A stretch of DNA of 64,000 nucleotides, taken from a virus. The position numbers and the translations under genes were made by a program. The notes beneath the pieces were generated by a model. It searched no databases. It saw only the letters and a program-made list of their open reading frames with translations, and had not been told where the DNA came from. How positions within the stretch are numbered: the first letter of the stretch is position 1; every line of letters begins with the position of its first letter. Location: positions 1-64,000 of IMG/VR virus record IMGVR_UViG_3300031707_000005. One strand, 5' to 3'. Positions 1 to 64,000 of this stretch are shown here, piece after piece.

Positions 1-586
1 ATCCAATCGGACCTGTGGCACCTTGAAGTCCGGGTATTCCAGTCGCACCCCTCTGGCCCGTTGGGCCCTGAACACCAGTCGATCCACGCGGTCCTGTAGG
101 ACCGGTTGGACCAGTCGGGCCCTGTGGGCCTGTAGGACCGGTAGGTCCAACTGGACCGCCAGCTGGACCAGTAGGGCCTTGCGGACCCGTAGGCCCTGTG
201 GCACCCGTGGCACCTGGAGGGCCTCCGAAAGGGCCCGTTGGGCCTTCAACACCAGTGGCACCCTGTGGTCCAGTGGCACCCTGGGGACCCGTGGGACCCG
301 TTACACCGGTAACACCTTGCGGTCCAGTACAACCAGGACCTGTAGGGCCCTGAACGCCAGTCGGACCTTGCGGACCCGTAGGACCCGTGGCACCCGTAAC
401 ACCCTGCGGACCAGTCTGTCCTCGTGGTCCAGTTGGACCCGTGGAACCAGCAGGGCCCGTAGGGCCAGTCGCACCAGTAGGACCCTGAGGACCTGTGGGT
501 CCACCAGACGGACCAGTAGCGCCAGTCGGACCTGGCGGGCCCGTGACTCCTACTCTTGTTATTCCGCGAGGATTCTCAATTCCCAT
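1..586 (-). CDS. Collagen-like (Gly-X-Y) fiber protein, 3' end runs off the window
   Basis: ATG at 586; manual translation [43 protein letters not shown]..., continuous GPT/GPQ/GAT triplets; absent from the ORF track because no stop lies in the window. Confidence 0.88.
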
Positions 587-587
587 G

Positions 588-1874
588 TTAGGTACTTGAT
601 GCCGTAAGAGTTATTCCAATCGTCCCGGGAGATCCTGGAACTCCTCCTTCTGTAGCAATTAGTCTGACGGTGGTCGAACCGCCTGGAACACCGGCTTCAA
701 TCATGAAATTAACTGGACTGTTATCAGGCGGGATTGGTCCTTCAAACTCTTGCAGAGAAAGGTTTTGGATTGAGTATTGATTGAATGTTGCATAATCCAA
801 ATCAAGGAGTGTTTCCTGAATTTCCTCTGTTCCATTCCCCCACATAAGACGTAAAGATGCATAACCGCCTACAGCACCGCGTGAATAAGTAACATAGAAA
901 GTTACGTGACGAACGCGTTGAGGAATCTGGTAGTATTGTTGGTTAGTGAAGTTCCCAGCAGGAGGCAGTGGAGTTGTTGGAAGATGAATAGATCTCGCAA
1001 TTTCAAACCCACAACAGTCACCAGAAGGTGGTGATGGTACCGGAGGGAACGAAGGAGGGAATGGGGATGGATAGTTATTAATGACTATTACTCCTCCGCA
1101 TCTACCAATAGGTTCTTCACAAGTAAGCGACAACATTTGCGGAATAACAACAAAAGAAGAAGAAGACGTTGCTGGCACACATATGGTCGGCTTACCCGGA
1201 CACTGATCAATAACAACTATGATAAACGGAGCAGCAGGATAAATAACGCTAAATCGCATTTTAGCCGATTGCATCGGCGAGTTTTGATCTTGTTGATACT
1301 CCCAAAGAATTGTGTAATCACCCGACCCGACCATGACAGGCCACTGTGCATAATACTCACCAGGAGCAGCCGAAGTAGCAGAAGTTCTAGAGCCAGTGGG
1401 CCTGCCGATCGGATCTAGAATTGTCCAAAACACAGCATATGCATTTTGTGGATAACCGGAGTCATCTTTCAAAAAAAGTGGTAAGTCTCCACGACCAAGC
1501 ATCGTACCTGTTAAAAAGGTTGCGAAGCCTTCTACAGGAATAGCGTCTCCGGACGGAGGAGAACATTTAACATAACTAGATGGATCAACAACAAAGAAAC
1601 CCTCAGAAACAATTTCTGTCGAGCCGCCAGACACTTCTTGTATTTCCCATGTAATCCGATAACTTCCGTTTCTTACGTCCGTATGCCAAGGCGCATAGTA
1701 TTCTCCACAACGAGCTCGAATTGCAGTCAGTGATTCACCTGACGCCTGCGTCCCGTCGGCAGACCGAACAGTCCATTTAACAGAAAAAGCGTCCTGAGCA
1801 TAACCGTTCCGGTTGCTCAGGTAGAGCCTTAGTTCCCCTCGAGAGAGGTTCTGTCGAACAAGAAATGCGGCCAT
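588..1874 (-). CDS. Putative virion protein with two tandem Ig-like repeats and a Pro-rich linker
   Basis: Internal repeat [25 protein letters not shown] / [25 protein letters not shown], both followed by GEYYA..G.Y.I.WE; start placed at ATG 1874 rather than 1952. Confidence 0.6.
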
Positions 1875-2082
1875 ATCACCCAGAATCTTGAATAAGCAGA
1901 CTATCGAGTTTCTTCTGTCTCGCACGAAATTCAGCTGCCCTGATATAAGCACATTTCCTACAATTTAGCTGAATCAACCTCCTCTTCGTTATTTTCACAC
2001 AGTCTTCAATCGGAACGAGTCCGTGCCTTTTACATAATATATGTGTTTTCGGCAAACTGACTGGACCGAATCCACAAAAGCC

Positions 2083-2463
2083 CTACATGAATGATGCATT
2101 AAGACCATTCGCAGAAGCAGAAGATGACATGGGAGATATGTCATACTCTCGAATTACTTCTGCAGCGATCGATGGCACAGAAAAAACAATTTTCCAGAAC
2201 CCTATTCGATCCGGATAAAATCGAACCGAATAAAATCCCGGTTGACCGATTATTTCATTGAAATAAACGATTCCAGCTGAAATGGATGAGTCCGGAACGG
2301 CGGAACCGTCCTGAATCGCCCAAGTCAGAGGAACATTATTAGAAAAGACGGAGATAGATACGTTGGCTGCCAGTACTCCGGCGACCCTCGTAATACTCCC
2401 CGGCGGATTATAGAGATCTATCTGGTCAAAAACCAGAGATGCAGCGGATATTGATCGGCCCAT
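2083..2463 (-). CDS. Hypothetical beta-rich (Ig-like) virion protein
   Basis: 126 aa, beta-strand pattern with G.Y.V.F.P..G.W motif; structural gene context. Confidence 0.5.
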   Translation of the reverse strand: MGRSISAASLVFDQIDLYNPPGSITRVAGVLAANVSISVFSNNVPLTWAIQDGSAVPDSSISAGIVYFNEIIGQPGFYSVRFYPDRIGFWKIVFSVPSIAAEVIREYDISPMSSSASANGLNASFM

Positions 2464-2518
2464 ACCGTAGCGCGGAAATAGAAGGTCACGGATAGAACTC
2501 TAGTATCTATAGATAGGT

Positions 2519-2902
2519 GTGAAACTTCTGGAAAAACTCAATTCTTTAAAGCCACAGATGGCTACCGCAGCACAATCAGTCATAGACGACTGGCAGCAGA
2601 ACGAAGATGGGTTCGATGAAGAACTAGGTTCCGGAGGTGTTTGCGATAAAATTTCTGAAGCAATAGCAGCCGTTATATCAGAAAACACTTCAGAAGTGGA
2701 ATTTGCAGATGGCGGCCATGAAGGAGACGATCACGCGTACTTAATTGTATTTAACAACACTGAAGCTTATGCAATCGATGTTCCGCCAGACATATATGAA
2801 ACAGGAGGCGGATATAATTGGAAGAAATTAGAAGGTGCTACAATATCTACATCAGATGTTGTAATTACGAAAGTTGACAGAGATCTCATAGTTAACTGGT
2901 AG
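2519..2902 (+). CDS. Hypothetical acidic protein
   Basis: 127 aa ORF with natural composition, counter-oriented to its neighbours. Confidence 0.6.
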   Translation: MKLLEKLNSLKPQMATAAQSVIDDWQQNEDGFDEELGSGGVCDKISEAIAAVISENTSEVEFADGGHEGDDHAYLIVFNNTEAYAIDVPPDIYETGGGYNWKKLEGATISTSDVVITKVDRDLIVNW

Positions 2903-3018
2903 TTGATGTAATTTAAAAAAATGAGTAAAGAAATTATGTAAGTACAGACAGTAAATAGTCCAAATGGGGTCTTTTTTCATCCAACTATTGTAACATAGTT
3001 ATCGATATTCGTAAAGTT

Positions 3019-3261
3019 TCAAAAGCAAAGCTGCTTGAATGCCATGATTTCTTGAGAAAATTGGTGAGGCGACACCTTTGCTATACCTTGGTAATAAGCT
3101 TCCCGTAGCTCTTTCACAGAACCAGCAGTGTTTGTAAAAATAAAAAACACCCTTTGGCCATGTCGCCTTTGTTTAAAGGTGCATCCACATATTTTTAAGT
3201 ATGCGGCCAGATATATATCATGGGTCTCGTAAGAGTTATCTTCTGTTGACTCAGTTGACAT
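3019..3261 (-). CDS. DUF5659-like small phage protein
   Basis: YETHDIYLAAYLKICG...RVFFIF pattern typical of this family (recognised from memory). Confidence 0.55.
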   Translation of the reverse strand: MSTESTEDNSYETHDIYLAAYLKICGCTFKQRRHGQRVFFIFTNTAGSVKELREAYYQGIAKVSPHQFSQEIMAFKQLCF

Positions 3262-3359
3262 AGATCATAACCTTTATTGAATCAACAACATTACCAGACA
3301 ACCATGAATTTCGGTCAAGCACCATATACTATACTGATCAGAATAAATTCAAATACATT

Positions 3360-3393
3360 TGCGCCTCCAGATGGAATTCCGTCTGGAGGCGCA
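3360..3393 (-). terminator. GC-rich hairpin, probable terminator after the 348-aa gene
   Basis: tgcgcctccagatgg-aatt-ccgtctggaggcgca inverted repeat about 20 nt past the stop at 3414; weak U tract. Confidence 0.6.
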
Positions 3394-3413
3394 GTGACCG
3401 ACCTAGGTCAAGA

Positions 3414-4460
3414 TCAAATTACGAACGGAGTTGACCCGTCGTTCGCGACGATGGCAACTGCAGCTCCGGCTGGAAGACCAACACGAGACCCACCAGGTTG
3501 AAACGACGGGCTCATGAGCTTCGAGAGCTTACCATAGACAAATGAGAGAAGAACCGGACCAGTCTCAACGAGAGACGGCGCGATGGTGTCAGCGATCGCC
3601 GTATCAAGACTGGATTTTTGAGCTGTCGTCAGGAGTGTAAAGCTCGACAACGCATTAATCGTGGCAGCAGAGACGTCAACCGACATGTTAGCGTACTCAG
3701 TCCACGTGAGAGCGGCGTCTGGAGAAACGGCATCTTCATTCGCAACCTTAACCGATGTTGCCGAGATGAAGTCGTTAATGCGGAACGTTCCGTTGTTAGC
3801 AGGGTTAGCCGAACCCGAGAACGTGATGACCTTGCCAACATCAGAAGCCTGCATACCCGTAAGGCCACCAATAGTCGCCTCAGTGCCATCGAAAGCCGTA
3901 ACGGTTGCTGCGGCGCCAGTTTGACCAGCAACGGCATTCAAGCCAACATACACGGCCTTAATCAAAAGGGAGACTGTGAGACCCGATAGAGCAGCAATCG
4001 TCAAACCAAGAACAGTCGCCAGGGCAGCAGCCGTGGTATCCATCTGAATGTACGCAGCAGACCCACCAATCGTCGAATCGATAGCGACGTTAGTACCGCT
4101 AACCCTGGCAAGGAATGGAAGACCAGCGTTCAGGAAACCAGCGTTCAGGTCAACAACGATCTGTGCAGCCGTAACAGCAGCACCCGATGACACTGTAATT
4201 GAAGTGTACGCCGCAGCGGCTGAAGCCTTGATCTTGAGAATTGTCCCGTTTGCGACAGTAGTATCAAACGGCGATGCAACGCTTCCAACGCGCGTTACAA
4301 ATGCATAGCTCTTTAGAACTGCTGCAAGCTCAGCGTCCGTTGGACTATGGAAGTAACGGCTCTGACCGGCCGGTTCAGAAGAGAAATTCCTCTGGGACCT
4401 GTTCTCAACGTCGTCGAGGTAAAGATGGCTGATGTCGGTACGAAGGGCTGCAACGCGCAT
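3414..4460 (-). CDS. Putative virion structural protein (Ala/Thr/Gly-rich)
   Basis: 348 aa, SD GAGGAG; beta-rich segment GLTGMQASDVGKVITFSGSANPANNGTFRI. Confidence 0.6.
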   Translation of the reverse strand: MRVAALRTDISHLYLDDVENRSQRNFSSEPAGQSRYFHSPTDAELAAVLKSYAFVTRVGSVASPFDTTVANGTILKIKASAAAAYTSITVSSGAAVTAAQIVVDLNAGFLNAGLPFLARVSGTNVAIDSTIGGSAAYIQMDTTAAALATVLGLTIAALSGLTVSLLIKAVYVGLNAVAGQTGAAATVTAFDGTEATIGGLTGMQASDVGKVITFSGSANPANNGTFRINDFISATSVKVANEDAVSPDAALTWTEYANMSVDVSAATINALSSFTLLTTAQKSSLDTAIADTIAPSLVETGPVLLSFVYGKLSKLMSPSFQPGGSRVGLPAGAAVAIVANDGSTPFVI

Positions 4461-4507
4461 TTTTGATTCTCCTCAGTGGGTAAATTTTATCAAAGAGTGA
4501 AAGACGA

Positions 4508-5083
4508 TCACAGTGTGAAGATGGCCGTCCTCTTTGAGTTAGCCTGAACGGTAACTTTCCAACCAACTCCGGGGGTGCCGATTGTCACGAGAGCGTCATC
4601 GATCTCAATCTTAATAGCAGAAATGGTATTCGGAGGACCGGCAGTGATGAGATCCGTATCAGTAATGACTTGAGATGAACCACCAGGACTAGTGAGTGTC
4701 ACGTAGGTAATATCTGGAGCCAAACTAAGAAAATTCGTCCCATTGACGGTCGTGAGACCAAGCGCATTAGACGCAGAAGTAATTGTCGGAGCTGCTATTA
4801 GCGCCGAACTAAATAAAGTCGTTGAAACCTCACCTCTGGCCGCAAGCCCAGCAAGGACACCCTTACTAGCAAGGGCAAGTAAAACTTCATCCGTCGGGAC
4901 CATGTCAATATAACCCTTGACGGACGAATCGAGTGGGTTAGAGTACGGAACGTAGACCTTCTGTTTCGCCGTTTGAGCGTGCGAAAGACCAGTTTCAAAC
5001 TGACCGGAAGTCCTGTCCACTTTATCGATAAGAATCGATCGGACGCGCCGTTGCTGATTAACAACCCTAACAAGTGTAGACAT
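4508..5083 (-). CDS. Putative virion structural protein with C-terminal Ig/IPT-like domain
   Basis: 191 aa, SD AGGAG; APTITS...TVNGTNF pattern. Confidence 0.55.
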   Translation of the reverse strand: MSTLVRVVNQQRRVRSILIDKVDRTSGQFETGLSHAQTAKQKVYVPYSNPLDSSVKGYIDMVPTDEVLLALASKGVLAGLAARGEVSTTLFSSALIAAPTITSASNALGLTTVNGTNFLSLAPDITYVTLTSPGGSSQVITDTDLITAGPPNTISAIKIEIDDALVTIGTPGVGWKVTVQANSKRTAIFTL

Positions 5084-5118
5084 GCCTGATCTCCTGTCCT
5101 ATAAAGACAATAAAAGCT

Positions 5119-5760
5119 TCACGTAACTGGATTATTCCTCAACGCTGCAGTGAGATTGAAAGCGGTAGCAGCTCCAGCCCCACGTACGAAAACTTGATAG
5201 AATGAGTCAAACGTTTTCGAAACATCCGTAAATTCAGCGGCCAATGACGGAATTCTTTGCTCCGGACCACCGGATTCAAATGCCAGGTATAGGTCATTGC
5301 CGCCATCAACCTGTACGCGCATATTGTGACACTGCATAGGAAGTTGCAGTTCGTAAGACCCCGTAATGTCGATCGCACTCGGAGCTCCGCCAGCGATCAC
5401 AAGTGCACGATTTGGTTGTGAACTGAACGGGAGAATAAGGTGTCTGGCCTCAAACGGACCGACCGTCCCATCAACACTAACTTGCTTGATCTGAATCCAA
5501 AGGGGGGCCGAGTCATTCAGCGAATAATCAACTGGATTAAACAAAAACCTTGTTTGGTTTCTGTAGTTACCATCGGTATAACTAGTGTTAACAACAGTTG
5601 CTGATGCTTTTCCATACGCTGGAACAGTCTCAAACTGTGTAAACGCAACGTCGAAATTTGTGGCCGAGAAAAATTGGTATGACGCTACTCCAGCACGTGC
5701 TTGAAGCACAAGGTCAACCAAATTTGTTCGACGCCTAACTAGGGATAATGATCGGGCCAT
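5119..5760 (-). CDS. Hypothetical structural protein
   Basis: 213 aa beta-rich ORF in the structural cluster. Confidence 0.55.
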   Translation of the reverse strand: MARSLSLVRRRTNLVDLVLQARAGVASYQFFSATNFDVAFTQFETVPAYGKASATVVNTSYTDGNYRNQTRFLFNPVDYSLNDSAPLWIQIKQVSVDGTVGPFEARHLILPFSSQPNRALVIAGGAPSAIDITGSYELQLPMQCHNMRVQVDGGNDLYLAFESGGPEQRIPSLAAEFTDVSKTFDSFYQVFVRGAGAATAFNLTAALRNNPVT

Positions 5761-5804
5761 TTCAAGGATGACCAGGGGACAAAAGGCGGAATTAATTAAT
5801 AACC

Positions 5805-6221
5805 CTATGAAGTTTTCTTCTTTCTTTCCTCCGCAACCTTAGGGTTATATGTAGCGGCACTATCAGTACCCTTTTCTTTTAGAGCCTGGAACTGTGCTTC
5901 GGCCCACGTACCGGTTTCTTTACCTTGGAAATTAGGAACGGCGTCTCGTTTAAGATGACCATAACGATCTTTTTCACGACGTCCAGCGGCTTCAGAAGAT
6001 TTCTGCCTATACTTTTTTACGCGTTCGCCTTTGGACGGCCATGAGCCGGACGGTCCATCTCGGAGAATAGTATGTGGTACATATGGTTTCCATAAATAAT
6101 TACATAAGGAACCACATTTTGGGCACGGCGGGTGGTGTTCTTTATATCCTGTCATCGAAGCTTGATCTTCGATTTCAGCCCCACATTTATTATTCGTACA
6201 AAGATAATCGTATTGTGGCAC
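5805..6221 (-). CDS. FmdB-like zinc-ribbon protein
   Basis: GTG at 6221 after GAGG gives MPQYDYLCTNNKCG...CPKCGS, the FmdB-type N-terminus. Confidence 0.7.
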   Translation of the reverse strand: MPQYDYLCTNNKCGAEIEDQASMTGYKEHHPPCPKCGSLCNYLWKPYVPHTILRDGPSGSWPSKGERVKKYRQKSSEAAGRREKDRYGHLKRDAVPNFQGKETGTWAEAQFQALKEKGTDSAATYNPKVAEERKKKTS

Positions 6222-6288
6222 AGTAAACCTCTTGCACGGCGGATTCCGCCAGTCCAACAAGACGTTACTGTTCGAATAAAACGAAGAT

Positions 6289-7635
6289 TTATTCTTCGGT
6301 TTGTTCTCCAGGCTCTCTTAAAGCTTCATAGTCAACATCATGCTCGTCCTCGGGCTCAGGTTCAGGTTCTTCCTCAGGTTCTTCCTCGGGCTCATCGAAC
6401 GCTTCATAGTCAATCTGTTCATGTTCTTCAGGTACTTCATCCGAAGCTTCGTAGTCTATATTATCTTCTGAATCATCTAGAGATTCATAGTCAACAGGAT
6501 GTTCTTCAGACACTGGTTCATCGACATCAGAGGTATCGACATCATAATTTTCTTCAGCAAGTTCATCAACTTCTTCAGGATGAACTTCAGCGGATTCTGG
6601 TTCAAAGTCTTTCGGCTCCTCGTCCCAGTCTATTTCAATGTCAATATCATTATCATCAAGAGACTCTTCAGGAACTTTAACGGTTCCTTCAAGACGATCC
6701 CACTGTTCATCGACTTGCTCCATGAGCTCATCGTCGTCAAGATCCCAGTTCTCTTCAGCAAGCTCCTGAACGAAATAATCCAGACGCTTCAGAACCGCTG
6801 CAGCGTGCTTACATAACCAGTATTTACGGTCGGGGTCACGAATATTCGGCGGAGAAGCCGTTCCATAAGGCTGGCCAAGCATAAATGAATTTGAGGAGGC
6901 ATGGAATTCGGGACCGTTGTACCTCCAGAATTTACAATCACATGATAAAGCAACTTCGTCGATTTCCGACAAAGAAGCTTTCACATCCTTCGGACCGTTC
7001 CCAGCATCAACTGAAAAAGAAAAAACGTGACTCTTCTTATCGTAAGAAACAAGAGATACGTCACATTTCTTCGAATTACGATCAATTTTATCAGGAATTC
7101 TCGATTTAAGATCTTCTGGCTTCAGCGCAAGTCGAAGTTTTAGAAGAATCGGAGTCGATATGGATGAATGGCGAGGTTTCTCTTTTGATCTATACGGGTA
7201 ATCAAAATACTGAGTCGTATCAATATCCGACAGGTAACTCGTGTCGGTCGGAGCTTGAATATTTTCGTCGAAATTATACTCTTGGTGATGCGTTAAATTA
7301 TCGGCACCATCAACTTCGAAAATAGAACCAGGTTCAGAACTCGGAACCGTTGGCTCGTTATCGTCATTTTTAAAAGTCTGGTAACTAAAGAGATCACCTT
7401 CCGGAGTGTCACCTGTGGGAGTTGCACCATCAGCGTAATGATGTGAGGCTATCTTTGCAGCTACAGAAGAAGTGATAGAATCGAGTTGGACCGGTATGAG
7501 GAATAATTGTTTCAGGTGATCTGGAATAGCTGCTGCGAAGCTAATGATATCGGGAAATACATCTTGACATTGAAATGAATATAAAGCAGCGTCTGAGAGG
7601 ACAAAACCATGCGGAATATTGGCTGGTCTTGCCAT
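6289..7635 (-). CDS. SWIM zinc-finger protein with acidic tail
   Basis: LSCDCKFW...LCKH (CxC...CxH); E/D-rich C-terminus with repeated (V/I)DYE. Confidence 0.65.
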   Translation of the reverse strand: MARPANIPHGFVLSDAALYSFQCQDVFPDIISFAAAIPDHLKQLFLIPVQLDSITSSVAAKIASHHYADGATPTGDTPEGDLFSYQTFKNDDNEPTVPSSEPGSIFEVDGADNLTHHQEYNFDENIQAPTDTSYLSDIDTTQYFDYPYRSKEKPRHSSISTPILLKLRLALKPEDLKSRIPDKIDRNSKKCDVSLVSYDKKSHVFSFSVDAGNGPKDVKASLSEIDEVALSCDCKFWRYNGPEFHASSNSFMLGQPYGTASPPNIRDPDRKYWLCKHAAAVLKRLDYFVQELAEENWDLDDDELMEQVDEQWDRLEGTVKVPEESLDDNDIDIEIDWDEEPKDFEPESAEVHPEEVDELAEENYDVDTSDVDEPVSEEHPVDYESLDDSEDNIDYEASDEVPEEHEQIDYEAFDEPEEEPEEEPEPEPEDEHDVDYEALREPGEQTEE

Positions 7636-7977
7636 TTATTTACCTATCCTACGCGGAATACGCATACGGACTTCTTCAAGCACGCGCTCGAGCTCATCGA
7701 CTTTCTCAGGTCGAAGAAGCTGACGCTGTTCTTCATAGTCAACCTTATTAACGGCCATAGACACCGCACCAAGAGCCTTCTCTAGTTTAAGAAGAGTCTC
7801 AGGAACGGCAAAGATCACATCCCCCGCAACGGCATAAAAATGATCTTTTTGTGGAGAACCGTTAACAAGATCTAATACCCGAACCACATAACTTTTAAGC
7901 TCATCGCAACGCAAACGAGCGTCACTGAGCTCTTCTTGAATATAAATCGTGGCCCCGGCAGTTCTATGGAGTACCAT
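7636..7977 (-). CDS. Hypothetical helical protein
   Basis: 113 aa ORF abutting the next gene; N-terminal HRTA motif. Confidence 0.6.
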   Translation of the reverse strand: MVLHRTAGATIYIQEELSDARLRCDELKSYVVRVLDLVNGSPQKDHFYAVAGDVIFAVPETLLKLEKALGAVSMAVNKVDYEEQRQLLRPEKVDELERVLEEVRMRIPRRIGK

Positions 7978-8012
7978 GTTACCCCGGGGGCCCTCATCAA
8001 AGTTCGACGGAG

Positions 8013-9083
8013 TCAGCCACCAAACTGCTTCGGGAAAGTCTGCTCGAGCATCTTTCTCATTTGGTCGCCTTCAGCAGCATACAGGGCCTCCAAGAACTGA
8101 GGAGTCGCCCCGTACGCTTCAACTGCAGCCATACGATCCTTAAGCTTGCCCTGGAATATCCAATCAGAAGGAAAATCAGGGTCAATTCTACGCGCCATGC
8201 GGATCTTCGGAGGAAGGCTCGTATCGATTTTCCGAGCTTTCTCCAGAGCTGCTTTCGGGTCTGCTTTAGTAGTTACCTTGGCAGATTCATTGCGGATGTT
8301 ACTAGTATCAGTAACACTAACACCGTCAGATGACGAGGCTTTCGAATGGCGAACTTTCCCAACAACCTCCCCACCGTCATCCTGAGAGGCCCGAACATTT
8401 CGATCGACCTGACTCACATTCGTCTTAATAGTAACGCCTTCAGTGGTCGACTCACGACTGAAGATTTCGGGCTTACCGAGACCACGATTCTCAATATCCT
8501 TAGCCATACCACTTGCACGACTGTCGAGTACATTATCTACCTTTAGAGTAGCGGGAGACCTGACTCTCCCAATAGTAACGGCATCTTGTTCTTCATGTTC
8601 ACTGTTATCAACACGCATACCAGCAGTCGACGCACGGCGGTTATTTTTAGACTCCAATACCTGAGGACGAGCCCGAGGGTTATTCGTAGAATCAGGACGT
8701 CGATCAGAAACGTTAAGGACGGTTTCTTCATCCAATGAATCCGTATCGAGCGGTCTATGGTCTCCGCGTTGAACTCGAGAAAGATCTCGGTTTATCGTCT
8801 GAGATTTTGCAATGTCTCGACTTGGCTGAACGGTAGCCACCTGACCGGTTCCGGTGCCGTCGGAATCAGTTGTAACCCACCCGTTCTTAATCGCACCGCG
8901 AAGTTGTGGTGAATGGATCTCTGAACCAGCATACTTCAAAAGCTGACCGTCATACTCAAATTCATCACCCTCTTGAATATCTATCGGGATAGATTTGGGG
9001 TCCGCTGCACCAACCCTGATTTTCATCAGAGCGTAAAACTTATGATAGGTACCACGTTGCCATTTAAAATTTGCGAAGTACAT
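8013..9083 (-). CDS. Hypothetical protein
   Basis: 356 aa, SD AAGGAG with an upstream TATAAT. Confidence 0.7.
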   Translation of the reverse strand: MYFANFKWQRGTYHKFYALMKIRVGAADPKSIPIDIQEGDEFEYDGQLLKYAGSEIHSPQLRGAIKNGWVTTDSDGTGTGQVATVQPSRDIAKSQTINRDLSRVQRGDHRPLDTDSLDEETVLNVSDRRPDSTNNPRARPQVLESKNNRRASTAGMRVDNSEHEEQDAVTIGRVRSPATLKVDNVLDSRASGMAKDIENRGLGKPEIFSRESTTEGVTIKTNVSQVDRNVRASQDDGGEVVGKVRHSKASSSDGVSVTDTSNIRNESAKVTTKADPKAALEKARKIDTSLPPKIRMARRIDPDFPSDWIFQGKLKDRMAAVEAYGATPQFLEALYAAEGDQMRKMLEQTFPKQFGG

Positions 9084-9187
9084 GTATCAGTCTCCTTCAT
9101 TTATATTATACTAAGAAGATGAGTCGTCTGTTATTAAAAGATTAACGATGGTCACCAATAGTGGGCCTCTAGTGATAAAGTAATATC

Positions 9188-9688
9188 ATGGCATTCATAG
9201 GAATTCATGTTCCGGAAGACGTTTCGAATAGTTTATCTATGGTGGAAACACCTGGAAAACAGGCAGAACCGGAAGAAATGCATGTTACTCTAATATATCT
9301 CGGAAAAAACGCACCATTATCTAACATAATAAAGGCATTCGCGGTTCTAGCATCTTTCGCTCAAAAAAGGAAGCCATTTTTGATCGGATGTGCGGTAAGA
9401 ACATGTTTCCCCGAAAACCCAGATGACGGAACTCCGATAATAGCGAGAGTTCAGTCTCTAAGTCTTGCAAAGCTGAGATCTGAATTAATGGTAGAGATGA
9501 ATATGGCCGGTGTTCAGTATATTGATAAATACCCGGAATTCAAACCACATATAACACTTTCCTATTCAGATGAACCGTGTGAAGACTTAGGGTTCAATCC
9601 TATAGTATGGAAAGTCAACGCACTAACTATCTGGGGTGGAGAGAGTATGAAAGATAGAGTTGTAGCTTCAGTGGAACTAGAAGGCTGA
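9188..9688 (+). CDS. 2H phosphoesterase (ThpR/LigT or Acb1-like fold)
   Basis: Two HxT motifs (MHVTL, PHITL) at family-typical spacing. Confidence 0.85.
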   Translation: MAFIGIHVPEDVSNSLSMVETPGKQAEPEEMHVTLIYLGKNAPLSNIIKAFAVLASFAQKRKPFLIGCAVRTCFPENPDDGTPIIARVQSLSLAKLRSELMVEMNMAGVQYIDKYPEFKPHITLSYSDEPCEDLGFNPIVWKVNALTIWGGESMKDRVVASVELEG

Positions 9689-9704
9689 TCAAGCATATAA
9701 AGCT

Positions 9705-10103
9705 CTAACCAAGCATTATTTCAGCTATACATGCCATACCTTCAAGATATACCTTATCAGCCCCGGAAACTTCACGAGAAAATCTGCGCATGAGCTCAGC
9801 CGTTCCATATCGGATGACTTGACGCTGAAACTTTCGGATAGAAGCACCGGGTATTTCTCGAGCATACCGGTAACAAAGTTCAGCGTCATTTGAACGTAAA
9901 ACGATGTTGGCAAGACGAGCGAGATCTATATTCCTACTACGCCATTGCCTGGCGAAATAGAATGCGGCCCAGCCGTGGTATTCACCAGTCCAGGAGTAAC
10001 GTGAGTCTACCCACCGACTGTTGAGTCCAGTCCAACCGATTAATAATTCTTGATATCTTCGCTCGAGCCTCTTAGTGAGTCTCGGCCTACTCTTCATGCA
10101 CAC
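9705..10103 (-). CDS. Hypothetical protein with short helical repeats
   Basis: Repeats AELCYRYAREIPGA / AELMRRFSREVSGA; SD GAGGTG. Confidence 0.6.
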   Translation of the reverse strand: MCMKSRPRLTKRLERRYQELLIGWTGLNSRWVDSRYSWTGEYHGWAAFYFARQWRSRNIDLARLANIVLRSNDAELCYRYAREIPGASIRKFQRQVIRYGTAELMRRFSREVSGADKVYLEGMACIAEIMLG

Positions 10104-10204
10104 AAATCACCTCATTGCAAGGTCATATTCTCCTCTTTGCAATGAGATTGTGCGAGAGCATGATCAAATTAAACCATACTTTATGTATCACGTCAAGAAT
10201 AAAC

Positions 10205-11914
10205 TCAGGGAGCCGGAGGTTGGTAACGACCACCAACGGACAAAGGACTACCTCCGCCACAACTTCCTGACCAAGCAATAAGTTCAGAGCCTGTCCAGGC
10301 AGTAGCAGACGAATCAACAAGCGTTGAGGGTGGAGCGGAAGTGTCAGTAAGCATTAAATCTGTAACGCGGTCATAAAACGAAACGGTAGTTATACCAGGG
10401 CATGATCCTGTGGACTTAAGAAAGAAAATACGACGTCCATCATCAGCATTCCTACTTGGAACAAAACTTGGGACGCCAGAAGGAACTGGATTAGCGGAAA
10501 ATGTATCGGTAGAAACAGTGTATTTCAGTGCGTCTTTAGAGAAACCACCCCATATATCGATGTTACCAGAGTCATCAATGAAAGCATTCGTATATCCGGT
10601 AGTCGGAAGTGATGAATTGATATTCTTACATCCGGAGAGCGAACAAGAGGCATCAGTCCACGAACGAGCAACCGGGTCGAACACGGAACCATCTGCCAAA
10701 TAACCAGTCAAATCTTGACCACCAAAAACGAAGAGCTTCTCCGTAGACGGAATTGATACCATCGCGAAATCAGATCGGGCCTGAGGAGCCGTACCGGATG
10801 TTGCCACGAAAGAAAAGAAATCGGTTCCTCCAGCACTAGCAAACTCAAGCGTACCGATCAGAGTTCCACTCGAATCAGTGAAACCGCCGAATACATAAAT
10901 ACCACCGGTATAAGTGGTTACAGCTTTATGTCCATATCGGGCGTTCTTGAGCGGAGACGACTTCCCCCAAGTGTCACGAGATGGATCGTATACGTAAACC
11001 GCACTAGTTGGATTAGAACTAGAGTCAAGACCACCAATGGTCGTGAAGAGTTTTTCAGAAAAAACAGCAGCATGTCCAGTTGTCGGAGGAGGCGCACCGA
11101 CAATAGAAAGCGACTGCCAAGCAGGTGTCGGAACGCCACTGATGCATGTTCGTCCATGAACGGCTTTATAACCACATGCACCGCAGTTCATCGGATCAGT
11201 ATTGAGATCCACACAAGACCCGCCGCAAACAGTATCGGTACACGAACCGACTGGACCGGAGTCAGACCCGGAGTCGATACCGGAGTCAGACCCGGGATTA
11301 CCGACGGAACCTGAGTCAACGATAGGATCAGAACCGGAGTCCACAGTCGAACCAAAACCTGAGTCAGTACCTGAATTCACACCAGAGTCATGACCATTCA
11401 TTTGACCATCAGAGTCGTTATTCACGTCAAAAGATGAGAGTTCGTCAACATTAACATTGGCATCGACACAGTTTCCAGCACTACACGTTTGAGTGTCTGT
11501 ACATTCAGAAATTTTTCCAATACATAGGTCATCGAAAAGAAGTGGCAAGAGGAGTGCCTCACCGGATCGATATCCGCTAATCGCTCGCACACGAGCAATT
11601 TCAATACCAGATGAATCGAGTGCAGTTGCCGTAATCTCATAAACACGAGTCACATCGTCATTTTGAGGAACGAGAGAAAACTGCAGAGGCCAACGATATT
11701 TATCCGAGTCGATGATCATCTTCCGATCAAAACGGTTCTCCCACTCCGTGTTCTTACCGTGACCAGAACGAACGCGAATTTCTACACTTTGTGTTTGTGT
11801 ACGAGTATCTAGTTGCGCATCGATTTGTACCATAACCTGAGTAGAAGAGGTGTTTTTAACGGAACATGCAATGATGAAAAATGAAAGAATAAATGTGAAT
11901 ACTTGAAAAATCAT
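10205..11914 (-). CDS. Myxobacterial-type lipoprotein with Cys-rich repeat and kelch propeller
   Basis: Signal peptide with lipobox IIAC; DSG-repeat linker; CGGSCVDLNTDPMNCGACG; kelch blades (TIGG..YDP..W, VFGG). Confidence 0.8.
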   Translation of the reverse strand: MIFQVFTFILSFFIIACSVKNTSSTQVMVQIDAQLDTRTQTQSVEIRVRSGHGKNTEWENRFDRKMIIDSDKYRWPLQFSLVPQNDDVTRVYEITATALDSSGIEIARVRAISGYRSGEALLLPLLFDDLCIGKISECTDTQTCSAGNCVDANVNVDELSSFDVNNDSDGQMNGHDSGVNSGTDSGFGSTVDSGSDPIVDSGSVGNPGSDSGIDSGSDSGPVGSCTDTVCGGSCVDLNTDPMNCGACGYKAVHGRTCISGVPTPAWQSLSIVGAPPPTTGHAAVFSEKLFTTIGGLDSSSNPTSAVYVYDPSRDTWGKSSPLKNARYGHKAVTTYTGGIYVFGGFTDSSGTLIGTLEFASAGGTDFFSFVATSGTAPQARSDFAMVSIPSTEKLFVFGGQDLTGYLADGSVFDPVARSWTDASCSLSGCKNINSSLPTTGYTNAFIDDSGNIDIWGGFSKDALKYTVSTDTFSANPVPSGVPSFVPSRNADDGRRIFFLKSTGSCPGITTVSFYDRVTDLMLTDTSAPPSTLVDSSATAWTGSELIAWSGSCGGGSPLSVGGRYQPPAP

Positions 11915-12549
11915 TCGGCCCTCGACAAAGTCATAATTTCCACACCAGTCCTACTATCCAGTGGAGAAGATTTACTGACGCCACCAGAAGATGCAGCGAT
12001 CGCAACCACGACGCCGGTTACAACAACTGCTCCAATTCCAGTCCAAAACCACCATCGGGAAGTGATCGGTTTACCATCTTTAAAATTAATCGGTTCAGTA
12101 ATCGGTTCAGTTACATGCGATTGAGTTTTCCGTGCAGTCTCTTCTGGCGTCGGAACAACCGGCGTACTGGCTAAAACTGGTTGCTGTGTAACAACTGAAG
12201 ACTCACGTTCAGATTTAGCAGCTTCGAGTGCATGAATCCTACCTTCAACTTCCATGCGGTTATCGGATTCTGGAACTTGAGATAGGTATGCTCGGAACGC
12301 CCAAAGGGCTTTATCATCATGACGCAAACGGTCATGAGCAAGACCAAGGTTATAAAATAGTGTGGGGCGTCCAGAAAGGTCGTACGCTTCTTGCCAGCGT
12401 GAGAGTGCAGCGTCATACCTGCCGCCATCGAACGCTTCACGTCCAGCCTGAAACAGAGCCTTCGCCTCTGCGTCTCGAGTCCCGTCTGCGTGGACTGAAG
12501 AAGCAACCATGGTTAAAATGGCAAACAAAATGTACGGAATTTTTTCCAT
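11911..12549 (-). CDS. Exported TPR protein with C-terminal membrane anchor
   Basis: Signal peptide ..VHA; AKALFQAGREAFDGGRYDAAL..WQEAY..PTLFYNLG TPR; RWWFWTGIGAVVV transmembrane helix; ATGA overlap with the downstream gene. Confidence 0.8.
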   Translation of the reverse strand: MEKIPYILFAILTMVASSVHADGTRDAEAKALFQAGREAFDGGRYDAALSRWQEAYDLSGRPTLFYNLGLAHDRLRHDDKALWAFRAYLSQVPESDNRMEVEGRIHALEAAKSERESSVVTQQPVLASTPVVPTPEETARKTQSHVTEPITEPINFKDGKPITSRWWFWTGIGAVVVTGVVVAIAASSGGVSKSSPLDSRTGVEIMTLSRAE

Positions 12550-12584
12550 ATAGGTTATACTTCAGGTTTTTGATAATTTACGAG

Positions 12585-13160
12585 TCATCTCTCACGAGGC
12601 TTCACGACTGGACTGACAGTGATTTCAACCTTCTTACCGCGAACCACTTCAAAGAGCTCTCGATCAAAAGGCGCACCAGCGTAATATCCCTCCGGGACGA
12701 TCCAATGTGGATGCTTGGCACAAGAACCGTCCTTGCAACGGACGATTTCTTTCATCTTAAAAGGGTCGTATCCAGACCCCGGAACTCGAAAGTCCTCGGG
12801 GTTATTCGGGTCTATGATGGCACTGAAAGAAGTTCGGTGATAATATAGATCACCGAACTCAAGACCGATGAGTGGTAAACGAAGCACGTAAGCCGAATCA
12901 TGTTCGAAATCCGTGGTCCCCTCGAGAAGGTAAGACTTCAAAAGATATCGACTCTGATTTTCAAATTTCTGAATGTTGGCTTCACCGAAGGTGAGCCACT
13001 CAACTCTAGTATTCCAGTCTAAATGAATTGTAACTGTTGTCACACAAGTTTTCGATCGACGAGTGATTTTTCGAAAATCAACACGGTCAATCTTTACCTT
13101 TGAAAGTTTTTCCCTCTCTTCAATTTGATAGGCTTCGAGGGCAGAATAAATATTTCGCAT
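12585..13160 (-). CDS. Hypothetical protein
   Basis: 191 aa ORF with upstream AGGAG. Confidence 0.6.
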   Translation of the reverse strand: MRNIYSALEAYQIEEREKLSKVKIDRVDFRKITRRSKTCVTTVTIHLDWNTRVEWLTFGEANIQKFENQSRYLLKSYLLEGTTDFEHDSAYVLRLPLIGLEFGDLYYHRTSFSAIIDPNNPEDFRVPGSGYDPFKMKEIVRCKDGSCAKHPHWIVPEGYYAGAPFDRELFEVVRGKKVEITVSPVVKPRER

Positions 13161-13226
13161 ACATGCAGTACAAGACTCCTGCAGTGATTTACGAAATCGT
13201 AGTTGGTTGATAAATTGTATTTATGA

Positions 13227-13496
13227 ATGTTCCCGAAATTCCAAAAGAAAGCTCCATCGGAAAAACCGACAGAACAGGCCAGCGAAGAAGACTACGAGTT
13301 ATTCCATACACTGTGTACCGTTTGGTCAGATTGTACGTACGCCCAACAGTATGCAGATGACCAGGACCGTAGTGTCGCACCACTTGCAGCTCGCGAAATA
13401 CGAAAAGCTATTGAAGAATCCATATATGCTGATATGGAAATAGGACTAGATCATATAGAATTACTCAGACGAATTGAATCATCTGAGCCCATCTAG
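13227..13496 (+). CDS. Hypothetical protein
   Basis: 89 aa acidic helical ORF, convergent with the release factor gene. Confidence 0.45.
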   Translation: MFPKFQKKAPSEKPTEQASEEDYELFHTLCTVWSDCTYAQQYADDQDRSVAPLAAREIRKAIEESIYADMEIGLDHIELLRRIESSEPI

Positions 13497-14160
13497 ATCA
13501 CCACGCAAAAACGCCTTTACGGTTATTTGACGTCCAGTCCGATGGTCGGTAACCTGATCTCGTTGTACGGCTATAGTGCGAATTTTATCGCCTCGCATAC
13601 CTGAACCTACCTGATCTTTTCGATCTTGAGCTCGACCGTCAAAAGCCGCCGACTTGATTCGCTCCTGAAGTCTGGACCGAAGAATTTGTAAAGCTTCTTC
13701 TTTATTTTGATGTTGCGAACGTTCTGATTCACAACGAACCATAAGACCAGTAGGTAAATATGTCGCCTGAACAGCCGACTCAGTTTTATTCCGGTGTTGT
13801 CCGCCCGCCCCGGAGCCTCTACAAGTCTTAATTTCCACGTCTCGCATATCGAGCCGCATCTGTTGTTCCGTGACTTCCGGAAGTACGGCAACAGTCACCG
13901 TGGACGTATGGATTCGACCCCGCTTTTCATTTGGGGGCTGGCGCTGCCAACGGTGGCCACCTGATTCTCGAGAAAAGAGCTGGGCAACGTCTTTACCGCT
14001 TGCACGGAAGACAAGGATGCCGGGGCGCTCATCTAAAATAGATAGGTCAAAGAAACCTCCGAGCTCCCATCCGGCAATAAACCGCGAATTGTTCTAGAAC
14101 CAGGGATTTGGCGTCGTCGCCACCCTCTGCGCCGCGTATCTCAACTATGACAGTAGACAT
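13479..14160 (-). CDS. Class I peptide chain release factor homolog (RF1-like, lacks domain 1), made by +1 programmed frameshift, 226 aa
   Basis: ORF1 14160-14047 MSTVIVEIRGAEGGDDAK...ARRFL* (SD AAGGAG); +1 frame from 14048 DLSILDERPG...ESGGHRWQRQPPNEKRGRIHTSTVTVAVLPE...GSGAGGQHRNKTESAV...ERSQHQNK. Confidence 0.9.
14046..14060 (-). promoter_or_regulatory. RF2(prfB)-type +1 ribosomal frameshift site
   Basis: Minus strand GGAGG TTT CTT TGA C: internal SD, 3-nt spacer, slippery CTT, TGA-C; compare E. coli prfB AGGGGG TAT CTT TGA C. Confidence 0.9.
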
Positions 14161-14186
14161 ATTTGACTCCTTCCTAACAATTATAC

Positions 14187-14224
14187 ATCTGGATAGTATT
14201 CATCTATGTTTATCCACTCCGATT
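14187..14224. repeat. Direct repeat copy 1 (38 bp)
   Basis: atctggatagtattcatctatgtttatccactccgatt; 36/38 identical to 14734-14771. Confidence 0.9.
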
Positions 14225-14232
14225 TCATTCGT

Positions 14233-14697
14233 CTAAAGTTGGATAATTTCGATTGGAGGGCCTTCAACGTCCGACCCAGTCTCGCCGTTGATGATGAGTC
14301 CGTCGAACCCGAGATTTTTGAGGATTGGAAGAAGACCCTCGATAAGAGTCGAGATATCGTCCGCCATTTCGGATTCGACACCAGAGGTTTCGTAGATGAA
14401 ATTCAGATGGTCTTCATTGTCGAGGTCAAGAAGAGCGACCTTCGAGAACGAAGGAAAGTCATACTCCTGGACTTCATTGTCCGGGTAGATGGAACGATAT
14501 AATTCCGCGCCCTCCGGAGATACGTGATAATATGAACCTGCCGGACCAACCCTATAGATTTTCCCGTTCCATTGAGCATCTTCGTAGTCTTTGAGAGACT
14601 TCTTTATATATGAAGGTGGATTCTTCAAGTACATGGACTTCGGAACAGTCTTATCGGAAGCAATTCTTTTTGCTATATTGTTAATGTCTATAGTCAC
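14233..14697 (-). CDS. Putative ADP-ribosyltransferase-like protein with N-terminal IAKRIAS leader
   Basis: IYRVG..GSYYHVSPEGAELY..LKNLGFDGLII..E pattern resembles ART-PolyVal-like domains. Confidence 0.45.
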   Translation of the reverse strand: MTIDINNIAKRIASDKTVPKSMYLKNPPSYIKKSLKDYEDAQWNGKIYRVGPAGSYYHVSPEGAELYRSIYPDNEVQEYDFPSFSKVALLDLDNEDHLNFIYETSGVESEMADDISTLIEGLLPILKNLGFDGLIINGETGSDVEGPPIEIIQL

Positions 14698-14733
14698 ATT
14701 CTTTTTACATTAATAATACTTTATAATTATGCA

Positions 14734-14771
14734 ATCTGGATGATATTCATCTATGTTTATCCACTCCGATT
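14734..14771. repeat. Direct repeat copy 2 (38 bp)
   Basis: atctggatgatattcatctatgtttatccactccgatt. Confidence 0.9.
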
Positions 14772-14976
14772 CGGGGACAGGATTTTTCGACAGGACATTC
14801 CCTCCGGGAGGCCTTGATGACAGCGAGGTCGTCAGGACTGGAACCGACAGAGCACCTAATCTTCTCGAGAACTCGTGAAATTTGGCGACGTTCCATGGTT
14901 TTAAATAAAAACTACATAGAGTTGTTAACTTCAGTATACATCCGTAAATTTACTGAGTTTTATTGTAAAATTGGAT

Positions 14977-15474
14977 ATGGGTTTATCAGAAAAACTAAAT
15001 CATATTCGAGAGTTGAAATCAAAAGGTTCTGGATTTGAAGTTCAGGCCATGTATGAAGTCCTGAATCTTGAAAAGACTTCGATCCTTTGGAAGAAGGGTG
15101 ATATCAAGAGATTTGAGGATGTTTTGAGGGATGAATCAGGGGTTTGCACCCCTTCGAGACTAAATTCCTTCAGGAAGGCGACCGAATATTTCGAACGTCA
15201 AACTATCGAGAACCTCGGGGTAGCATGCGTTTGTTTGCTAGCAAACCAAAATGCCAAGACTCGAGAAAGGCTCTTGCCTCACGCCCTAGGATTCCGTAAG
15301 AAATTCGGGGTAGAGCCGACTTATCAGTATTTTTCGCGATTTTTGCGAAAACCGGACACAGGTCCAACCAGAAAAGAGCTTCTGGACTATATCGATAACC
15401 TAAAGCAAGAAATCAGGGAGCTTGGTGGAAGGGTCCCGGTAATGCGACGTGGTGGCTCAAAAAAAGTAAATTAG
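14977..15474 (+). CDS. Hypothetical protein
   Basis: ATG 14977 preceded by TG-TAAAAT-N5 (candidate leaderless start). Confidence 0.6.
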   Translation: MGLSEKLNHIRELKSKGSGFEVQAMYEVLNLEKTSILWKKGDIKRFEDVLRDESGVCTPSRLNSFRKATEYFERQTIENLGVACVCLLANQNAKTRERLLPHALGFRKKFGVEPTYQYFSRFLRKPDTGPTRKELLDYIDNLKQEIRELGGRVPVMRRGGSKKVN

Positions 15475-15518
15475 ATAACGAATAATTGACATATCAAATC
15501 TATGGATTGTGAGGAAAC

Positions 15519-15956
15519 ATGAATAAGAATGATTTCAAATTTTTGCTAAAACTAAACCAAGATATCGATCACGGATGCCAGATTCTTCGAGTGAACCGAG
15601 ATATCTTCCTACCACAACTTCAACTAATTTTTGAAGCGGCTAGTTTTGGAATGGAGCGCTCTCCTGATCAAAAGACTGAAAAAGTCGCGAAAGGAAAGGT
15701 ACCGAAATCCAAGTCAAAACCAGAGACTGGAAAGACTGGCGCAACAGAACGTGCGGGCTTAGTAATTGCCGCTGTGGAAAAGATTTTGGCCAAAACTGAG
15801 TCGATGCGTTTGGTCGATATAATGAACCACTCGAACGTATTTCCGTTAGTAAAGGATTTGAAAAAGCCTCTATCTTCCGTTTGGACAACTCTAAACGACA
15901 GCACTACTATCGTCAAAGTGAAAGACAAGACAGGTTTTTACAAACTGAAGAAATAA
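15519..15956 (+). CDS. Hypothetical basic protein, possible C-terminal winged helix
   Basis: SD GAGG; AVEKILAK..MRLVDIM..SVWTTL..VKVKDKTGFYKL. Confidence 0.5.
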   Translation: MNKNDFKFLLKLNQDIDHGCQILRVNRDIFLPQLQLIFEAASFGMERSPDQKTEKVAKGKVPKSKSKPETGKTGATERAGLVIAAVEKILAKTESMRLVDIMNHSNVFPLVKDLKKPLSSVWTTLNDSTTIVKVKDKTGFYKLKK

Positions 15957-16522
15957 ATAAGATTCGTGAGTTCCCAACACTCTTCTAAAGAATAATCAAG
16001 AGCCTTCAAAACGGATGAATTTTTAGAGCCGCCATTTAATTTAAGAGCTTCCCAAACACGCGAACGAATATTTCCACGAAGTCTATACTCCGGGTCTGCA
16101 TGATATTTAGATTTAAAGGATGCACGGCGTTCATCTCGTTCTACTGCATAGCGTTCTCTCCATAATCGATTCCTACGAGCTTTATTCTCAGGCTTTTGCT
16201 TGTAAGCTTTAGAACGAGCCTTGAAATATGCAGCGTTGGCGAGGTATGTATCTTTACCTCGCTTTTTTGACATGACGACTCGTTCAGGCTTCGAAGAATA
16301 AGCTTTATTCTGAGCCTTGATCAGCGGCTGAGTCGTAGGATCATGGTAACGCTTCTTCCGGCTCTCTCGAGCATCTTTCCGCTCGCATTCAATGCATTTA
16401 GGCGGATAATACTTCCCCTTCATAAGTCGGAATTTTGAGAGTTCCGACTCTCCACATCCAGGACATGGCTTCTTCATGTCCGAAAATACATCGAAAGTCA
16501 AATACTTTTCGACCCCAGCCAC
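15938..16522 (-). pseudogene. Truncated HNH-type homing-endonuclease-like gene
   Basis: CPGC..CIEC zinc finger, basic helical repeats, DPEYRLRGNIRSRVWEALK..K..SVLKALDYSLEEC, then ends before the expected WHIDH nuclease motif. Confidence 0.5.
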
Positions 16523-16547
16523 CGCAAGAGCGACTAGGGTCGAAAAG
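16505..16547 (-). terminator. Long RNA hairpin directly downstream of the major capsid gene
   Basis: cttttcgaccctagtcgc-tcttgcg-gtggctggggtcgaaaag; the mismatches are G-U pairs only on the minus-strand RNA. Confidence 0.7.
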
Positions 16548-16567
16548 GAACCAGGGTTCTAGCTAAT

Positions 16568-17458
16568 TCAGCGTGTCACAATGAGACGCACGAGACCACG
16601 CGGGTTGTACGCGCCGATACCAAGATTCTCAAACATAGAGAACCCTATCGTACGTTCTTCCGGGTTATCCGCCGAGAGAACCGTGAGCTCTGTACGGACC
16701 GGAATACGGCCGAAGTGCTCGGGTTCGCAGCAGATGTAGACAACGCCCTTCGGAACGAGACGGCTGACGATGAACTGAGCATTCCAGCCCGTGCTCATCA
16801 TACCGGTCTTCCACAGCGTCGCCTGCGACTCGATATCCAACACGTCGCGACCGAACTTGCGGATATCCGCGTAGTCCGTTGCGTTCATGTAGACGCGAGC
16901 AACACGGAGGTCGTGCGCTTCGATCTCGGCAAACGCGTCCGCGAGGACGGCAGGCGAGATAGGAGCCACCACCGGGATGTCTGGGTTCGTTCCGCCCGGA
17001 AGCGAATCGAAACCATTCACCGCGATCGCGTCCATGATGCTGAAGACGCGATCGTCTTCGGCAGCCTGAACCTGCGCCTTACCAAGGTCCTGCATACGCT
17101 TCAGGAGGTCATAACGACGCTCCTTGATCTGCGTCAGCGGTGCCTTGGGGAGAGCTGCGATCTCGAAGAGCGGGAAAATCACGCGACGTGGCTTCGCCAC
17201 GGCGGTAATTGACTCGCCTTCTTCACCAATGACGTATGCAACGACATCGGGGTCCTTGTCGTAGATCGGAATCGCGCCATCGGGGAGCTGCTCGACCAAG
17301 AAGGTCTTACGACCAACGGACGAGTAGTCTCTACGCTCGCGCAACGGCTGGATCATCGATGCCGCGAGTCTGCGGCGACCGGCTGAAGAGCCGATGTACT
17401 GGTCGATGAGCTTCTCTTTGACAGTATTGTCAACAACTTTAACGTCAAACGGATTCAT
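16568..17458 (-). CDS. Major capsid protein (HK97 fold, short, no delta domain)
   Basis: GRRRLAASMIQPLRERRDY..VGRKTFLVEQLPDGAIPIYDKD, AAEDDRVF, FENLGIGAYNPRGL; follows protease-scaffold-decoration genes; SD AAAGGA. Confidence 0.85.
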   Translation of the reverse strand: MNPFDVKVVDNTVKEKLIDQYIGSSAGRRRLAASMIQPLRERRDYSSVGRKTFLVEQLPDGAIPIYDKDPDVVAYVIGEEGESITAVAKPRRVIFPLFEIAALPKAPLTQIKERRYDLLKRMQDLGKAQVQAAEDDRVFSIMDAIAVNGFDSLPGGTNPDIPVVAPISPAVLADAFAEIEAHDLRVARVYMNATDYADIRKFGRDVLDIESQATLWKTGMMSTGWNAQFIVSRLVPKGVVYICCEPEHFGRIPVRTELTVLSADNPEERTIGFSMFENLGIGAYNPRGLVRLIVTR

Positions 17459-17483
17459 GATGAATGTCCTTTCTTGTTCCAGC

Positions 17484-18149
17484 TCAGAAGTTGAGCTCGA
17501 GGAACATCTCCGCGCTTGACGCGTCGGGGGGTGAAAGAACGATTCCCATGCGGGTCACGTCCGGCTCAATAGCGACGCCTGCGGCACCGCTACCCGAAGT
17601 TGTGGCATTGATCCACTGCGTCTCGTACGAATCCTGCCAACGATTGGTCAGAAGTCCGTTTACCGACCCGTAGACTCGATCGCCCACTGAGTACGCAACC
17701 GCAGTACCAACCACACCACCACCAACGATGGTCTGGACCTGCGTCTCGTAGAGCTTCACACCGCCTGAGCCACCGCGCAGGAACGGACCCTTGCCCGAAG
17801 CCGGTCCGGGTGTGTTCTCAAACGCGTTACCAGCCGAATCGTTGATGAAGAGCCCGAGGGGACGGGTCTTTGCAACGAAAGCAGATGAAACGAGTGCGGC
17901 ACCGCCGATTGTATTGGGCCCGATATCAGGCCGGGTGAACGCCACTGAACCACCGAGAACGCCCTTTTTGACGTTCACAGGGATAGTGGTGCTTTTTGCC
18001 GAGGGCGTTGTTACGACGCTCGGATTGCTCTGCGTGAATCCGTCTGCCGCCAAGCTCGAAATCGAGTCCTTGATCAGCGAGTACAGGATTCGCAGGGCAG
18101 AAGTACTCAAGCGAAAATCGCCCGAGGCTTGACCGCCAATTGATCCCAT
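17484..18149 (-). CDS. Probable capsid decoration/cement protein
   Basis: Gly-rich beta protein between scaffold and MCP; YSVGDRVYGSVNGLLTN..MGIVLSPP. Confidence 0.65.
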   Translation of the reverse strand: MGSIGGQASGDFRLSTSALRILYSLIKDSISSLAADGFTQSNPSVVTTPSAKSTTIPVNVKKGVLGGSVAFTRPDIGPNTIGGAALVSSAFVAKTRPLGLFINDSAGNAFENTPGPASGKGPFLRGGSGGVKLYETQVQTIVGGGVVGTAVAYSVGDRVYGSVNGLLTNRWQDSYETQWINATTSGSGAAGVAIEPDVTRMGIVLSPPDASSAEMFLELNF

Positions 18150-18361
18150 GATAACTATATCCTTCTGTTGACTTAAGGTTTCTACGTATCTTCTGGTCTG
18201 TCTTAAAACGTAACTTCAGTTCGGTTAACCGCGAAGTTGTCCGTTTCTCGTCTTTCCTTCAGAGCGTATTACCTTAAGATCTACGAGTGGTGCCTGTCTA
18301 CGTATTATATATGTATCAGTTATCGAGTTAAGACCCTTGCAGTATCAAAACTCGACAAATA

Positions 18362-19654
18362 TCACGGTCTCTCCCAAAGATTCTCGAGGACTGTGTCCAC
18401 CGAGGCCTTCGCCGTATTCTTAACGGCACCAAGCTTCTTAGCTCCACCATTCGATGAAGCTACGCGACCGAAGCCACTCTCACGAGCAGCTGCTTCACGA
18501 CCAGAAGCCTGAATCTCACGCTGAGCCTGAACTTCAGGATCATCAGCAAAGAGACTATCAAGGGCGTCAGACGCGACCTTCGGATCGGGAGAATCGTCGC
18601 CGTCATCAAACGAAATGTCTGAAGCCATCATGGGCATCGCAGCGGGAGCTGCGGGTACACCACTAAAGAGAGCCGACAGGTCGTCACCATCAGCGGCCGG
18701 AGCGGCCGGAGGACATGGGGCACAAGCCTCGCCACCTTCACTATTCAGCATGGAATCAAGCATGGCCATCTCTTCGGCAGAGAGACCATGAGCCTCTTGC
18801 TGCTCCTGAGAGGTCGTACCTTCCTCTTCCTCTTCCTCTTGCTGTTCCTGCTGAGCCTGTTGTTCCTGCTGAGCCTGTTGCTCCTGCTGAGCCTGTTGCT
18901 CCTGCTGAGAGGTCTTACCCTGCTGTTCTTCCTGCTGTTCCTGCTCCTGCTCCTGCTGAGAGGTCTTACCCTGCTGTTCTTCCTGCTGTTCCTGCTCCTG
19001 AGCAAGGCGAGAAGACGCGATAGTACGGATAATGGACTTGAGCGTCGGATCATCAACCGACATCATGATCGATCCGAGTTGTTCAACAGACTTGGCAGTA
19101 GCAGTCGCACCAAGCATACGAGCCGCGAGCTTTGTGCACGCGAGAGCACGCTTAAACTTCGACTGTTTGGGAAGAGAATTCGGCGAGACAGCGTCAAGAC
19201 GCTTTAACATCGCGACAATTGACTTATCAGGCAAAGCCATCAAATCAATGGTAGCACCTTCAATGAGCTTATCGTCGGCAGTGCGAAGAGTCGCACGAGC
19301 AAGACGCTCACAAGCCATAGCACGACGCTCAGCGGCAGTCTTGGCATTATCATACTTGCCCTTACCGTTCCATTGGTCCGAGTCCTTATGCTTCCACGTA
19401 TCTTCACGGAATTCGCCGAATCCGACTTCATTCCGCTTGACGTGATCGCCATCATACTCGCCCTTAACGGACATCTTGTCCGCTGGGACAGGAGTTTCCG
19501 CCCAAGAATCGGGATCACCATTCTCATAGTCGACAGGCGACGGCTGAGGATGTTCCTGATTCATTGTGTAAATGTCAGCTTTACGCGAAGTCGCCGCCTG
19601 ACGCGGGGTCTCGCTAGTTTTGCCTTGCCAGGTGGATCGAGCTCGCATATTCAA
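18362..19654 (-). CDS. Probable capsid scaffolding protein
   Basis: Between protease and capsid genes; Q/E low-complexity region; C-terminal helix VDTVLENLWERP. Confidence 0.65.
   Translation of the reverse strand: MNMRARSTWQGKTSETPRQAATSRKADIYTMNQEHPQPSPVDYENGDPDSWAETPVPADKMSVKGEYDGDHVKRNEVGFGEFREDTWKHKDSDQWNGKGKYDNAKTAAERRAMACERLARATLRTADDKLIEGATIDLMALPDKSIVAMLKRLDAVSPNSLPKQSKFKRALACTKLAARMLGATATAKSVEQLGSIMMSVDDPTLKSIIRTIASSRLAQEQEQQEEQQGKTSQQEQEQEQQEEQQGKTSQQEQQAQQEQQAQQEQQAQQEQQEEEEEEGTTSQEQQEAHGLSAEEMAMLDSMLNSEGGEACAPCPPAAPAADGDDLSALFSGVPAAPAAMPMMASDISFDDGDDSPDPKVASDALDSLFADDPEVQAQREIQASGREAAARESGFGRVASSNGGAKKLGAVKNTAKASVDTVLENLWERP
18851..19000. repeat. Coding tandem repeats (18-bp QEQQAQ x3; about 51-bp QEQQEEQQGKTSQ x2)
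   Basis: ctgagcctgttgYtcctg repeats and duplicated gaggtcttaccctgctgttcttcctgctgttcctgctcctg. Confidence 0.85.
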
Positions 19655-19686
19655 GTGCCTCCTACGAAACGTCTTTTATGAGAAAT

Positions 19687-22419
19687 TTAAATGTTAGAGA
19701 CGGAAGCAATCCGTCCCTTCCAAATCAAAAAGTTTTCTTCATTCGAAGAGAGATCTCGACCTAGCCTAAGTTTGCAGGCTGCAAGAAAAGATGTCTCACT
19801 TGGGAAGTTCAGCATCGGTCCAACTTTCATCGCAGTCTTGTAAAGGTGCGATGAATAATTGCGTCCATAGACGCGATCCTCAATCCATGAAAGGACTATC
19901 AAATCCTTTGGAGTCATTTTAGACGCCCGAACGGCTTTTATACCACCTTCATGAACGATTCGATACGCCTTTGAAGACCACTTATGAAGAAGTGGAACTT
20001 TAGGATATAACTTTTGAACTCTACGATCGAATTCATTAGAAGAACGAACAAAGTTATCATTACCTTCGAGAACACTTGGAGCAGGGGCGACAGTTCCAAC
20101 GTCTTCAGGTTTCGGCTCGAGCTTTTCACCGAGTTTATCAACCATGATTGATAAAAGTTGCTCTTGAGCTTTCTCAAGCATCTCATCAATCTTATCGGAT
20201 TTGGGTCCGGCAGGTTCAGATGGATCCTGGCCACCCTGATCCTGGCCACCCTGATCCTGGCCACCCTGATCCTGGCCACCCTGATCAAGACCTTGATCTT
20301 GATCGCCTTGATCAAAAAGTTGACTAAGATCCTGGTCCTGACCACCCTGATCTTGTTGAGCAGTGCGCGAAGAAGCTGCTTTCTTTATACCATCCGGTAA
20401 CGGAACGTCAGTACGAATTTTATAAACCTTCTCGGCTTCTTCAAGACGTGCAGCAATTTGCGTGCTATCCGGGTTCAGAATATTTCGACGAACAGCACCA
20501 CGGAAAGCAGGGTTTCTAACCCACGATGCTTCGATAAACTGATTCGAATTTGGTATAGACGCGTGTCCAATTAACTCAGCTACCGGGTGTTCAATACCCT
20601 GCTCGTCGGAAAATTTATTTCCTTTACCAACATAAAGAACACAAGGACAAAGTTGAGAATCGTCTGCAGCAACATTTCCGCAGCAAGTGCAGATAGTGAA
20701 AAGAGATATACAATTAGAAACTCCAACGCCGTTTACAACATATGAATGATCCACATCAACTTGAAGATCATATACAAATCCATTTAATTTCGAATTTTCA
20801 ATATTCTTGACGACAGAGTATACATGGCCTTTGGAAATCCAACGATCACAATTCCCGGAATTTCTTTTTTCGAAAGAGGTACCGGATTTTCTGATTTTCT
20901 CCGACGGAATGATGAAGGAACCAGAGTTTCTAATCCGAATCTGGTGATCAATACCAGAAGAATTCGGAAGCATCTTTGTCCCTTTCCTCGGGATCGAAGA
21001 TAATGTTCCGATGAGACCACAGCGGTTCAGAATAGTAAGAAACTGAGTTGCGAGACCCTTGTTACGAGTAGATATGAAAACTTGTTTCGTTCCACGTTTG
21101 GTCGAACTAATACACCCATCAGAGTCTATGACACCCGAAAGAAATGCAAGTTGATGTTTTTTCGGCCACAAAAGAACATCTCGTTCAAGGCATTTATCAA
21201 GAGCTCGTCGACCCGTAACATGACGATCAACCAAACCACGAACGGCTCTTGATGAACTAACGAGGTAGTTGGCTCCTCTACGCGTCGAACGCGAAACAGT
21301 TTTCGGAATAGAGCCGCCGACTGCTATTCTCATTTCCTTGGCAAGCCAAGAAATGCGATTTATTTCGGATTCAACGAAGTTCGTTATTGATGCGTGTTCT
21401 TCCGAAGCATCAAGGCAGAAACCAACACCAACGGTTGAGTCGTGTTTATTTTCGAATTTCCAACCATCTCCAACCCAAAGACCAAGGAGCCGAGCTTCCG
21501 ATTCCGTGCAAGAAGGGACCACTTCGCCCTTCAAAATCGGAGTAGCAACAATATCTCCAATTTCAAGGCATCCGGCTTCACGATATTCAAAACCGTAAGC
21601 TTCCGGACGAAGACGCTTCTTACCACGTCGTACATCATATTGCACGATATCGCGAGGGACAGCATAAAATTTATGATTATTTGTCGCATGGATCGAGGGA
21701 AGTCCTACCACCTTCACACGACGCATAGACCAACGGTTTTCCCTGATCTGAAGATTATCGACTCGACAGATATTTCCCTTTTGGGAAATGACTTCCATAT
21801 CAGGGCGAATCTCTTCAATAGGGAGAGTAGTCCCATCTGCCATTAGAACGGGCGTACCCGCTTCAAAGCAGCCCATGGACATCGCGTTAATATCACCGGA
21901 CACGATATCCGTAACAAGCTGACGGTGCTTACGATCAGTAGCAACCAGTATGTCAATATAAGCTGATTTCCCGAGGTCTCGGGCGATGGCGTCAACAATG
22001 AAGCCTTTTGATAAATCCGGAAGCTGGATATGCTCGAGATAGTTATGAGCTCCGATGAACGTTCGGTATGTAGAAAGAAGAAGCGAACGTTCCCAAGCAT
22101 CGCCGTTATTATTAATAATCTCGTGACATTCCGGTTTAATACGGAAATCAGGCCAACGAACATCAATCTGAACGCCCTGAGTCATACTGCGTCCGGTCTT
22201 CACACCCTTGGGGGTGTATGTATCGACGGACGCGACAATCGTGGCATGTGATAGAAGATATTGCTTCGGATCGCATTTACGAAGAACGGTCTTAGCCACA
22301 CGGTGTATATGATCACGTGGAACCGCACCTTCGTTTTGATTACGAAGAGTTTCCATCCAGTCATCAAATTCGATTCCAGGTCTCGAGACAATAGCTTTAG
22401 CTGTGCGTCTAAATGACAT
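19687..22419 (-). CDS. Prohead maturation protease with intein
   Basis: NNNGDAW, NYLEH, GFIVDA, AMSMG|C catalytic Ser motif, FIEASWVRNPAF; upstream of scaffold and capsid genes. Confidence 0.8.
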   Translation of the reverse strand: MSFRRTAKAIVSRPGIEFDDWMETLRNQNEGAVPRDHIHRVAKTVLRKCDPKQYLLSHATIVASVDTYTPKGVKTGRSMTQGVQIDVRWPDFRIKPECHEIINNNGDAWERSLLLSTYRTFIGAHNYLEHIQLPDLSKGFIVDAIARDLGKSAYIDILVATDRKHRQLVTDIVSGDINAMSMGCFEAGTPVLMADGTTLPIEEIRPDMEVISQKGNICRVDNLQIRENRWSMRRVKVVGLPSIHATNNHKFYAVPRDIVQYDVRRGKKRLRPEAYGFEYREAGCLEIGDIVATPILKGEVVPSCTESEARLLGLWVGDGWKFENKHDSTVGVGFCLDASEEHASITNFVESEINRISWLAKEMRIAVGGSIPKTVSRSTRRGANYLVSSSRAVRGLVDRHVTGRRALDKCLERDVLLWPKKHQLAFLSGVIDSDGCISSTKRGTKQVFISTRNKGLATQFLTILNRCGLIGTLSSIPRKGTKMLPNSSGIDHQIRIRNSGSFIIPSEKIRKSGTSFEKRNSGNCDRWISKGHVYSVVKNIENSKLNGFVYDLQVDVDHSYVVNGVGVSNCISLFTICTCCGNVAADDSQLCPCVLYVGKGNKFSDEQGIEHPVAELIGHASIPNSNQFIEASWVRNPAFRGAVRRNILNPDSTQIAARLEEAEKVYKIRTDVPLPDGIKKAASSRTAQQDQGGQDQDLSQLFDQGDQDQGLDQGGQDQGGQDQGGQDQGGQDPSEPAGPKSDKIDEMLEKAQEQLLSIMVDKLGEKLEPKPEDVGTVAPAPSVLEGNDNFVRSSNEFDRRVQKLYPKVPLLHKWSSKAYRIVHEGGIKAVRASKMTPKDLIVLSWIEDRVYGRNYSSHLYKTAMKVGPMLNFPSETSFLAACKLRLGRDLSSNEENFLIWKGRIASVSNI
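20223..20286. repeat. 15-bp coding tandem repeat x4 (DQGGQ)
   Basis: gatcctggccaccct x4. Confidence 0.9.
20713..21870 (-). mobile_element. Intein (386 aa) with LAGLIDADG endonuclease in the prohead protease
   Basis: Starts CFEAGTPVLMADG; block B ATNNHKF; LLGLWVGDG and FLSGVIDSDG; ends VYDLQVDVDHSYVVNGVGVSN|C. Confidence 0.92.
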
Positions 22420-22454
22420 TGCAACCGGAGAATTTAAAGCAAGTCTAAAATCAA

Positions 22455-23030
22455 ATGGGTCGTAAATTAACTATACTGGACCGTACCCGCTATATGAGCG
22501 ATAAAGTAGCAGATCTACTCCGACATGTCAGCACCTCAAAGGTGGAAATAATGTTGTCGGAGCAGAATGTGGTTTCCGGAATCCCGGACTCCGGTTTTTG
22601 GCCAAGGGTTACTATCAGTATCCCGGGCAAATTCAGGACATTTCCACTTACCTACTATAAACAGCAAACTAAACAAACAAGTAGTATACTCAGTGAACTC
22701 GAAGTAGAAATTCTCATATTGGTTAGTGGGGGCTCAAAAACCGATGTAAACCATTATGGACGTAAAAGGGAACTAAGAGGTGCTGCTGCCAGAATACAGG
22801 GTGTCATTAATAGAGCCATTCTAAAGGCATCAACGAAAGACCCGATGGCCACTAGACATGCAGCTGCATCCCGTCGATATAGAAAGAATAAATTCTTGCA
22901 AAAGTTCAAAGACTTCTGCAAGACGAACGGTTACGGAGTCGAATATGAAGACATCAGACCATCGGAACTTGGAAAAGTCTGGGATGACGTCCGACGAACG
23001 AAGCTAGCCGAGTCCGTGATGGACAGCTAA
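22455..23030 (+). CDS. Hypothetical basic protein
   Basis: 191 aa ORF filling the gap, counter-oriented. Confidence 0.55.
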   Translation: MGRKLTILDRTRYMSDKVADLLRHVSTSKVEIMLSEQNVVSGIPDSGFWPRVTISIPGKFRTFPLTYYKQQTKQTSSILSELEVEILILVSGGSKTDVNHYGRKRELRGAAARIQGVINRAILKASTKDPMATRHAAASRRYRKNKFLQKFKDFCKTNGYGVEYEDIRPSELGKVWDDVRRTKLAESVMDS

Positions 23031-23780
23031 TTATTTTGCGGACGCCATTCTCATTCGCTTGATAACCGGCAAAAGAGCTGTTCTGAGTCTCGGACTCGAA
23101 TGAGCAAGTCGGATCAATACCGGGAGAGCAGAAGAAATGGATGAAGTTTTGTGATGTTTGAGAATATCATAAATTTCTCTCATCATAACTTGGACTTCAG
23201 TCTTCGGATCCAGGACATCATATACTTCTTGCATCAGGGACTGGGTTTCATCTGAAGGCGTTTTTTTAGTTTCAACCTTAGGTTCAGTCTGCTTCGAGAG
23301 ACCCTCGGCACCCTTCAAAACAGACTTGATCCCGCCTTCAGAAGGTTCTTCCTCGAGATCGTCGAGCTCAACAAGAAATTGTTCCAATTCTTTAAGGTGA
23401 GGAACGTCTTTATCTTCGCCTTCACCAGCGACTCGAGCCGAAGCGCTCTTCGCGCTCTTCGCGCTCTTCATCTTCTTAACGATCTCGCGAAGTTTTTCTT
23501 TTTCTTCAGCGGCTTCATCGTCAAAGAACTTCACAAATTCAGCCGACGCAGGATCGAGATCACCTGATTTGATTTTCTCAAGAGCCTTCTTCAAGGTATC
23601 CTGAAGCTTCTTCAGAACCGGGGCAGCCGACTCGAAATCTGAGTCAAAAGACTTCGGTTTCGGATCTGGATTTTCAGCCGCATATTGAAGAGTAGCCTTC
23701 TCGAGCTCGTATCCGAGAATTGGGTTGCTACTGGAAACGCGGCTAGCGATCTCCATTAATTTTGCGATATGCTGGTTCAT
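23031..23780 (-). CDS. Putative internal head protein
   Basis: Start MNQHIAK; motifs EIASRV..SNP, SARVA, LIRLAHSSPRLRTALLPVI. Confidence 0.55.
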   Translation of the reverse strand: MNQHIAKLMEIASRVSSSNPILGYELEKATLQYAAENPDPKPKSFDSDFESAAPVLKKLQDTLKKALEKIKSGDLDPASAEFVKFFDDEAAEEKEKLREIVKKMKSAKSAKSASARVAGEGEDKDVPHLKELEQFLVELDDLEEEPSEGGIKSVLKGAEGLSKQTEPKVETKKTPSDETQSLMQEVYDVLDPKTEVQVMMREIYDILKHHKTSSISSALPVLIRLAHSSPRLRTALLPVIKRMRMASAK

Positions 23781-23782
23781 AG

Positions 23783-24226
23783 TCAAATACCCAATTCTGT
23801 ATTCGCTCGAGTTAGATCGGAGATCCACTCTGCAAGAATTTCTGGAATTTCCGTGTCCTTGGTTTTCTCAAAACGTGCAAGTGCACGATTTCCAGCGTAT
23901 GAATGAGGGATACCGAGATCCGGATAATCGATCGTTTCATCAATCGGTTTTCCGTTAAGGGTCCAAACCTCTTTCTCGGTACCACCACCAGAATCAATCA
24001 ATCCATGGCCTACAAGCTCTCCAAGAGAGGTGTCGGCAACGACATGAAAACTACCATAACTACGTTTATCACCAGTTTCGTAAACAAATTCTTTAACAGT
24101 CACAGGGGCTATGGCAGCTATGATTTTCTTCAAATCACGCGCCACAAGTGCGCGATCCGGATTCCGAGATTTATTGATTGCTGATGCAATCCGACGAAGA
24201 GTCTTGGAAAGTTCCGACGGTTCCAT
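23783..24226 (-). CDS. Putative internal head protein
   Basis: N-terminal LRRIASAINKSRNPDRALVARDL leader. Confidence 0.55.
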   Translation of the reverse strand: MEPSELSKTLRRIASAINKSRNPDRALVARDLKKIIAAIAPVTVKEFVYETGDKRSYGSFHVVADTSLGELVGHGLIDSGGGTEKEVWTLNGKPIDETIDYPDLGIPHSYAGNRALARFEKTKDTEIPEILAEWISDLTRANTELGI

Positions 24227-24915
24227 TAGTGAAGATCCTTAGGATGAATCACAAAGCTACAATCTTGGCATTGCAAGACTTTTTTACCCGCACGATAGAC
24301 ACGTGGCTTAAGTAAGCCTTTGCACCGAGGACAGGACACCTTCCCAGAAGATTTCTCTTGTTGGGTTACTTTGTACCGACGCTTGTTATTCTTCCAGTAA
24401 ATTGCAACTCGACGGCCGAGTTCATATAGATTCGAGACCGTCAGTCGAACGGCTTCTTGCCCATACTCAGGACCGAAGGTAGAAGACATACGGAAATATG
24501 TCTCGACCTCGTCCATACCACAGTGCCACGCTTCACAGGCTGCTCTCCATAAAGGAAGAGTCCTATCTTCATAAGCGTCGACAGCGCGACTGGCGAGTGA
24601 CTTACGGAATTTCTCATCAGCCTTCTGAACCGGCTTCGAATTAATATTCCGAGCACCTTCCCAGGTTGAATAACTCTGGTCAGCTTGTGACGGAGCGAAG
24701 TACTCAGAAGTATCTCTGATTAACTCCGAAGCTGTCTCGAGCTCTGCACCCCAAGGCCATTGGACCTGAACTTTCCCGGTGTCCACGTTCGAATAGAGAA
24801 CTCGACCAATATAGGGACTCATAACGAAGTCGCGCAACCCAGCCTTGCGCACGACATCGCCGGTATTAAAATCCCTAGCAATCAGTTGGTCATCTACGAA
24901 CGCAGTCCGGTGCAT
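24226..24915 (-). CDS. Hypothetical protein with C-terminal zinc ribbon
   Basis: CPRC..CQDC; N-terminal HRTA. Confidence 0.65.
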   Translation of the reverse strand: MHRTAFVDDQLIARDFNTGDVVRKAGLRDFVMSPYIGRVLYSNVDTGKVQVQWPWGAELETASELIRDTSEYFAPSQADQSYSTWEGARNINSKPVQKADEKFRKSLASRAVDAYEDRTLPLWRAACEAWHCGMDEVETYFRMSSTFGPEYGQEAVRLTVSNLYELGRRVAIYWKNNKRRYKVTQQEKSSGKVSCPRCKGLLKPRVYRAGKKVLQCQDCSFVIHPKDLH

Positions 24916-24951
24916 CTGGGTCTCCCTGGTGCCTCAGCCAGCAAACCAAGC

Positions 24952-25470
24952 TCAAGGAGCCCAGGTCTTACCAGCGGACGCGGTACGGGGAGCTTCAGAA
25001 CCCTGCTTGGTGCTCTTACCGGCAGGACCCTTCGTCCAAGAAGGTTGCTTCTTGGTCGGTTCGGCCCATTCCGATAGATCACGGACCTGATGTTCCTTAC
25101 GATCGGTCACCGTTGTGGTGCGGTCCTGATCGTAGTTGTCGATCCCATCAGCATTGAAAGACTTCTCAGTCTTATGCATGTATGGCTCGTCCGAATCCGA
25201 CTGGATCACCTTATTCGGGTTGTCGAACGTATCCATATACTTCTCATCGGAGTCCTTCTGAAGAACCTTCGCGACCTTCGTCGCGTGGCGCTTCAGGGCA
25301 TCATTACCGAACGCTGCGACCTGAAAACGGTCAGCAAACGTATCGATATCACGTGTAAGAGCCGCAGCAACCCGCGGGTCCATCTTACCCGCTTTAGCGA
25401 GAAGGTCAATCTTATTAGCGGTCTCGTCGAGATTCGCGAGGACCTTGTTAGCAACTTGCTTCTGAATCAT
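24952..25470 (-). CDS. Hypothetical head-region protein
   Basis: ATG 25470 after GGAG; duplicated VLQKDSDEKYM / VIQSDSDEPYM. Confidence 0.65.
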   Translation of the reverse strand: MIQKQVANKVLANLDETANKIDLLAKAGKMDPRVAAALTRDIDTFADRFQVAAFGNDALKRHATKVAKVLQKDSDEKYMDTFDNPNKVIQSDSDEPYMHKTEKSFNADGIDNYDQDRTTTVTDRKEHQVRDLSEWAEPTKKQPSWTKGPAGKSTKQGSEAPRTASAGKTWAP

Positions 25471-25511
25471 GAGTATCTCCGGGCTTACCCTATAAGGGTT
25501 GCATGAAAGGT

Positions 25512-27014
25512 TCACCACTCCGCATCGTCAATCGAAGCCTTTTTCTTGCCAAAAGGAGGAGCCTTTTTACCACCAAACGGAGGAGCTTTCTTACCTCCAA
25601 AAGGTGGTTTCTTCTTTCCGTCCTTACCGGCAGGAGCTTTCTTTTTAAGGGCTTTCTTACCCTTCTTCTTGTCCTTGTCCTTGTCCTTCTTTTTCTTGGC
25701 TGCAGCCAAGATCGGAAGAAGGGTGCTCCGAACAGCCGGAACTTCATGAGCAAGGCGGACAAGAGTGCTAAGACTGACGCGAACTGAGCTCGTCTTAACG
25801 TGTTTAGCAGCTTCTCCAACATCTGAGAAGAGTGCGTCGAGACCCTTCACGAAGGACTCGATGTCGTCATTTGCAAGAGCTTTATCAAGCTCAGAAGCTT
25901 GACCACTAAGAGTCTTCATGAAAGCTTTGCCTTCATCGTCAGACATTGAGTCGAGTGCGTCCAGAACGCTCTCAAGACTCGCGCCACCAATATCAGCAAC
26001 ACGCGCGGAAGCGGTCTTCTTCTCAAGAACTTCTGATATATCTTTCAAACCATCAACAAAACCTTCAACATCTTTGGAATTGACGAGCTTCTTCGTCTTT
26101 TCCTTAAGATCTTTCAGATCAAGATGTCCTTCAACAAATGAGTTCATTTCTTTGTCAGATAAAGAACCCTGTTCTTGTTGTTGACCTTGTTGCTCCTGAG
26201 AGTTTTTACCCTCTTCCTGCTGTTCTTCCTGCTGCTGTGAGGTTTTACCCTCTTCCTGCTGCTGCTGCTGCTCTTCAGCAACACGCATTGATCGAACAGT
26301 TTTAACGATATCAAGCGCGGCGCGCGGATTTGAATGCCTTAGTTCACTGGCAATACGCAGGAAATCTTGAACATTGGTCATGACTGAGGCGCTCCTATTA
26401 GATCCGTCTCTAGGTAAAATAGTCTCGGCAAACTGATCATGCTTCCAACCTGCGACACGATTTAGAAGCATGTCGTATGTCTCAGCATCAATCTTAGATT
26501 GATATAGATTAGAGTCGGCAAGATGGATGGCTAAGTCTAGCGCGGCTCGGATGGGAGCATCAGGAGCACCGCCTTCCCAACCATTTTTCAACCAATCTTC
26601 ACCCATCAACTCTTTAGTGGCTGCCACGATAGAGTCGAAGTGGTCTTTCCCAAAATAACGCTTGTCGTACGACTTATACGGAGTATTTGTCGGACCGGAC
26701 GGATGTCCTTGTCCAAGTACTCCGTGATATGAAGCAATCTTTTGAGACATAGCCTTAATAGGTCCGGTTTCATAAGAAGTTGCTATACTGGAAGCAATCT
26801 CATTAATAATAATAGGTTTCATAGACATAGTCGCGAGAGACATATCAGAATCATCTGTCTTAGTATCCGTGTCGCCAGTATCGATCCTACGACGCCTATT
26901 ATCGTGTTTCGGTCCACGCTTATCGTCTGTCTTACGAGATGGGGGAGTCTTTTTATCAATCAGGCGTTCTACCTGACGTTCCTCTTTCTCTGATGGAGTC
27001 AAATCAGTCGGCAT
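25512..27014 (-). CDS. Putative internal head/core protein with Q/E tract and Lys-rich tail
   Basis: Immediately downstream of portal; RVA/KIA motifs; LVRLAHEVPAVRSTLLPIL; KKxPPFG x3. Confidence 0.65.
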   Translation of the reverse strand: MPTDLTPSEKEERQVERLIDKKTPPSRKTDDKRGPKHDNRRRRIDTGDTDTKTDDSDMSLATMSMKPIIINEIASSIATSYETGPIKAMSQKIASYHGVLGQGHPSGPTNTPYKSYDKRYFGKDHFDSIVAATKELMGEDWLKNGWEGGAPDAPIRAALDLAIHLADSNLYQSKIDAETYDMLLNRVAGWKHDQFAETILPRDGSNRSASVMTNVQDFLRIASELRHSNPRAALDIVKTVRSMRVAEEQQQQQEEGKTSQQQEEQQEEGKNSQEQQGQQQEQGSLSDKEMNSFVEGHLDLKDLKEKTKKLVNSKDVEGFVDGLKDISEVLEKKTASARVADIGGASLESVLDALDSMSDDEGKAFMKTLSGQASELDKALANDDIESFVKGLDALFSDVGEAAKHVKTSSVRVSLSTLVRLAHEVPAVRSTLLPILAAAKKKKDKDKDKKKGKKALKKKAPAGKDGKKKPPFGGKKAPPFGGKKAPPFGKKKASIDDAEW

Positions 27015-27062
27015 AAATATTCGACATAACAAGACAATGAAAGTCTATTGCATGATATTATA

Positions 27063-28883
27063 TCATGCCGAGTCTTCAGACTGTCCGAATCTATCACCCT
27101 TCTTCTTAATCATTTTGAGACCGGCATTTGTGACAATTTTCTCTAGTGCATCGGTTTCGTCAATAGCTTTATCTCCAGCCTTCTGGAGAACATTTTTTAA
27201 GAATTCATTGAATGTTGAGTCATTCGGGGTAAACATATCACGCTTTAGCTCTTCAAGAGTTTCGTCTGAATCTATATTCAGGAGTTCAAGAATAAACGAA
27301 ATCGGAAGTGATCCCTTTTGATAGAGATTAAACATGAAGTCTTGGAGCTCCGTATTATCTCGGAGGGCAAGACGAGTAAACTGAAGTTTCGGATAAAGGT
27401 ATACCTTATTTCCGAATTCATCGATTTCAAAGAATCCTTTTTTCTCTGCAACGGGTTCAAAAAGCTGCTCCTCAACAAATTGGGCAATACTCTCCCGGTA
27501 CAGAAGATACATCGTATTCATGACATCAAGATGAATTCGTTCACCAGAGTAAGTTGACTCTCCGGTCAACATTGACTCAGTGATACGAAGACCGATGAAC
27601 AAGAGCTTATTTGTAATCTCATATTCAGTTCCGAGATCAAGAAGACGATCTCGTGATCCAATTTCATCCCAATGAACTTCAAAGTTCGTAACAACAGTGA
27701 AATCAGGATCAATAATAGCTTGATCTATTTGATCACGCAAAGCATCAACGTCTGGTTCAGACATCTTATCTGCCCATATGATACGTTTCGGAGTCATCGC
27801 ACGAGACGCAATTGAAGTTTGGGCTTGACGAAGTTTATCTTGATATAAAAGAGTACGGAGACAACGTTCTAAAAGTGATATTCCACGCTCATCATATGAT
27901 GACTTCTTGTGGGAAAGATGGTGGCAAAATGATGAACAAAGAAAAGAATCATATGGACTTGAATTAAGAGGTATAGGTTGTCCAGACATCAAGTTTTCAC
28001 GGATTTGCTCCGGAATATCATCAGCAATACGTGCCGACTCTTCGTCGTGTTGTTCCGTAGCCTTCATAACGAGAAGTCTATCCTTCTCGGAAGGAATAAG
28101 TTCTATTTTCGCTTTATTTGTATACTGAAAAACCTCAAGCTTAACTTGTTCTGGAGGAAGAATTTGGAGTCTTTCCCACCCAGTATAATTCTCAGCCACG
28201 TACTCGCGGATGGTTTTATTCATCTCGCTTTCCGGTTTCATTGCGCGTTTACGCTCTGTTTTCGTTCTCGCACGACCAGCGTAATCAACTTCAACGACGT
28301 TTTCTTCAGCGGGTTCACCTTCTTTAGGAGGCTCAAGAAACATTTCGTCAGTTATACTAGAAGTAAGGTCATGGTCTTCACAGAAGATAAAAACGTTCCC
28401 GTGAAGCCAGTATTCATGGGTGGCATCATACAAAGTCTGAAATAAACGAACCCTCTTACACATTCTTTCATAAAAATGAAGAATTTGTTTGTTCCGGGTC
28501 TTGTCTTTTCCCTTCGGGAGAGAAAGACGAATTTTGCTCATCGGAACGTCTGTATGGAAATCAATAGCTGACCCAACTATAGGGTGTGTCGTGTACCAAA
28601 ATCTAAAAAGCTCACGTTTTTCACGTTCAGACTGAGGTAATTCAAGAAAGTCTGTGGAAAGCTGAGGACTATAAAATGCAGAGTCGGCATTCGCAATGGC
28701 ACTGGAACCAGAGTTCCCGAAACCACCGGCAAATGAAGCAACACGAATAGACTGAGAAGCTTCCTTCCTAGCCATCTTCTCGAGCTTTGACAATCTAGAC
28801 TTAGTAGCAACCTGTTCTTGTGCCTCAACGACAGGAAGACCTGGTCGCGGGGGTTGAACTCCTGTCCGTGGTTTCTTAGGCAT
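27063..28883 (-). CDS. Portal protein
   Basis: 606 aa near terminase; RFWYTTHPIVGSAIDFH, EYWLHGNVF, RGISLLERCL..L, LTGESTYSG. Confidence 0.8.
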   Translation of the reverse strand: MPKKPRTGVQPPRPGLPVVEAQEQVATKSRLSKLEKMARKEASQSIRVASFAGGFGNSGSSAIANADSAFYSPQLSTDFLELPQSEREKRELFRFWYTTHPIVGSAIDFHTDVPMSKIRLSLPKGKDKTRNKQILHFYERMCKRVRLFQTLYDATHEYWLHGNVFIFCEDHDLTSSITDEMFLEPPKEGEPAEENVVEVDYAGRARTKTERKRAMKPESEMNKTIREYVAENYTGWERLQILPPEQVKLEVFQYTNKAKIELIPSEKDRLLVMKATEQHDEESARIADDIPEQIRENLMSGQPIPLNSSPYDSFLCSSFCHHLSHKKSSYDERGISLLERCLRTLLYQDKLRQAQTSIASRAMTPKRIIWADKMSEPDVDALRDQIDQAIIDPDFTVVTNFEVHWDEIGSRDRLLDLGTEYEITNKLLFIGLRITESMLTGESTYSGERIHLDVMNTMYLLYRESIAQFVEEQLFEPVAEKKGFFEIDEFGNKVYLYPKLQFTRLALRDNTELQDFMFNLYQKGSLPISFILELLNIDSDETLEELKRDMFTPNDSTFNEFLKNVLQKAGDKAIDETDALEKIVTNAGLKMIKKKGDRFGQSEDSA

Positions 28884-28912
28884 TGTATGTCAAATCGAAC
28901 GTAAAAAGTGTA

Positions 28913-29272
28913 TCACCGGAGCAGTTCCGGGTCTCGAATGGCTTCCTCGAGTTCGTTTCTCTTAGTCTGTAATGATTTCCCTACGGATTTAGTAACAGAC
29001 GAAGTCTTAGAACTAACATTTCTTATATCCTGTATTACTGCCTGAATGGCAAGACGCCGTGATACCATAGCAGCCCTCAAAGCAGGATTCTTATCACACA
29101 TTCGACGAAAGTGGTCAGCATCAACGAGGGCGGCTTCAAGAATCGGAGTAGCTTCAGACAACCGATTAGAAACCGACCCGAATAGCTTGAGAGCTTTTTC
29201 TAAGTCATCCTGACGATCGCGCAATTCAACAGCACTAAGTCCTCGCGATGGGTGATTTGACATATCTGCCAT
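28913..29272 (-). CDS. Hypothetical coiled-coil protein
   Basis: 119 aa ORF within the operon. Confidence 0.6.
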   Translation of the reverse strand: MADMSNHPSRGLSAVELRDRQDDLEKALKLFGSVSNRLSEATPILEAALVDADHFRRMCDKNPALRAAMVSRRLAIQAVIQDIRNVSSKTSSVTKSVGKSLQTKRNELEEAIRDPELLR

Positions 29273-29275
29273 GTT

Positions 29276-29563
29276 TTACCCTACTAGTCCGATAAACTTT
29301 GAAGCAATTCGAGCAGCAATCTTTCCAACCCCTCGAGACTTTACAAGATGGTCTAAGGCATCCTCAATAATCTTTACGGATCTCATATCACCATCCATGA
29401 GTGCCTGCCACGAGCCGCCTCGACGGTGAAAATCGTGATATAAACCTATGAAATCCTTATTCGACATTTCCTCATCGTCACCATATATATGATCCATAAT
29501 TTGTCGGGATATAGTATAGGCCGTCGTATCCTTAACACCGGCTTTGTTGTTAGAGTCATCCAT
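29276..29563 (-). CDS. Hypothetical protein with C-terminal IAARIAS motif
   Basis: 95 aa ORF within the operon. Confidence 0.6.
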   Translation of the reverse strand: MDDSNNKAGVKDTTAYTISRQIMDHIYGDDEEMSNKDFIGLYHDFHRRGGSWQALMDGDMRSVKIIEDALDHLVKSRGVGKIAARIASKFIGLVG

Positions 29564-29586
29564 TATGCTGAAAGAAGACGAAAGGG

Positions 29587-31533
29587 CTATGGAAGTCTCC
29601 TAGCTTGCCGTGAAGCTGTTCGAAGAGATCCTCCATGTAAACGAGTACGCTGTCGATGATATTGGTGATATCCGACACTAGATTGTCTTGAGGAATGTTG
29701 CGTAGCAATTTGACGTCCATTTGAGTCAAGAACTCCAGGATTTTCACGAACATGTTCCATAACAAGCATGATGGAACGGGCAAGTGAGTCAGACATATCG
29801 TCATGTTTCCCGGCTATTTTCGGGGACTCAACGGAAATCATGTTTTTTCCACTAGACGACGACTGAAGTTCAAGAAGTTCAGATATTAAAGGAGAATGTC
29901 GTACACTTCCACTTTCAGCCAAAGCCTGCTCTGGAATAGGCCAGTCATAAAGGGCGAGCTGACGGTTGAACATCGCCATCCTGAAAGTTTGCCACATTTG
30001 AGATGTTTCTGACGGAAAGAAATTTCGCATTTCAAATTGAGTCAAATTTTTCTTATGCAGAACTTGCTCAAAAACTGGACCTGCCCACTGATCGAAAACA
30101 CCGCGATACATATAAAAACGTTTCGATAGGGCAAAAAACCAGTTAGCTATCTCATCAAGATCAAGACGAGATTGATCCTGGAGTGTCATAGCATACGGAA
30201 CCATCGGAGCTTCGAGATGCGGATTAGCGTCTTTCCAATTCCTTTTCGGATACCAAACTTCATGATAAGCAAGTTCGATTTTCCCACCAGATATATGGGT
30301 GAGAGATATAGCCGTTCCATCGTTTGAAAGACCGAAATCAACACCGGCCCAGTGGGCTTCACGTGGGAATCCACGAGTAGCAGGACGCAAAGACGGGACT
30401 ATACAATCCTGCAAATCTTTCCAATTCTCGATGAAACCACGAACGCGATCAGAAAACTCAGCCCCATACTCAGTCATGAATGACTTCGGGTCTTTAGCGT
30501 ATTCGACCTTATAATCTTCTTGAGAAAGAGTCGGATTCACTTCCCAAGTCGGAGCTTGGATAATTAAAGTGTTTGAAGCTTCAACGCCACCAGACATGGC
30601 TTGTTGGTAAAGACGGTAAAAGAATCCCTCTTTAGCGTCCGGTGACGATATGAGAATCATGCGACCGTCTGTTGGACCGATCGGTTTATGTTTATCTTTT
30701 GAATCTTTCGGAGTAAACTGCTTTAATGATGGAGCAAGACCACGATATACCTGTTCAGCGCTACTCTTACCATCATCGATAAAAAATGCGATCTCGTCCA
30801 AAATAGCACAAATAACGCCACGACCACGAAGACCTTTTGCGATCGAACTTTTAAAAGTAGCAGTTATCGTTGCTTTCCCATCCGGTCCGAAACGTTTTCT
30901 ATCACTATCTGTTCTAAACTTCACATATGTTTGGGTGTCATGGGCAACGTTATTTTTAAAGTAATCAACTGCTTGAATATGAGATTGAATGTCACCGTAA
31001 ACGATGGATGCTTGCTCTTTATCATTAGCAATATCCAACACACGCATTTCAGAACCAGGAGGAAGGCCGTAATAAGCCTGCGGGGAACCGCGTTTCAGAA
31101 GTTTGTATAGCTCATACGCAGCAAAAATAGCCGCCATGGAGCTTTTACCAGAACGACGACCGAGAATTAAAATAAGTTCTCGACGAACTTTATCATCCTG
31201 TTCTTTAATATTGCATCGTCCCTGGTCATATAAATACTTAAGATATTCTACTTCAGTAAATTCATATTTTACACGATTGTTTAAATAATCCTTAACTAGA
31301 ATGGTTTTATTTACATCATCGAGCGGTAGGTTATAATACAGTTTAACAATAAATTTTTGAGCTGGGAAGAGACCATACGGAAAAAGTTTAAATTTTTCAA
31401 TAAATTCTAAAATTGAAAGAAAATCTTCATCACCGTTGCCTTCATCGCCATATTTATCACGACGTTTCTTTCCGATAAAGTCGGAAACCTCTCCAGTGAG
31501 TTGGCTTTGAAACTTTGGTTCTTTAGTAGGCAT
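29587..31533 (-). CDS. terL: Terminase large subunit
   Basis: Walker A LGRRSGKS, Walker B AILDEIAF, motif ISSP, RNase H-like GVDFG and HDDMSDS. Confidence 0.92.
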   Translation of the reverse strand: MPTKEPKFQSQLTGEVSDFIGKKRRDKYGDEGNGDEDFLSILEFIEKFKLFPYGLFPAQKFIVKLYYNLPLDDVNKTILVKDYLNNRVKYEFTEVEYLKYLYDQGRCNIKEQDDKVRRELILILGRRSGKSSMAAIFAAYELYKLLKRGSPQAYYGLPPGSEMRVLDIANDKEQASIVYGDIQSHIQAVDYFKNNVAHDTQTYVKFRTDSDRKRFGPDGKATITATFKSSIAKGLRGRGVICAILDEIAFFIDDGKSSAEQVYRGLAPSLKQFTPKDSKDKHKPIGPTDGRMILISSPDAKEGFFYRLYQQAMSGGVEASNTLIIQAPTWEVNPTLSQEDYKVEYAKDPKSFMTEYGAEFSDRVRGFIENWKDLQDCIVPSLRPATRGFPREAHWAGVDFGLSNDGTAISLTHISGGKIELAYHEVWYPKRNWKDANPHLEAPMVPYAMTLQDQSRLDLDEIANWFFALSKRFYMYRGVFDQWAGPVFEQVLHKKNLTQFEMRNFFPSETSQMWQTFRMAMFNRQLALYDWPIPEQALAESGSVRHSPLISELLELQSSSSGKNMISVESPKIAGKHDDMSDSLARSIMLVMEHVRENPGVLDSNGRQIATQHSSRQSSVGYHQYHRQRTRLHGGSLRTASRQARRLP

Positions 31534-31536
31534 TAA

Positions 31537-32133
31537 TCAACCGGCCACTTCAAGTAGTTTCTTCTCCCAATCCTGCATATCAGCTTCCATCTGCTTGAAG
31601 ACTACGTCGATGGTAGACTCAGGAAGGTCAGCTTTTGACATCGAGTCATAGACAAATTCCATCCACAAATGAAGAACTTGTTTAAACCTCGGGCTCTGGA
31701 GATCGAGTCTCTCTGCCCTAGTATTTTCTTGCCGTTTTTGTAGAACATCAGCAAGTTGCCGAAGAGAAGCTATACGTGAGATAGTATAATTAGCGGTATT
31801 TTTACCTTCTTCAGTTGCTTTCCGACGCTCATATTTAAGGTGAGATAACTCCTCAGCTATTTCATTTAAAACAGCATCAACAACATCAGAAACAGGAGCT
31901 TTCTCAGCAATAACCCGAACGAGTTTCTGAGAACTGACAAAATTTTCCCTTTTGCGAATTTCGCGTTCAATAAACCTGGGGTCTATAAGTTCAGTGGTGG
32001 GAAGATCCCCGCCCTGACCTACAACAAAATCAACACCAACTTCTTTGGTGTCAACTTTTTCACCACCAGGGAATGAGAGTAACTTCCCATTACTCCCATT
32101 CTTATCGCCATCTTTATCATCGGTGTCGCTCAT
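31537..32133 (-). CDS. Helical protein, candidate terminase small subunit
   Basis: Immediately upstream of terL with suitable size and helical content; position-based only. Confidence 0.35.
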   Translation of the reverse strand: MSDTDDKDGDKNGSNGKLLSFPGGEKVDTKEVGVDFVVGQGGDLPTTELIDPRFIEREIRKRENFVSSQKLVRVIAEKAPVSDVVDAVLNEIAEELSHLKYERRKATEEGKNTANYTISRIASLRQLADVLQKRQENTRAERLDLQSPRFKQVLHLWMEFVYDSMSKADLPESTIDVVFKQMEADMQDWEKKLLEVAG

Positions 32134-32155
32134 GCTTCACCGACTATACAAGTTG

Positions 32156-34132
32156 TTAATCGTCGAGGCTACCGCTAGGGATAAAAACATCAATCCCCCT
32201 TGACCTCGAGCCATTTAAATCTACAGAAAGCTCGCTCGAAAGTTCATATTTTTCAACAGGATTCTCAACAGGACCGGGCTGAATGACAGGAAGGCTCCTA
32301 GCCGCAGCAATATGTTCACGAACCTGGGTCGGGACCTGTCGAATCAGATTCTTAGCATATTTAGAACACCAACCGGGTGCAGTTTGAAGGGTGCATCCAG
32401 TGCATCCTCTGGAAGCAAGAACGCTCGAGGCACCCTGCTTCCGGAAGTGTTTAGCACCTTCAACGCACCCTTTACCATAATCCAAGTATGCGGTCGGGTC
32501 AATAAAATAATGACCCTGAACACCGTCATCAACGGATGCCCTACGACCAACTTCCGGAACCTGACGAAGGTCTTCAACTGAATAACGCTTAAGAAGTGCG
32601 CTTTGAAGAGCTCTACCGGAAAGACCGGTATTCATCAAATGAGAGAGAGTTCGACGAACCTCATCAGAGTCCATCTTGGTAGTGACACTAGAGTCACTTC
32701 GACCAGGATCACCGTAGTGAGCCGAAACGTTAATACCACTATATTCCGAAGGACCACTATTCGAAGGAGGCGAATAAAGATTAGCCTGAGAAGTGAGTTT
32801 AGCCCACGCAGCATTGTCGTTAACGGCACCAAGAGCCACGCTGACTTGACTGGACGCGATACGACCTTGAGAAACGGCACGTTCCATAGCGGAAATGAAA
32901 GCGGCTTTGCCAATATCCGGTTTTGAAGCCGTCAAAACAGAACGCTTGCAAATTTCAGCACAAGCCCCGTCTGATGCATGGTTACAAATAGAACAAGATG
33001 ACGATCTGCGAATGACGAAGTCAGGAGAGAGAGAACGCACATTCATTGTAGAAAGAGCGTTCCGACATCCACCGAGAGCATCCATATCAAGATATGTATG
33101 GCCAAGAATTCCAAATTCTCCGGCAAGAGAACGGACCTCGGGATCTATTGAAGCTACGAGAAAAGAACGATCATCCGCACCATTCATCATTCGACGGGCA
33201 TACTTAAACCAAACAGATGATGGCGTTTTTTCAAGTTTCGGAGCAGAGGCTGCCCTATCAAGGAAACTGGCAACATCTTGATTGGTAACCTGCGGCTTTA
33301 CCGGAGTGCGTTGTGTGTGAACAGTCTTAATTCCACCGTCGCGATGGGCAACCGGAGACTTCAAGAAGGCAGAACGAAGAATTTCTTTATATTCACGACC
33401 AGATGCCGATAAAATATCCGGACCAACTTTCGGAAGGGTTATCGGACGCTTTTCAGAGGCAAGTCGCGAAGCATAATGAGAAGCAAGATTTGCACCCCAA
33501 GGAACCTCATCTACAACGCGTTTGTTACCAAACGTGGCACACATGCCAGTTTCATGACAATTACACCCGTTTTTACCACCACATCCACCGATTACAAATA
33601 CAGCATTCTTTCCGAAGGTTGTCGCATATTTGCGTTCTTTCGGGTCACGGTGAGCATTTGGAAAATGGCTAGCATCAATATAAACATTCCCGAGAACACC
33701 ACGTTCATCCATGACTGAACGAATAGCATCAGCAGCTAATCTAATATCTCCAGGAGCGAATTCGAGACGAACTCGCTTCTCGATCTCAGCAGGAGGAAGA
33801 CCCGCCATAACTAGTCTAGCAACTCGGTTACGAATCGGGGAAGTTTGATCAGACTCAGAAGTCTGCATATACTCATTTGAAAGTGGATTTCGGTTCACAA
33901 TTGTATGTGGACGAAGCGGAATAAGTTGAGGAACATCTTCTTTCGAATCGGCAAGGAGAGCTTTTTGAAGCTCAGGGATAATATCTAAGTTTTGTTTAGG
34001 TAGGGCCTCAGCTGCCCTATAATCAATTTCATCGATTGCGAGCCACGACAAGTCAGATATACCTTGATTATGCATCAAGGAGGATATATCCCCTAAGCCA
34101 TGTTCGGAATAAATGTCTTTCTTATCAGCCAT
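32156..34132 (-). CDS. Cys-rich protein with three internal repeats
   Basis: GVLGNVYIDA / GILGHTYLDM / GVQGHYFIDP, each followed by Cys clusters. Confidence 0.7.
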   Translation of the reverse strand: MADKKDIYSEHGLGDISSLMHNQGISDLSWLAIDEIDYRAAEALPKQNLDIIPELQKALLADSKEDVPQLIPLRPHTIVNRNPLSNEYMQTSESDQTSPIRNRVARLVMAGLPPAEIEKRVRLEFAPGDIRLAADAIRSVMDERGVLGNVYIDASHFPNAHRDPKERKYATTFGKNAVFVIGGCGGKNGCNCHETGMCATFGNKRVVDEVPWGANLASHYASRLASEKRPITLPKVGPDILSASGREYKEILRSAFLKSPVAHRDGGIKTVHTQRTPVKPQVTNQDVASFLDRAASAPKLEKTPSSVWFKYARRMMNGADDRSFLVASIDPEVRSLAGEFGILGHTYLDMDALGGCRNALSTMNVRSLSPDFVIRRSSSCSICNHASDGACAEICKRSVLTASKPDIGKAAFISAMERAVSQGRIASSQVSVALGAVNDNAAWAKLTSQANLYSPPSNSGPSEYSGINVSAHYGDPGRSDSSVTTKMDSDEVRRTLSHLMNTGLSGRALQSALLKRYSVEDLRQVPEVGRRASVDDGVQGHYFIDPTAYLDYGKGCVEGAKHFRKQGASSVLASRGCTGCTLQTAPGWCSKYAKNLIRQVPTQVREHIAAARSLPVIQPGPVENPVEKYELSSELSVDLNGSRSRGIDVFIPSGSLDD

Positions 34133-34196
34133 TACGAGCCTCAAACTTATCAGGACACATAGTCATATTGAAAACACGGCTATCAAAGTCGCAAAC

Positions 34197-35300
34197 CTAT
34201 ATGGTCTCGAGCCTCTCCAAGTCCGCGATAATATTCGAGATATTTGCAGCACAGCGTCTGAACTGTGACGATACCTCGGGTTGAAGGATTGAATCAATCT
34301 CCAACTGAATAAGCTTCTCACGGATTGCGGATAAAGAAAACTTCCCATCCGACGCTGTCTTAGCAATCGGAAACTCGTCAAGTACATCCTTCACGAAAAC
34401 TGAATGACGAAGCTTAAGGCACCTGATGATATCAGATGCCAAAAACTGCGGCTGATTCTGACCGGACAAAAACGACATAATATGTCGACGCGTCAGGTCT
34501 TTCTTCCCAAACTTCTTTACGAAGTCTTGAGTCAACCCGGTAACAAGCTCAATATTGGTTGCCTGACGATGATTCATGGTTCCTGTCTCCGACGCAATAA
34601 TGCGACCTCCATTTTGAAGATCGCTCCTGTCGTAATCAACATTCTCAGAAAAATCCTCTGACGGAAAGCCCTGAGGACCCGATATATCTTCAGTCTCGTG
34701 TCCGGACCAAAAATTCCCGAGGGAATTCAGGAAGTTATCCATCGTAACTTCGTTCTTCTGAACTCCGGGAAGTGAATCTTCTTCAGTGGAATATGAACCG
34801 GAGTCCTCATCTGCCCATTCGTCGCCAGAAAAACCCATCTTCATATGATCGTAGTAGTCAGCTCGAGCTGATGGATTGTTCCCGTCATTCGGAAGCTCAG
34901 CTGTCTCAGCTACGGAAGGGGTTACAGGTTCCTTAACATCCATCTTTGGATGTTGATGGGTCGTATTAGTGTCTTGGTCACCTGGAAGCATTCCAGTAGC
35001 ATCACGAAGACGATCAGAGAGCTCCCTAGTATACGCTTCGATAGTAATAACTCGACCGTCTTGCGTAGTTATTCGACGATCTGCCGCGAACGTCTGCGGA
35101 TAACTTAATAGTCGATCAGGACCGAATGGGTCCGTACCATGCGTTCCAGGCAAAGCGTCGCCATGCGGCGAGGTTTCCGATCTCGGATCCTCGTCGTCTT
35201 CCCCACGTGAGGTAACACCGTTATCCGAGTCATAAGTCCCTATGCCAAACTCATTAACTGCTTTACCTAAGGCATTCTCTGTAGGGAGAGACGCAGGCAT
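34197..35300 (-). CDS. Acidic low-complexity protein, putative head-associated
   Basis: 367 aa; RQA, KTA motifs. Confidence 0.6.
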   Translation of the reverse strand: MPASLPTENALGKAVNEFGIGTYDSDNGVTSRGEDDEDPRSETSPHGDALPGTHGTDPFGPDRLLSYPQTFAADRRITTQDGRVITIEAYTRELSDRLRDATGMLPGDQDTNTTHQHPKMDVKEPVTPSVAETAELPNDGNNPSARADYYDHMKMGFSGDEWADEDSGSYSTEEDSLPGVQKNEVTMDNFLNSLGNFWSGHETEDISGPQGFPSEDFSENVDYDRSDLQNGGRIIASETGTMNHRQATNIELVTGLTQDFVKKFGKKDLTRRHIMSFLSGQNQPQFLASDIIRCLKLRHSVFVKDVLDEFPIAKTASDGKFSLSAIREKLIQLEIDSILQPEVSSQFRRCAANISNIIADLERLETI

Positions 35301-36668
35301 TCAAAATTCTACCTCCCAGAGGTCTTTCGGATCAACTTTTCTTTTCGGAGCCTCGATTCCTGCAGGAAGTATCGGAGCCGCTTGTTGACGCATCCAATCG
35401 AGGTCATCATCTGTGAGACCACGTTCGTAATAATTCAGATTCCGGTCATTCGAAGCACCAGGGAGCCATGAATAACTATCTTGAACTGAGATAGCAACAC
35501 GACTTGAGATTTTCAAAACTGTCTCATCACCATCGGTCGAGTTATCATCTCCAGTGACGCCATCCATCGTCCAATCCTCGTAAAGAGGTTTAGACATGTT
35601 TGTGCCACTCGGAAGGCCATCTCCGGCCAAGTCATCCGATCCAAATGAATCTCCATATCCACCACTCTCAGTCCCGGACGCACCAGGACCGATGTGTTTA
35701 ACTCGAGGGCCTGGAAGAGTCTCAACCGGTATCGAGGAACTACCGCCAGCTATCATGAACCGCTCAATAAATTGTTCGAACGAAATAGGTTCACGTTTCC
35801 CAGCAACTCTAGCTTCATGATAAGACCGATATGCCTTAAAAACACGAGCCATCGCTGATGAATATCCGCCTTCATTTGATGACGTGGTATTCATTACCAT
35901 TTCAGAAACAGTTTTACCCTGCCCCTGCTCGCCAGAGTCAGAAGGGAGTTCGGATCCAGGTTCTTCTGGTTCCGGATATTTAAGTTTCTTTAGGTCCTTC
36001 GCATCAGCAAAAGCATTCTCAGAGGCAATTTGAGAGAAGAAGTCATCATCTTCTTCTTCATCACTGTCATCATCCGATCCATCATCAAGGACAAAGCCCT
36101 CATCAAAGTCCTCAGGAACAGGATTTGAAATGGGTTTTTCGTCCTCTTCATCGTCGTCGTTGCCAGGACCCGGGTCAAACCCTTCATCTTCTTCAAATTC
36201 GTCTTCTATGAATCCTTCAGGGTTCCCCTTCACTTGCTCCGCATCTTGAACCATTCCAGAAATTTTATCATCAGAAACCCGCTTCCAGTGTTCTGCATTA
36301 ATTTCATCGTGAACGGTATCAGTAAAACTCGACATGGTCTCAACAGCCGTAGCAAGAGATTGCCTCATCTCTTTAACAGCTTGAATATACCCGCGACCAC
36401 CAAGAAGACCGTCCGGGGAAAAACCGGAAGACGGGATCTTACTAAACAACCGATATGCGGCGATGGCATAACTATGGGACCGTTGTGCAGCCCAAAGAAT
36501 TTTTGCTAAGTTCTTAAGATTTTCAGGAGTCCATTCAAACCCTTCAACCCGAATATCACGACGTACAGGACCGGAGTCCTTAACGAACTCGATTTTCCCG
36601 GCTGTACGAACAGTCCCATGACTGGATGCAAGTCTTCGGGCGATTGTGTCAAAATCCTTCGAATTCAT
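35301..36668 (-). CDS. Acidic protein, putative head-associated
   Basis: 455 aa; IARRLAS, VRTA, ARVA, SRVA; D/E tract. Confidence 0.65.
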   Translation of the reverse strand: MNSKDFDTIARRLASSHGTVRTAGKIEFVKDSGPVRRDIRVEGFEWTPENLKNLAKILWAAQRSHSYAIAAYRLFSKIPSSGFSPDGLLGGRGYIQAVKEMRQSLATAVETMSSFTDTVHDEINAEHWKRVSDDKISGMVQDAEQVKGNPEGFIEDEFEEDEGFDPGPGNDDDEEDEKPISNPVPEDFDEGFVLDDGSDDDSDEEEDDDFFSQIASENAFADAKDLKKLKYPEPEEPGSELPSDSGEQGQGKTVSEMVMNTTSSNEGGYSSAMARVFKAYRSYHEARVAGKREPISFEQFIERFMIAGGSSSIPVETLPGPRVKHIGPGASGTESGGYGDSFGSDDLAGDGLPSGTNMSKPLYEDWTMDGVTGDDNSTDGDETVLKISSRVAISVQDSYSWLPGASNDRNLNYYERGLTDDDLDWMRQQAAPILPAGIEAPKRKVDPKDLWEVEF

Positions 36669-36669
36669 A

Positions 36670-36924
36670 TCAGCTCTTTACAGGCCCATCCGAGTCATCA
36701 ATAAGACGCTCGATATAATACCCGTCGGTGTCTTGACCGAGTTTCCAAAAGTCATTCTGGGAAATTCGAACCAATTGGTCCTCAGCAATAATGCGAAAAC
36801 CGGCAAGATGGCTGAGATTCGCTACACGCATCTTCCCACTCGACGCAATTTTCAGTGCTGGTGAGGAGAAAAAATCGTCGATAGAACTCGACGAAAATCT
36901 CAAGTCCTCAATTTTAAGAGTCAT
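36670..36924 (-). CDS. Small hypothetical protein
   Basis: 84 aa, SD GAGG; KIAS and RVA motifs. Confidence 0.6.
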   Translation of the reverse strand: MTLKIEDLRFSSSSIDDFFSSPALKIASSGKMRVANLSHLAGFRIIAEDQLVRISQNDFWKLGQDTDGYYIERLIDDSDGPVKS

Positions 36925-37033
36925 AAATAAACCTCTCGATTAAACCCCGATGAAGGGCTTATGAGTTTCTTTGTCCTACGTCTAACGGCAGTATATAGTC
37001 CAGTATAAAACACTGGAACTGTCGTATAAAGGA

Positions 37034-37942
37034 CTAAGGACTTACCGTCAAACTACAAATGAGGGTGATTGGACCGTTAGAAGCATTCGGAGACGACACG
37101 AGAACGGTCTCCGTATATACCCCAGGGGATAACGGAACACCGGAGTTTATGACCGAGAAAGTGACCGGAGAAATAGCCAAAGACGCCAGCGGACCGACCG
37201 CCGTAGGAACAAACTGAAGCCATGGACTTCGGTTTTGAACCTTCGCCAGGGTGGCGTTCAAGATGGACCCGGCAGGACCAGAGTTCGAAATTTGGACCTG
37301 TTGAGAACCACCAGACGTCGCAAAACCTATTGAATAAGTCAGGTTAACCTGTGTAATATCCGTAAGAATTGCGGGTTTCGGTAAAACCGTCGCGTTAAAG
37401 TTATATACGATAACAGTTGCCGGTTGTCTATTATCTTGAAGAGTTATATGACCAGTATAGGGAGAACCCGTAGATAAAAGAGTTGACGGAACAATTTTAA
37501 TACTAAATTGTCCTTGTTCGTTCTTGTTCAAACCGGAAACAATAGATGGGTCAGATTGAAGCCACGGAACATCCGGGGTTGCAATGGCTGTAAGAAAAGA
37601 CCCGAAAGCACCGGAATTTTGGAAAACAATCGTAGCGATAGATGAGGAGGCATCACCTTCTGTAACGGTTATGGAGATATTCAAATTGGACGGAGATATG
37701 ATCGAAAGAAGAGGAGCAAGTTGTTGTTGAACTTGCTGAAGCGTATCAGCCATGGCCAGAACGATATCTCCCGGAAGAGGTAATTCTACATCAGAAAACC
37801 TCCCGAATGGAGACATAATATCAATAACCCTATATAGCTGGTTGGACCCGTGCACATTGTCCGCCTGAACGGTCCAATACCACTTACCACCAACAGAGTT
37901 CAGGTCGAAAGTAAAACCACCCGCTGATATATTAGACGCCAT
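37034..37942 (-). CDS. BACON/Ig-like domain protein
   Basis: Two repeats N.G..GS.L.A....PWLQ..P with G.YT..I/V. Confidence 0.65.
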   Translation of the reverse strand: MASNISAGGFTFDLNSVGGKWYWTVQADNVHGSNQLYRVIDIMSPFGRFSDVELPLPGDIVLAMADTLQQVQQQLAPLLSIISPSNLNISITVTEGDASSSIATIVFQNSGAFGSFLTAIATPDVPWLQSDPSIVSGLNKNEQGQFSIKIVPSTLLSTGSPYTGHITLQDNRQPATVIVYNFNATVLPKPAILTDITQVNLTYSIGFATSGGSQQVQISNSGPAGSILNATLAKVQNRSPWLQFVPTAVGPLASLAISPVTFSVINSGVPLSPGVYTETVLVSSPNASNGPITLICSLTVSP

Positions 37943-38032
37943 AGTTATCTAGGCATAACGTCGAAAAAGAAGCTCATTAAGTATGGATGAAGGTCACGGA
38001 ATAAAACCGAGTCCCGTACATCCCGATCGGTG

Positions 38033-38806
38033 TTATCCAGTAATAGTGAGGATTTGAGCATCCCCTCTATCCCTGAATTGCGGTAAAGATACTTCATGCA
38101 GTATATTGAAGTGCTTATCAGATATGGCGAAGTAAACAGTCCAATACTTACCGAATCTAGAGTTATTGATCGCATCATCAACAGCTCTCTCAGCTGTGGC
38201 GATTTCTTCAGCACTTCGACCATGTTTTCGAAGCATTTGAACTTGAACTTGCTTTTCGCGAGCTTCCTCGGCAATGAGGTCCTTAATTTTCTGAAGAGCT
38301 CGAAAGAATCTATGTCGAACACGACCCTGTGTCAAATTCATTTGTTTAGCAATTTCTGATTGACATGTAGTTTCATACATACGCCAGAGAATCTCACGAT
38401 CTTGATCACAAAACTTGGATCCGAGCTCAAGTTCGAACTGATCACGATCAAGCTCCGGAATAGTGCGCAAAAATTGAATACGCTTAATTCCTCTATGTAG
38501 ACGATATGAAACGGCAGCTTGAGTGATCCCGAAAAGTTTCGCGATCTGCTCTTGTTTCATTTTATCTTTATGATATAAACGGATCAAATCCGCTTCTCGA
38601 GGCGGAATCCTATCTAGATATCTAGATATAGCATCAAAATTAAGTGAATTACCTTCTGTAGCAAGGTCTTCTTCAACCTCTGGGGCGAGGTTATGTTCAA
38701 TCAGACTTTCAAGGTCATCTGAATCATGATCATATCCGAGACGATCCTGATTGCTAAACCTCGAAGAAAGACTACTCGGATCCTGAATCAAAATATGGGT
38801 CGACAT
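38033..38806 (-). CDS. Protein with two tandem sigma-70 region-4-like HTH domains
   Basis: LDRIPPREADLIRLY..MKQEQIAKLFGITQAAVSYRLHRG and DREILW..QSEIAKQMNLTQGRVRHRFFRAL. Confidence 0.75.
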   Translation of the reverse strand: MSTHILIQDPSSLSSRFSNQDRLGYDHDSDDLESLIEHNLAPEVEEDLATEGNSLNFDAISRYLDRIPPREADLIRLYHKDKMKQEQIAKLFGITQAAVSYRLHRGIKRIQFLRTIPELDRDQFELELGSKFCDQDREILWRMYETTCQSEIAKQMNLTQGRVRHRFFRALQKIKDLIAEEAREKQVQVQMLRKHGRSAEEIATAERAVDDAINNSRFGKYWTVYFAISDKHFNILHEVSLPQFRDRGDAQILTITG

Positions 38807-39066
38807 TGCTCTCCATGTGATATTGGGCCGGGCCCATGAGGTATCCAGTATTCGTATTGATCTAGCGGGGTTCCGCGGTTTGTATACGTATTTGTCTGAA
38901 TATCTCGGCGGAGAGCGGTATGAACCGATGCCTGAATTACATTACCAAGTGAAAAAATAAGAAGTTTTCATAGTTTAGTCATTATAGTAACCGATTATGT
39001 ACGAGTTAGGAATACATGACTTTTATACGTGCCATGCTGATCAGTGACGGGCTAGTATTTTCAGTG

Positions 39067-40137
39067 TTATATATCAGATAACCATGAATCCATTGGAATT
39101 GATTCAGGAATTGATGGAGCAATTGATGGAGCAATTTGTGTTCCGGTCCTAAATGGTGCTATGTCTATGGATAACATTCCGAAATCTTGACGGATGATAT
39201 CAAGAGCTATTTGAAAATCTTGACGTCCAGCTTCTCTAAGAAATTTAGGTAAATTAATTTCATTATCAAATCCGACTAAGTCATAATTAAGAGTTACACG
39301 ATCACGTAGAGCAAAAGACTTTTCTCGTTCTGATGCAGACATTCCAGGAAGACCACTGGAGTATAAGTCATCAATGCTTTTGTGATGACATAAAGCAGCA
39401 GCAACTTTCTTCCTGAGTCTATCGACACCGTGTATTCCGTCAGATGAATCACCGCAGAGAGCTTTAAACATACGAACATGAGCTGGAGGAATTGCCGGAT
39501 GTTTACCATTATTCATTCGAGCCCAGTGCTGAGTGGACTTATCAGCATCGAAAAATCTGTCCCCGTCAAGACCAGGGACGTAGCAAGCTACACGAGGATC
39601 CACGAGAAGCTGAAAAAAGTCCTTATCGGCGGATACAATCACCCGAATGGAATCGGGATGAGACTTACAAAAACTAGCAATAAGATCATCTGCTTCTTCT
39701 TCGGGATGATGATATATATCACACCCGAGAAGAGAAAAAATATGAGCGACAATGTCAACTTCACATGTGGCCGCATAACCATCCTTCAAAATCTTATCAA
39801 ATCTAATTCCCGTGGAAGACGGATCAACAAGCTTCAAACCACGATTCGACGCCTCATCTCTATTTGATTTATATGTTGGATCAAGTTCTTTTCGTCGTCT
39901 TGAATACCCATCAAAAAACACTGATATTTTGGTTATATCTGGAATAGAGTATAGCCAATTTGAAAGCATGGAAAGAGAACCGAAAATAACTCCGGTCGGA
40001 TAACCGCCCGGACCAGAAAGAAGGGGTTCTCCACGACCAAAACGAGCCTCTACATATGCATAATAAGCTCTATGAACAAGATTGTTCCCGTCAACAAGCA
40101 CATGACGTTCAGTCTCTTTACCACCAACACGTCTCAT
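39067..40137 (-). CDS. 5'-3' exonuclease / flap endonuclease (PolA N-terminal family)
   Basis: LVDGNNLVHRAY, FFDG, YKSNR, EADDLIA, SADKDFFQL, ALCGDSSDGIHGV. Confidence 0.92.
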   Translation of the reverse strand: MRRVGGKETERHVLVDGNNLVHRAYYAYVEARFGRGEPLLSGPGGYPTGVIFGSLSMLSNWLYSIPDITKISVFFDGYSRRRKELDPTYKSNRDEASNRGLKLVDPSSTGIRFDKILKDGYAATCEVDIVAHIFSLLGCDIYHHPEEEADDLIASFCKSHPDSIRVIVSADKDFFQLLVDPRVACYVPGLDGDRFFDADKSTQHWARMNNGKHPAIPPAHVRMFKALCGDSSDGIHGVDRLRKKVAAALCHHKSIDDLYSSGLPGMSASEREKSFALRDRVTLNYDLVGFDNEINLPKFLREAGRQDFQIALDIIRQDFGMLSIDIAPFRTGTQIAPSIAPSIPESIPMDSWLSDI

Positions 40138-40748
40138 TCTTCAATTGCTTTCAGATAAGATACAGGAAAGTCTATCAAAATCGGTTTACTCTTTAATTTT
40201 ACATGTACCTGAGCATTTTCTCCATCCTCATGTACATATGATATTTCAGCTTGAAGGCCCTTAAAGTTTCCTTTAACAATTTTAACATACTGACCTTCTT
40301 TAAAGCTCCCAAGTTTGAGAGTTTGCATACCGACTCTCATCGGAGCAATATCTTTGTCATCAAGCAGAGAAAATACCTTTCTGCGTTCTCCATTAATAGT
40401 ACTTGTTTGAATCAATACGGTGCTGAAATACATGGTATCAACAAGTTTCAAATATTGAACACCATCTTCATGACGAATGAAGACATACCCATCCATATAA
40501 AACATGGTTTGAGATTCGTCTCTAACATTCTGAGAAACTGCCGGAACAAAAACATCAAGGGGTTTACCAAGTATTCGGTGAGCAGACCGAGTGATCGATT
40601 GAATATTTTTCTCACGTTCACCAAGAGAAGTAAGTTGAACGATGACCCATTTTATGGGAGCAGAAGGAGGAATTGAAGAAGTCTTAGTCTTAGTTTTAGA
40701 CCCTGACTTCAATTTATTAGTTTTATCTGATTTGAGTGTTTTGTTCAC
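40134..40748 (-). CDS. NusG/RfaH-family transcription elongation factor
   Basis: NGN domain (KWVIVQL, VFVP, GYVFI) plus KOW FKEGQYVKIVKGNFKGLQAEI. Confidence 0.82.
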   Translation of the reverse strand: MNKTLKSDKTNKLKSGSKTKTKTSSIPPSAPIKWVIVQLTSLGEREKNIQSITRSAHRILGKPLDVFVPAVSQNVRDESQTMFYMDGYVFIRHEDGVQYLKLVDTMYFSTVLIQTSTINGERRKVFSLLDDKDIAPMRVGMQTLKLGSFKEGQYVKIVKGNFKGLQAEISYVHEDGENAQVHVKLKSKPILIDFPVSYLKAIEE

Positions 40749-40783
40749 AAAACACTCTACCCATCAGTTCATTACGGAAGTTG

Positions 40784-42223
40784 TTATTTAACGGTATTTC
40801 CTGTCATTCTGTTTATGAAACCACGTGAAAATTCTTTCTCAGGAAGTGGTATCTTAGATTTGTCTAATTCCGTATTTGCAGTTATGGGCACGGACTGCTG
40901 AGGTGTATGGACGCTAGGTTCTATTTTATGATCTAATGATGTTAACTTTTCATCATGAGTAAATTTAATACCATCAATCTCAAGCGGTCTCTTAGATGGA
41001 GGATCAGCTTTCATAGGAATAGGTTTCAATGCGGGAGACGCTGTCGGAGTTGAAGACTCAACTGGAGCGGATCTCAATTGGACTAATGGCACTACCAAAC
41101 TCGTAAGACTTTGAACTACTGCAGGAATAATTACAGGAACCGGAACCGGAACCGGAACCGGAATTTGCTGTTGATGCTCAGACGCGCTAAAAACTGTCGC
41201 ATCAACAGATGCGGTTCCAGTCGATATTATGGCAGCCTCGATATCATGCGATGTCGGACGATCAAGAGCACCGAGAGCACGAGCAAGATCACCCCAACGA
41301 AGTCCTCGAGCAGGGAAGAAATTTGAGTTGACTGGGTAAGTGGCTTTAGCTCCGACAGCGACACGAAGAGAACTTGAAATGGCTGCAACCATATTATCAC
41401 GAACCCAAGTCACACCATCATGAGAAAAAAGAATATCAAGGTCTTCAAAAGCTGTAGATGGGTCAGAGTCTAATCTTGAAAGAACATTAACAAGAAGTTC
41501 CATGGAGCCATACCGAAATAACTCTTTTACGAGTCTGTCTGTAACTCCACCAATTATGCGAAGCGTATCAAGAGATGTGAGACATGTGCGAGGGCAGCAT
41601 TTATTATGTCTCGCAACAGTGTTTAAAGCTTCCAAGTCATACTGAATATTTTCCGCTCTACAAACAAATTCAAGTTTAGAAACAATTTCCTTTTCAGAAG
41701 GAGGAGATACAGGATACTCCTCCAAACGAGAGCGAATGGCCTCTCCAATCTTATGCGGTTCAGTAGTACAAAAAATAATTATAAATCTTCGGTCTTCAAC
41801 TGCTTTCAAAAGAGCATCTTGAGCTGCTTTAGATAAACGTTGAGCCTCATCTAGGATGATGACTCTTGTTTTCCCATCAATAGACCCATATTCTAGGTCA
41901 TCAATTATAGATCGTATGCGGTCAACCGTTCCCTGCGTAGCAGCATCAAATTCATCCATGCTTGATGATGAATCATGGACGACAGACTCGCATGAGTTAC
42001 ATACGCCACATGGTTCACCATCTTGTATATCATCGCACACTATTGCCATGGCAACAATGCGAGAAAGGGACGTTTTACCACACCCCTTCGGTCCACTAAA
42101 CATGATAGACCGACCAGCAAGTGTACCGGTATGTGATCTACGGAGTAAAAGATTTACAACCCCGGAGTTCCCGACTACGTCAGAAAACTTCCGAGGTCTA
42201 TACTTTAAGTCTAAAACTTCCAT
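40784..42223 (-). CDS. dnaX: DNA polymerase III gamma/tau clamp-loader ATPase
   Basis: KYRPRKFSDVVG, GPKGCGKTS, C..EPCGVCNSC, IILDEAQRLS, TTEPHKI..IRSR. Confidence 0.92.
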   Translation of the reverse strand: MEVLDLKYRPRKFSDVVGNSGVVNLLLRRSHTGTLAGRSIMFSGPKGCGKTSLSRIVAMAIVCDDIQDGEPCGVCNSCESVVHDSSSSMDEFDAATQGTVDRIRSIIDDLEYGSIDGKTRVIILDEAQRLSKAAQDALLKAVEDRRFIIIFCTTEPHKIGEAIRSRLEEYPVSPPSEKEIVSKLEFVCRAENIQYDLEALNTVARHNKCCPRTCLTSLDTLRIIGGVTDRLVKELFRYGSMELLVNVLSRLDSDPSTAFEDLDILFSHDGVTWVRDNMVAAISSSLRVAVGAKATYPVNSNFFPARGLRWGDLARALGALDRPTSHDIEAAIISTGTASVDATVFSASEHQQQIPVPVPVPVPVIIPAVVQSLTSLVVPLVQLRSAPVESSTPTASPALKPIPMKADPPSKRPLEIDGIKFTHDEKLTSLDHKIEPSVHTPQQSVPITANTELDKSKIPLPEKEFSRGFINRMTGNTVK

Positions 42224-42273
42224 GAGTTAAATTACACTAACTGAATCGAAGTTAGACCATATATGTAGAGAGA

Positions 42274-42816
42274 CTAACGATCTTGCAAAGAGTTTCCGAG
42301 TTCGACAAGCTCGTTATTCCATCTACCGTAACGTTCTGCAATTTCCGAAAACTCCTGAATCTGAGGAGGACGAATGCTATATCTCATCTCACCGGATTTT
42401 TCATCTTCAGTTCCGACGCACCGTGTAAGAAGATGATCAACGAGTGCATGGCGTTGATTAGGTTGCATATTATTCCAAACTTCAAGAGCTACAGTCATGA
42501 TGAAATGCGCTTCTTGGTTATCTTCATGATTACTTGAAAAGTACGAACGTGAGATATGGGCTTCAGTCGGTGTAGCTTTCTTCAAATGTCCAGGGACAAG
42601 TTTTCCAGCAGACTTCGCAGCCTTATTACGACACAAATAAATGATGTTGGCACTAGCGAGCTCAGGGTGATGTTTCGGGATAAGTCTTTTCGCTATTTCC
42701 GCAACAGTGTCCGAGTCACCAATGATAAGTGGCTCAGGGGCAACTTTTTCTTTCTTACCACGAACAGCGTCATTTTCTTGTTTCATTGTCAGTTCATCTT
42801 GAATACGTGCAGTCAT
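42274..42816 (-). CDS. Phage putative-metallopeptidase-fold protein, degenerate active site
   Basis: IAKRLIPKHHPEL..ANIIYL, FIMTV..EVW, ALVDHLLTRC (HExxH lost), EFSEIAERYGRW. Confidence 0.6.
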   Translation of the reverse strand: MTARIQDELTMKQENDAVRGKKEKVAPEPLIIGDSDTVAEIAKRLIPKHHPELASANIIYLCRNKAAKSAGKLVPGHLKKATPTEAHISRSYFSSNHEDNQEAHFIMTVALEVWNNMQPNQRHALVDHLLTRCVGTEDEKSGEMRYSIRPPQIQEFSEIAERYGRWNNELVELGNSLQDR

Positions 42817-43601
42817 GTTCTCATTATCTCCTTGAAATGTCGCCTAAACTTATCATCCCCGATTTTTTTCCAAATATCACCAGCATCTTTACCGGCTCCA
42901 GGGATACCATATTTTACGTCAACAATGTCGAAATCAAACCCATGCTGATGAATGAAGCTTTGCGCACCCTTCCTACCAGCTGAATCCAAATCGAGACACA
43001 AATAAATACGACGAACAAAACGTTTTAAAAAACGAACTTGAAATGTACCGGCACCAGCAGTAGTAAGAGCAAGAACGTCAGGGCGAATAAGACGTTCCAT
43101 TATGAGTTGATCCCCCGGACCCTCAACTAGAACAACTTCTCGAGAGGACCAAATAGACTCCATGTTCGGACCGATACCAAAAAAGTACCCCTCTGGACGC
43201 CTCTTTAAAGCAAATGTGTCATATTCTTTTCGATCAAGAGATCGAATTTGAAAACCAACAGCTTTACCGGAGTATGAAGTAAGAGGAAATACGACACCGC
43301 CAGTTATGCGACGGCCAACATGTCGAGTTTTCTTTGATCCTTCTTCAGGAGCTTCCCACACCGCAGACCAGTTTCGATAATGACAGGAGTCACACCAAAG
43401 GTGTTTCTTTTCCCAATCACTACATACTTCATTATGACCCTGGTCGTGTGTCGGATCAACGTCGAATTCACCGCCAACAAATCCGAGTTTATGCTTCGAC
43501 CATTGTTCTTTCGATATACCACGACCAAGAAGATACTCTTGAGCACGTTCGGAGTTTTCGAGATGGCCATTCGCCCATTCAATGAACTGTTCTACGAACA
43601 T
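42813..43601 (-). CDS. DnaG-type primase catalytic (TOPRIM) core
   Basis: EYLLGRGI, VVFPL, GFQIR, LVEGPGD, LDLDSAGRKG, KDAGD. Confidence 0.85.
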   Translation of the reverse strand: MFVEQFIEWANGHLENSERAQEYLLGRGISKEQWSKHKLGFVGGEFDVDPTHDQGHNEVCSDWEKKHLWCDSCHYRNWSAVWEAPEEGSKKTRHVGRRITGGVVFPLTSYSGKAVGFQIRSLDRKEYDTFALKRRPEGYFFGIGPNMESIWSSREVVLVEGPGDQLIMERLIRPDVLALTTAGAGTFQVRFLKRFVRRIYLCLDLDSAGRKGAQSFIHQHGFDFDIVDVKYGIPGAGKDAGDIWKKIGDDKFRRHFKEIMRT

Positions 43602-43602
43602 A

Positions 43603-44220
43603 TCATTTACGGGGACAAAACGCGATACTATGCTTAATGTTGTGAAGCACAATACTTGACTTACCACCTAGAATTTGAGTATACATCCCAACGAAATCAG
43701 GTCTCGATAAAAAAATCGGGAATTTCACCCCACACTGTTGAATGCGACATGTTTTTTTATATACAGAAACCGTATCACGTGTTCCATCTGAATTAGAAGG
43801 AGTTGATCCATGAGTCAAATTAGATTTCCCGGCCCATTTTTCAAGTTCTTTCTGACTCCAAGATAATGGAACTAGCACACAGTGAGGCTGTGCCTCGGTC
43901 CCACTCTGCTTTTGTAACCAGTTAAATGCAGACTCTGATGTCTTATGGATATTATCCCATTTTTCACTAAGAGAAAGCTCATAAGCCGCATTCATAAGAT
44001 CGGGAATAATCTCATCTAAGCGATCAGAGTCATACTTAAAAACACCAGATCTTATCATCCCGTCTACAAGTTTTCTTGCAACACTAAACTTCGGCGTTGA
44101 TAAACTTACAACAGCCGGTAAAAATGATGGCTTTGCTGGAACTTCAATCCAAAAGATCGTCCCGTCAACCCCACGTTTGTACTTATGAAGATCGTGATCA
44201 AGTATTCGAAGAAGGATCAT
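43603..44220 (-). CDS. Hypothetical protein
   Basis: 205 aa ORF in the replication operon. Confidence 0.6.
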   Translation of the reverse strand: MILLRILDHDLHKYKRGVDGTIFWIEVPAKPSFLPAVVSLSTPKFSVARKLVDGMIRSGVFKYDSDRLDEIIPDLMNAAYELSLSEKWDNIHKTSESAFNWLQKQSGTEAQPHCVLVPLSWSQKELEKWAGKSNLTHGSTPSNSDGTRDTVSVYKKTCRIQQCGVKFPIFLSRPDFVGMYTQILGGKSSIVLHNIKHSIAFCPRK

Positions 44221-44773
44221 CCCAAAGGTCCTTTGGAAGAGATGGAAGAGGGACTGTCGCGGACGGTTTTAGCACACGAATAAAGAAACATTTAACCCAC
44301 AGAACAAAACGTTCCAAGTTGGTTAACGGAACTTCGTGAATACGCTCACCTAAAACCCATTGAAGCGTCGCAACATCCCTATAGTTATTGAAAACATATT
44401 CATCGTTAGCAACGAGTTCAAGAAATTCATCTTTAGCAGTCTGAGCGTCTACTCTCGGTTTGAACATTGAACATGATTTAGCAATATCATCGGAGTCACA
44501 CATGGATCCTTGCCATTTATTGGAGTCAGATCCATACATGCAAAGATGAGTTACATCTTGTCTTCCGTGAAAAACAACAAGAGTAACCTGATCTCTCGGA
44601 GCTATGGGCATTTCAATGGACTTAGTCCGAGTATACGGAAGATCCCGAGTTTCATGAACTTCGTTAAAAACGCAGTTCAGATGTTTCCTTTCTTGAGAAG
44701 CACTAGCGTATTTATTTGCATATCTAACACGCAATTTCCTAAGACGTTTCTCTATATCTTCCTGATTTTTCAC
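44198..44773 (-). CDS. Hypothetical protein with Cys cluster
   Basis: 191 aa; overlaps both neighbours. Confidence 0.6.
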   Translation of the reverse strand: MKNQEDIEKRLRKLRVRYANKYASASQERKHLNCVFNEVHETRDLPYTRTKSIEMPIAPRDQVTLVVFHGRQDVTHLCMYGSDSNKWQGSMCDSDDIAKSCSMFKPRVDAQTAKDEFLELVANDEYVFNNYRDVATLQWVLGERIHEVPLTNLERFVLWVKCFFIRVLKPSATVPLPSLPKDLWDDPSSNT

Positions 44774-45414
44774 GTTACGTCTCCGGATCCACCGGATCTA
44801 ATCCGCTTAAGTTTTAGGCTACCGTCTTTATGACCTTCATATGCCACATGAGCATGAGATATGAATTCCGGATTATGGGTAACCATTAAGATATTGATCC
44901 CGGTCTGTTCCGATAACTGACGCATAAAATCAGCACAAGAAGGAACATATCCATTCCAAAGAGCTGCCATTGACTCATCAAGCAAAAGAAGATTCCCCAT
45001 ACCCATACGGGCCATAACGGCGAGTCGAAGTACTAAAGAAATAACGACAGCAGCACCACCACCAAATGACGCAAGTGGATCACCCTCATTCCCATCTTCC
45101 TCAACTATGAAACGCATAGCTAAACGATTCTTTTGAGGGTCTTGGCGAATATGGAAAGATAACTCTTGATCACCAAGGACATGCCTCAACCCCGTAGTAG
45201 CCAGTTGAGCGATGGAGTTCACATTCTTGTCAAGAGAGTCTTCAAGCCAAGTTTTGAAAACTTCAGTACACTTCTGATGTAGATCAGCATTATATCTGAG
45301 ACTTTTTTCTAAAGTTTCAGCAGCATCGGCTTGAGAGACAAGAATGTCCCTGTACGCTTTCAACCTGGAAACATCATTTCTTAATTGCTTCAGACGATCT
45401 AGTGACGTCATCAC
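44770..45414 (-). CDS. SbcC/Rad50-like ATPase, C-terminal half only
   Basis: Coiled coil, signature SFGGG, Walker B LLLLDES, H-loop ILMVTH; no Walker A. Confidence 0.8.
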   Translation of the reverse strand: MMTSLDRLKQLRNDVSRLKAYRDILVSQADAAETLEKSLRYNADLHQKCTEVFKTWLEDSLDKNVNSIAQLATTGLRHVLGDQELSFHIRQDPQKNRLAMRFIVEEDGNEGDPLASFGGGAAVVISLVLRLAVMARMGMGNLLLLDESMAALWNGYVPSCADFMRQLSEQTGINILMVTHNPEFISHAHVAYEGHKDGSLKLKRIRSGGSGDVT

Positions 45415-46541
45415 GTCCCTCTTTCTTTCATCGCCTGTAGAAAATGCCGTGAACGAACACTAAAAACTTTCACTCCAAGTTTTTTAGTGTCACATATTTC
45501 TAAAATTGTCGGGGATATTTTATGTTGAAACCTAAACAGAATTTTTTCTGATTCAGTATATGAGATAACCCCAGCAAGTATATCCGCCGGGAAATCCGCA
45601 GACATCGAGTCACCAGATAAAAATGAAATAGGAAGACTGGAAACTTCTTGACCATTACATGACATAGTCATGGAGCCATCAGACATCTTAAAAGAAACGC
45701 GACGAGTTCCCTCACGAGCCATGTTAGCCCACTGAAGAGCTTTAACTAATTGCGATCTATCAACTTCAAATTCAACGCCATACCCATCATCTGGAAGAAC
45801 TTGAAGAGAAGGTTTATTACAGGAAATTCGACTAAATGATATAATTGACCCTGACTTAGGATCAGATAAAAACATCTTTGTTCGGTCCTGGCCGATTACA
45901 ACATCATCCCCAGATGATTTTGAGCAAAAAGCTCGCATAACCGGAAGATCATCTGATACAATGGATAGCTCGAGAGCAAGGTCATCCATATATGCGACCG
46001 TTGCATAAGTACGAGCATTTGAATAACCGCACTTTTCAGTCGGATAAAAGTGAACTTGATTCACTTTTCGGTCTTCATCTGTTTTCGTTTTTTTAACTAA
46101 TGCAGAACACGAAAGCTGATGAAGAAGCTCTTCAAATTTTTTCGCGGAAACAGAAGAACCAGACATGGACGGCTTAGGTGACATTGGTGAGCGTCTAGCC
46201 GAATCGACACGTTTTTTAACAACAGCTTGACGAGTTTGGCCATCACCATCAGCTTTAATCGTTAAACCTTTGTCATTAACAGATAATGTAACTTTAGTGA
46301 GCTCACTATCAAAAAATGCAGACCTGTCAACAGACAAATAAAAATCGTCAGAAGAACTTCCGTCTGAGTCCGATGACTGAGATGAAACAACGGCATGAAC
46401 CTGACGACGTCGGTCTGTTGAATTAATCCAAAGATCGTTACCAACAACACGAAGAACATAATCTCCAGACATCGGGCGAACCAATTTCACCATAGCAAAA
46501 CCACGACGTAAATCGTCGGGAAGAAAAAATAACTTCGTCAT
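45411..46541 (-). CDS. Sliding clamp (DnaN beta-like, divergent)
   Basis: 376 aa three-domain size; FEVDRSQLVKALQWA domain-3 pattern; clamp-loader genes in the same region. Confidence 0.6.
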   Translation of the reverse strand: MTKLFFLPDDLRRGFAMVKLVRPMSGDYVLRVVGNDLWINSTDRRRQVHAVVSSQSSDSDGSSSDDFYLSVDRSAFFDSELTKVTLSVNDKGLTIKADGDGQTRQAVVKKRVDSARRSPMSPKPSMSGSSVSAKKFEELLHQLSCSALVKKTKTDEDRKVNQVHFYPTEKCGYSNARTYATVAYMDDLALELSIVSDDLPVMRAFCSKSSGDDVVIGQDRTKMFLSDPKSGSIISFSRISCNKPSLQVLPDDGYGVEFEVDRSQLVKALQWANMAREGTRRVSFKMSDGSMTMSCNGQEVSSLPISFLSGDSMSADFPADILAGVISYTESEKILFRFQHKISPTILEICDTKKLGVKVFSVRSRHFLQAMKERGT

Positions 46542-46542
46542 A

Positions 46543-46842
46543 CTATAAACTTAATTCTTTCAACATTGGCTTGAGAATAATCTCAGCCGCGTCAAGATCT
46601 GCTTCATAATTGTCAAGTTTAATCTTAAATACTTCTTTTGCTCTACGAATATCTTCCTGAATCGTATCAGGGTCCCAGTTATTCTTCTTACATTCTTCCA
46701 TTATGCTCTTGAGAGTACGTTTATTCTCAACCTGAGCAGCATCGATTCTTAGCTTTTCTTGAGTAAGTATACTTCCTCTCTGAGATAAAGTTTTATATCT
46801 AGACTCAAGTTCTTCCAAACTTTTTTCAATTATTTGTGACAT
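46543..46842 (-). CDS. Small coiled-coil protein
   Basis: 99 aa heptad pattern; SD GAGGAG. Confidence 0.65.
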   Translation of the reverse strand: MSQIIEKSLEELESRYKTLSQRGSILTQEKLRIDAAQVENKRTLKSIMEECKKNNWDPDTIQEDIRRAKEVFKIKLDNYEADLDAAEIILKPMLKELSL

Positions 46843-46865
46843 GTTTCTCCTCAGGCCATCTTACA

Positions 46866-47711
46866 CTAAAAACTCTCAATGTCGAACACCGAATTATCTA
46901 TTCTACCACCAGTCTCCACACGTCGATGAGCTATATATTTCTTACCATCATCACATTTTTCTCTATAGTCACATCGATGACATTCTCCAGATGGAGTAGC
47001 TCCGAAAACTTTGAGTTTAATCTTCTTAGCAATATCAAACGTGTCGTCAAGAAGAGCACGCATCTTAGACTCGTCGTAGTCTATCCACTTAATCGGATCA
47101 TCCGGAAATTTCCAAAATATGAATCCAAGTCTGGTTGGAGCTACGTGATACTTTATATAATGCTGGACCGCATACCAAATTAATTGATCAGCATCAGCAT
47201 ATTTCTCACGATGTTGAGAACCTTTCCCATCTATAATCCAAACATCCGTACGGTCTTTTGAATGAATAAAGTCAGCATATCCGCCGAGCTTCAGTGTCAT
47301 CCCATATTTATCATTTCCATAAACAACATTCAAATTTTCTTCAGCACGACTATGCGGAGTTAAAAATCCATGAAGTCTAATATTTTCAATTGCTCTAGGA
47401 AGATATATAGATAAATCTCTGCGTAGGAGATTAACGAATGCCGGATCCGATACACGGTCAAAGTTTTCTTTAAAGAAAATAGTGTCGATCGCATCGTCTA
47501 TACGCGACATCGCAGAAGCGACCGGGTCATCTTCAGCCCAAAGTCTTTTATTATAAAACCACTCGAGTATTTTTCCAATAACAGACCCGAACATGGCGGA
47601 ACGTGAATCACGAGTTACGGGCTCTTTTATTACATACCGATAATTATATGAAGATGGACATGCCTTATATGTCTTCCGACCAGAATAACTAAGATAAACA
47701 TCGAAGGACAT
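46866..47711 (-). CDS. PD-(D/E)XK nuclease, Cas4/AddB-like with probable Fe-S cluster
   Basis: LSYS..YKACP, GYADFI, IIDGK, QLIWYA, CHRCDYREKC. Confidence 0.85.
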   Translation of the reverse strand: MSFDVYLSYSGRKTYKACPSSYNYRYVIKEPVTRDSRSAMFGSVIGKILEWFYNKRLWAEDDPVASAMSRIDDAIDTIFFKENFDRVSDPAFVNLLRRDLSIYLPRAIENIRLHGFLTPHSRAEENLNVVYGNDKYGMTLKLGGYADFIHSKDRTDVWIIDGKGSQHREKYADADQLIWYAVQHYIKYHVAPTRLGFIFWKFPDDPIKWIDYDESKMRALLDDTFDIAKKIKLKVFGATPSGECHRCDYREKCDDGKKYIAHRRVETGGRIDNSVFDIESF

Positions 47712-47724
47712 AAGAACACCATTC

Positions 47725-48717
47725 TTATTCGTCTGCTACGCCTGACTCTGCTGCTTCGAGAAGTTCAAGGGCAAGATTTCTTAAGTCCTGAGGGAACTTA
47801 TCGAGTTCTTTCTTACGAAGTTCCATGGAAGAGTCAGATGCCATTTCTCTATTCATATGAAGTTGAGAAATAAATTCATTTAAAGAACGTCGTTCTCCGT
47901 CAAGTCTCTTTTTAAGTTCCAAGTCAAAAACGGAAGAAGAGTCTTCGTGCGGTACGATGTGTTCCTCAACTGTAATTCCACTCGAGTCTGCTTTAATCAA
48001 ACCAACTTTCGGTTTACGATCTAAATTTTCAAACGTTAAAGCTCCACGAGATATAGCACCGAGATTAACAAACTTCACACCCATATGATCTACAATTCCT
48101 TGGTCTTTATGATAATGACCGAAAACGTAGACATCAGGACATCCATCAAATACTAAATCACGATAATCAAAAATATTTTCATGAAAAAATGACTGTATAC
48201 GCTCTTCCGGTGCCATAGATGCGAGAGCGTGAACAAAAGCGACAGTGTATGTATCGCCAGGCTTCTTCCTAACAAGATCAGCAAGACCATCAACAGCTAA
48301 GTCAGTAGTATATTCAACACCAACAACTCTTACTTTTAGTGTCCCATCAACAAAGGATTCATCTCGAAGTTGTCGAAAAACACCACTCTTTAAAAGAATT
48401 CCGAGTGGCTGTCTATGTATCGACGACGGGTCATTGTTTGACATATCATGGTTACCAGCCATTGCATATGTAGGGCAATGGTAACGACGATGAATTTCAG
48501 CAGCTGCAGTTGTCGTTGCATATGTCGTCTTATTGGCAGCCTTTACATGGAAAAAATCTCCACCGCGAAGAACAGCTGTAGCTCCGAACTTCTTAGCAAT
48601 TTCACCTTGCCATTCTACTTTTTTAAGAATAGAATCGCGATAATTATCTTTGCGGAATCCTGGATTCAGATCCGCAAGATGTTCATCGGATGAGGTCAAA
48701 AGTCGAATTTCTGACAT
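47725..48717 (-). CDS. SbcD/Mre11-like metallophosphoesterase nuclease
   Basis: SDEH, GGDFFH, GNHD, FVH, FGHYH, NLGAISR. Confidence 0.88.
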   Translation of the reverse strand: MSEIRLLTSSDEHLADLNPGFRKDNYRDSILKKVEWQGEIAKKFGATAVLRGGDFFHVKAANKTTYATTTAAAEIHRRYHCPTYAMAGNHDMSNNDPSSIHRQPLGILLKSGVFRQLRDESFVDGTLKVRVVGVEYTTDLAVDGLADLVRKKPGDTYTVAFVHALASMAPEERIQSFFHENIFDYRDLVFDGCPDVYVFGHYHKDQGIVDHMGVKFVNLGAISRGALTFENLDRKPKVGLIKADSSGITVEEHIVPHEDSSSVFDLELKKRLDGERRSLNEFISQLHMNREMASDSSMELRKKELDKFPQDLRNLALELLEAAESGVADE

Positions 48718-48742
48718 GTGTTATTGTACAGCAAACCATTAG

Positions 48743-49000
48743 TTACTTGTTATACCATAAAACATGAGAAAAAGTTATACCAGTTTGATTTTCTATATCA
48801 TCAACTTGTTTCTTAATGTTTCTATACTCTGAAGGAGAAACACGAAAACGTGATACACGATCAACTGTAGCGAGTTCACCATACCCATCATGGTCAACAA
48901 ATGATCCATTTTTACAGGATTCCATAAAATCCTGTAGACAAAGAATCATTCCGTCTTCCGAATCAAAAATTTCTAATTTCATATTCGTATTAGTGTTCAT
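48743..49000 (-). CDS. Hypothetical protein
   Basis: 85 aa; FVDHDGYG..HVLWYNK. Confidence 0.6.
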   Translation of the reverse strand: MNTNTNMKLEIFDSEDGMILCLQDFMESCKNGSFVDHDGYGELATVDRVSRFRVSPSEYRNIKKQVDDIENQTGITFSHVLWYNK

Positions 49001-49941
49001 ACTTTCGGCATTATAGCATCAGAACCAACAAACATTTCTGAGGGCCAAAGTCCAGATGACTGCGCAGCTAACCGAGTTCTAACATACCGTTTATCCCAGT
49101 TACCGTATTTCTTGCACATGAGTTCTTGGATTAGAATTTTCGAAAAATTAGGAGAAATGAGTTTTGATTGACAAAACAATAAACACTCAGCTGCAATACC
49201 AGGGGCATTAACACTATGCGCATGATATACACACATAGCAAGGTCCACATCAATTTTTAAATGTGAGTCATCAAGAATAGATGAATCCATAACTTTAATT
49301 TTCGAAAGAGTTTGATATGTACTGAGTTCTAATTTCTGTTGACCTTCCACAAGATATTGAGTTGCACATGTTATCTGTGATGCGTAAGTTTCTGAATCAG
49401 AAAATAGGTTGTGAAATAAAATAGCCCATGTTTCTGCCGAAGCACGATCTTGTCCACTCTGAGGAACAAGTCCGTTCACGGGAGCAAAAGTATTCCTGAT
49501 AACATCACCGGGGATTGGTTTACCTAATGAATCACGAAGAACCCCGTCCGGAGAAAGATACCAACCAATTTTAGAAAAAGCACTTGAAAGGCCCTTCCAG
49601 TTTACATTTTTCTCTGGGTGCGGAGAGCCATTTTTATCCGCATATATGACACCAAGTGAGTCTCTTATTTTAGAAATTATTCCAAAAAGAGGACCCTGTT
49701 TTAAAGTACTAGGGTAAACTGCAATCCAATGGAAAGGTCCTGCGCTTATCCCGGCACCGTCATAACTTTGAATGGAACCCCATGAAGGAGATTCCAAAGA
49801 TGTGGCCAAATAAGCGGCCCTTTGAAGATGAAAGTTGGTCTTAAATGCTTTAATCGATACAGGAATAGACCCTATGGCTCGTATTCCAGCATATTTGTTA
49901 TATGTAACTCTATCAAATTTCGACAGTGTGTTTACAGTCAT
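48997..49941 (-). CDS. Possible lysozyme-like cell-wall hydrolase
   Basis: LES..WGSIQSYDGAGISAGPFHW resembles the E..YD..G.S.G..QW motif of lysozyme-fold enzymes. Confidence 0.4.
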   Translation of the reverse strand: MTVNTLSKFDRVTYNKYAGIRAIGSIPVSIKAFKTNFHLQRAAYLATSLESPSWGSIQSYDGAGISAGPFHWIAVYPSTLKQGPLFGIISKIRDSLGVIYADKNGSPHPEKNVNWKGLSSAFSKIGWYLSPDGVLRDSLGKPIPGDVIRNTFAPVNGLVPQSGQDRASAETWAILFHNLFSDSETYASQITCATQYLVEGQQKLELSTYQTLSKIKVMDSSILDDSHLKIDVDLAMCVYHAHSVNAPGIAAECLLFCQSKLISPNFSKILIQELMCKKYGNWDKRYVRTRLAAQSSGLWPSEMFVGSDAIMPKV

Positions 49942-49943
49942 AC

Positions 49944-52196
49944 CTATATACTTTCTTGCTGAATTGGTTCCGGTTCGAGTTTTTCAGACAAGCTATCTTG
50001 AATCAAATTTCTGAGATTCGAATTTCGAATTGTTTCGCGTTCATTGTGGATGGCAAGAGAAAAAGCTCTTGGGTCTCCAAACATGAAGACCTTCTTTTTA
50101 GCACGAGTAATCGCAGTATAAACTAAATTTCTATATAACATTATGCCATACTGCATGGTCATTGGCATCAAGACGAAATCAAATTCTTGTCCTTGAACTT
50201 TATGCGCTGTGCAAGCATATGCAACTTTTAGAACATGCCTAGCTTCTTCAATCTTGAACAAGAAAACCTTATCTATGTATCTCGGAACAGATGAATCCTG
50301 ATCAAACCAGTCAAATATTTTTACTTCAACTTCATCCTGTTTAATTGAAACACGGGTTACTTTCCCAACGTCACCATTGAAGATCATTCGTTCATAGTCA
50401 TTCTTGACTATCATGACACGATCACCTTCAAACAAATCAACATTACCATGTTTAAGTTTTGTAGCTTTCCCAGAAATAAAATCAGGGTTCAAAACTCCAC
50501 GAAGTCGTTTATTCAAAGTATCAACACCAAGTTCACCGTTATACATCGGTGCAATAACCTGGAAATTCATATCTCTTGATTTCAACGCAGTAGACATTTT
50601 ACATATTTCGTCTGCAACATCTTCAATTGGAATGTTCATGTAAACAAATTGAGACGATGTATTAGTTCGAGTATCTACCGCATTTCCTTTCAAAATGGCA
50701 TGAGCAACAGTAATAATATCTGATTGCTTCTCTTGACGATAAACACGAGTAAGAGACACGTGAGGAACGTCACGACACTGCATTAAACTATTCAAAACAT
50801 AGCCAGCTCCGACAGATGGGAGCTGTGCTGAGTCACCAACCATTATTACGATAGTTGTCGGCAATAACGCGGAAATTAGGTTAAATAGAGTTGAACTATC
50901 AACCATTGACATCTCATCAACGATAACAGCATCAACATGGAAATGATTTCCGGAATAAAACTCCCAACCACCATCTTTTTTGTAACCGAGTGCTCTATGG
51001 ATCGTATAAGCAGGTTTTCCGGTAACTTGAGATAAACGCTTAGCAGCAATACCGGTAGGAGACATCAAAGTATAATGAAGACCGGCTTTTTCAAAAAGAT
51101 TAACGAAAGCTGACACGAGAGTAGTTTTGCCGGTACCTGGATATCCAGATATAACACAAAACCTTGAGCGCTCAAGCATAAGAAAAGCATCTCGTTGATC
51201 ATCAGATAATGAAATTCCGCGGGATTCTTCAAAGTCATTCAAGATCAACTTTAGATCACCCATAACACGCGGAGGCTGACGAACGATTTCCGATATATAC
51301 TTAGCAGACTCAGATTCATATTTCCAATTATGAGCTAGGTAGATGAAATCACCAGAACAAAAAATGTCACCAGAACTCTGGAGTGACTTCAAACCCGAGA
51401 AAAAATGCGAGTCAGACATATACTCGCCATGAGAAAAAGCAGACACGGAGTGCCTTCGAAACATTTTCTTTGACATATACTCGAGAATTTGTCCAGAAGT
51501 GCAATAAACGTGTCCATCTGATGCAGCAAGTTCACGCATGACGAACGTAATCATTGCACAAATACGTCTCGAATCATCTACACCGATACCGGTTTTCTGA
51601 GCCGCACTGTCCGCAGTGGCAAACCCGACACTTGGACATTCACAAAGTCTATATGGATCTTCACGAACAATATTTTTAGTTTGAATACCAAATTTCGTAA
51701 AAACATTTCTTACCTGAGCTGCATTTAACCCAAGATCCGTTAAAAAGATCGCGACAGTTCGACTTTCTGAGGCTTCAGTCCATTCCCTAACTATAGCATC
51801 GGCCTGAGTCTTTGTAAGAAATGGCAAACTACGAACTTGTTCCGGATCAGTATTTAAAGTATTAACTAATTCATCACCGAGGGCATCATATAATCTAGTG
51901 GCAGTAATCATTCCAATAGAAGGAACGTTAGCCATTAAATATATTATGATGCCGTTTCGTCCTTTTTCAGGAAGGACTTCACAGTCGGTGGCATTGAATT
52001 GCTTGCCGAATTTTTCATGAACTTCGTAACCACCGGTAAACTTAGCTTTCAGACCAGTTGCGATAGACACTCCAGGAAATGTTCCACGAATCGTAACTTG
52101 CTGTGAATTGTTATCAAGCGTGGCCTTAACAATGTAAAAACCGGTTTGACGATTCTGAAATTGAATACCAGATACTTTTGCGGTAATTTGCTCCAT
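49944..52196 (-). CDS. recD2: RecD2-like SF1B helicase
   Basis: N-terminal OB and HhH domains (HEKFGKQF, EDPYRL); GYPGTGKTT, IVDEMSMVD, VGDSAQLPSVGAG, YACTAHKVQGQE, LVYTAITRAK. Confidence 0.92.
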   Translation of the reverse strand: MEQITAKVSGIQFQNRQTGFYIVKATLDNNSQQVTIRGTFPGVSIATGLKAKFTGGYEVHEKFGKQFNATDCEVLPEKGRNGIIIYLMANVPSIGMITATRLYDALGDELVNTLNTDPEQVRSLPFLTKTQADAIVREWTEASESRTVAIFLTDLGLNAAQVRNVFTKFGIQTKNIVREDPYRLCECPSVGFATADSAAQKTGIGVDDSRRICAMITFVMRELAASDGHVYCTSGQILEYMSKKMFRRHSVSAFSHGEYMSDSHFFSGLKSLQSSGDIFCSGDFIYLAHNWKYESESAKYISEIVRQPPRVMGDLKLILNDFEESRGISLSDDQRDAFLMLERSRFCVISGYPGTGKTTLVSAFVNLFEKAGLHYTLMSPTGIAAKRLSQVTGKPAYTIHRALGYKKDGGWEFYSGNHFHVDAVIVDEMSMVDSSTLFNLISALLPTTIVIMVGDSAQLPSVGAGYVLNSLMQCRDVPHVSLTRVYRQEKQSDIITVAHAILKGNAVDTRTNTSSQFVYMNIPIEDVADEICKMSTALKSRDMNFQVIAPMYNGELGVDTLNKRLRGVLNPDFISGKATKLKHGNVDLFEGDRVMIVKNDYERMIFNGDVGKVTRVSIKQDEVEVKIFDWFDQDSSVPRYIDKVFLFKIEEARHVLKVAYACTAHKVQGQEFDFVLMPMTMQYGIMLYRNLVYTAITRAKKKVFMFGDPRAFSLAIHNERETIRNSNLRNLIQDSLSEKLEPEPIQQESI

Positions 52197-52209
52197 GAGC
52201 ACCTCGAAA

Positions 52210-53013
52210 TCAAGAAGCGTTGGAACCCATCATCTTATACAGGTCAGACTCAGAGATTACCTGAACACCATGTTTCTTAGCGCTCTTCATCTTGGAACTA
52301 GTGGTATCAGAGTCATTAGTAACAAGGTATGACAAACCGGAACCAACAGAACTTTTCGAAACCCCTCCAGCGTCCATAATCATTTTTTCAACAGCTTTTC
52401 TAGGTTTTGAAGTAGATCCGGTTATACAAAAAGATTTTCCAGAAAGAAGACCACCAACCGGTTTTTTAAGATCAAGAACCTCTGACAAGTCGAGTATAGC
52501 ACGGTGATGTTCTTGGAGACCGTCAAAAACTTGCCTCGCGGTCACTTCTCCAATATTCGGAATTTTCAAAAGTTCTTCGTGAGTAACCGCTAAAACCTTG
52601 TCAACAGTATCATACCCGGCTTGAACGATATCCGTAGCCGTAGCAAGAGCAAAATTTGGAATGTTAAGTGACGCTAGGAGCAACTCAAGAGGAATTTTCT
52701 TACCTGCATGAAGAACTTCATAACATTTCTGCGCCATTTTCTGGCCGGATGTACACATAACTAAGTCATCGATAGTTAATTTATATAGATCGGCAATGGA
52801 TTGTATGCGAGGATTATTTGGATCAGTGAGCTCGTCTATGAGGGCATCACCCCAATGAAGTAGACCAAGTCTCATAATCCATACTTTTATAGACCCGGCA
52901 AGCTTCGCAGAGCAAGACCGATTTCGACACCAAAGGAAGAAACCCTCGGTGGAAGTTGGTCCATTACATATAGGACAAAAGTCCGGAATTTTAAAGCGAT
53001 CCTGGTCTCCCAT
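52210..53013 (-). CDS. ligA: NAD-dependent DNA ligase, C-terminal part (zinc finger, HhH, BRCT)
   Basis: IPDFCPIC..WCRNRSC; SIADLYKL; IPNIGEVTA; LSGKSFCITG..GG..SSV..YLVT..SSKMKSAKKHGVQVISE. Confidence 0.88.
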   Translation of the reverse strand: MGDQDRFKIPDFCPICNGPTSTEGFFLWCRNRSCSAKLAGSIKVWIMRLGLLHWGDALIDELTDPNNPRIQSIADLYKLTIDDLVMCTSGQKMAQKCYEVLHAGKKIPLELLLASLNIPNFALATATDIVQAGYDTVDKVLAVTHEELLKIPNIGEVTARQVFDGLQEHHRAILDLSEVLDLKKPVGGLLSGKSFCITGSTSKPRKAVEKMIMDAGGVSKSSVGSGLSYLVTNDSDTTSSKMKSAKKHGVQVISESDLYKMMGSNAS

Positions 53014-53042
53014 AAGGAAGAGTACAGGACAGAAAGTCAGCT

Positions 53043-53627
53043 TTACTCAGCAGCTTGTTCCTGAGTCTCTTCAGGAGCTTCATAATCTTCTTCAGATTCC
53101 TCCTCTTCCTCTTCTTGCCCCTCTTCCTCAGCTCCGGAAGGCTCCTGGCTCATATCAGGTGTTTCAGTATCGTAGGAAGGAGGGGTCTCACCAGCGGGAG
53201 TTCCACCGGCACCGGCTTCAACATCATCCAGTGATTGGTTCTTCGGGATAGGCGCCCCTCCCTCATCACCATAGGTATATTCAGACTGAAGCATCTCATA
53301 TTTACCTTCATAAAAGGCCTTCGAGAAGGTCGAGAGTTCGTCTCCAATAGCAAGAACAGCTTCCGAAATCTTTGAGAGCCGGGCGAGTTCCTCCCCAGCA
53401 AAGTCTCCCTGAAGTCGGGCGAGTTTAGCATATAAAACGTGAGTGTCTTTTAAGACGTCAGCAACGTAAGAATTAACGCGTTGCCACTCACCGTCACGAT
53501 CTTCGGTAGCAACACGATTAAAAATACTTTGTCGTACTTCAGAAGCTATACGGGAAAATTCAGTCCGAGGCTCATCAGACGTGGCTTTTTGAACTTCGGA
53601 TGCAGCGTTGCGAAATATAGTGGTCAT
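53043..53627 (-). CDS. Putative internal head protein with acidic tail
   Basis: RNAASEV / RIASEV / NRVA motifs, E-rich C-terminus. Confidence 0.6.
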   Translation of the reverse strand: MTTIFRNAASEVQKATSDEPRTEFSRIASEVRQSIFNRVATEDRDGEWQRVNSYVADVLKDTHVLYAKLARLQGDFAGEELARLSKISEAVLAIGDELSTFSKAFYEGKYEMLQSEYTYGDEGGAPIPKNQSLDDVEAGAGGTPAGETPPSYDTETPDMSQEPSGAEEEGQEEEEEESEEDYEAPEETQEQAAE

Positions 53628-53722
53628 AGTTTTCCCTTTACAGCAGAAGGTAACAAAGGGTCTAGAAAATTAGAAAGGATACTATACTATTAAGTAAAGA
53701 ACTCTCGAGCGTAGTTTTTTAG

Positions 53723-54841
53723 ATGTCACAAAATCGTATCAATGAACTAAGGTCAAGTCTCAAAAAATGGAGAGACGCATATTATAACTTGGATCCGAAA
53801 GTTTCAGACCAAGAATATGACTCAGCCAGGGATGAACTGGCAGGACTATCTCCAGATGATACGGAAATTATTGCAATAGGTGCGACACCATCTCAACACT
53901 CTGTATGGGAAAAAGTTCGACACGAAATACCGATGGGATCACTCGGAAAAGCAAATTCTGAGAAAGAAATTGATGACTGGATTGAAAAAACAGGCGCAAA
54001 AGAGTGGTTCATAACACACAAAATTGATGGATCATCCATGGAGCTCGTTTACAAGTCCGGAAAACTAATAAGATGCGTAACTCGAGGGGATGGAATTATC
54101 GGTGAAGATGTGACAGTAAATGTGTCAAAAATTCCATCAGTCCCGAAATCTTTACCGATGCCTATAGATACGATTGTACGCGGGGAAATAGTGATGTTGA
54201 AGAGTGTATTCACTCAGAAATACTCAGAAGAATATGCAAATCCACGAAACACAGCAGCCGGAAAAGTGCGTGAAAAGAAAGGTGGAGGAGAAGCGTGTAA
54301 AGACCTTGAGTTTCTCGCCTATTGGATTCATTTCGAAAAACAGGCAGATAAGCAAAATGGCATGTTTGCATCCATACTTTGGCTCAAAGAGAATGGATTT
54401 AAAACTCCGACATGCACTGTAAGTCGAAATCTAGATACTATTAAATCGGTATATACTGATCAGTCGACAAAAAGAGACGATATAGATTATGAAATAGATG
54501 GAATGGTTGTTTCCGTCGAAGATTTAAATCTAATCGAAGAGTTAGGTTCAATTAATGGGCGACCAAGAGGTCAGATCGCGTGGAAATTTGATCCCGCCAT
54601 GCGAGAAACAAGAATAGTTGACGTAAAATGGCAAGTCGGTAACTCTGGAAGAATAACGCCTGTAGCAGTAGTAGAACCGGTTGATGTCGGAGGAGTTACA
54701 ATAACAAATATATCCCTACATAACCTATCACTATTTCGAGATCTCGCCTTAAATAAAGGAAATCGAGTCCTTGTGTCACGTAGAAACGACGTCATTCCGT
54801 TTTTAGAAAAGAACCTAGATATTGATATTGATCAAGAGTGA
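53723..54841 (+). CDS. ligA: NAD-dependent DNA ligase, N-terminal part (Ia, adenylation and OB domains)
   Basis: AYY..SDQEYD, KVRHEIPMGSL, motif I HKIDG, TRGDG.GEDVT, RGEI, NPRNTAAG, YEIDGMV, AWKF, GRITPVA, RRNDVIP. Confidence 0.92.
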   Translation: MSQNRINELRSSLKKWRDAYYNLDPKVSDQEYDSARDELAGLSPDDTEIIAIGATPSQHSVWEKVRHEIPMGSLGKANSEKEIDDWIEKTGAKEWFITHKIDGSSMELVYKSGKLIRCVTRGDGIIGEDVTVNVSKIPSVPKSLPMPIDTIVRGEIVMLKSVFTQKYSEEYANPRNTAAGKVREKKGGGEACKDLEFLAYWIHFEKQADKQNGMFASILWLKENGFKTPTCTVSRNLDTIKSVYTDQSTKRDDIDYEIDGMVVSVEDLNLIEELGSINGRPRGQIAWKFDPAMRETRIVDVKWQVGNSGRITPVAVVEPVDVGGVTITNISLHNLSLFRDLALNKGNRVLVSRRNDVIPFLEKNLDIDIDQE

Positions 54842-54850
54842 CATTACAAT

Positions 54851-55042
54851 ATGATTAAACAACACAGATGGTCAGGATGGCCCGGGGCTTTCTGCCTAGA
54901 TTGCTTCGCAGAAGACCAAGGCGAAGCATGCTTAGTTGACGAATGTTATGGCGCCATACAGTGCATTAAAGGACATATTCAATGTGAAGAACATGAATAT
55001 ATCGGTTGTGAAAAACACAAAAATTCACCATGCACTAAATAA
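54851..55042 (+). CDS. Small Cys/His-rich protein
   Basis: 63 aa; HRWSGWPGAFCLDC and further Cys residues. Confidence 0.5.
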   Translation: MIKQHRWSGWPGAFCLDCFAEDQGEACLVDECYGAIQCIKGHIQCEEHEYIGCEKHKNSPCTK

Positions 55043-55044
55043 AA

Positions 55045-55560
55045 TCAGACTTGAATTTCACCGATATACGGAAGGTTCCGATGTTTCTCCTGATAATCCA
55101 TACCATATCCAACAACAAACTTATCTTCAATAGTAAACCCGGTATAATCGATTTTCACTGGAACTCGAGTTCTACACGATTTATGTAAAAGAGCACAAAT
55201 CGAAATGGAAGCTGGTTCTCTAGTTTGAAGAATTTTAATTAAGTGTTGAATTGTAAGTCCAGAATCAACAATATCCTCAACAATAAGTATATCTTTTCCC
55301 TTAATAGACCGTGTTAAGTCATGAGTGATCATAATGGAACCGGAAGACGTTCCACCATTATACGAACTAATACCGAGAAAATCAACAAACGTATCCGGAA
55401 GCTTAATGGTCCGAATCAGATCACCAGCAAAAACAAAAGACCCCTTTAACACAGGAATCATCGTTAATGGACTCCTAGCGAAATCCTGAGTGATAGCCTG
55501 TCCGATCCACGAAATGCGATTAGCGATACTAGACGCTGATATCAATTCGCGAATCGGCAT
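55045..55560 (-). CDS. hpt: Hypoxanthine phosphoribosyltransferase
   Basis: VLKGSFVFAGDL, ISSY, ILIVEDIVDSGLT, FVVGYGMDY..RNLPYI. Confidence 0.93.
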   Translation of the reverse strand: MPIRELISASSIANRISWIGQAITQDFARSPLTMIPVLKGSFVFAGDLIRTIKLPDTFVDFLGISSYNGGTSSGSIMITHDLTRSIKGKDILIVEDIVDSGLTIQHLIKILQTREPASISICALLHKSCRTRVPVKIDYTGFTIEDKFVVGYGMDYQEKHRNLPYIGEIQV

Positions 55561-55561
55561 A

Positions 55562-55816
55562 TTAATGTTCCTCGCTCTGAGACTGAACTTTCTGCATCAT
55601 TGCTTCAATGGCTTCCATTGCATCGAAAGCAACGCACGTCACACGAACACGTTTACCGAGGAGGGATCGAAGAAGCGCTTGATTCGAAAAAGCAATTCCT
55701 TCGTCGTCAACTATGACGACTTCTCCGGTATCTGGATCAGTTTGAACAATTCCATCAACAATTGTACCAGCATCATATCCGTGAGAAAAACGATCTCGAT
55801 CGTTGTTATAGTCCAT
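55562..55816 (-). CDS. Small hypothetical protein
   Basis: 84 aa ORF within the operon. Confidence 0.55.
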   Translation of the reverse strand: MDYNNDRDRFSHGYDAGTIVDGIVQTDPDTGEVVIVDDEGIAFSNQALLRSLLGKRVRVTCVAFDAMEAIEAMMQKVQSQSEEH

Positions 55817-55825
55817 GGTGTTGTT

Positions 55826-58800
55826 TCAACTACAACCTGTCGTAGTTCCACATGAGGAACAAAGATAACAAGAACCATTACGTTGAGTTATGTTACCACA
55901 ACGAGCACATGGAGGACCGCCAAGGTTCTTACGCGGCGTCTTTATCGTAGCATCAGTAGAATGTAACGGAGGCGGCGGTATTGAAGGCGGCGATGAATGG
56001 TATTGATCCGATACTTCATCCTTCGCAATGCTTTCATTAACGTCGTTGTCCGACTCATCAGAACGATTAGAAAGACCGGAGTGTTCCCCATTATAATAAT
56101 GAACATCAAGAACTTTGAACATATAATCATATAAACTCTTAGCAAACCGAACTTTCTTGTTCGTTGTCATCCCAGCGGGTTCAAATCGGGTATCGATGAA
56201 ACTTGAAATAAGTTTCGGTAAAGGAATCCCGTATTGAATGGCAATAGAACAGAGCTGGGTGAAACCATCTATCAGACCAGATACAGTGCTACCGGGTTTC
56301 CCGAGTTTAAGAAAGATTTCACCCGGACGACCGTCAGGATACTCACTAACAATAAGATATCCCTTATATCCGTCAATTTCAAACTTATGCCGCCAACTCT
56401 TAACATCATTCGGCATTTTCTCACGACGAACAACAGGAACTTGAATTTCACGAACAACTTCTCTGATGTTCATGTCAACGGCTTTTAAGGCCGCTTGCAG
56501 TGAATCCTTGGAGTCCTTCGTCGTGAGAGGCTGAGACGCCTTACACTTATCACGATATAGAGCTATACACTTCAAACCGAGACGCCACGATTCTTCATAA
56601 ATCTTAGCAATCTCGTCAGAGGTAACGCTCTCAGGAAGATTAACAGTCTTGCTCATCGCACATGTAATAAGTGGCTGGATGGCAGCCATCATTTTGACAT
56701 GCGCCATAGGCGATAGATACCGCGCCGATGGACCGGCAGGCATCGCAGTGTCGAAAACATGAATATGCTCGTCCTTTAGACCGGGAGCTCCTTCTATCGT
56801 GTCATTAGATTCGACATGATTGCAAATCTCTGCAACTTCATCTGTCGAATATCCGAGATTCACCAGGGCCTCGCGAACACCGAAGTTGATGAGCTTCATT
56901 ACGCCGCCACCGACGAGCGACTTATAACTCACAAGTGAAAACGCCGGTTCGATACCAGTAGTGTTCATTCCCATCAGGAACGATATAGTTCCGAGTGGGG
57001 CCTGCAGTGTGGCTTGAGAGATATTATAGCCGTACTTTTCACCAAGAGAGATGGCTTCTTTCCAGACTTCAGCGGACAATGAAACCACGTCATCATTGAC
57101 CGGATCCTTCGGAAGGTGCCAACGCTCGATGATTTTTGCATCAGCTTCCTGATGCATTCGCATCACGCGAAGCATATCTTCACGGTTCTTCTCGAATTCA
57201 GAGAATGCGCCGACACGAGCAGCAAGCTTTGCTGATGTTAGATAAACAATTCCGGTCATGAGAGATGCCATGCGAGCGGCAACAGCACGACCCTCATCGG
57301 AATCATATCCATAACCGAGATTCATGACGAGCGCACCAAGATCACCATAGTTAGTGCCAATGGGACGAAGCTTTATTGAATTAGACCCGATTTCGTCAGT
57401 CGGATATGCAGCCTTCGCAACAATAGCCATCTGAGCGGTACTAAAGATTCTCGTGGCTTGAGTAAATCTCTCAGGAACAAATTTGCGGCCATCGAAAAAC
57501 TTCGTCAGGTTAATCGCACAGAGATTACAGGCTGTGTTGTCAACATGAAGGAATTCACTACAATTATGAGCAACAATCCCGTTTGCGATGAGCGAACTAG
57601 TTTCAGGCTCGGTAATGTCGTAAACGGGAACAATCTCACCATTGTTAATCACACGGACAACATCATCTGTCCATTTATCGCGGCCGTTATGATTAATTGA
57701 ATCAGGAATATCGGAGAATCGAGCTTGTTTCCTATCAGAAAGCAATCCGATTGATTTCATAAGATTTCTGAAAGTTTTAAGACTCTGGCCAGTGATAACA
57801 AGATCATTTGTCTTCTCTTTCGAGAAATACGTTCGAGTTTCGCCCGACACTGTCGTATATGAAAACGTCGGTTTATCGTTAGGACGACGATCTTTGTAAA
57901 GAGTGCTGTTAACACCAAGATTCAAAAGAAGATCCTGGACTCCGCGTAGAAGTTCAAGACTAGTAGAACTAAAACGAGCGTCAACATTCTTCTTCGGTTG
58001 AATATTGAAAGTCCCATCTGCAGAAAAAAGACCAGCAAGAAATGCAAGTTGTTCCTGAACTGTTGATCGAAAAACGGCATCCATGACTTTTTTAGTCGGA
58101 GCTTTAGACCCAGGTTCACAAGCCCAGACCAACATGGATTCCCAAATGGCTTTCCTGTGAATCCGAATATAATCCGGGCTTTCACCGACAGATCCATTTT
58201 GATATTTTTGAGAGAATGGGATGTCTTGATCACGGAAAAATGCAAGAATCTTATCCATTGCATCTTTGTCATCTTTACCAAAAACGAGCCCAACTTCGTG
58301 AGTATTTCTACAAGGAAGTGCTTTCAAGATCCATCCATCACCAACAATCCACCCAGCAATCTTGTGCCACATGAGATCAAGACCAGATGACTCCGTCGAG
58401 TATGCACCAACTCCGGCTTGCAAACAAAGAACACTATCTTCCGTCAGATCGGATGCCTCTACCCACCCATCAGTCGTCATAAGACGATGATCAGGGGTTA
58501 CCTTCAGTATTCTACCTCTTCTCGTATGAACTTCAACAACATTTTTCACACCAGTCGGAAAAACTGTGGCTGCTTTCAAAACAGGTCCATCTGGTGTTTG
58601 AACGAGAGTCAAAAATTTCGAAGAACAACCTGATGACTCGAATTCTGCACACAAATCTTCAATACGTACTAAGCCAAGCTCAGTGGCAATGCGAGTATCG
58701 GGATGGAAGCATGGATTTGAAGCACGAATCTTCCCATTCTTTGGGGTAGTGTGCCACTTGTTTATATTGTCGGAGAATTGAACGCCCGGGTCACCACAAC

Positions 58801-59842
58801 GCCACGCAGCATCGGCAACTTCTTTCCAAATTTCACGAGCTTTGTAGTTATGAACTACTTTTCCACTCTTACGCTCACGAGTTTGCCATGAACCGTCATC
58901 GAGCATGGTTTGCATAAACGCGTCAGGAACAGATACAGAGTGATTTGCGTTCTGATATGGAACTATTTTGTATGCACCATTCGGGTCGTCATACTCTGCA
59001 GAATAACCAATAGAAACAAGATCATGAGCAAGCTTCTCCGACCACGACTTGCAACGAATGAAACCGGGACGACCATCACGTGTTTCAAGAATGTCAGGAT
59101 GATCCATATCCATAACAACCATCTTCGCTGCGTTTCTCGTAGCACCACCCGATTTCATCGCACCAGCGTATGAATTATTCCCCTGCATCCAAGACATCGG
59201 ACCAGAAGTATACGAACCAGCAGAAATCTTTTCATAAGAAGAACGGAGATTTGATAAATTAGCACCGGAGCCGGATCCACCACGGAAAATGGTAAGCTCT
59301 GACGTCTGAAAACGCATAATGTCATCAAGAGAATCTTCAACACCAGAAATGAAACAAGCCGAAGCTGCTTGTTTACGACCTTCAACACCAAGGTTAAACC
59401 AAACCGGAGAATTAAATGCTCCGTATTGATGCAAAAGAGCATGAATAAGCTCTTCTTCAAATACTTGAGCATCAATTTCAGTATTGAAAAAGTTCTGTTC
59501 TTCCGCCCAATTTCGAATGGCACAACAAACACGAGTAAACATTTGCTTTACTGATGTTTCACGAACACCATTAACAACACGAAGATATTTATCTGCTACA
59601 ACATTTACGTTATTTTGAGTCCACCAAGCAGGAACCTCAATATTCTTTTGTTCGAAAACAATCTCACCTTTACCATTACGAATACAGGCATCAGCAGTCT
59701 TCCATTCAACTTGGTCAAACGGATGAGATCCTTCTGAGGTAAATACACGAGGCCAATGACCCGCATCGCGTGATATCAAGTCCTTAGTGGAGTGAGCCCT
59801 AAGGTTTACTACTGGTGCGGATATAGCCTCAGTGTTTGACAT
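55826..59842 (-). CDS. nrdJ: Class II (B12-dependent) ribonucleotide reductase with intein, C-terminal TSCPD-like domain and zinc ribbon
   Basis: FNSPVWFN, SACFI, SGGATRNAAKM, GDPGVQF, SNP|C..CSE, ACNL, APLGTISFLM..TGIEP, SKTVN, YRD; terminal CARCG..CYLCSSCGTTTGCS. Confidence 0.92.
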   Translation of the reverse strand: MSNTEAISAPVVNLRAHSTKDLISRDAGHWPRVFTSEGSHPFDQVEWKTADACIRNGKGEIVFEQKNIEVPAWWTQNNVNVVADKYLRVVNGVRETSVKQMFTRVCCAIRNWAEEQNFFNTEIDAQVFEEELIHALLHQYGAFNSPVWFNLGVEGRKQAASACFISGVEDSLDDIMRFQTSELTIFRGGSGSGANLSNLRSSYEKISAGSYTSGPMSWMQGNNSYAGAMKSGGATRNAAKMVVMDMDHPDILETRDGRPGFIRCKSWSEKLAHDLVSIGYSAEYDDPNGAYKIVPYQNANHSVSVPDAFMQTMLDDGSWQTRERKSGKVVHNYKAREIWKEVADAAWRCGDPGVQFSDNINKWHTTPKNGKIRASNPCFHPDTRIATELGLVRIEDLCAEFESSGCSSKFLTLVQTPDGPVLKAATVFPTGVKNVVEVHTRRGRILKVTPDHRLMTTDGWVEASDLTEDSVLCLQAGVGAYSTESSGLDLMWHKIAGWIVGDGWILKALPCRNTHEVGLVFGKDDKDAMDKILAFFRDQDIPFSQKYQNGSVGESPDYIRIHRKAIWESMLVWACEPGSKAPTKKVMDAVFRSTVQEQLAFLAGLFSADGTFNIQPKKNVDARFSSTSLELLRGVQDLLLNLGVNSTLYKDRRPNDKPTFSYTTVSGETRTYFSKEKTNDLVITGQSLKTFRNLMKSIGLLSDRKQARFSDIPDSINHNGRDKWTDDVVRVINNGEIVPVYDITEPETSSLIANGIVAHNCSEFLHVDNTACNLCAINLTKFFDGRKFVPERFTQATRIFSTAQMAIVAKAAYPTDEIGSNSIKLRPIGTNYGDLGALVMNLGYGYDSDEGRAVAARMASLMTGIVYLTSAKLAARVGAFSEFEKNREDMLRVMRMHQEADAKIIERWHLPKDPVNDDVVSLSAEVWKEAISLGEKYGYNISQATLQAPLGTISFLMGMNTTGIEPAFSLVSYKSLVGGGVMKLINFGVREALVNLGYSTDEVAEICNHVESNDTIEGAPGLKDEHIHVFDTAMPAGPSARYLSPMAHVKMMAAIQPLITCAMSKTVNLPESVTSDEIAKIYEESWRLGLKCIALYRDKCKASQPLTTKDSKDSLQAALKAVDMNIREVVREIQVPVVRREKMPNDVKSWRHKFEIDGYKGYLIVSEYPDGRPGEIFLKLGKPGSTVSGLIDGFTQLCSIAIQYGIPLPKLISSFIDTRFEPAGMTTNKKVRFAKSLYDYMFKVLDVHYYNGEHSGLSNRSDESDNDVNESIAKDEVSDQYHSSPPSIPPPPLHSTDATIKTPRKNLGGPPCARCGNITQRNGSCYLCSSCGTTTGCS
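57563..58711 (-). mobile_element. Intein (383 aa) with LAGLIDADG endonuclease at the RNR active site
   Basis: Starts CFHPDTRIAT; block B VTPDHRL; IAGWIVGDG and FLAGLFSADG; ends VYDITEPETSSLIANGIVAHN|C. Confidence 0.93.
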
Positions 59843-60758
59843 TCTTCACCTCCTCAGACATTCGAATAATTTCAGACTCTAAACCAAAACGAGCCGATTC
59901 ATCACCGCGCTTATGCGCGACATCTAAATCGCAAAGAGTATGGAAACTAACCATTAAAGACTTCCTAGACCACAGACCACATCTTGTAGATATAAACTTT
60001 TTGAAAACGAACGGATGAACACCGAGAAGTTCAGCTGCGCGATCATCTGAAAGTTTACGTTCAAGTGCTTCTTCAAGTTTAAGTTGTTGCAATACGTGAC
60101 GTTGCATGTACGCAATAATCCATCCAGTTTCTTCAGCTCGATCTTGTAACTTGTCATAGTAAGCAAGGGCCCTGACTGTATGTCCATCACATACAGCATC
60201 TATAACTTCACGCGGACTGATCTCCGCAGAGAAAATTATGAGAGAACGGGCTTCTTCTGGAGAAACAACGGTACCTGGAGAGGTTGCTGCGGCAAGTTTT
60301 TCAATTTCTGAATGAAGCTTACGCAGACACGTTCCTGAGTTCACAAAAAGAGCACCCGCAATCCTGCTTAGATCTATGTTAAAAGACTGGCCCTCTTTTA
60401 GAATCCACTTAGTTACTTCGTTATTGTTACTGAATGACTTTAACTTCGGAAAAACAAGAGAACGCTTCGCTCTTTTATCTTGAAGTACACGCTTTCCTGA
60501 AGGAGAAACACATATAAGTGTATCTATACCGGACTCAGGAAGATTTGGTATTTCTTTTACGTCCCAAAGGATAAAAACACGTGATATACCGGACATCAGC
60601 GGTACTTGTGAATCGTATGAATACGATTCAAGTCCTTCAGGAAGAGTATATTCAATAACTTCAGAAGCTAGTGATGAAGCTGCTTCTTGTCTTGCTGCTC
60701 TCTCCATCAAGAAGTCTTCTTCGCCACTGATAAGAATGAGAGAGGACATGAGTATCAA
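59829..60758 (-). CDS. holA: DNA polymerase III delta subunit
   Basis: LILISGEEDFLME, KWI, LHSEIEKL, LGVHPFVFKK, LCDLDVAHKRG. Confidence 0.8.
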   Translation of the reverse strand: MILMSSLILISGEEDFLMERAARQEAASSLASEVIEYTLPEGLESYSYDSQVPLMSGISRVFILWDVKEIPNLPESGIDTLICVSPSGKRVLQDKRAKRSLVFPKLKSFSNNNEVTKWILKEGQSFNIDLSRIAGALFVNSGTCLRKLHSEIEKLAAATSPGTVVSPEEARSLIIFSAEISPREVIDAVCDGHTVRALAYYDKLQDRAEETGWIIAYMQRHVLQQLKLEEALERKLSDDRAAELLGVHPFVFKKFISTRCGLWSRKSLMVSFHTLCDLDVAHKRGDESARFGLESEIIRMSEEVKNVKH

Positions 60759-60759
60759 A

Positions 60760-61563
60760 TTACATTAAGAGGTCGGAAACCATTCTCATCCAATGAACAT
60801 CAGTATTGGCAGAAGTAGAATTAGATAAAACACTACAAAATTTAAGAATTGGAATCGATATAGACTTATTGAAAAAATATGGTTTACAAGCACAGCGAAT
60901 CGTATGAATAACAGCATCACGAGTAAGACTATATCCATTTTCAAGATCGGATATTACTTTCGGTGGCTTTGAAAAAATAGACAGATCACGCTTTGCTGCA
61001 GAAATTATAGAGTTGTGAAGTTCTTCAAAACCACCGGTTTCCACAATTAGTTTATATAACTCCGGAAGACCACATGCCATCACAAGAATGTCGTTAGACA
61101 CAGGAACGACGAGAGATGAAGCATATTCTCGCATTTCGTCCATAGAAAGTGGTGTAAATCTGATTTCTGCACGGATTCTAGAAGACAGAGCTGGTTGTAA
61201 AAGGCCGACATCGTACGCAATAAGTACGATGACTACAGAATCAGGAGGAGACTCAGACAACTTCAAGAGAGCATCCTGCGCTGGTTCAGAAAGACGATCA
61301 GCATCGTCTACGAGAATAACTTTTACTAGACCACCAACCGGCTCAGTACGGGCAAATTCAACAACTTCTCGAGCTCCGTCGATACCGGATCCCATTTCCA
61401 TGAAATCCGATTCATGGAAATCTCTTGAGAGAAGTACTTTAATAGAAGTACTTTGACACAAAAAACGAGAACCAGTAATAGCAATGACCGACGGATTATT
61501 CGGGTTTTTCCTCAACAGAAAACTCTGGAGGCAGGATAGCTGGTTGTTGTTCCCCCGGTTCAT
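60760..61563 (-). CDS. DNA polymerase III delta-prime-like AAA+ subunit
   Basis: GIDGAREV, KVILVDDADRLSEPAQDALLKLSESPP, LLQPALSSR; Walker A degenerate (GSRFLCQS). Confidence 0.78.
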   Translation of the reverse strand: MNRGNNNQLSCLQSFLLRKNPNNPSVIAITGSRFLCQSTSIKVLLSRDFHESDFMEMGSGIDGAREVVEFARTEPVGGLVKVILVDDADRLSEPAQDALLKLSESPPDSVVIVLIAYDVGLLQPALSSRIRAEIRFTPLSMDEMREYASSLVVPVSNDILVMACGLPELYKLIVETGGFEELHNSIISAAKRDLSIFSKPPKVISDLENGYSLTRDAVIHTIRCACKPYFFNKSISIPILKFCSVLSNSTSANTDVHWMRMVSDLLM

Positions 61564-61699
61564 TTTGAAGTAAAGGTCCCGACACCTTTATAATGGCAAC
61601 ACTAACTGAAAATATACATCTACAAGTTGCACACAGAAAATAATTAAATCGACCTGTAGCTTGTAAACTTGAACCGTCGTCAGGGCAGTAGAAAATCAT
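61496..61699 (-). CDS. Small zinc-ribbon protein
   Basis: YCPDDG..FLCATC. Confidence 0.45.
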   Translation of the reverse strand: MIFYCPDDGSSLQATGRFNYFLCATCRCIFSVSVAIIKVSGPLLQNEPGEQQPAILPPEFSVEEKPE

Positions 61700-61890
61700 A
61701 TATTCAAACTACCACCAACCGGAACTGTCCAAACGTGCTGACATAATTTACAACGAAGCTGTACATATGAAGACCCATCAGGAGTGAGTTTCTCAGCTTG
61801 CATCCCTTGGCAGGCTTGCCCGCGAGTCGCAGCGTCATTTCCACGACGACACTTCATGTGGACCACAGGGTTTTCAGTTTTTTCAGTCAT
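61696..61890 (-). CDS. Small zinc-binding protein
   Basis: C..C..LRCKLCQHVW; SD GGAG. Confidence 0.55.
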   Translation of the reverse strand: MTEKTENPVVHMKCRRGNDAATRGQACQGMQAEKLTPDGSSYVQLRCKLCQHVWTVPVGGSLNI

Positions 61891-61892
61891 AT

Positions 61893-62255
61893 CTATCTCC
61901 CGGAAAACTCTACCCGGAGATAAGCAGCAATGCGTTTTTTCAGGTCTTGTATAGGTTCAGATGAAAAAGCAGAGATCCGTCCGGGGCCATGTTTATTTTG
62001 AGAAAAAGCAATAGCGATTCGTCTACATATGATGAAGTCTTCTTCACGAAGAACGAATCGTTTCTCGAAGTATAATGGGAGAAATACATGAATATTTTCA
62101 GCGCCGTTCGGACCTGAAGCAACGGCGTAAGAAATTGAATACTGGCCGGAAATGAGTCCGACAACTACATCAGGGTAGTCTCTGATGATCGCATCCATCG
62201 GAATTGGTCGATCAAGATGACCTTTTACAACCCTATTTGCACGAGTTCCGTCCAC
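61893..62255 (-). CDS. Hypothetical protein
   Basis: 120 aa ORF within the operon. Confidence 0.55.
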   Translation of the reverse strand: MDGTRANRVVKGHLDRPIPMDAIIRDYPDVVVGLISGQYSISYAVASGPNGAENIHVFLPLYFEKRFVLREEDFIICRRIAIAFSQNKHGPGRISAFSSEPIQDLKKRIAAYLRVEFSGR

Positions 62256-62256
62256 A

Positions 62257-63711
62257 TCACCATCCGTGATTGACAGAAGCTATCCTCGCAGCAATTCCGA
62301 GAATGGATGCCTGTCGAGAGCTAGCAGTTTCTTGCTTACGCTTCTCTCTAAGACTCTTCGTTGTCTTAGCTGAACCTTCAGGGTTCTCACTTGATGGGAT
62401 AGTATCAACGTCAATCCCCTGTCCCTTGAGTTTTTTAACAAGAGACTCGTAGGTCTTCTTATCCTTATCAGAGATCGTCCCTTGTTCAGTTTCCCATTTA
62501 AGGCGAGAAATTTTTCGCTCATCAATACCGCGTTGATAGGACTCTTTCTCGGATTCTTTCTTCATTTCAAGGGCTTCAACATCACCCTCAGTTGTATCAC
62601 TAAAGAAAGTGTCGTAAAGAACCTGTTGTTGTGCGGGAGATAGAACGTTCTCAACGAAATCTGTTATCTTAGTGAGAAGCTTTTTTCTCGTATCTCCAAC
62701 AAATCCGGACCAACGCTTTTCATTCTTCTCAACAATGGCTTTTCCAGCCTCGGATTCAGAAAGCTTTTCTTTAAGCTTCGAGGCTTGTTTCATATTCTCT
62801 TTAATATCAGAACCGAAGCCACCTTCGTCTTCATAAAAGATGAGATCAAAAAGAGCAACTTCTTCCGGAGAAAAAGTCTCACGAAGATTCGGAACTTCGT
62901 CTTCGAGCAAATCCATGAATTCTTTAATAGCAGCTTGATCATCAAGCGCACGGCCTAAAGAACTCTCCGGATTGGTCGGCATTCTGCCTTCACCACCAGA
63001 AGGATCCCCACCTTCTTCACCTCTAGTCCCGAACGCTTCATCAATACTCTTAGTCTTTTGACTTTTCCAACCAGCCTTCGGGATAGGCTTAATGGTCGAA
63101 ATATCGGTACCATCATACTCGAGGGTTTCCTCGAGTTGTTTCATTCGCTTGTCGTCATCAGGGCCCCATTTTTTAATATGGGTCTTACCTTCGTCTGTAT
63201 CAAGAAGACGAGATTTTTGTTTCCCATCACCAACAAGATTCTGATTCTGTTTTCTGAAAAGAAGTTCGCCGTACTCTTCAGCCGGGTCTTTCTTTGATCT
63301 AAAACGAGACATCGACTGAGACATGGCAGTCGTTTTAACGTTATTTAATATATTATTGAGAGCCTGTTTCCATGTTTTGGCTCCCGGGGAGCCTTTTTTC
63401 GTAGGACCACGGAAGTCAAATTCCGGTCTGTCCTTCCGACCAACGATCTTAATCATGAAGTTTTGAACGGCGTCTAAAGCCTCTGCATAGTCTCCCTGCA
63501 GTTCCTTTTTGGCCTTACTGACCATCATATTACCGATCTGAGTGCCGTTCAGGTCTATTTCCCCGGCTTGATCAGGGTACTGACGTTTCAGAATTTCAAG
63601 GATATGCCGTCCTAGAGATGTCTCTATGTCTGCAGCAAGACGCAGCATAGCATAAATCAAACGGACTGACGCAGATATATGGGTATTGGCGACTTTAGTG
63701 GTCATCGCCAT
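62257..63711 (-). CDS. Hypothetical protein, possibly sigma-factor-like, with [KR]xA motifs at both ends
   Basis: EALDAVQNFM..FDF..KQALNNILNNVKTTAM resembles ECF region 2; later SIDE and SPEEVALFDL. Confidence 0.45.
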   Translation of the reverse strand: MAMTTKVANTHISASVRLIYAMLRLAADIETSLGRHILEILKRQYPDQAGEIDLNGTQIGNMMVSKAKKELQGDYAEALDAVQNFMIKIVGRKDRPEFDFRGPTKKGSPGAKTWKQALNNILNNVKTTAMSQSMSRFRSKKDPAEEYGELLFRKQNQNLVGDGKQKSRLLDTDEGKTHIKKWGPDDDKRMKQLEETLEYDGTDISTIKPIPKAGWKSQKTKSIDEAFGTRGEEGGDPSGGEGRMPTNPESSLGRALDDQAAIKEFMDLLEDEVPNLRETFSPEEVALFDLIFYEDEGGFGSDIKENMKQASKLKEKLSESEAGKAIVEKNEKRWSGFVGDTRKKLLTKITDFVENVLSPAQQQVLYDTFFSDTTEGDVEALEMKKESEKESYQRGIDERKISRLKWETEQGTISDKDKKTYESLVKKLKGQGIDVDTIPSSENPEGSAKTTKSLREKRKQETASSRQASILGIAARIASVNHGW

Positions 63712-63733
63712 GAATAGGGCACAAAGGGCTTAT

Positions 63734-63967
63734 TCAGTTGGAATATACGTCGGAAGTAGAACTAAGGATGGACGCACGGTTAATGGCGGATAGAACACGG
63801 TCTTCCGACATACCATAACGTAAAGAAACCTCAGAAACGCTGAATCCAGACATACGTAAAAAGTCAAAGAAATATGCACGAGCAATGATAGCAGAACCAA
63901 GACATACTCGCGGAGATAACATGTCGGAGACAGAACAACCATATCTCTCCGATATTTTAGATGCCAT
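63734..63967 (-). CDS. DnaA domain-IV-like HTH protein (start may lie further upstream)
   Basis: ISERYGCSVSDMLSPR..ARAYF..GFSVSEVSLRYG..VLSAINR. Confidence 0.5.
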   Translation of the reverse strand: MASKISERYGCSVSDMLSPRVCLGSAIIARAYFFDFLRMSGFSVSEVSLRYGMSEDRVLSAINRASILSSTSDVYSN

Positions 63968-64000
63968 TGCCGTAATTATATCCGGACCGGCCCCACCGGC

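Follow-up and report, generated by a model that had tools for sequence, protein, structure and literature searches.

Textbooks use the frameshift in prfB to show how a gene can sense its own product. In the family described here this device sits on a different release factor, in viruses and in thousands of variants, which raises the question of what it would sense there. The release-factor gene lies on the minus strand of the window, by which we mean the whole stretch of 64,000 nucleotides that was analysed and which comes from an IMG/VR virus record of 84.6 kb with an estimated completeness of 20%.

The autoregulatory +1 frameshift of prfB takes place at the sequence SD-N3-CUU-UGA-C (PMC12421855; review PMC5009743). 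A survey of more than 12,000 bacterial genomes reported no programmed frameshift in prfA, in agreement with the original prediction that RF1 genes normally lack such a cassette, and TAG never occurred among 8,164 prfB motifs (PMC12421855). Papers on huge phages and on stop-codon-recoded phages list RF1 and RF2 genes and no frameshift (PMC7162821; bioRxiv 10.1101/2021.08.26.457843). These are phage-carried class-I factors like the one studied here; domain-1 loss, a frameshift and an in-frame stop go unmentioned in those reports, and, unlike in the recoded phages, the long genes of the phages tested here lack internal stops in the standard code. According to work cited in the review (PMC5009743), a giant virus (an amoeba virus) has a release-factor gene that needs both readthrough and a frameshift. 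As far as the cited account extends, that gene resembles ours in being a virus-encoded termination factor whose synthesis needs stop-codon recoding, and differs in that the virus infects eukaryotes, the factor is not a bacterial-type RF1, and the signals and the host translation are different. A published description of a frameshift-gated short phage release factor was not found in a search of the literature outside subscription journals.

The interrupted gene and its surroundings

The elements of the gene are collected in Table 1. At its 3' end ORF0 reads ...CGG AGG TTT CTT TGA C, and joining both frames by skipping the T of TGA gave a protein of 226 aa. The original prediction had named a 37-codon ORF with an SD sequence, its end in GGAGG-TTT-CTT-TGA-C and a 189-codon continuation in the +1 frame, each of which we confirmed on the minus strand. 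It had also listed GGDDA, ESGGHRWQR, GRIHTSTVTVAV, GGQ and the junction peptide FLDLSILDER, and all of these were read in the joined product, together with the full helix tip EGGDDA and the loop PPN. The +1 frame contains no ATG, GTG or TTG ahead of 13898, and a start at the GTG at 13898 comes too late, so that independent initiation would cost the codon-reading loop. As foreseen for standard gene callers, the public gene calls hold a GTG-started fragment of 139 aa and, separately, the 37-aa ORF, as two unnamed proteins. Rfam gave no matches at the release-factor gene, and RNA structure downstream of the gate was not significant (folding z -1.1). No full sigma-70 promoter was scored at the TATAAT upstream of the gene in a promoter scan, so that we regard this element as a -10 resemblance only.

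Table 1. Elements of the release-factor gene, with positions in the window
Feature	Position	Strand	Remark
TATAAT	14185-14180	-	just 5' of the Shine-Dalgarno sequence
Shine-Dalgarno GGAAGGAG	14167..14174	-	6 nt 5' of the ATG; read directly
ATG of the release-factor gene	14160	-	opens ORF0
ORF0, ATG to CTT, 37 codons	14050..14160	-	start of RF domain 2
Helix-tip motif EGGDDA	14127-14110	-	within ORF0
Internal Shine-Dalgarno-like GGAGG	14056..14060	-	3 nt (TTT, 14055-14053) from the slip codon
Shift site CTT TGA C	14046..14052	-	gate TGA = 14049-14047
+1-frame ORF, 189 codons	13482..14048	-	remaining domain 2, domain 3 with GGQ, domain 4
Codon-reading tripeptide PPN	13929..13937	-	position of RF1 PxT
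GGQ	13797..13805	-	catalytic motif for peptidyl-tRNA hydrolysis
TGA, true stop codon	13479..13481	-	
Hairpin around the true stop TGA	13488-13463		terminator-like stem, 10 pairs, weak T tail

The original prediction had asked for a check for a one-base assembly error, and we ran it on independent contigs, on a diverged strain and on an RNA library. The stretch, or part of it, was detected in 23 public runs, nearly all of them sediment metagenomes. Contigs of 2-3 other DNA runs spanned the shift site with no indel. A strain of about 94% identity kept GGAGG-TTT-CTT-TGA-C, and the four bases directly after the cassette differed. A contig from a metatranscriptome library made from the sample of that strain covered 13930-14127 with the shift site unchanged; since an RNA library can contain DNA, this contig is a mere hint of transcription. 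The 20 strain differences caused 6 amino-acid changes in the joined reading versus 15 in frame 0 and 13 in frame +2, each read over the whole gene. The assembly-error reading is already refuted. One extra T does separate the two frames, and a basal relative reads GGT CTC GAA where gated forms read GGT CTT T GAC (a one-T difference), but this T is kept in all three kinds of sample, the same codon is interrupted in hundreds of independent assemblies and both halves are under purifying selection, which leaves a broken gene or a one-base assembly error with practically no probability.

The window carries genes for a terminase, a portal protein, a clamp loader, a helicase, a ribonucleotide reductase, a ligase and an exonuclease, and the release-factor gene is a phage gene, of a large phage from a sediment community. 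The long ORFs of the window are open under the standard code and TGA terminates 32 of its 64 gene proxies. No tRNAs were found in the window or in the 64-84 kb part of the record.

Several features of the surroundings were observed in passing. Just upstream of the release-factor gene, a 154-aa ORF is bracketed by two 38-nt direct repeats (14187-14224 and 14734-14771, 95% identical) that occur nowhere else in the window. At the repeats, contigs of two other runs have 333 other letters followed by another repeat copy; therefore the cassette between the repeats varies among strains. Downstream, with one 191-aa ORF between, a 569-aa Kelch-repeat protein is encoded beside a 212-aa TPR protein with a signal-like N-terminus (10205-12549, minus strand), an unusual cargo for a phage. 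Farther away on the minus strand, a 910-aa ORF (19687-22419) has Hint, intein-splicing and LAGLIDADG domains, and the 1338-aa large subunit of ribonucleotide reductase (55826-59842) is much longer than its PHROG profile, and inteins are probable in both.

Identity and descent of the predicted factor

Pfam assigned two domains to the joined protein, RF-1 and, at profile positions 101-194 of 194, the C-terminal half of PCRF; the upstream ORF by itself gave no Pfam matches. The NCBIfam RF1 model matched over positions 105-333 of 347 only, a start that bears out the predicted RF1-like body without domain 1. Scores stayed below the cut-offs of the RF1 (PrfA) models (223 bits versus 400 for NF001859 and 218 versus 423 for TIGR00019), of the RF2 (PrfB) model (TIGR00020; 147 versus 370), of the PrfH model (TIGR03072; 89.2 versus 166.65) and of the ArfB model (NF006718; 38 versus 100). 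The ArfB-like build, a GGQ domain alone with a C-terminal tail, was not found either, domains 2 and 4 being present.

The best relative of solved structure was the RF1 of T. maritima (2fvo/1rq0; E 4e-51), and the alignment to it ran without a gap across the frame junction. Identity in the decoding region was 40% to bacterial RF1 versus 26% to RF2. The loop and its flanks, HRWQRQ-PPN-EKRGRIHTST, were as the original prediction described them: the flanks fit the RF1 pattern (HRVQRVPxTE..GR[IV]HTS) and not that of RF2 (HRLVR.SPF), and the tripeptide is neither the PxT of RF1 nor the SPF of RF2. The GGQ motif and the RF1-type third-base readers (Q of VQR, GR[IV]HTS) are present. Among 30 joined sequences, E7, R9, E12, G13 and G14 were invariant, as were G117, G119, G120 and Q121 of the GGQ region, and the RF1 decoding residues (helix tip, Q of WQR, P and E of PxTE, GR.xTST) were nearly so. 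Because of the RF1-like scores, the gapless alignment to T. maritima RF1 and the RF1-type decoding pattern, we identify the predicted product as an RF1 derivative without domain 1 and the last helix, in which PPN replaces PxT.

Bacterial RF1 is accordingly the closest relative by sequence, with the GGQ, the helix tip, the third-base reader Q and GRIHTST in common; the phage factor differs from it by the missing domain 1 (about 105 residues) and last C-terminal helix, by PPN, by scores below the RF1 HMM cut-offs and by its stop-codon gate. PrfH (RFH, paired with RtcB) is also a short class-I paralogue with GGQ and no domain 1, and the phage factor differs from it in keeping the RF1 decoding residues, in having no RtcB partner and in being phage-borne and recoded. 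With RF2 as the root, a tree placed the short phage factors in one clade beside bacterial RF1 (SH-aLRT 99), and RF1 together with the phage clade was split from RF2 (SH-aLRT 100). A gate is missing from the basal members of the phage clade and present in all 55 others. None of the 5 bacterial genomes searched had a prfH over the cut-off; PrfH is absent from the tree, so its exclusion rests on HMM scores. Of the phylogeny proposed at the outset, the comparison with RF1 and RF2 was thus made on a tree and yielded a distinct clade on the RF1 side, and PrfH and ArfB were judged by their HMM scores.

Each of ten phage genomes carried a single RF-1-domain gene. JGI labels family fragments 'peptide chain release factor 1'. 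None of the cultured phages of the GenBank collection carried the family, the only carrier there being an uncultured 485-kb phage, and scans of genomes and metagenomes with the family alignment returned mostly ordinary bacterial RF1. A few copies were found in Myxococcota assemblies (P0072, P0298 and P0305: Minicystis rosea, Kofleriaceae and Polyangia), that of Minicystis rosea (P0072) on a 16-Mb contig of an NCBI record. The short form was present in 2 of 201 genomes of this phylum. These copies hint at hosts, or at prophages, for one subclade.

The gate across the family

The original prediction proposed that SD-N3-CTT-TGA-C should be conserved at the same codon in homologs. Among IMG/VR relatives with an N-terminal match, 43 of 58 need a +1 shift at codon 37, and their shift sites are CTT-TGA (34), CTT-TAG or TTT-TAG (8) and CTT-TAA (1). 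The cassette is therefore at that codon in 34 of the 58, a shared position far beyond chance. These relatives are 40-64% identical, bar one 99%-identical twin contig, and many are phages of 100-480 kb. The relatives share 54-71% identity over the ORF0 segment, and in all of them it follows the ATG in frame. In the 38 distinct cassettes, C-T-T-T was invariant or nearly so, GGAGG stood exactly 3 nt 5' of CTT in 22 and C followed the gate stop in 29; other cassettes had weaker SD-like cores at 3-4 nt, and 6 of the 38 had no SD-like element.

Thousands of relatives of 100-330 aa were found in a collection of 5.8 billion proteins, and the whole family comprises roughly 5,000-8,000 members. Most of these proteins are +1-frame calls with a false N-terminus, GG.F followed by D/E, S or N, and 170 of the 227 public protein calls with a readable junction show GG.F[D/E/S/N], the cassette as read in the +1 frame. 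When 384 relatives were pooled, the gate was TGA in 190, TAG in 84 and TAA in 7; it was absent in 13 and unreadable in 90. Thus 281 of the 294 readable genes are stop-gated, mostly by +1 shifts, with about 30% UAG and few UAA among the gates, and 13 are uninterrupted. Since about 4% of the relatives are uninterrupted, the gate is dispensable in some phages.

Because the prfB anatomy (SD, 3-nt spacer, CUU, UGA, C) is present and conserved, we regard the predicted +1 frameshift as programmed; the slippery CUU, the in-frame stop, the +1 continuation and the SD at 3 nt are all those of the prfB-type cassette originally proposed. The likeness to prfB extends to the cis elements, the spacing and the following C, to the regulation of a class-I release factor and to the lack of downstream RNA structure. 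In contrast to prfB, the phage protein is of RF1 type and phage-borne, the site is at codon 37 in domain 2 and not at about codon 26 in domain 1, 30% of the gates in the family are UAG, and the protein sequence does not imply self-feedback. One relative with a CTT-TAG gate and a PPN loop (L058:3001-5669) has a further interruption: the reading ends near residue 104 and is taken up again in another frame about 2.1 kb farther downstream, as though an element had been inserted there.

In one subclade the gate was found about 10 codons farther downstream. At this second site two members have SD-CTT-TGA-C, and ten members have an in-frame stop (nine TGA, one TAG) after which the ORF continues in the same frame. 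In three of those ten phages we examined RNR-family ORFs of 566-786 aa, which contained no internal stops. Stop-codon reassignment is therefore unlikely there: against an alternative genetic code, which was considered for the in-frame-stop relatives, these ORFs speak for the standard code in the three phages. The terminase of the window, used as a query, gave no match in the in-frame-stop phages. Two further relatives (L032:3001-3669 and L039:3001-3657) lack a frameshift and have a pair of in-frame TGAs spaced by eight codons (42/50 and 41/49), and the lengths of their flanking ORFs do not suggest a reassigned TGA. Since in-frame stops replace the shift in some relatives, the conserved property is the stop-codon gate: judged by these comparisons, selection keeps a stop codon in the way, and not the frameshift as such.

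What the gate may sense

The ribosome would pause at the shift site when tRNA-Leu occupies the P site, paired with CUU, and UGA has entered the A site. The internal GGAGG would pair with the anti-SD sequence of 16S rRNA and push tRNA-Leu from CUU onto UUU, and after this slip reading would restart at GAC. Release at UGA and the slip would compete, the full-length yield going up if RF2 activity is slow and down if it is fast, so that the yield of the factor should follow the speed of host UGA termination inversely. The product would most likely need a stop codon for release and decode the first and third bases as RF1 does; its T-to-N change may alter how the second base is read. It would probably add termination capacity for the phage mRNAs, half of which end in UGA in the window. 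An indirect loop may be imagined, speculatively, in which the product takes over UAA and thereby frees RF2 for UGA. We infer in this way the slip, its dependence on RF2, and the activity and codon specificity of the product. Taken together, an RF1-descended factor of 226 aa, made through a programmed +1 frameshift in a yield that tracks slow UGA release and adding to termination capacity, is in our judgement a probable account of this gene.

The monitoring of RF2 is argued by analogy with the prfB mechanism. From the known specificities, the combination of an RF1-like body with a gate codon of RF2 makes no direct feedback loop. With about 30% UAG gates, RF2 sensing cannot be the general rule of the family; the UGA gate of the original prediction is seen at this locus and in the 190 TGA-gated relatives, and does not describe the UAG gates, the few UAA gates and the in-frame stops. 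TAA, which is read by both host factors, is rare as a gate (7 of 281), and this fits selection for a slowly released stop. The best reading of the gate may thus be that it senses the termination capacity of the host, reporting slow release at a codon served by a single factor, which here would be RF2.

It would be a different matter if the factor read its own gate stop, through PPN or through recognition of all three stops, for then its own abundance would shut off the frameshift in a true self-regulation as in prfB. Overproduction of release factors is toxic and prfB uses exactly such a loop (PMC12421855), and a factor that reads both TGA and TAG could tolerate their toggling: on the family tree there were no fewer than 42 changes of the gate codon and 41 of the loop residue. 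Variation in the family is also unusually high at the T of PxT, which discriminates the second base and may be T, N, H, G or S or be deleted; PPT, as in RF1, somewhat outnumbers PPN, and T and N often interchange. PPN was enriched among TGA gates in the raw counts (Fisher p 0.001 to 0.006), but this association between gate stop and loop residue found no support once phylogeny was controlled for: of 18 independent TGA/TAG contrasts located on supported branches, about 15 left the loop unchanged, 1.6 changed it as expected and 1.7 changed it in the opposite direction. Moreover, the commonest combination in the family is PPT with a TGA gate (101 rows), and a factor that accepted A or G at both the second and the third position would also hit UGG (Trp). 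Since gate codon and loop residue are uncoupled in the contrasts, self-recognition through the loop is not supported by the comparison, and comparative support is likewise absent for the idea that PPN would let the factor read its own UGA. We consider true self-regulation unlikely.

The free interchange of gate codons could also indicate that the shift is a fixed-efficiency attenuator, or a device for low expression, that carries no information on host release factors. Neither the loop nor the stop-codon usage of the genome is tracked by the gate codon. No clear link of gate stop or loop to stop usage emerged from 11 genomes, each of about 80 kb, TAG making up 0.12-0.41 of the genome stops in TAG-gated versus 0.16-0.33 in TGA-gated phages, and a small hint from flanking sequences that the gate stop follows stop usage was gone in this 11-genome test. 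Some members, moreover, lack the SD or the whole gate. However, a plain attenuator needs no stop in the A site, and yet the stop always begins with T, TAA is avoided, and where the frameshift has been replaced an in-frame stop is found at the same spot. An attenuator of this kind is decidedly improbable.

The missing domain 1, as in PrfH, the relaxed constraint in the loop and the presence of other rescue parts (tmRNA, SmpB) in huge phages (PMC7162821) would be compatible with a factor that, like PrfH or ArfB, rescues ribosomes independently of a stop codon when mRNA or rRNA is damaged in infection or host defence. The low scores with the PrfH and ArfB models (89 bits versus 167 and 38 versus 100) and the near invariance of the other decoding residues of RF1 speak against it. 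RtcB was not found in the 84.6-kb record, itself a fragment, and no neighbour gene was common to 61 family loci (the best candidate occurred in 9 of them). We hold a rescue function to be very unlikely.

The preferred reading, a gate on host termination capacity, can be taken further. The family may represent a third kind of bacterial-type class-I factor, a minimal RF1 derivative with a loosened second-base reader (T, N, H, G or deleted) that would recognize more codons than the two of RF1, in which the gate is whatever single-factor stop (UGA or UAG) is slowly released, so that the phage would measure the termination capacity of the cell and top it up; we offer this as a doubtful though consequential proposal. 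If it were true, the in-frame-stop forms would be readthrough-regulated release-factor genes, and in-frame UGA or UAG gates of that sort were called unknown in bacterial release-factor genes (PMC5009743). The swaps between UGA and UAG gates, together with the in-frame-stop replacements, amount to a natural experiment on what such gates sense, and they point to large phages that may read or adjust the termination capacity of their hosts. A minimal release factor with natural variation in the second-base reader is also useful to those who study how stop codons are recognized or who engineer the genetic code.

Public databases present this family of short phage release factors in split or truncated form, a systematic effect of gene callers. 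A gene of another kind, with the GGQ domain only, was observed in Pseudomonas syringae phages of the phiPsa374 group (KJ409772.2:2346-2597 and MT670417.1:2329-2532). Some annotations call it 'peptide chain release factor 1' with a second feature beside it, others give a pair of hypothetical proteins for a single match, and it may also be split or recoded.

Follow-up and report, generated by a model that had tools for sequence, protein, structure and literature searches.

Two divergently transcribed genes in a clade of sediment phages probably encode the subunits of one NAD+-dependent DNA ligase

In a 64,000-nucleotide stretch of viral DNA (here called the window, which is the whole of the sequence analysed), two genes on opposite strands, LigN and LigC, probably encode the two subunits of one heterodimeric NAD+-dependent DNA ligase. 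We propose that LigN would bind NAD+ through domain Ia, become adenylylated at Lys100 and carry the nick-sealing chemistry, that LigC would be the DNA-binding half (Zn finger, HhH and BRCT) with which the clamp closes on nicked DNA, and that the two chains would assemble non-covalently, probably on the DNA, like the T5-like heterodimeric ligase. A two-subunit ligase had been suggested in a preliminary description of this DNA, and it is now the best supported reading: both halves are conserved, each complete genome carries one of each, a fused relative is nested within the clade, and PDB 9hu3 provides a precedent. We infer the physical association and trans-complementation of LigN and LigC in the window's clade from this conservation and from the nested fused relative. 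T5-like phages are already known to have a split LigA. What distinguishes the window's clade is therefore not a novel type of enzyme but a split that arose independently and comes with a new arrangement of the genes.

The locus contains the following features, in window coordinates.

49944-52202, minus strand: RecD2-type helicase (Pfam AAA_30, HHH_RecD2, SH3_13, OB_YrrC), adjoining LigC downstream
52210-53013, minus strand: LigC (Zn finger, HhH and BRCT), an intact ORF of 267 aa with BRCT, HHH_5 and HHH_2 matches
53043-53627, minus strand: p194, the gene between the halves, a 194-aa ORF on the LigC strand, 29 nt upstream of LigC
53628-53722, no strand: divergent intergenic spacer of 95 bp between p194 and LigN
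53723-54841, plus strand: LigN (domain Ia, adenylation or nucleotidyltransferase domain, and OB), an intact ORF of 372 aa with PF01653 and PF03120 matches
54851-55560, no strand: variable region downstream of LigN, with a 63-aa Cys-rich ORF (plus) and a phosphoribosyltransferase (minus)

The preliminary description had already placed both halves at these coordinates and on these strands, facing apart around a 194-aa gene, and the layout stands, with the 95-bp spacer following p194. It had also put the break in an inter-domain linker, without loss or duplication of any domain, and we agree: LigN and LigC cover complementary parts of the full-length ligase profile phrog_3869 (656 positions; 6-380 by LigN, 385-654 by LigC) and thus tile one ligase. 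LigN aligns to residues ~6-388 of the T. filiformis and E. coli LigA proteins, with the alignment beginning at residue 3-4 and LigN starting within domain Ia, and LigC aligns to residues 399-658 of 1dgs and 403-671 of 2owo. The Pfam matches are PF01653 (LigA adenylation, 4.7e-54) and PF03120 (LigA OB, 1.1e-20) for LigN, and BRCT (1.6e-12) and HhH families including HHH_5 and HHH_2 for LigC. Both ORFs are intact, as had likewise been claimed. The C-terminus of LigN lies 13 residues past ..RRNDVIP, the motif that closes the OB domain, and the N-terminus of LigC lies 12 residues ahead of the first Zn-finger CPxC; in other words, the OB|Zn linker is where the chain is broken. The new termini have tails of 12-13 aa and show no dedicated dimerisation module. 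When LigC is modelled with AF2 (pLDDT 87), the Zn ribbon, the HhH repeats and the BRCT domain all appear as expected, and Foldseek matches to the model include 2owo (E. coli LigA on nicked DNA) and 9hu3_B. The order expected of a LigA, an OB fold and then a four-Cys Zn finger, HhH and BRCT, is found across LigN and LigC, and LigN has the NMN-binding residues of domain Ia and motifs I, III, IV and V; in place of the single chain of LigA there are two ORFs on opposite strands, an arrangement common to 19 loci. Split-intein trans-splicing was considered and rejected: Pfam finds no Hint or intein domain in either half, in keeping with the earlier remark that no intein ends are visible, and the extra tails are just 12-13 aa.

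Residue conservation was compared in six relatives at 52-80% identity. The nucleotidyltransferase motifs of LigN are invariant in all six, namely K100 (KxDG; K100-I-D-G), R153-G-E155, E257-I-D259-G260 and K288, as are Y20, Y21, D29 and D33 of domain Ia, with position 32 being Y or F (Y32 in LigN). In E. coli LigA, the NMN-binding residues of domain Ia are Y22, H23, D32, Y35 and D36. The Zn-ligand cysteines of LigC, C13, C16, C29 and C34, are also invariant among the relatives. Saturation of dS means that a dN/dS ratio cannot be calculated, and we therefore compared dN, using the neighbouring RecD2 as a yardstick. Values in both ligase halves (0.12-0.46) are in the same range as those of RecD2 (0.14-0.36), and neither half shows the relaxed selection that the preliminary description had named as counting against its reading. 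Although identity within the clade falls to about 45-50%, both halves are retained and intact, and purifying selection acts on them.

The window is part of an 84.6-kb IMG/VR contig that is estimated at 20% of a genome. Two IMG/VR scans and a classification script, with the set defined by a LigN at least 45% identical to that of the window, yielded 19 loci, and the layout (RecD2 <- LigC <- p194, then LigN ->) is the same in every one (19/19); the search for this split in related phages that had been recommended thus succeeds. For five of these loci the genome is complete (362-436 kb, with direct terminal repeats), and each of these five genomes contains exactly one LigA adenylation domain, in an open frame of 367-410 aa. 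LigN and LigC always co-occur, with one of each per complete genome. The complete relatives also contain two weak matches to PF01068 (ATP-ligase-type), and therefore LigN and LigC may not be the sole strand-joining enzyme. Sediment-metagenome runs that contain the stretch itself number at least 16 (0.25 or more of the sampled words present), with 4 more at a share below 0.15. Confirmation of the assembly, also called for at the outset, comes from independent contigs of four other sediment runs, which span the RecD2/LigC, LigC/p194 and p194/LigN junctions and the region downstream of LigN at 99% identity or above, with no joints or loose ends. Among deposited phages, megablast found no match to the locus.

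RecD2 is the syntenic partner of the ligase in split and fused relatives alike, and it lies downstream of LigC in all of the divergent loci. The gaps are short, 29 nt between p194 and LigC and 7 nt between LigC and RecD2, and p194, LigC and RecD2 probably form one transcription unit and LigN another. With the two halves in different units, stoichiometric co-expression is not guaranteed. Apart from LigN, almost every gene of the window has the minus orientation, which is why LigN looks locally inverted; a search for inversion scars found no inverted repeats flanking LigN above chance. Downstream of LigN the loci vary: the genes at 54851-55560 have no homologues at the same position in the relatives, LigN directly adjoins a p84 gene in two loci (L008 and L013), and other loci have different inserts there.

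The 95-bp spacer contains the motif TAGACCCTTTGT on the minus strand (53653-53664), 29 nt ahead of the p194 start codon, and the pattern TA[AG][GA]CCCTTTGT is conserved upstream of p194 in the window and four relatives. Exact TARRCCCTT occurs just three times in the window, each time in an intergenic region and upstream of a minus-strand gene. No conserved or sigma-70-like element was found upstream of LigN, sigma-70-like promoters and terminators were at chance level in a promoter/terminator search, and a clear Shine-Dalgarno sequence is absent at both the LigN and the LigC starts. The preliminary description had drawn attention to TAnnnT exactly 5 nt before both ATGs; the letters are literally there, but a promoter meaning does not hold, because the same element (at -11) precedes 7 of the 68 ORF starts in the window, a count that is not significant when the offsets tested are allowed for, and because sigma-70-like sites are at chance. 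We give this detail no weight.

In an HMM search, homologues of p194 (166-265 aa) were found only in divergent-split loci, always between LigC and LigN, and none was found near fused or collinear ligases, leaving the idea that p194 adjoined the ligase before the inversion unsupported. The core of the protein, ..EWQRVNSYIADVLKD.HVLYAKLARLQGDF.., is nearly invariant and is modelled by AF2 as a helical hairpin with pLDDT >94 for residues ~45-110, followed by a disordered Gly/Pro-rich stretch and then an acidic tail. Searches of Pfam, PHROGs, the ESM Atlas and the PDB (AF2 plus Foldseek) gave no informative match for p194.

A maximum-likelihood tree of the concatenated ligase halves (83 rows) places all of the divergent-split loci, together with two further ligases (L027 and P0001), in one clade with 100/100 support. 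This clade is nested among fused ligases of 618-705 aa, and the T5-like enzyme is a distant outgroup; with fused genes lying between the two, the split in the window's clade is independent of that in T5. In many outgroup loci a fused ligase is followed by recD2 on the same strand, from which we take the ancestral order to be lig -> recD2, with the N half turned around here. L027, at the base of the clade, has a collinear split in which LigN ends in a TAA stop and, after 1 nt, the LigC ATG follows, and then RecD2. The gene would have been cut in the OB|Zn linker in the ancestor of this clade of uncultured ~360-440 kb sediment phages, and the N-terminal half would have been inverted, such that it came to be transcribed away from p194-LigC-RecD2.

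Breaks at this position are not confined to the window's clade. The data set contains at least five independent splits, and on the tree of 83 rows the collinear-split state by itself calls for five changes or more. In two ligases (L044 and L074), each of which has a fused sister in the tree, a homologous TnsA-like PD-(D/E)xK endonuclease gene sits exactly in the OB|Zn linker (PF08722, 7e-6 and 1e-7), and in another (L088) the halves are ~5.7 kb apart. An exhaustive LigN search covered 1.84 billion representative proteins; among the best 150 matches, which were examined, 34 are shorter than 450 aa, and ~27 of these end 6-18 residues past (D/G/N)VIP. It thus appears that the OB|Zn linker of LigA has repeatedly served as a natural break point, and at least some of the fissions there were caused by mobile endonuclease genes. 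That the split of the window's clade also began with an endonuclease is conjecture.

In the search of representative proteins the top match was P0001, one chain of 654 aa with 58% identity to LigN and 57% to LigC. It and two near-identical variants (P0151 and P0152) are on eight Logan contigs of up to 87 kb, and it is absent from the IMG/VR and JGI metagenome scans. P0001 groups with three split ligases (L019, L021 and L023) at 100/100, and separate trees of the N and C halves agree. Forcing the 19 split rows to be monophyletic without P0001 costs 42.5 log-likelihood units (AU p = 0.0001), under a constraint that was set after the tree had been seen. Its linker, ..VIPYVERNL-SAEGRPSGTSSS-LFPIPGFC.., has 25 residues, which is roughly what the tail and head of its split sisters add up to, and it exceeds the linkers of all three nearest outgroups (18-22 residues). 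The most economical reading of these sequences suggests a secondary re-fusion, and the nesting of P0001 within the split clade likewise suggests that the two forms are functionally equivalent. Geometrically, one inversion of [p194 + LigN] would put the 3' end of LigN beside the 5' end of LigC on the same strand. If the re-fusion is true, it is a strong argument that the one-gene and two-gene forms do the same job.

Other readings of the locus have to be weighed against a heterodimeric ligase. The layout is unusual, and nothing more than this speaks for an artefact or decay, i.e. a misassembled inversion or a rearranged ligase drifting to loss, the likelihood of which we regard as next to negligible. 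Misassembly is excluded by the 19 independent loci from different metagenomes that share the layout and by the contigs of four runs that bridge all the junctions, and the low dN of both halves, at the level of RecD2, and the intactness of all the ORFs count against decay. Quite unlikely, in our estimation, is that the halves took on separate jobs after fission and no longer form a ligase; for example, LigC could partner the putatively co-transcribed RecD2 as a free HhH-BRCT sensor of nicks or ends or as a clamp adaptor, and LigN could be a stand-alone adenylyltransferase. Such a division of labour would fit with halves that are in separate, opposite transcription units, with the tight packing of LigC with p194 and RecD2 (29 and 7 nt), and with the age of the ligase-RecD2 linkage. 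However, all ligase-specific residues are invariant, including the Zn ligands, and the Zn finger of LigA is known to position the HhH domain, which is essential for DNA binding, against the OB fold (review, PMC7470946). Clamp closure in LigA uses contacts between the nucleotidyltransferase and HhH domains (PMC7470946), and work cited in that review has NAD+ ligases that lack HhH failing to seal nicks. Additionally, the halves always co-occur, one each per complete genome, and a fused form is nested within the clade.

It is also possible to accept the heterodimer and to suppose that the split is kept in order to gate its activity through separate promoters or timing, which we consider very unlikely. 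The phage-specific motif TA[AG][GA]CCCTTTGT is conserved upstream of p194-LigC with nothing comparable before LigN, and the arrangement has been maintained over deep divergence, both of which would suit gated assembly; yet the fused relative apparently manages without gating, and a collinear split with a 1-nt gap exists in L027. A broader version of this idea is that fission and fusion are reversible within one clade by a single [p194 + LigN] inversion, which would switch between the divergent pair of genes and a collinear or fused form, and that the divergent form is kept for temporal gating, with LigC, p194 and RecD2 expressed from the conserved phage-specific promoter and LigN from another; we put it forward as speculation and think it unlikely. 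The reading that we prefer is that LigN and LigC are the subunits of one ligase.

On that preferred reading, a LigA would evidently be able to work with its halves on opposite strands and in transcription units of their own. This clade, with its nested split and fused forms, provides a natural matched pair for the contribution of single-chain connectivity to clamp closure, and there are possible engineering uses in split-ligase reporters and conditionally assembled ligases. Current understanding is not overturned, as both annotations and a structure of a heterodimeric phage LigA already exist.

Among known systems, a two-chain LigA cut at this position is an established, structurally characterised form. 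The ligA and ligB genes of T5 encode a split NAD-dependent ligase in T5-like phages (PMC3632103), and in PHROGs the N-only and the C-only ligase halves each have a family of their own (phrog_3359 and phrog_3498, respectively). In VCPH, a T5-like Vibrio phage, a 321-aa gene is followed by an 80-aa ORF and a 254-aa "subunit B", all collinear, and the two halves match chains A and B of PDB 9hu3 (5.5e-83 and 7e-47), with the cut at the same OB|Zn linker. That entry, released 2026-01-14, is titled 'PR1 phage heterodimeric DNA ligase in complex with 21-mer nicked DNA'; a search of one literature library found no paper on the PR1/9hu3 structure or on split-LigA biochemistry. The T5/PR1 heterodimer (9hu3/9i5i; PHROG 3359 plus 3498) shares with the window's clade the cut between OB fold and Zn finger, an N subunit of domain Ia, nucleotidyltransferase and OB and a C subunit of Zn, HhH and BRCT, minimal termini without an added dimerisation domain, and genes located in the phage replication module. 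Its origin is separate, however, with the T5-type branch ~2.4 substitutions per site long and the nearest outgroups of the window's clade fused, and its genes follow one another on one strand around a small ORF, whereas the window's clade has an inverted, divergently transcribed N half and a conserved gene for 166-265 aa in between.

Canonical LigA (E. coli 2OWO, T. filiformis 1DGS, phrog_3869 and the jumbo-phage enzymes) shares all of the domains, motifs I, III, IV and V, the domain Ia residues and the Zn cysteines, and LigN matches it better (1e-48 to 1e-55) than it matches T5 subunit A (3.6e-25); the canonical enzyme is one polypeptide, whereas that of the window is two, encoded on opposite strands. 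The phage ligase genes split by free-standing endonuclease genes of the homing kind (L044 and L074, with the TnsA-like ORF) have in common with the window's clade a break just after ..DVIP(x)6-10 and intact halves, but p194 has no nuclease signature and one half of the window's ligase is inverted. What is known, then, is heterodimeric phage LigA, annotated and solved, and what is new is its divergent transcription around a clade-specific gene.

At the base of the clade of sediment phages with a divided NAD+-dependent DNA ligase lies a locus, L027, in which the two halves of the enzyme remain collinear, the adenylation/OB half (LigN) preceding the Zn-finger/HhH/BRCT half (LigC).

L027:7995-9849, + strand, collinear ligase split

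Only 1 nt separates the TAA of LigN from the ATG of LigC, which is read in a different frame. This arrangement could be an intermediate stage that preceded inversion, or it could represent a separate fission event.

Between the divergent halves in the window sits p194, a clade-specific protein whose core, a helical hairpin, is nearly invariant and is accompanied by a long, acidic, disordered tail; no relatives of p194 were detectable beyond divergent-split ligase loci. Upstream of p194 is one of exactly three copies in the window of TA[AG][GA]CCCTT(TGT), a candidate phage-specific promoter element, and all three are intergenic and upstream of a minus-strand gene.

53043-53627, - strand, p194
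53653-53664, - strand, motif copy upstream of p194, kept in four related phages
36953-36961, - strand, motif copy
63724-63732, - strand, motif copy

The stretch downstream of LigN varies among relatives, as does a neighboring ribonucleotide reductase gene.

54851-55560, 3' of LigN, variable slot holding a 63-aa Cys-rich ORF and a phosphoribosyltransferase
55826-59842, - strand, ribonucleotide reductase (1338 aa) containing an intein

The slot is empty in the relatives L008 and L013, and at the equivalent position in other relatives (L002-L006) there are unrelated genes of 155-589 aa. The intein spans ∼380 aa (roughly residues 379-760; start ..NP|CFHPDTRI.., end ..VAHN|CSEF..), and since the reductase genes of L002, L005 and L006 (929-951 aa) are uninterrupted, it is variably present in the clade. 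In addition, PF01068, the ATP-dependent ligase nucleotidyltransferase domain, is matched weakly (26-52 bits) by two frames, 222-467 aa long, in each of the five complete genomes of relatives (G001-G005, 362-436 kb).

Elsewhere in the ligase tree, in two unrelated huge phages (loci L044 and L074), a gene for a TnsA-like PD-(D/E)xK endonuclease interrupts the ligase gene precisely at its OB|Zn linker.

L044:9081-9773, + strand, TnsA-like endonuclease
L074:9094-9909, + strand, TnsA-like endonuclease

The two endonucleases are homologous to each other, both have an N-terminal CxxC ribbon, and for each phage there is a sister with a fused ligase. The inserted gene behaves like that of a homing endonuclease, with the OB|Zn linker site of the ligase gene as its target.
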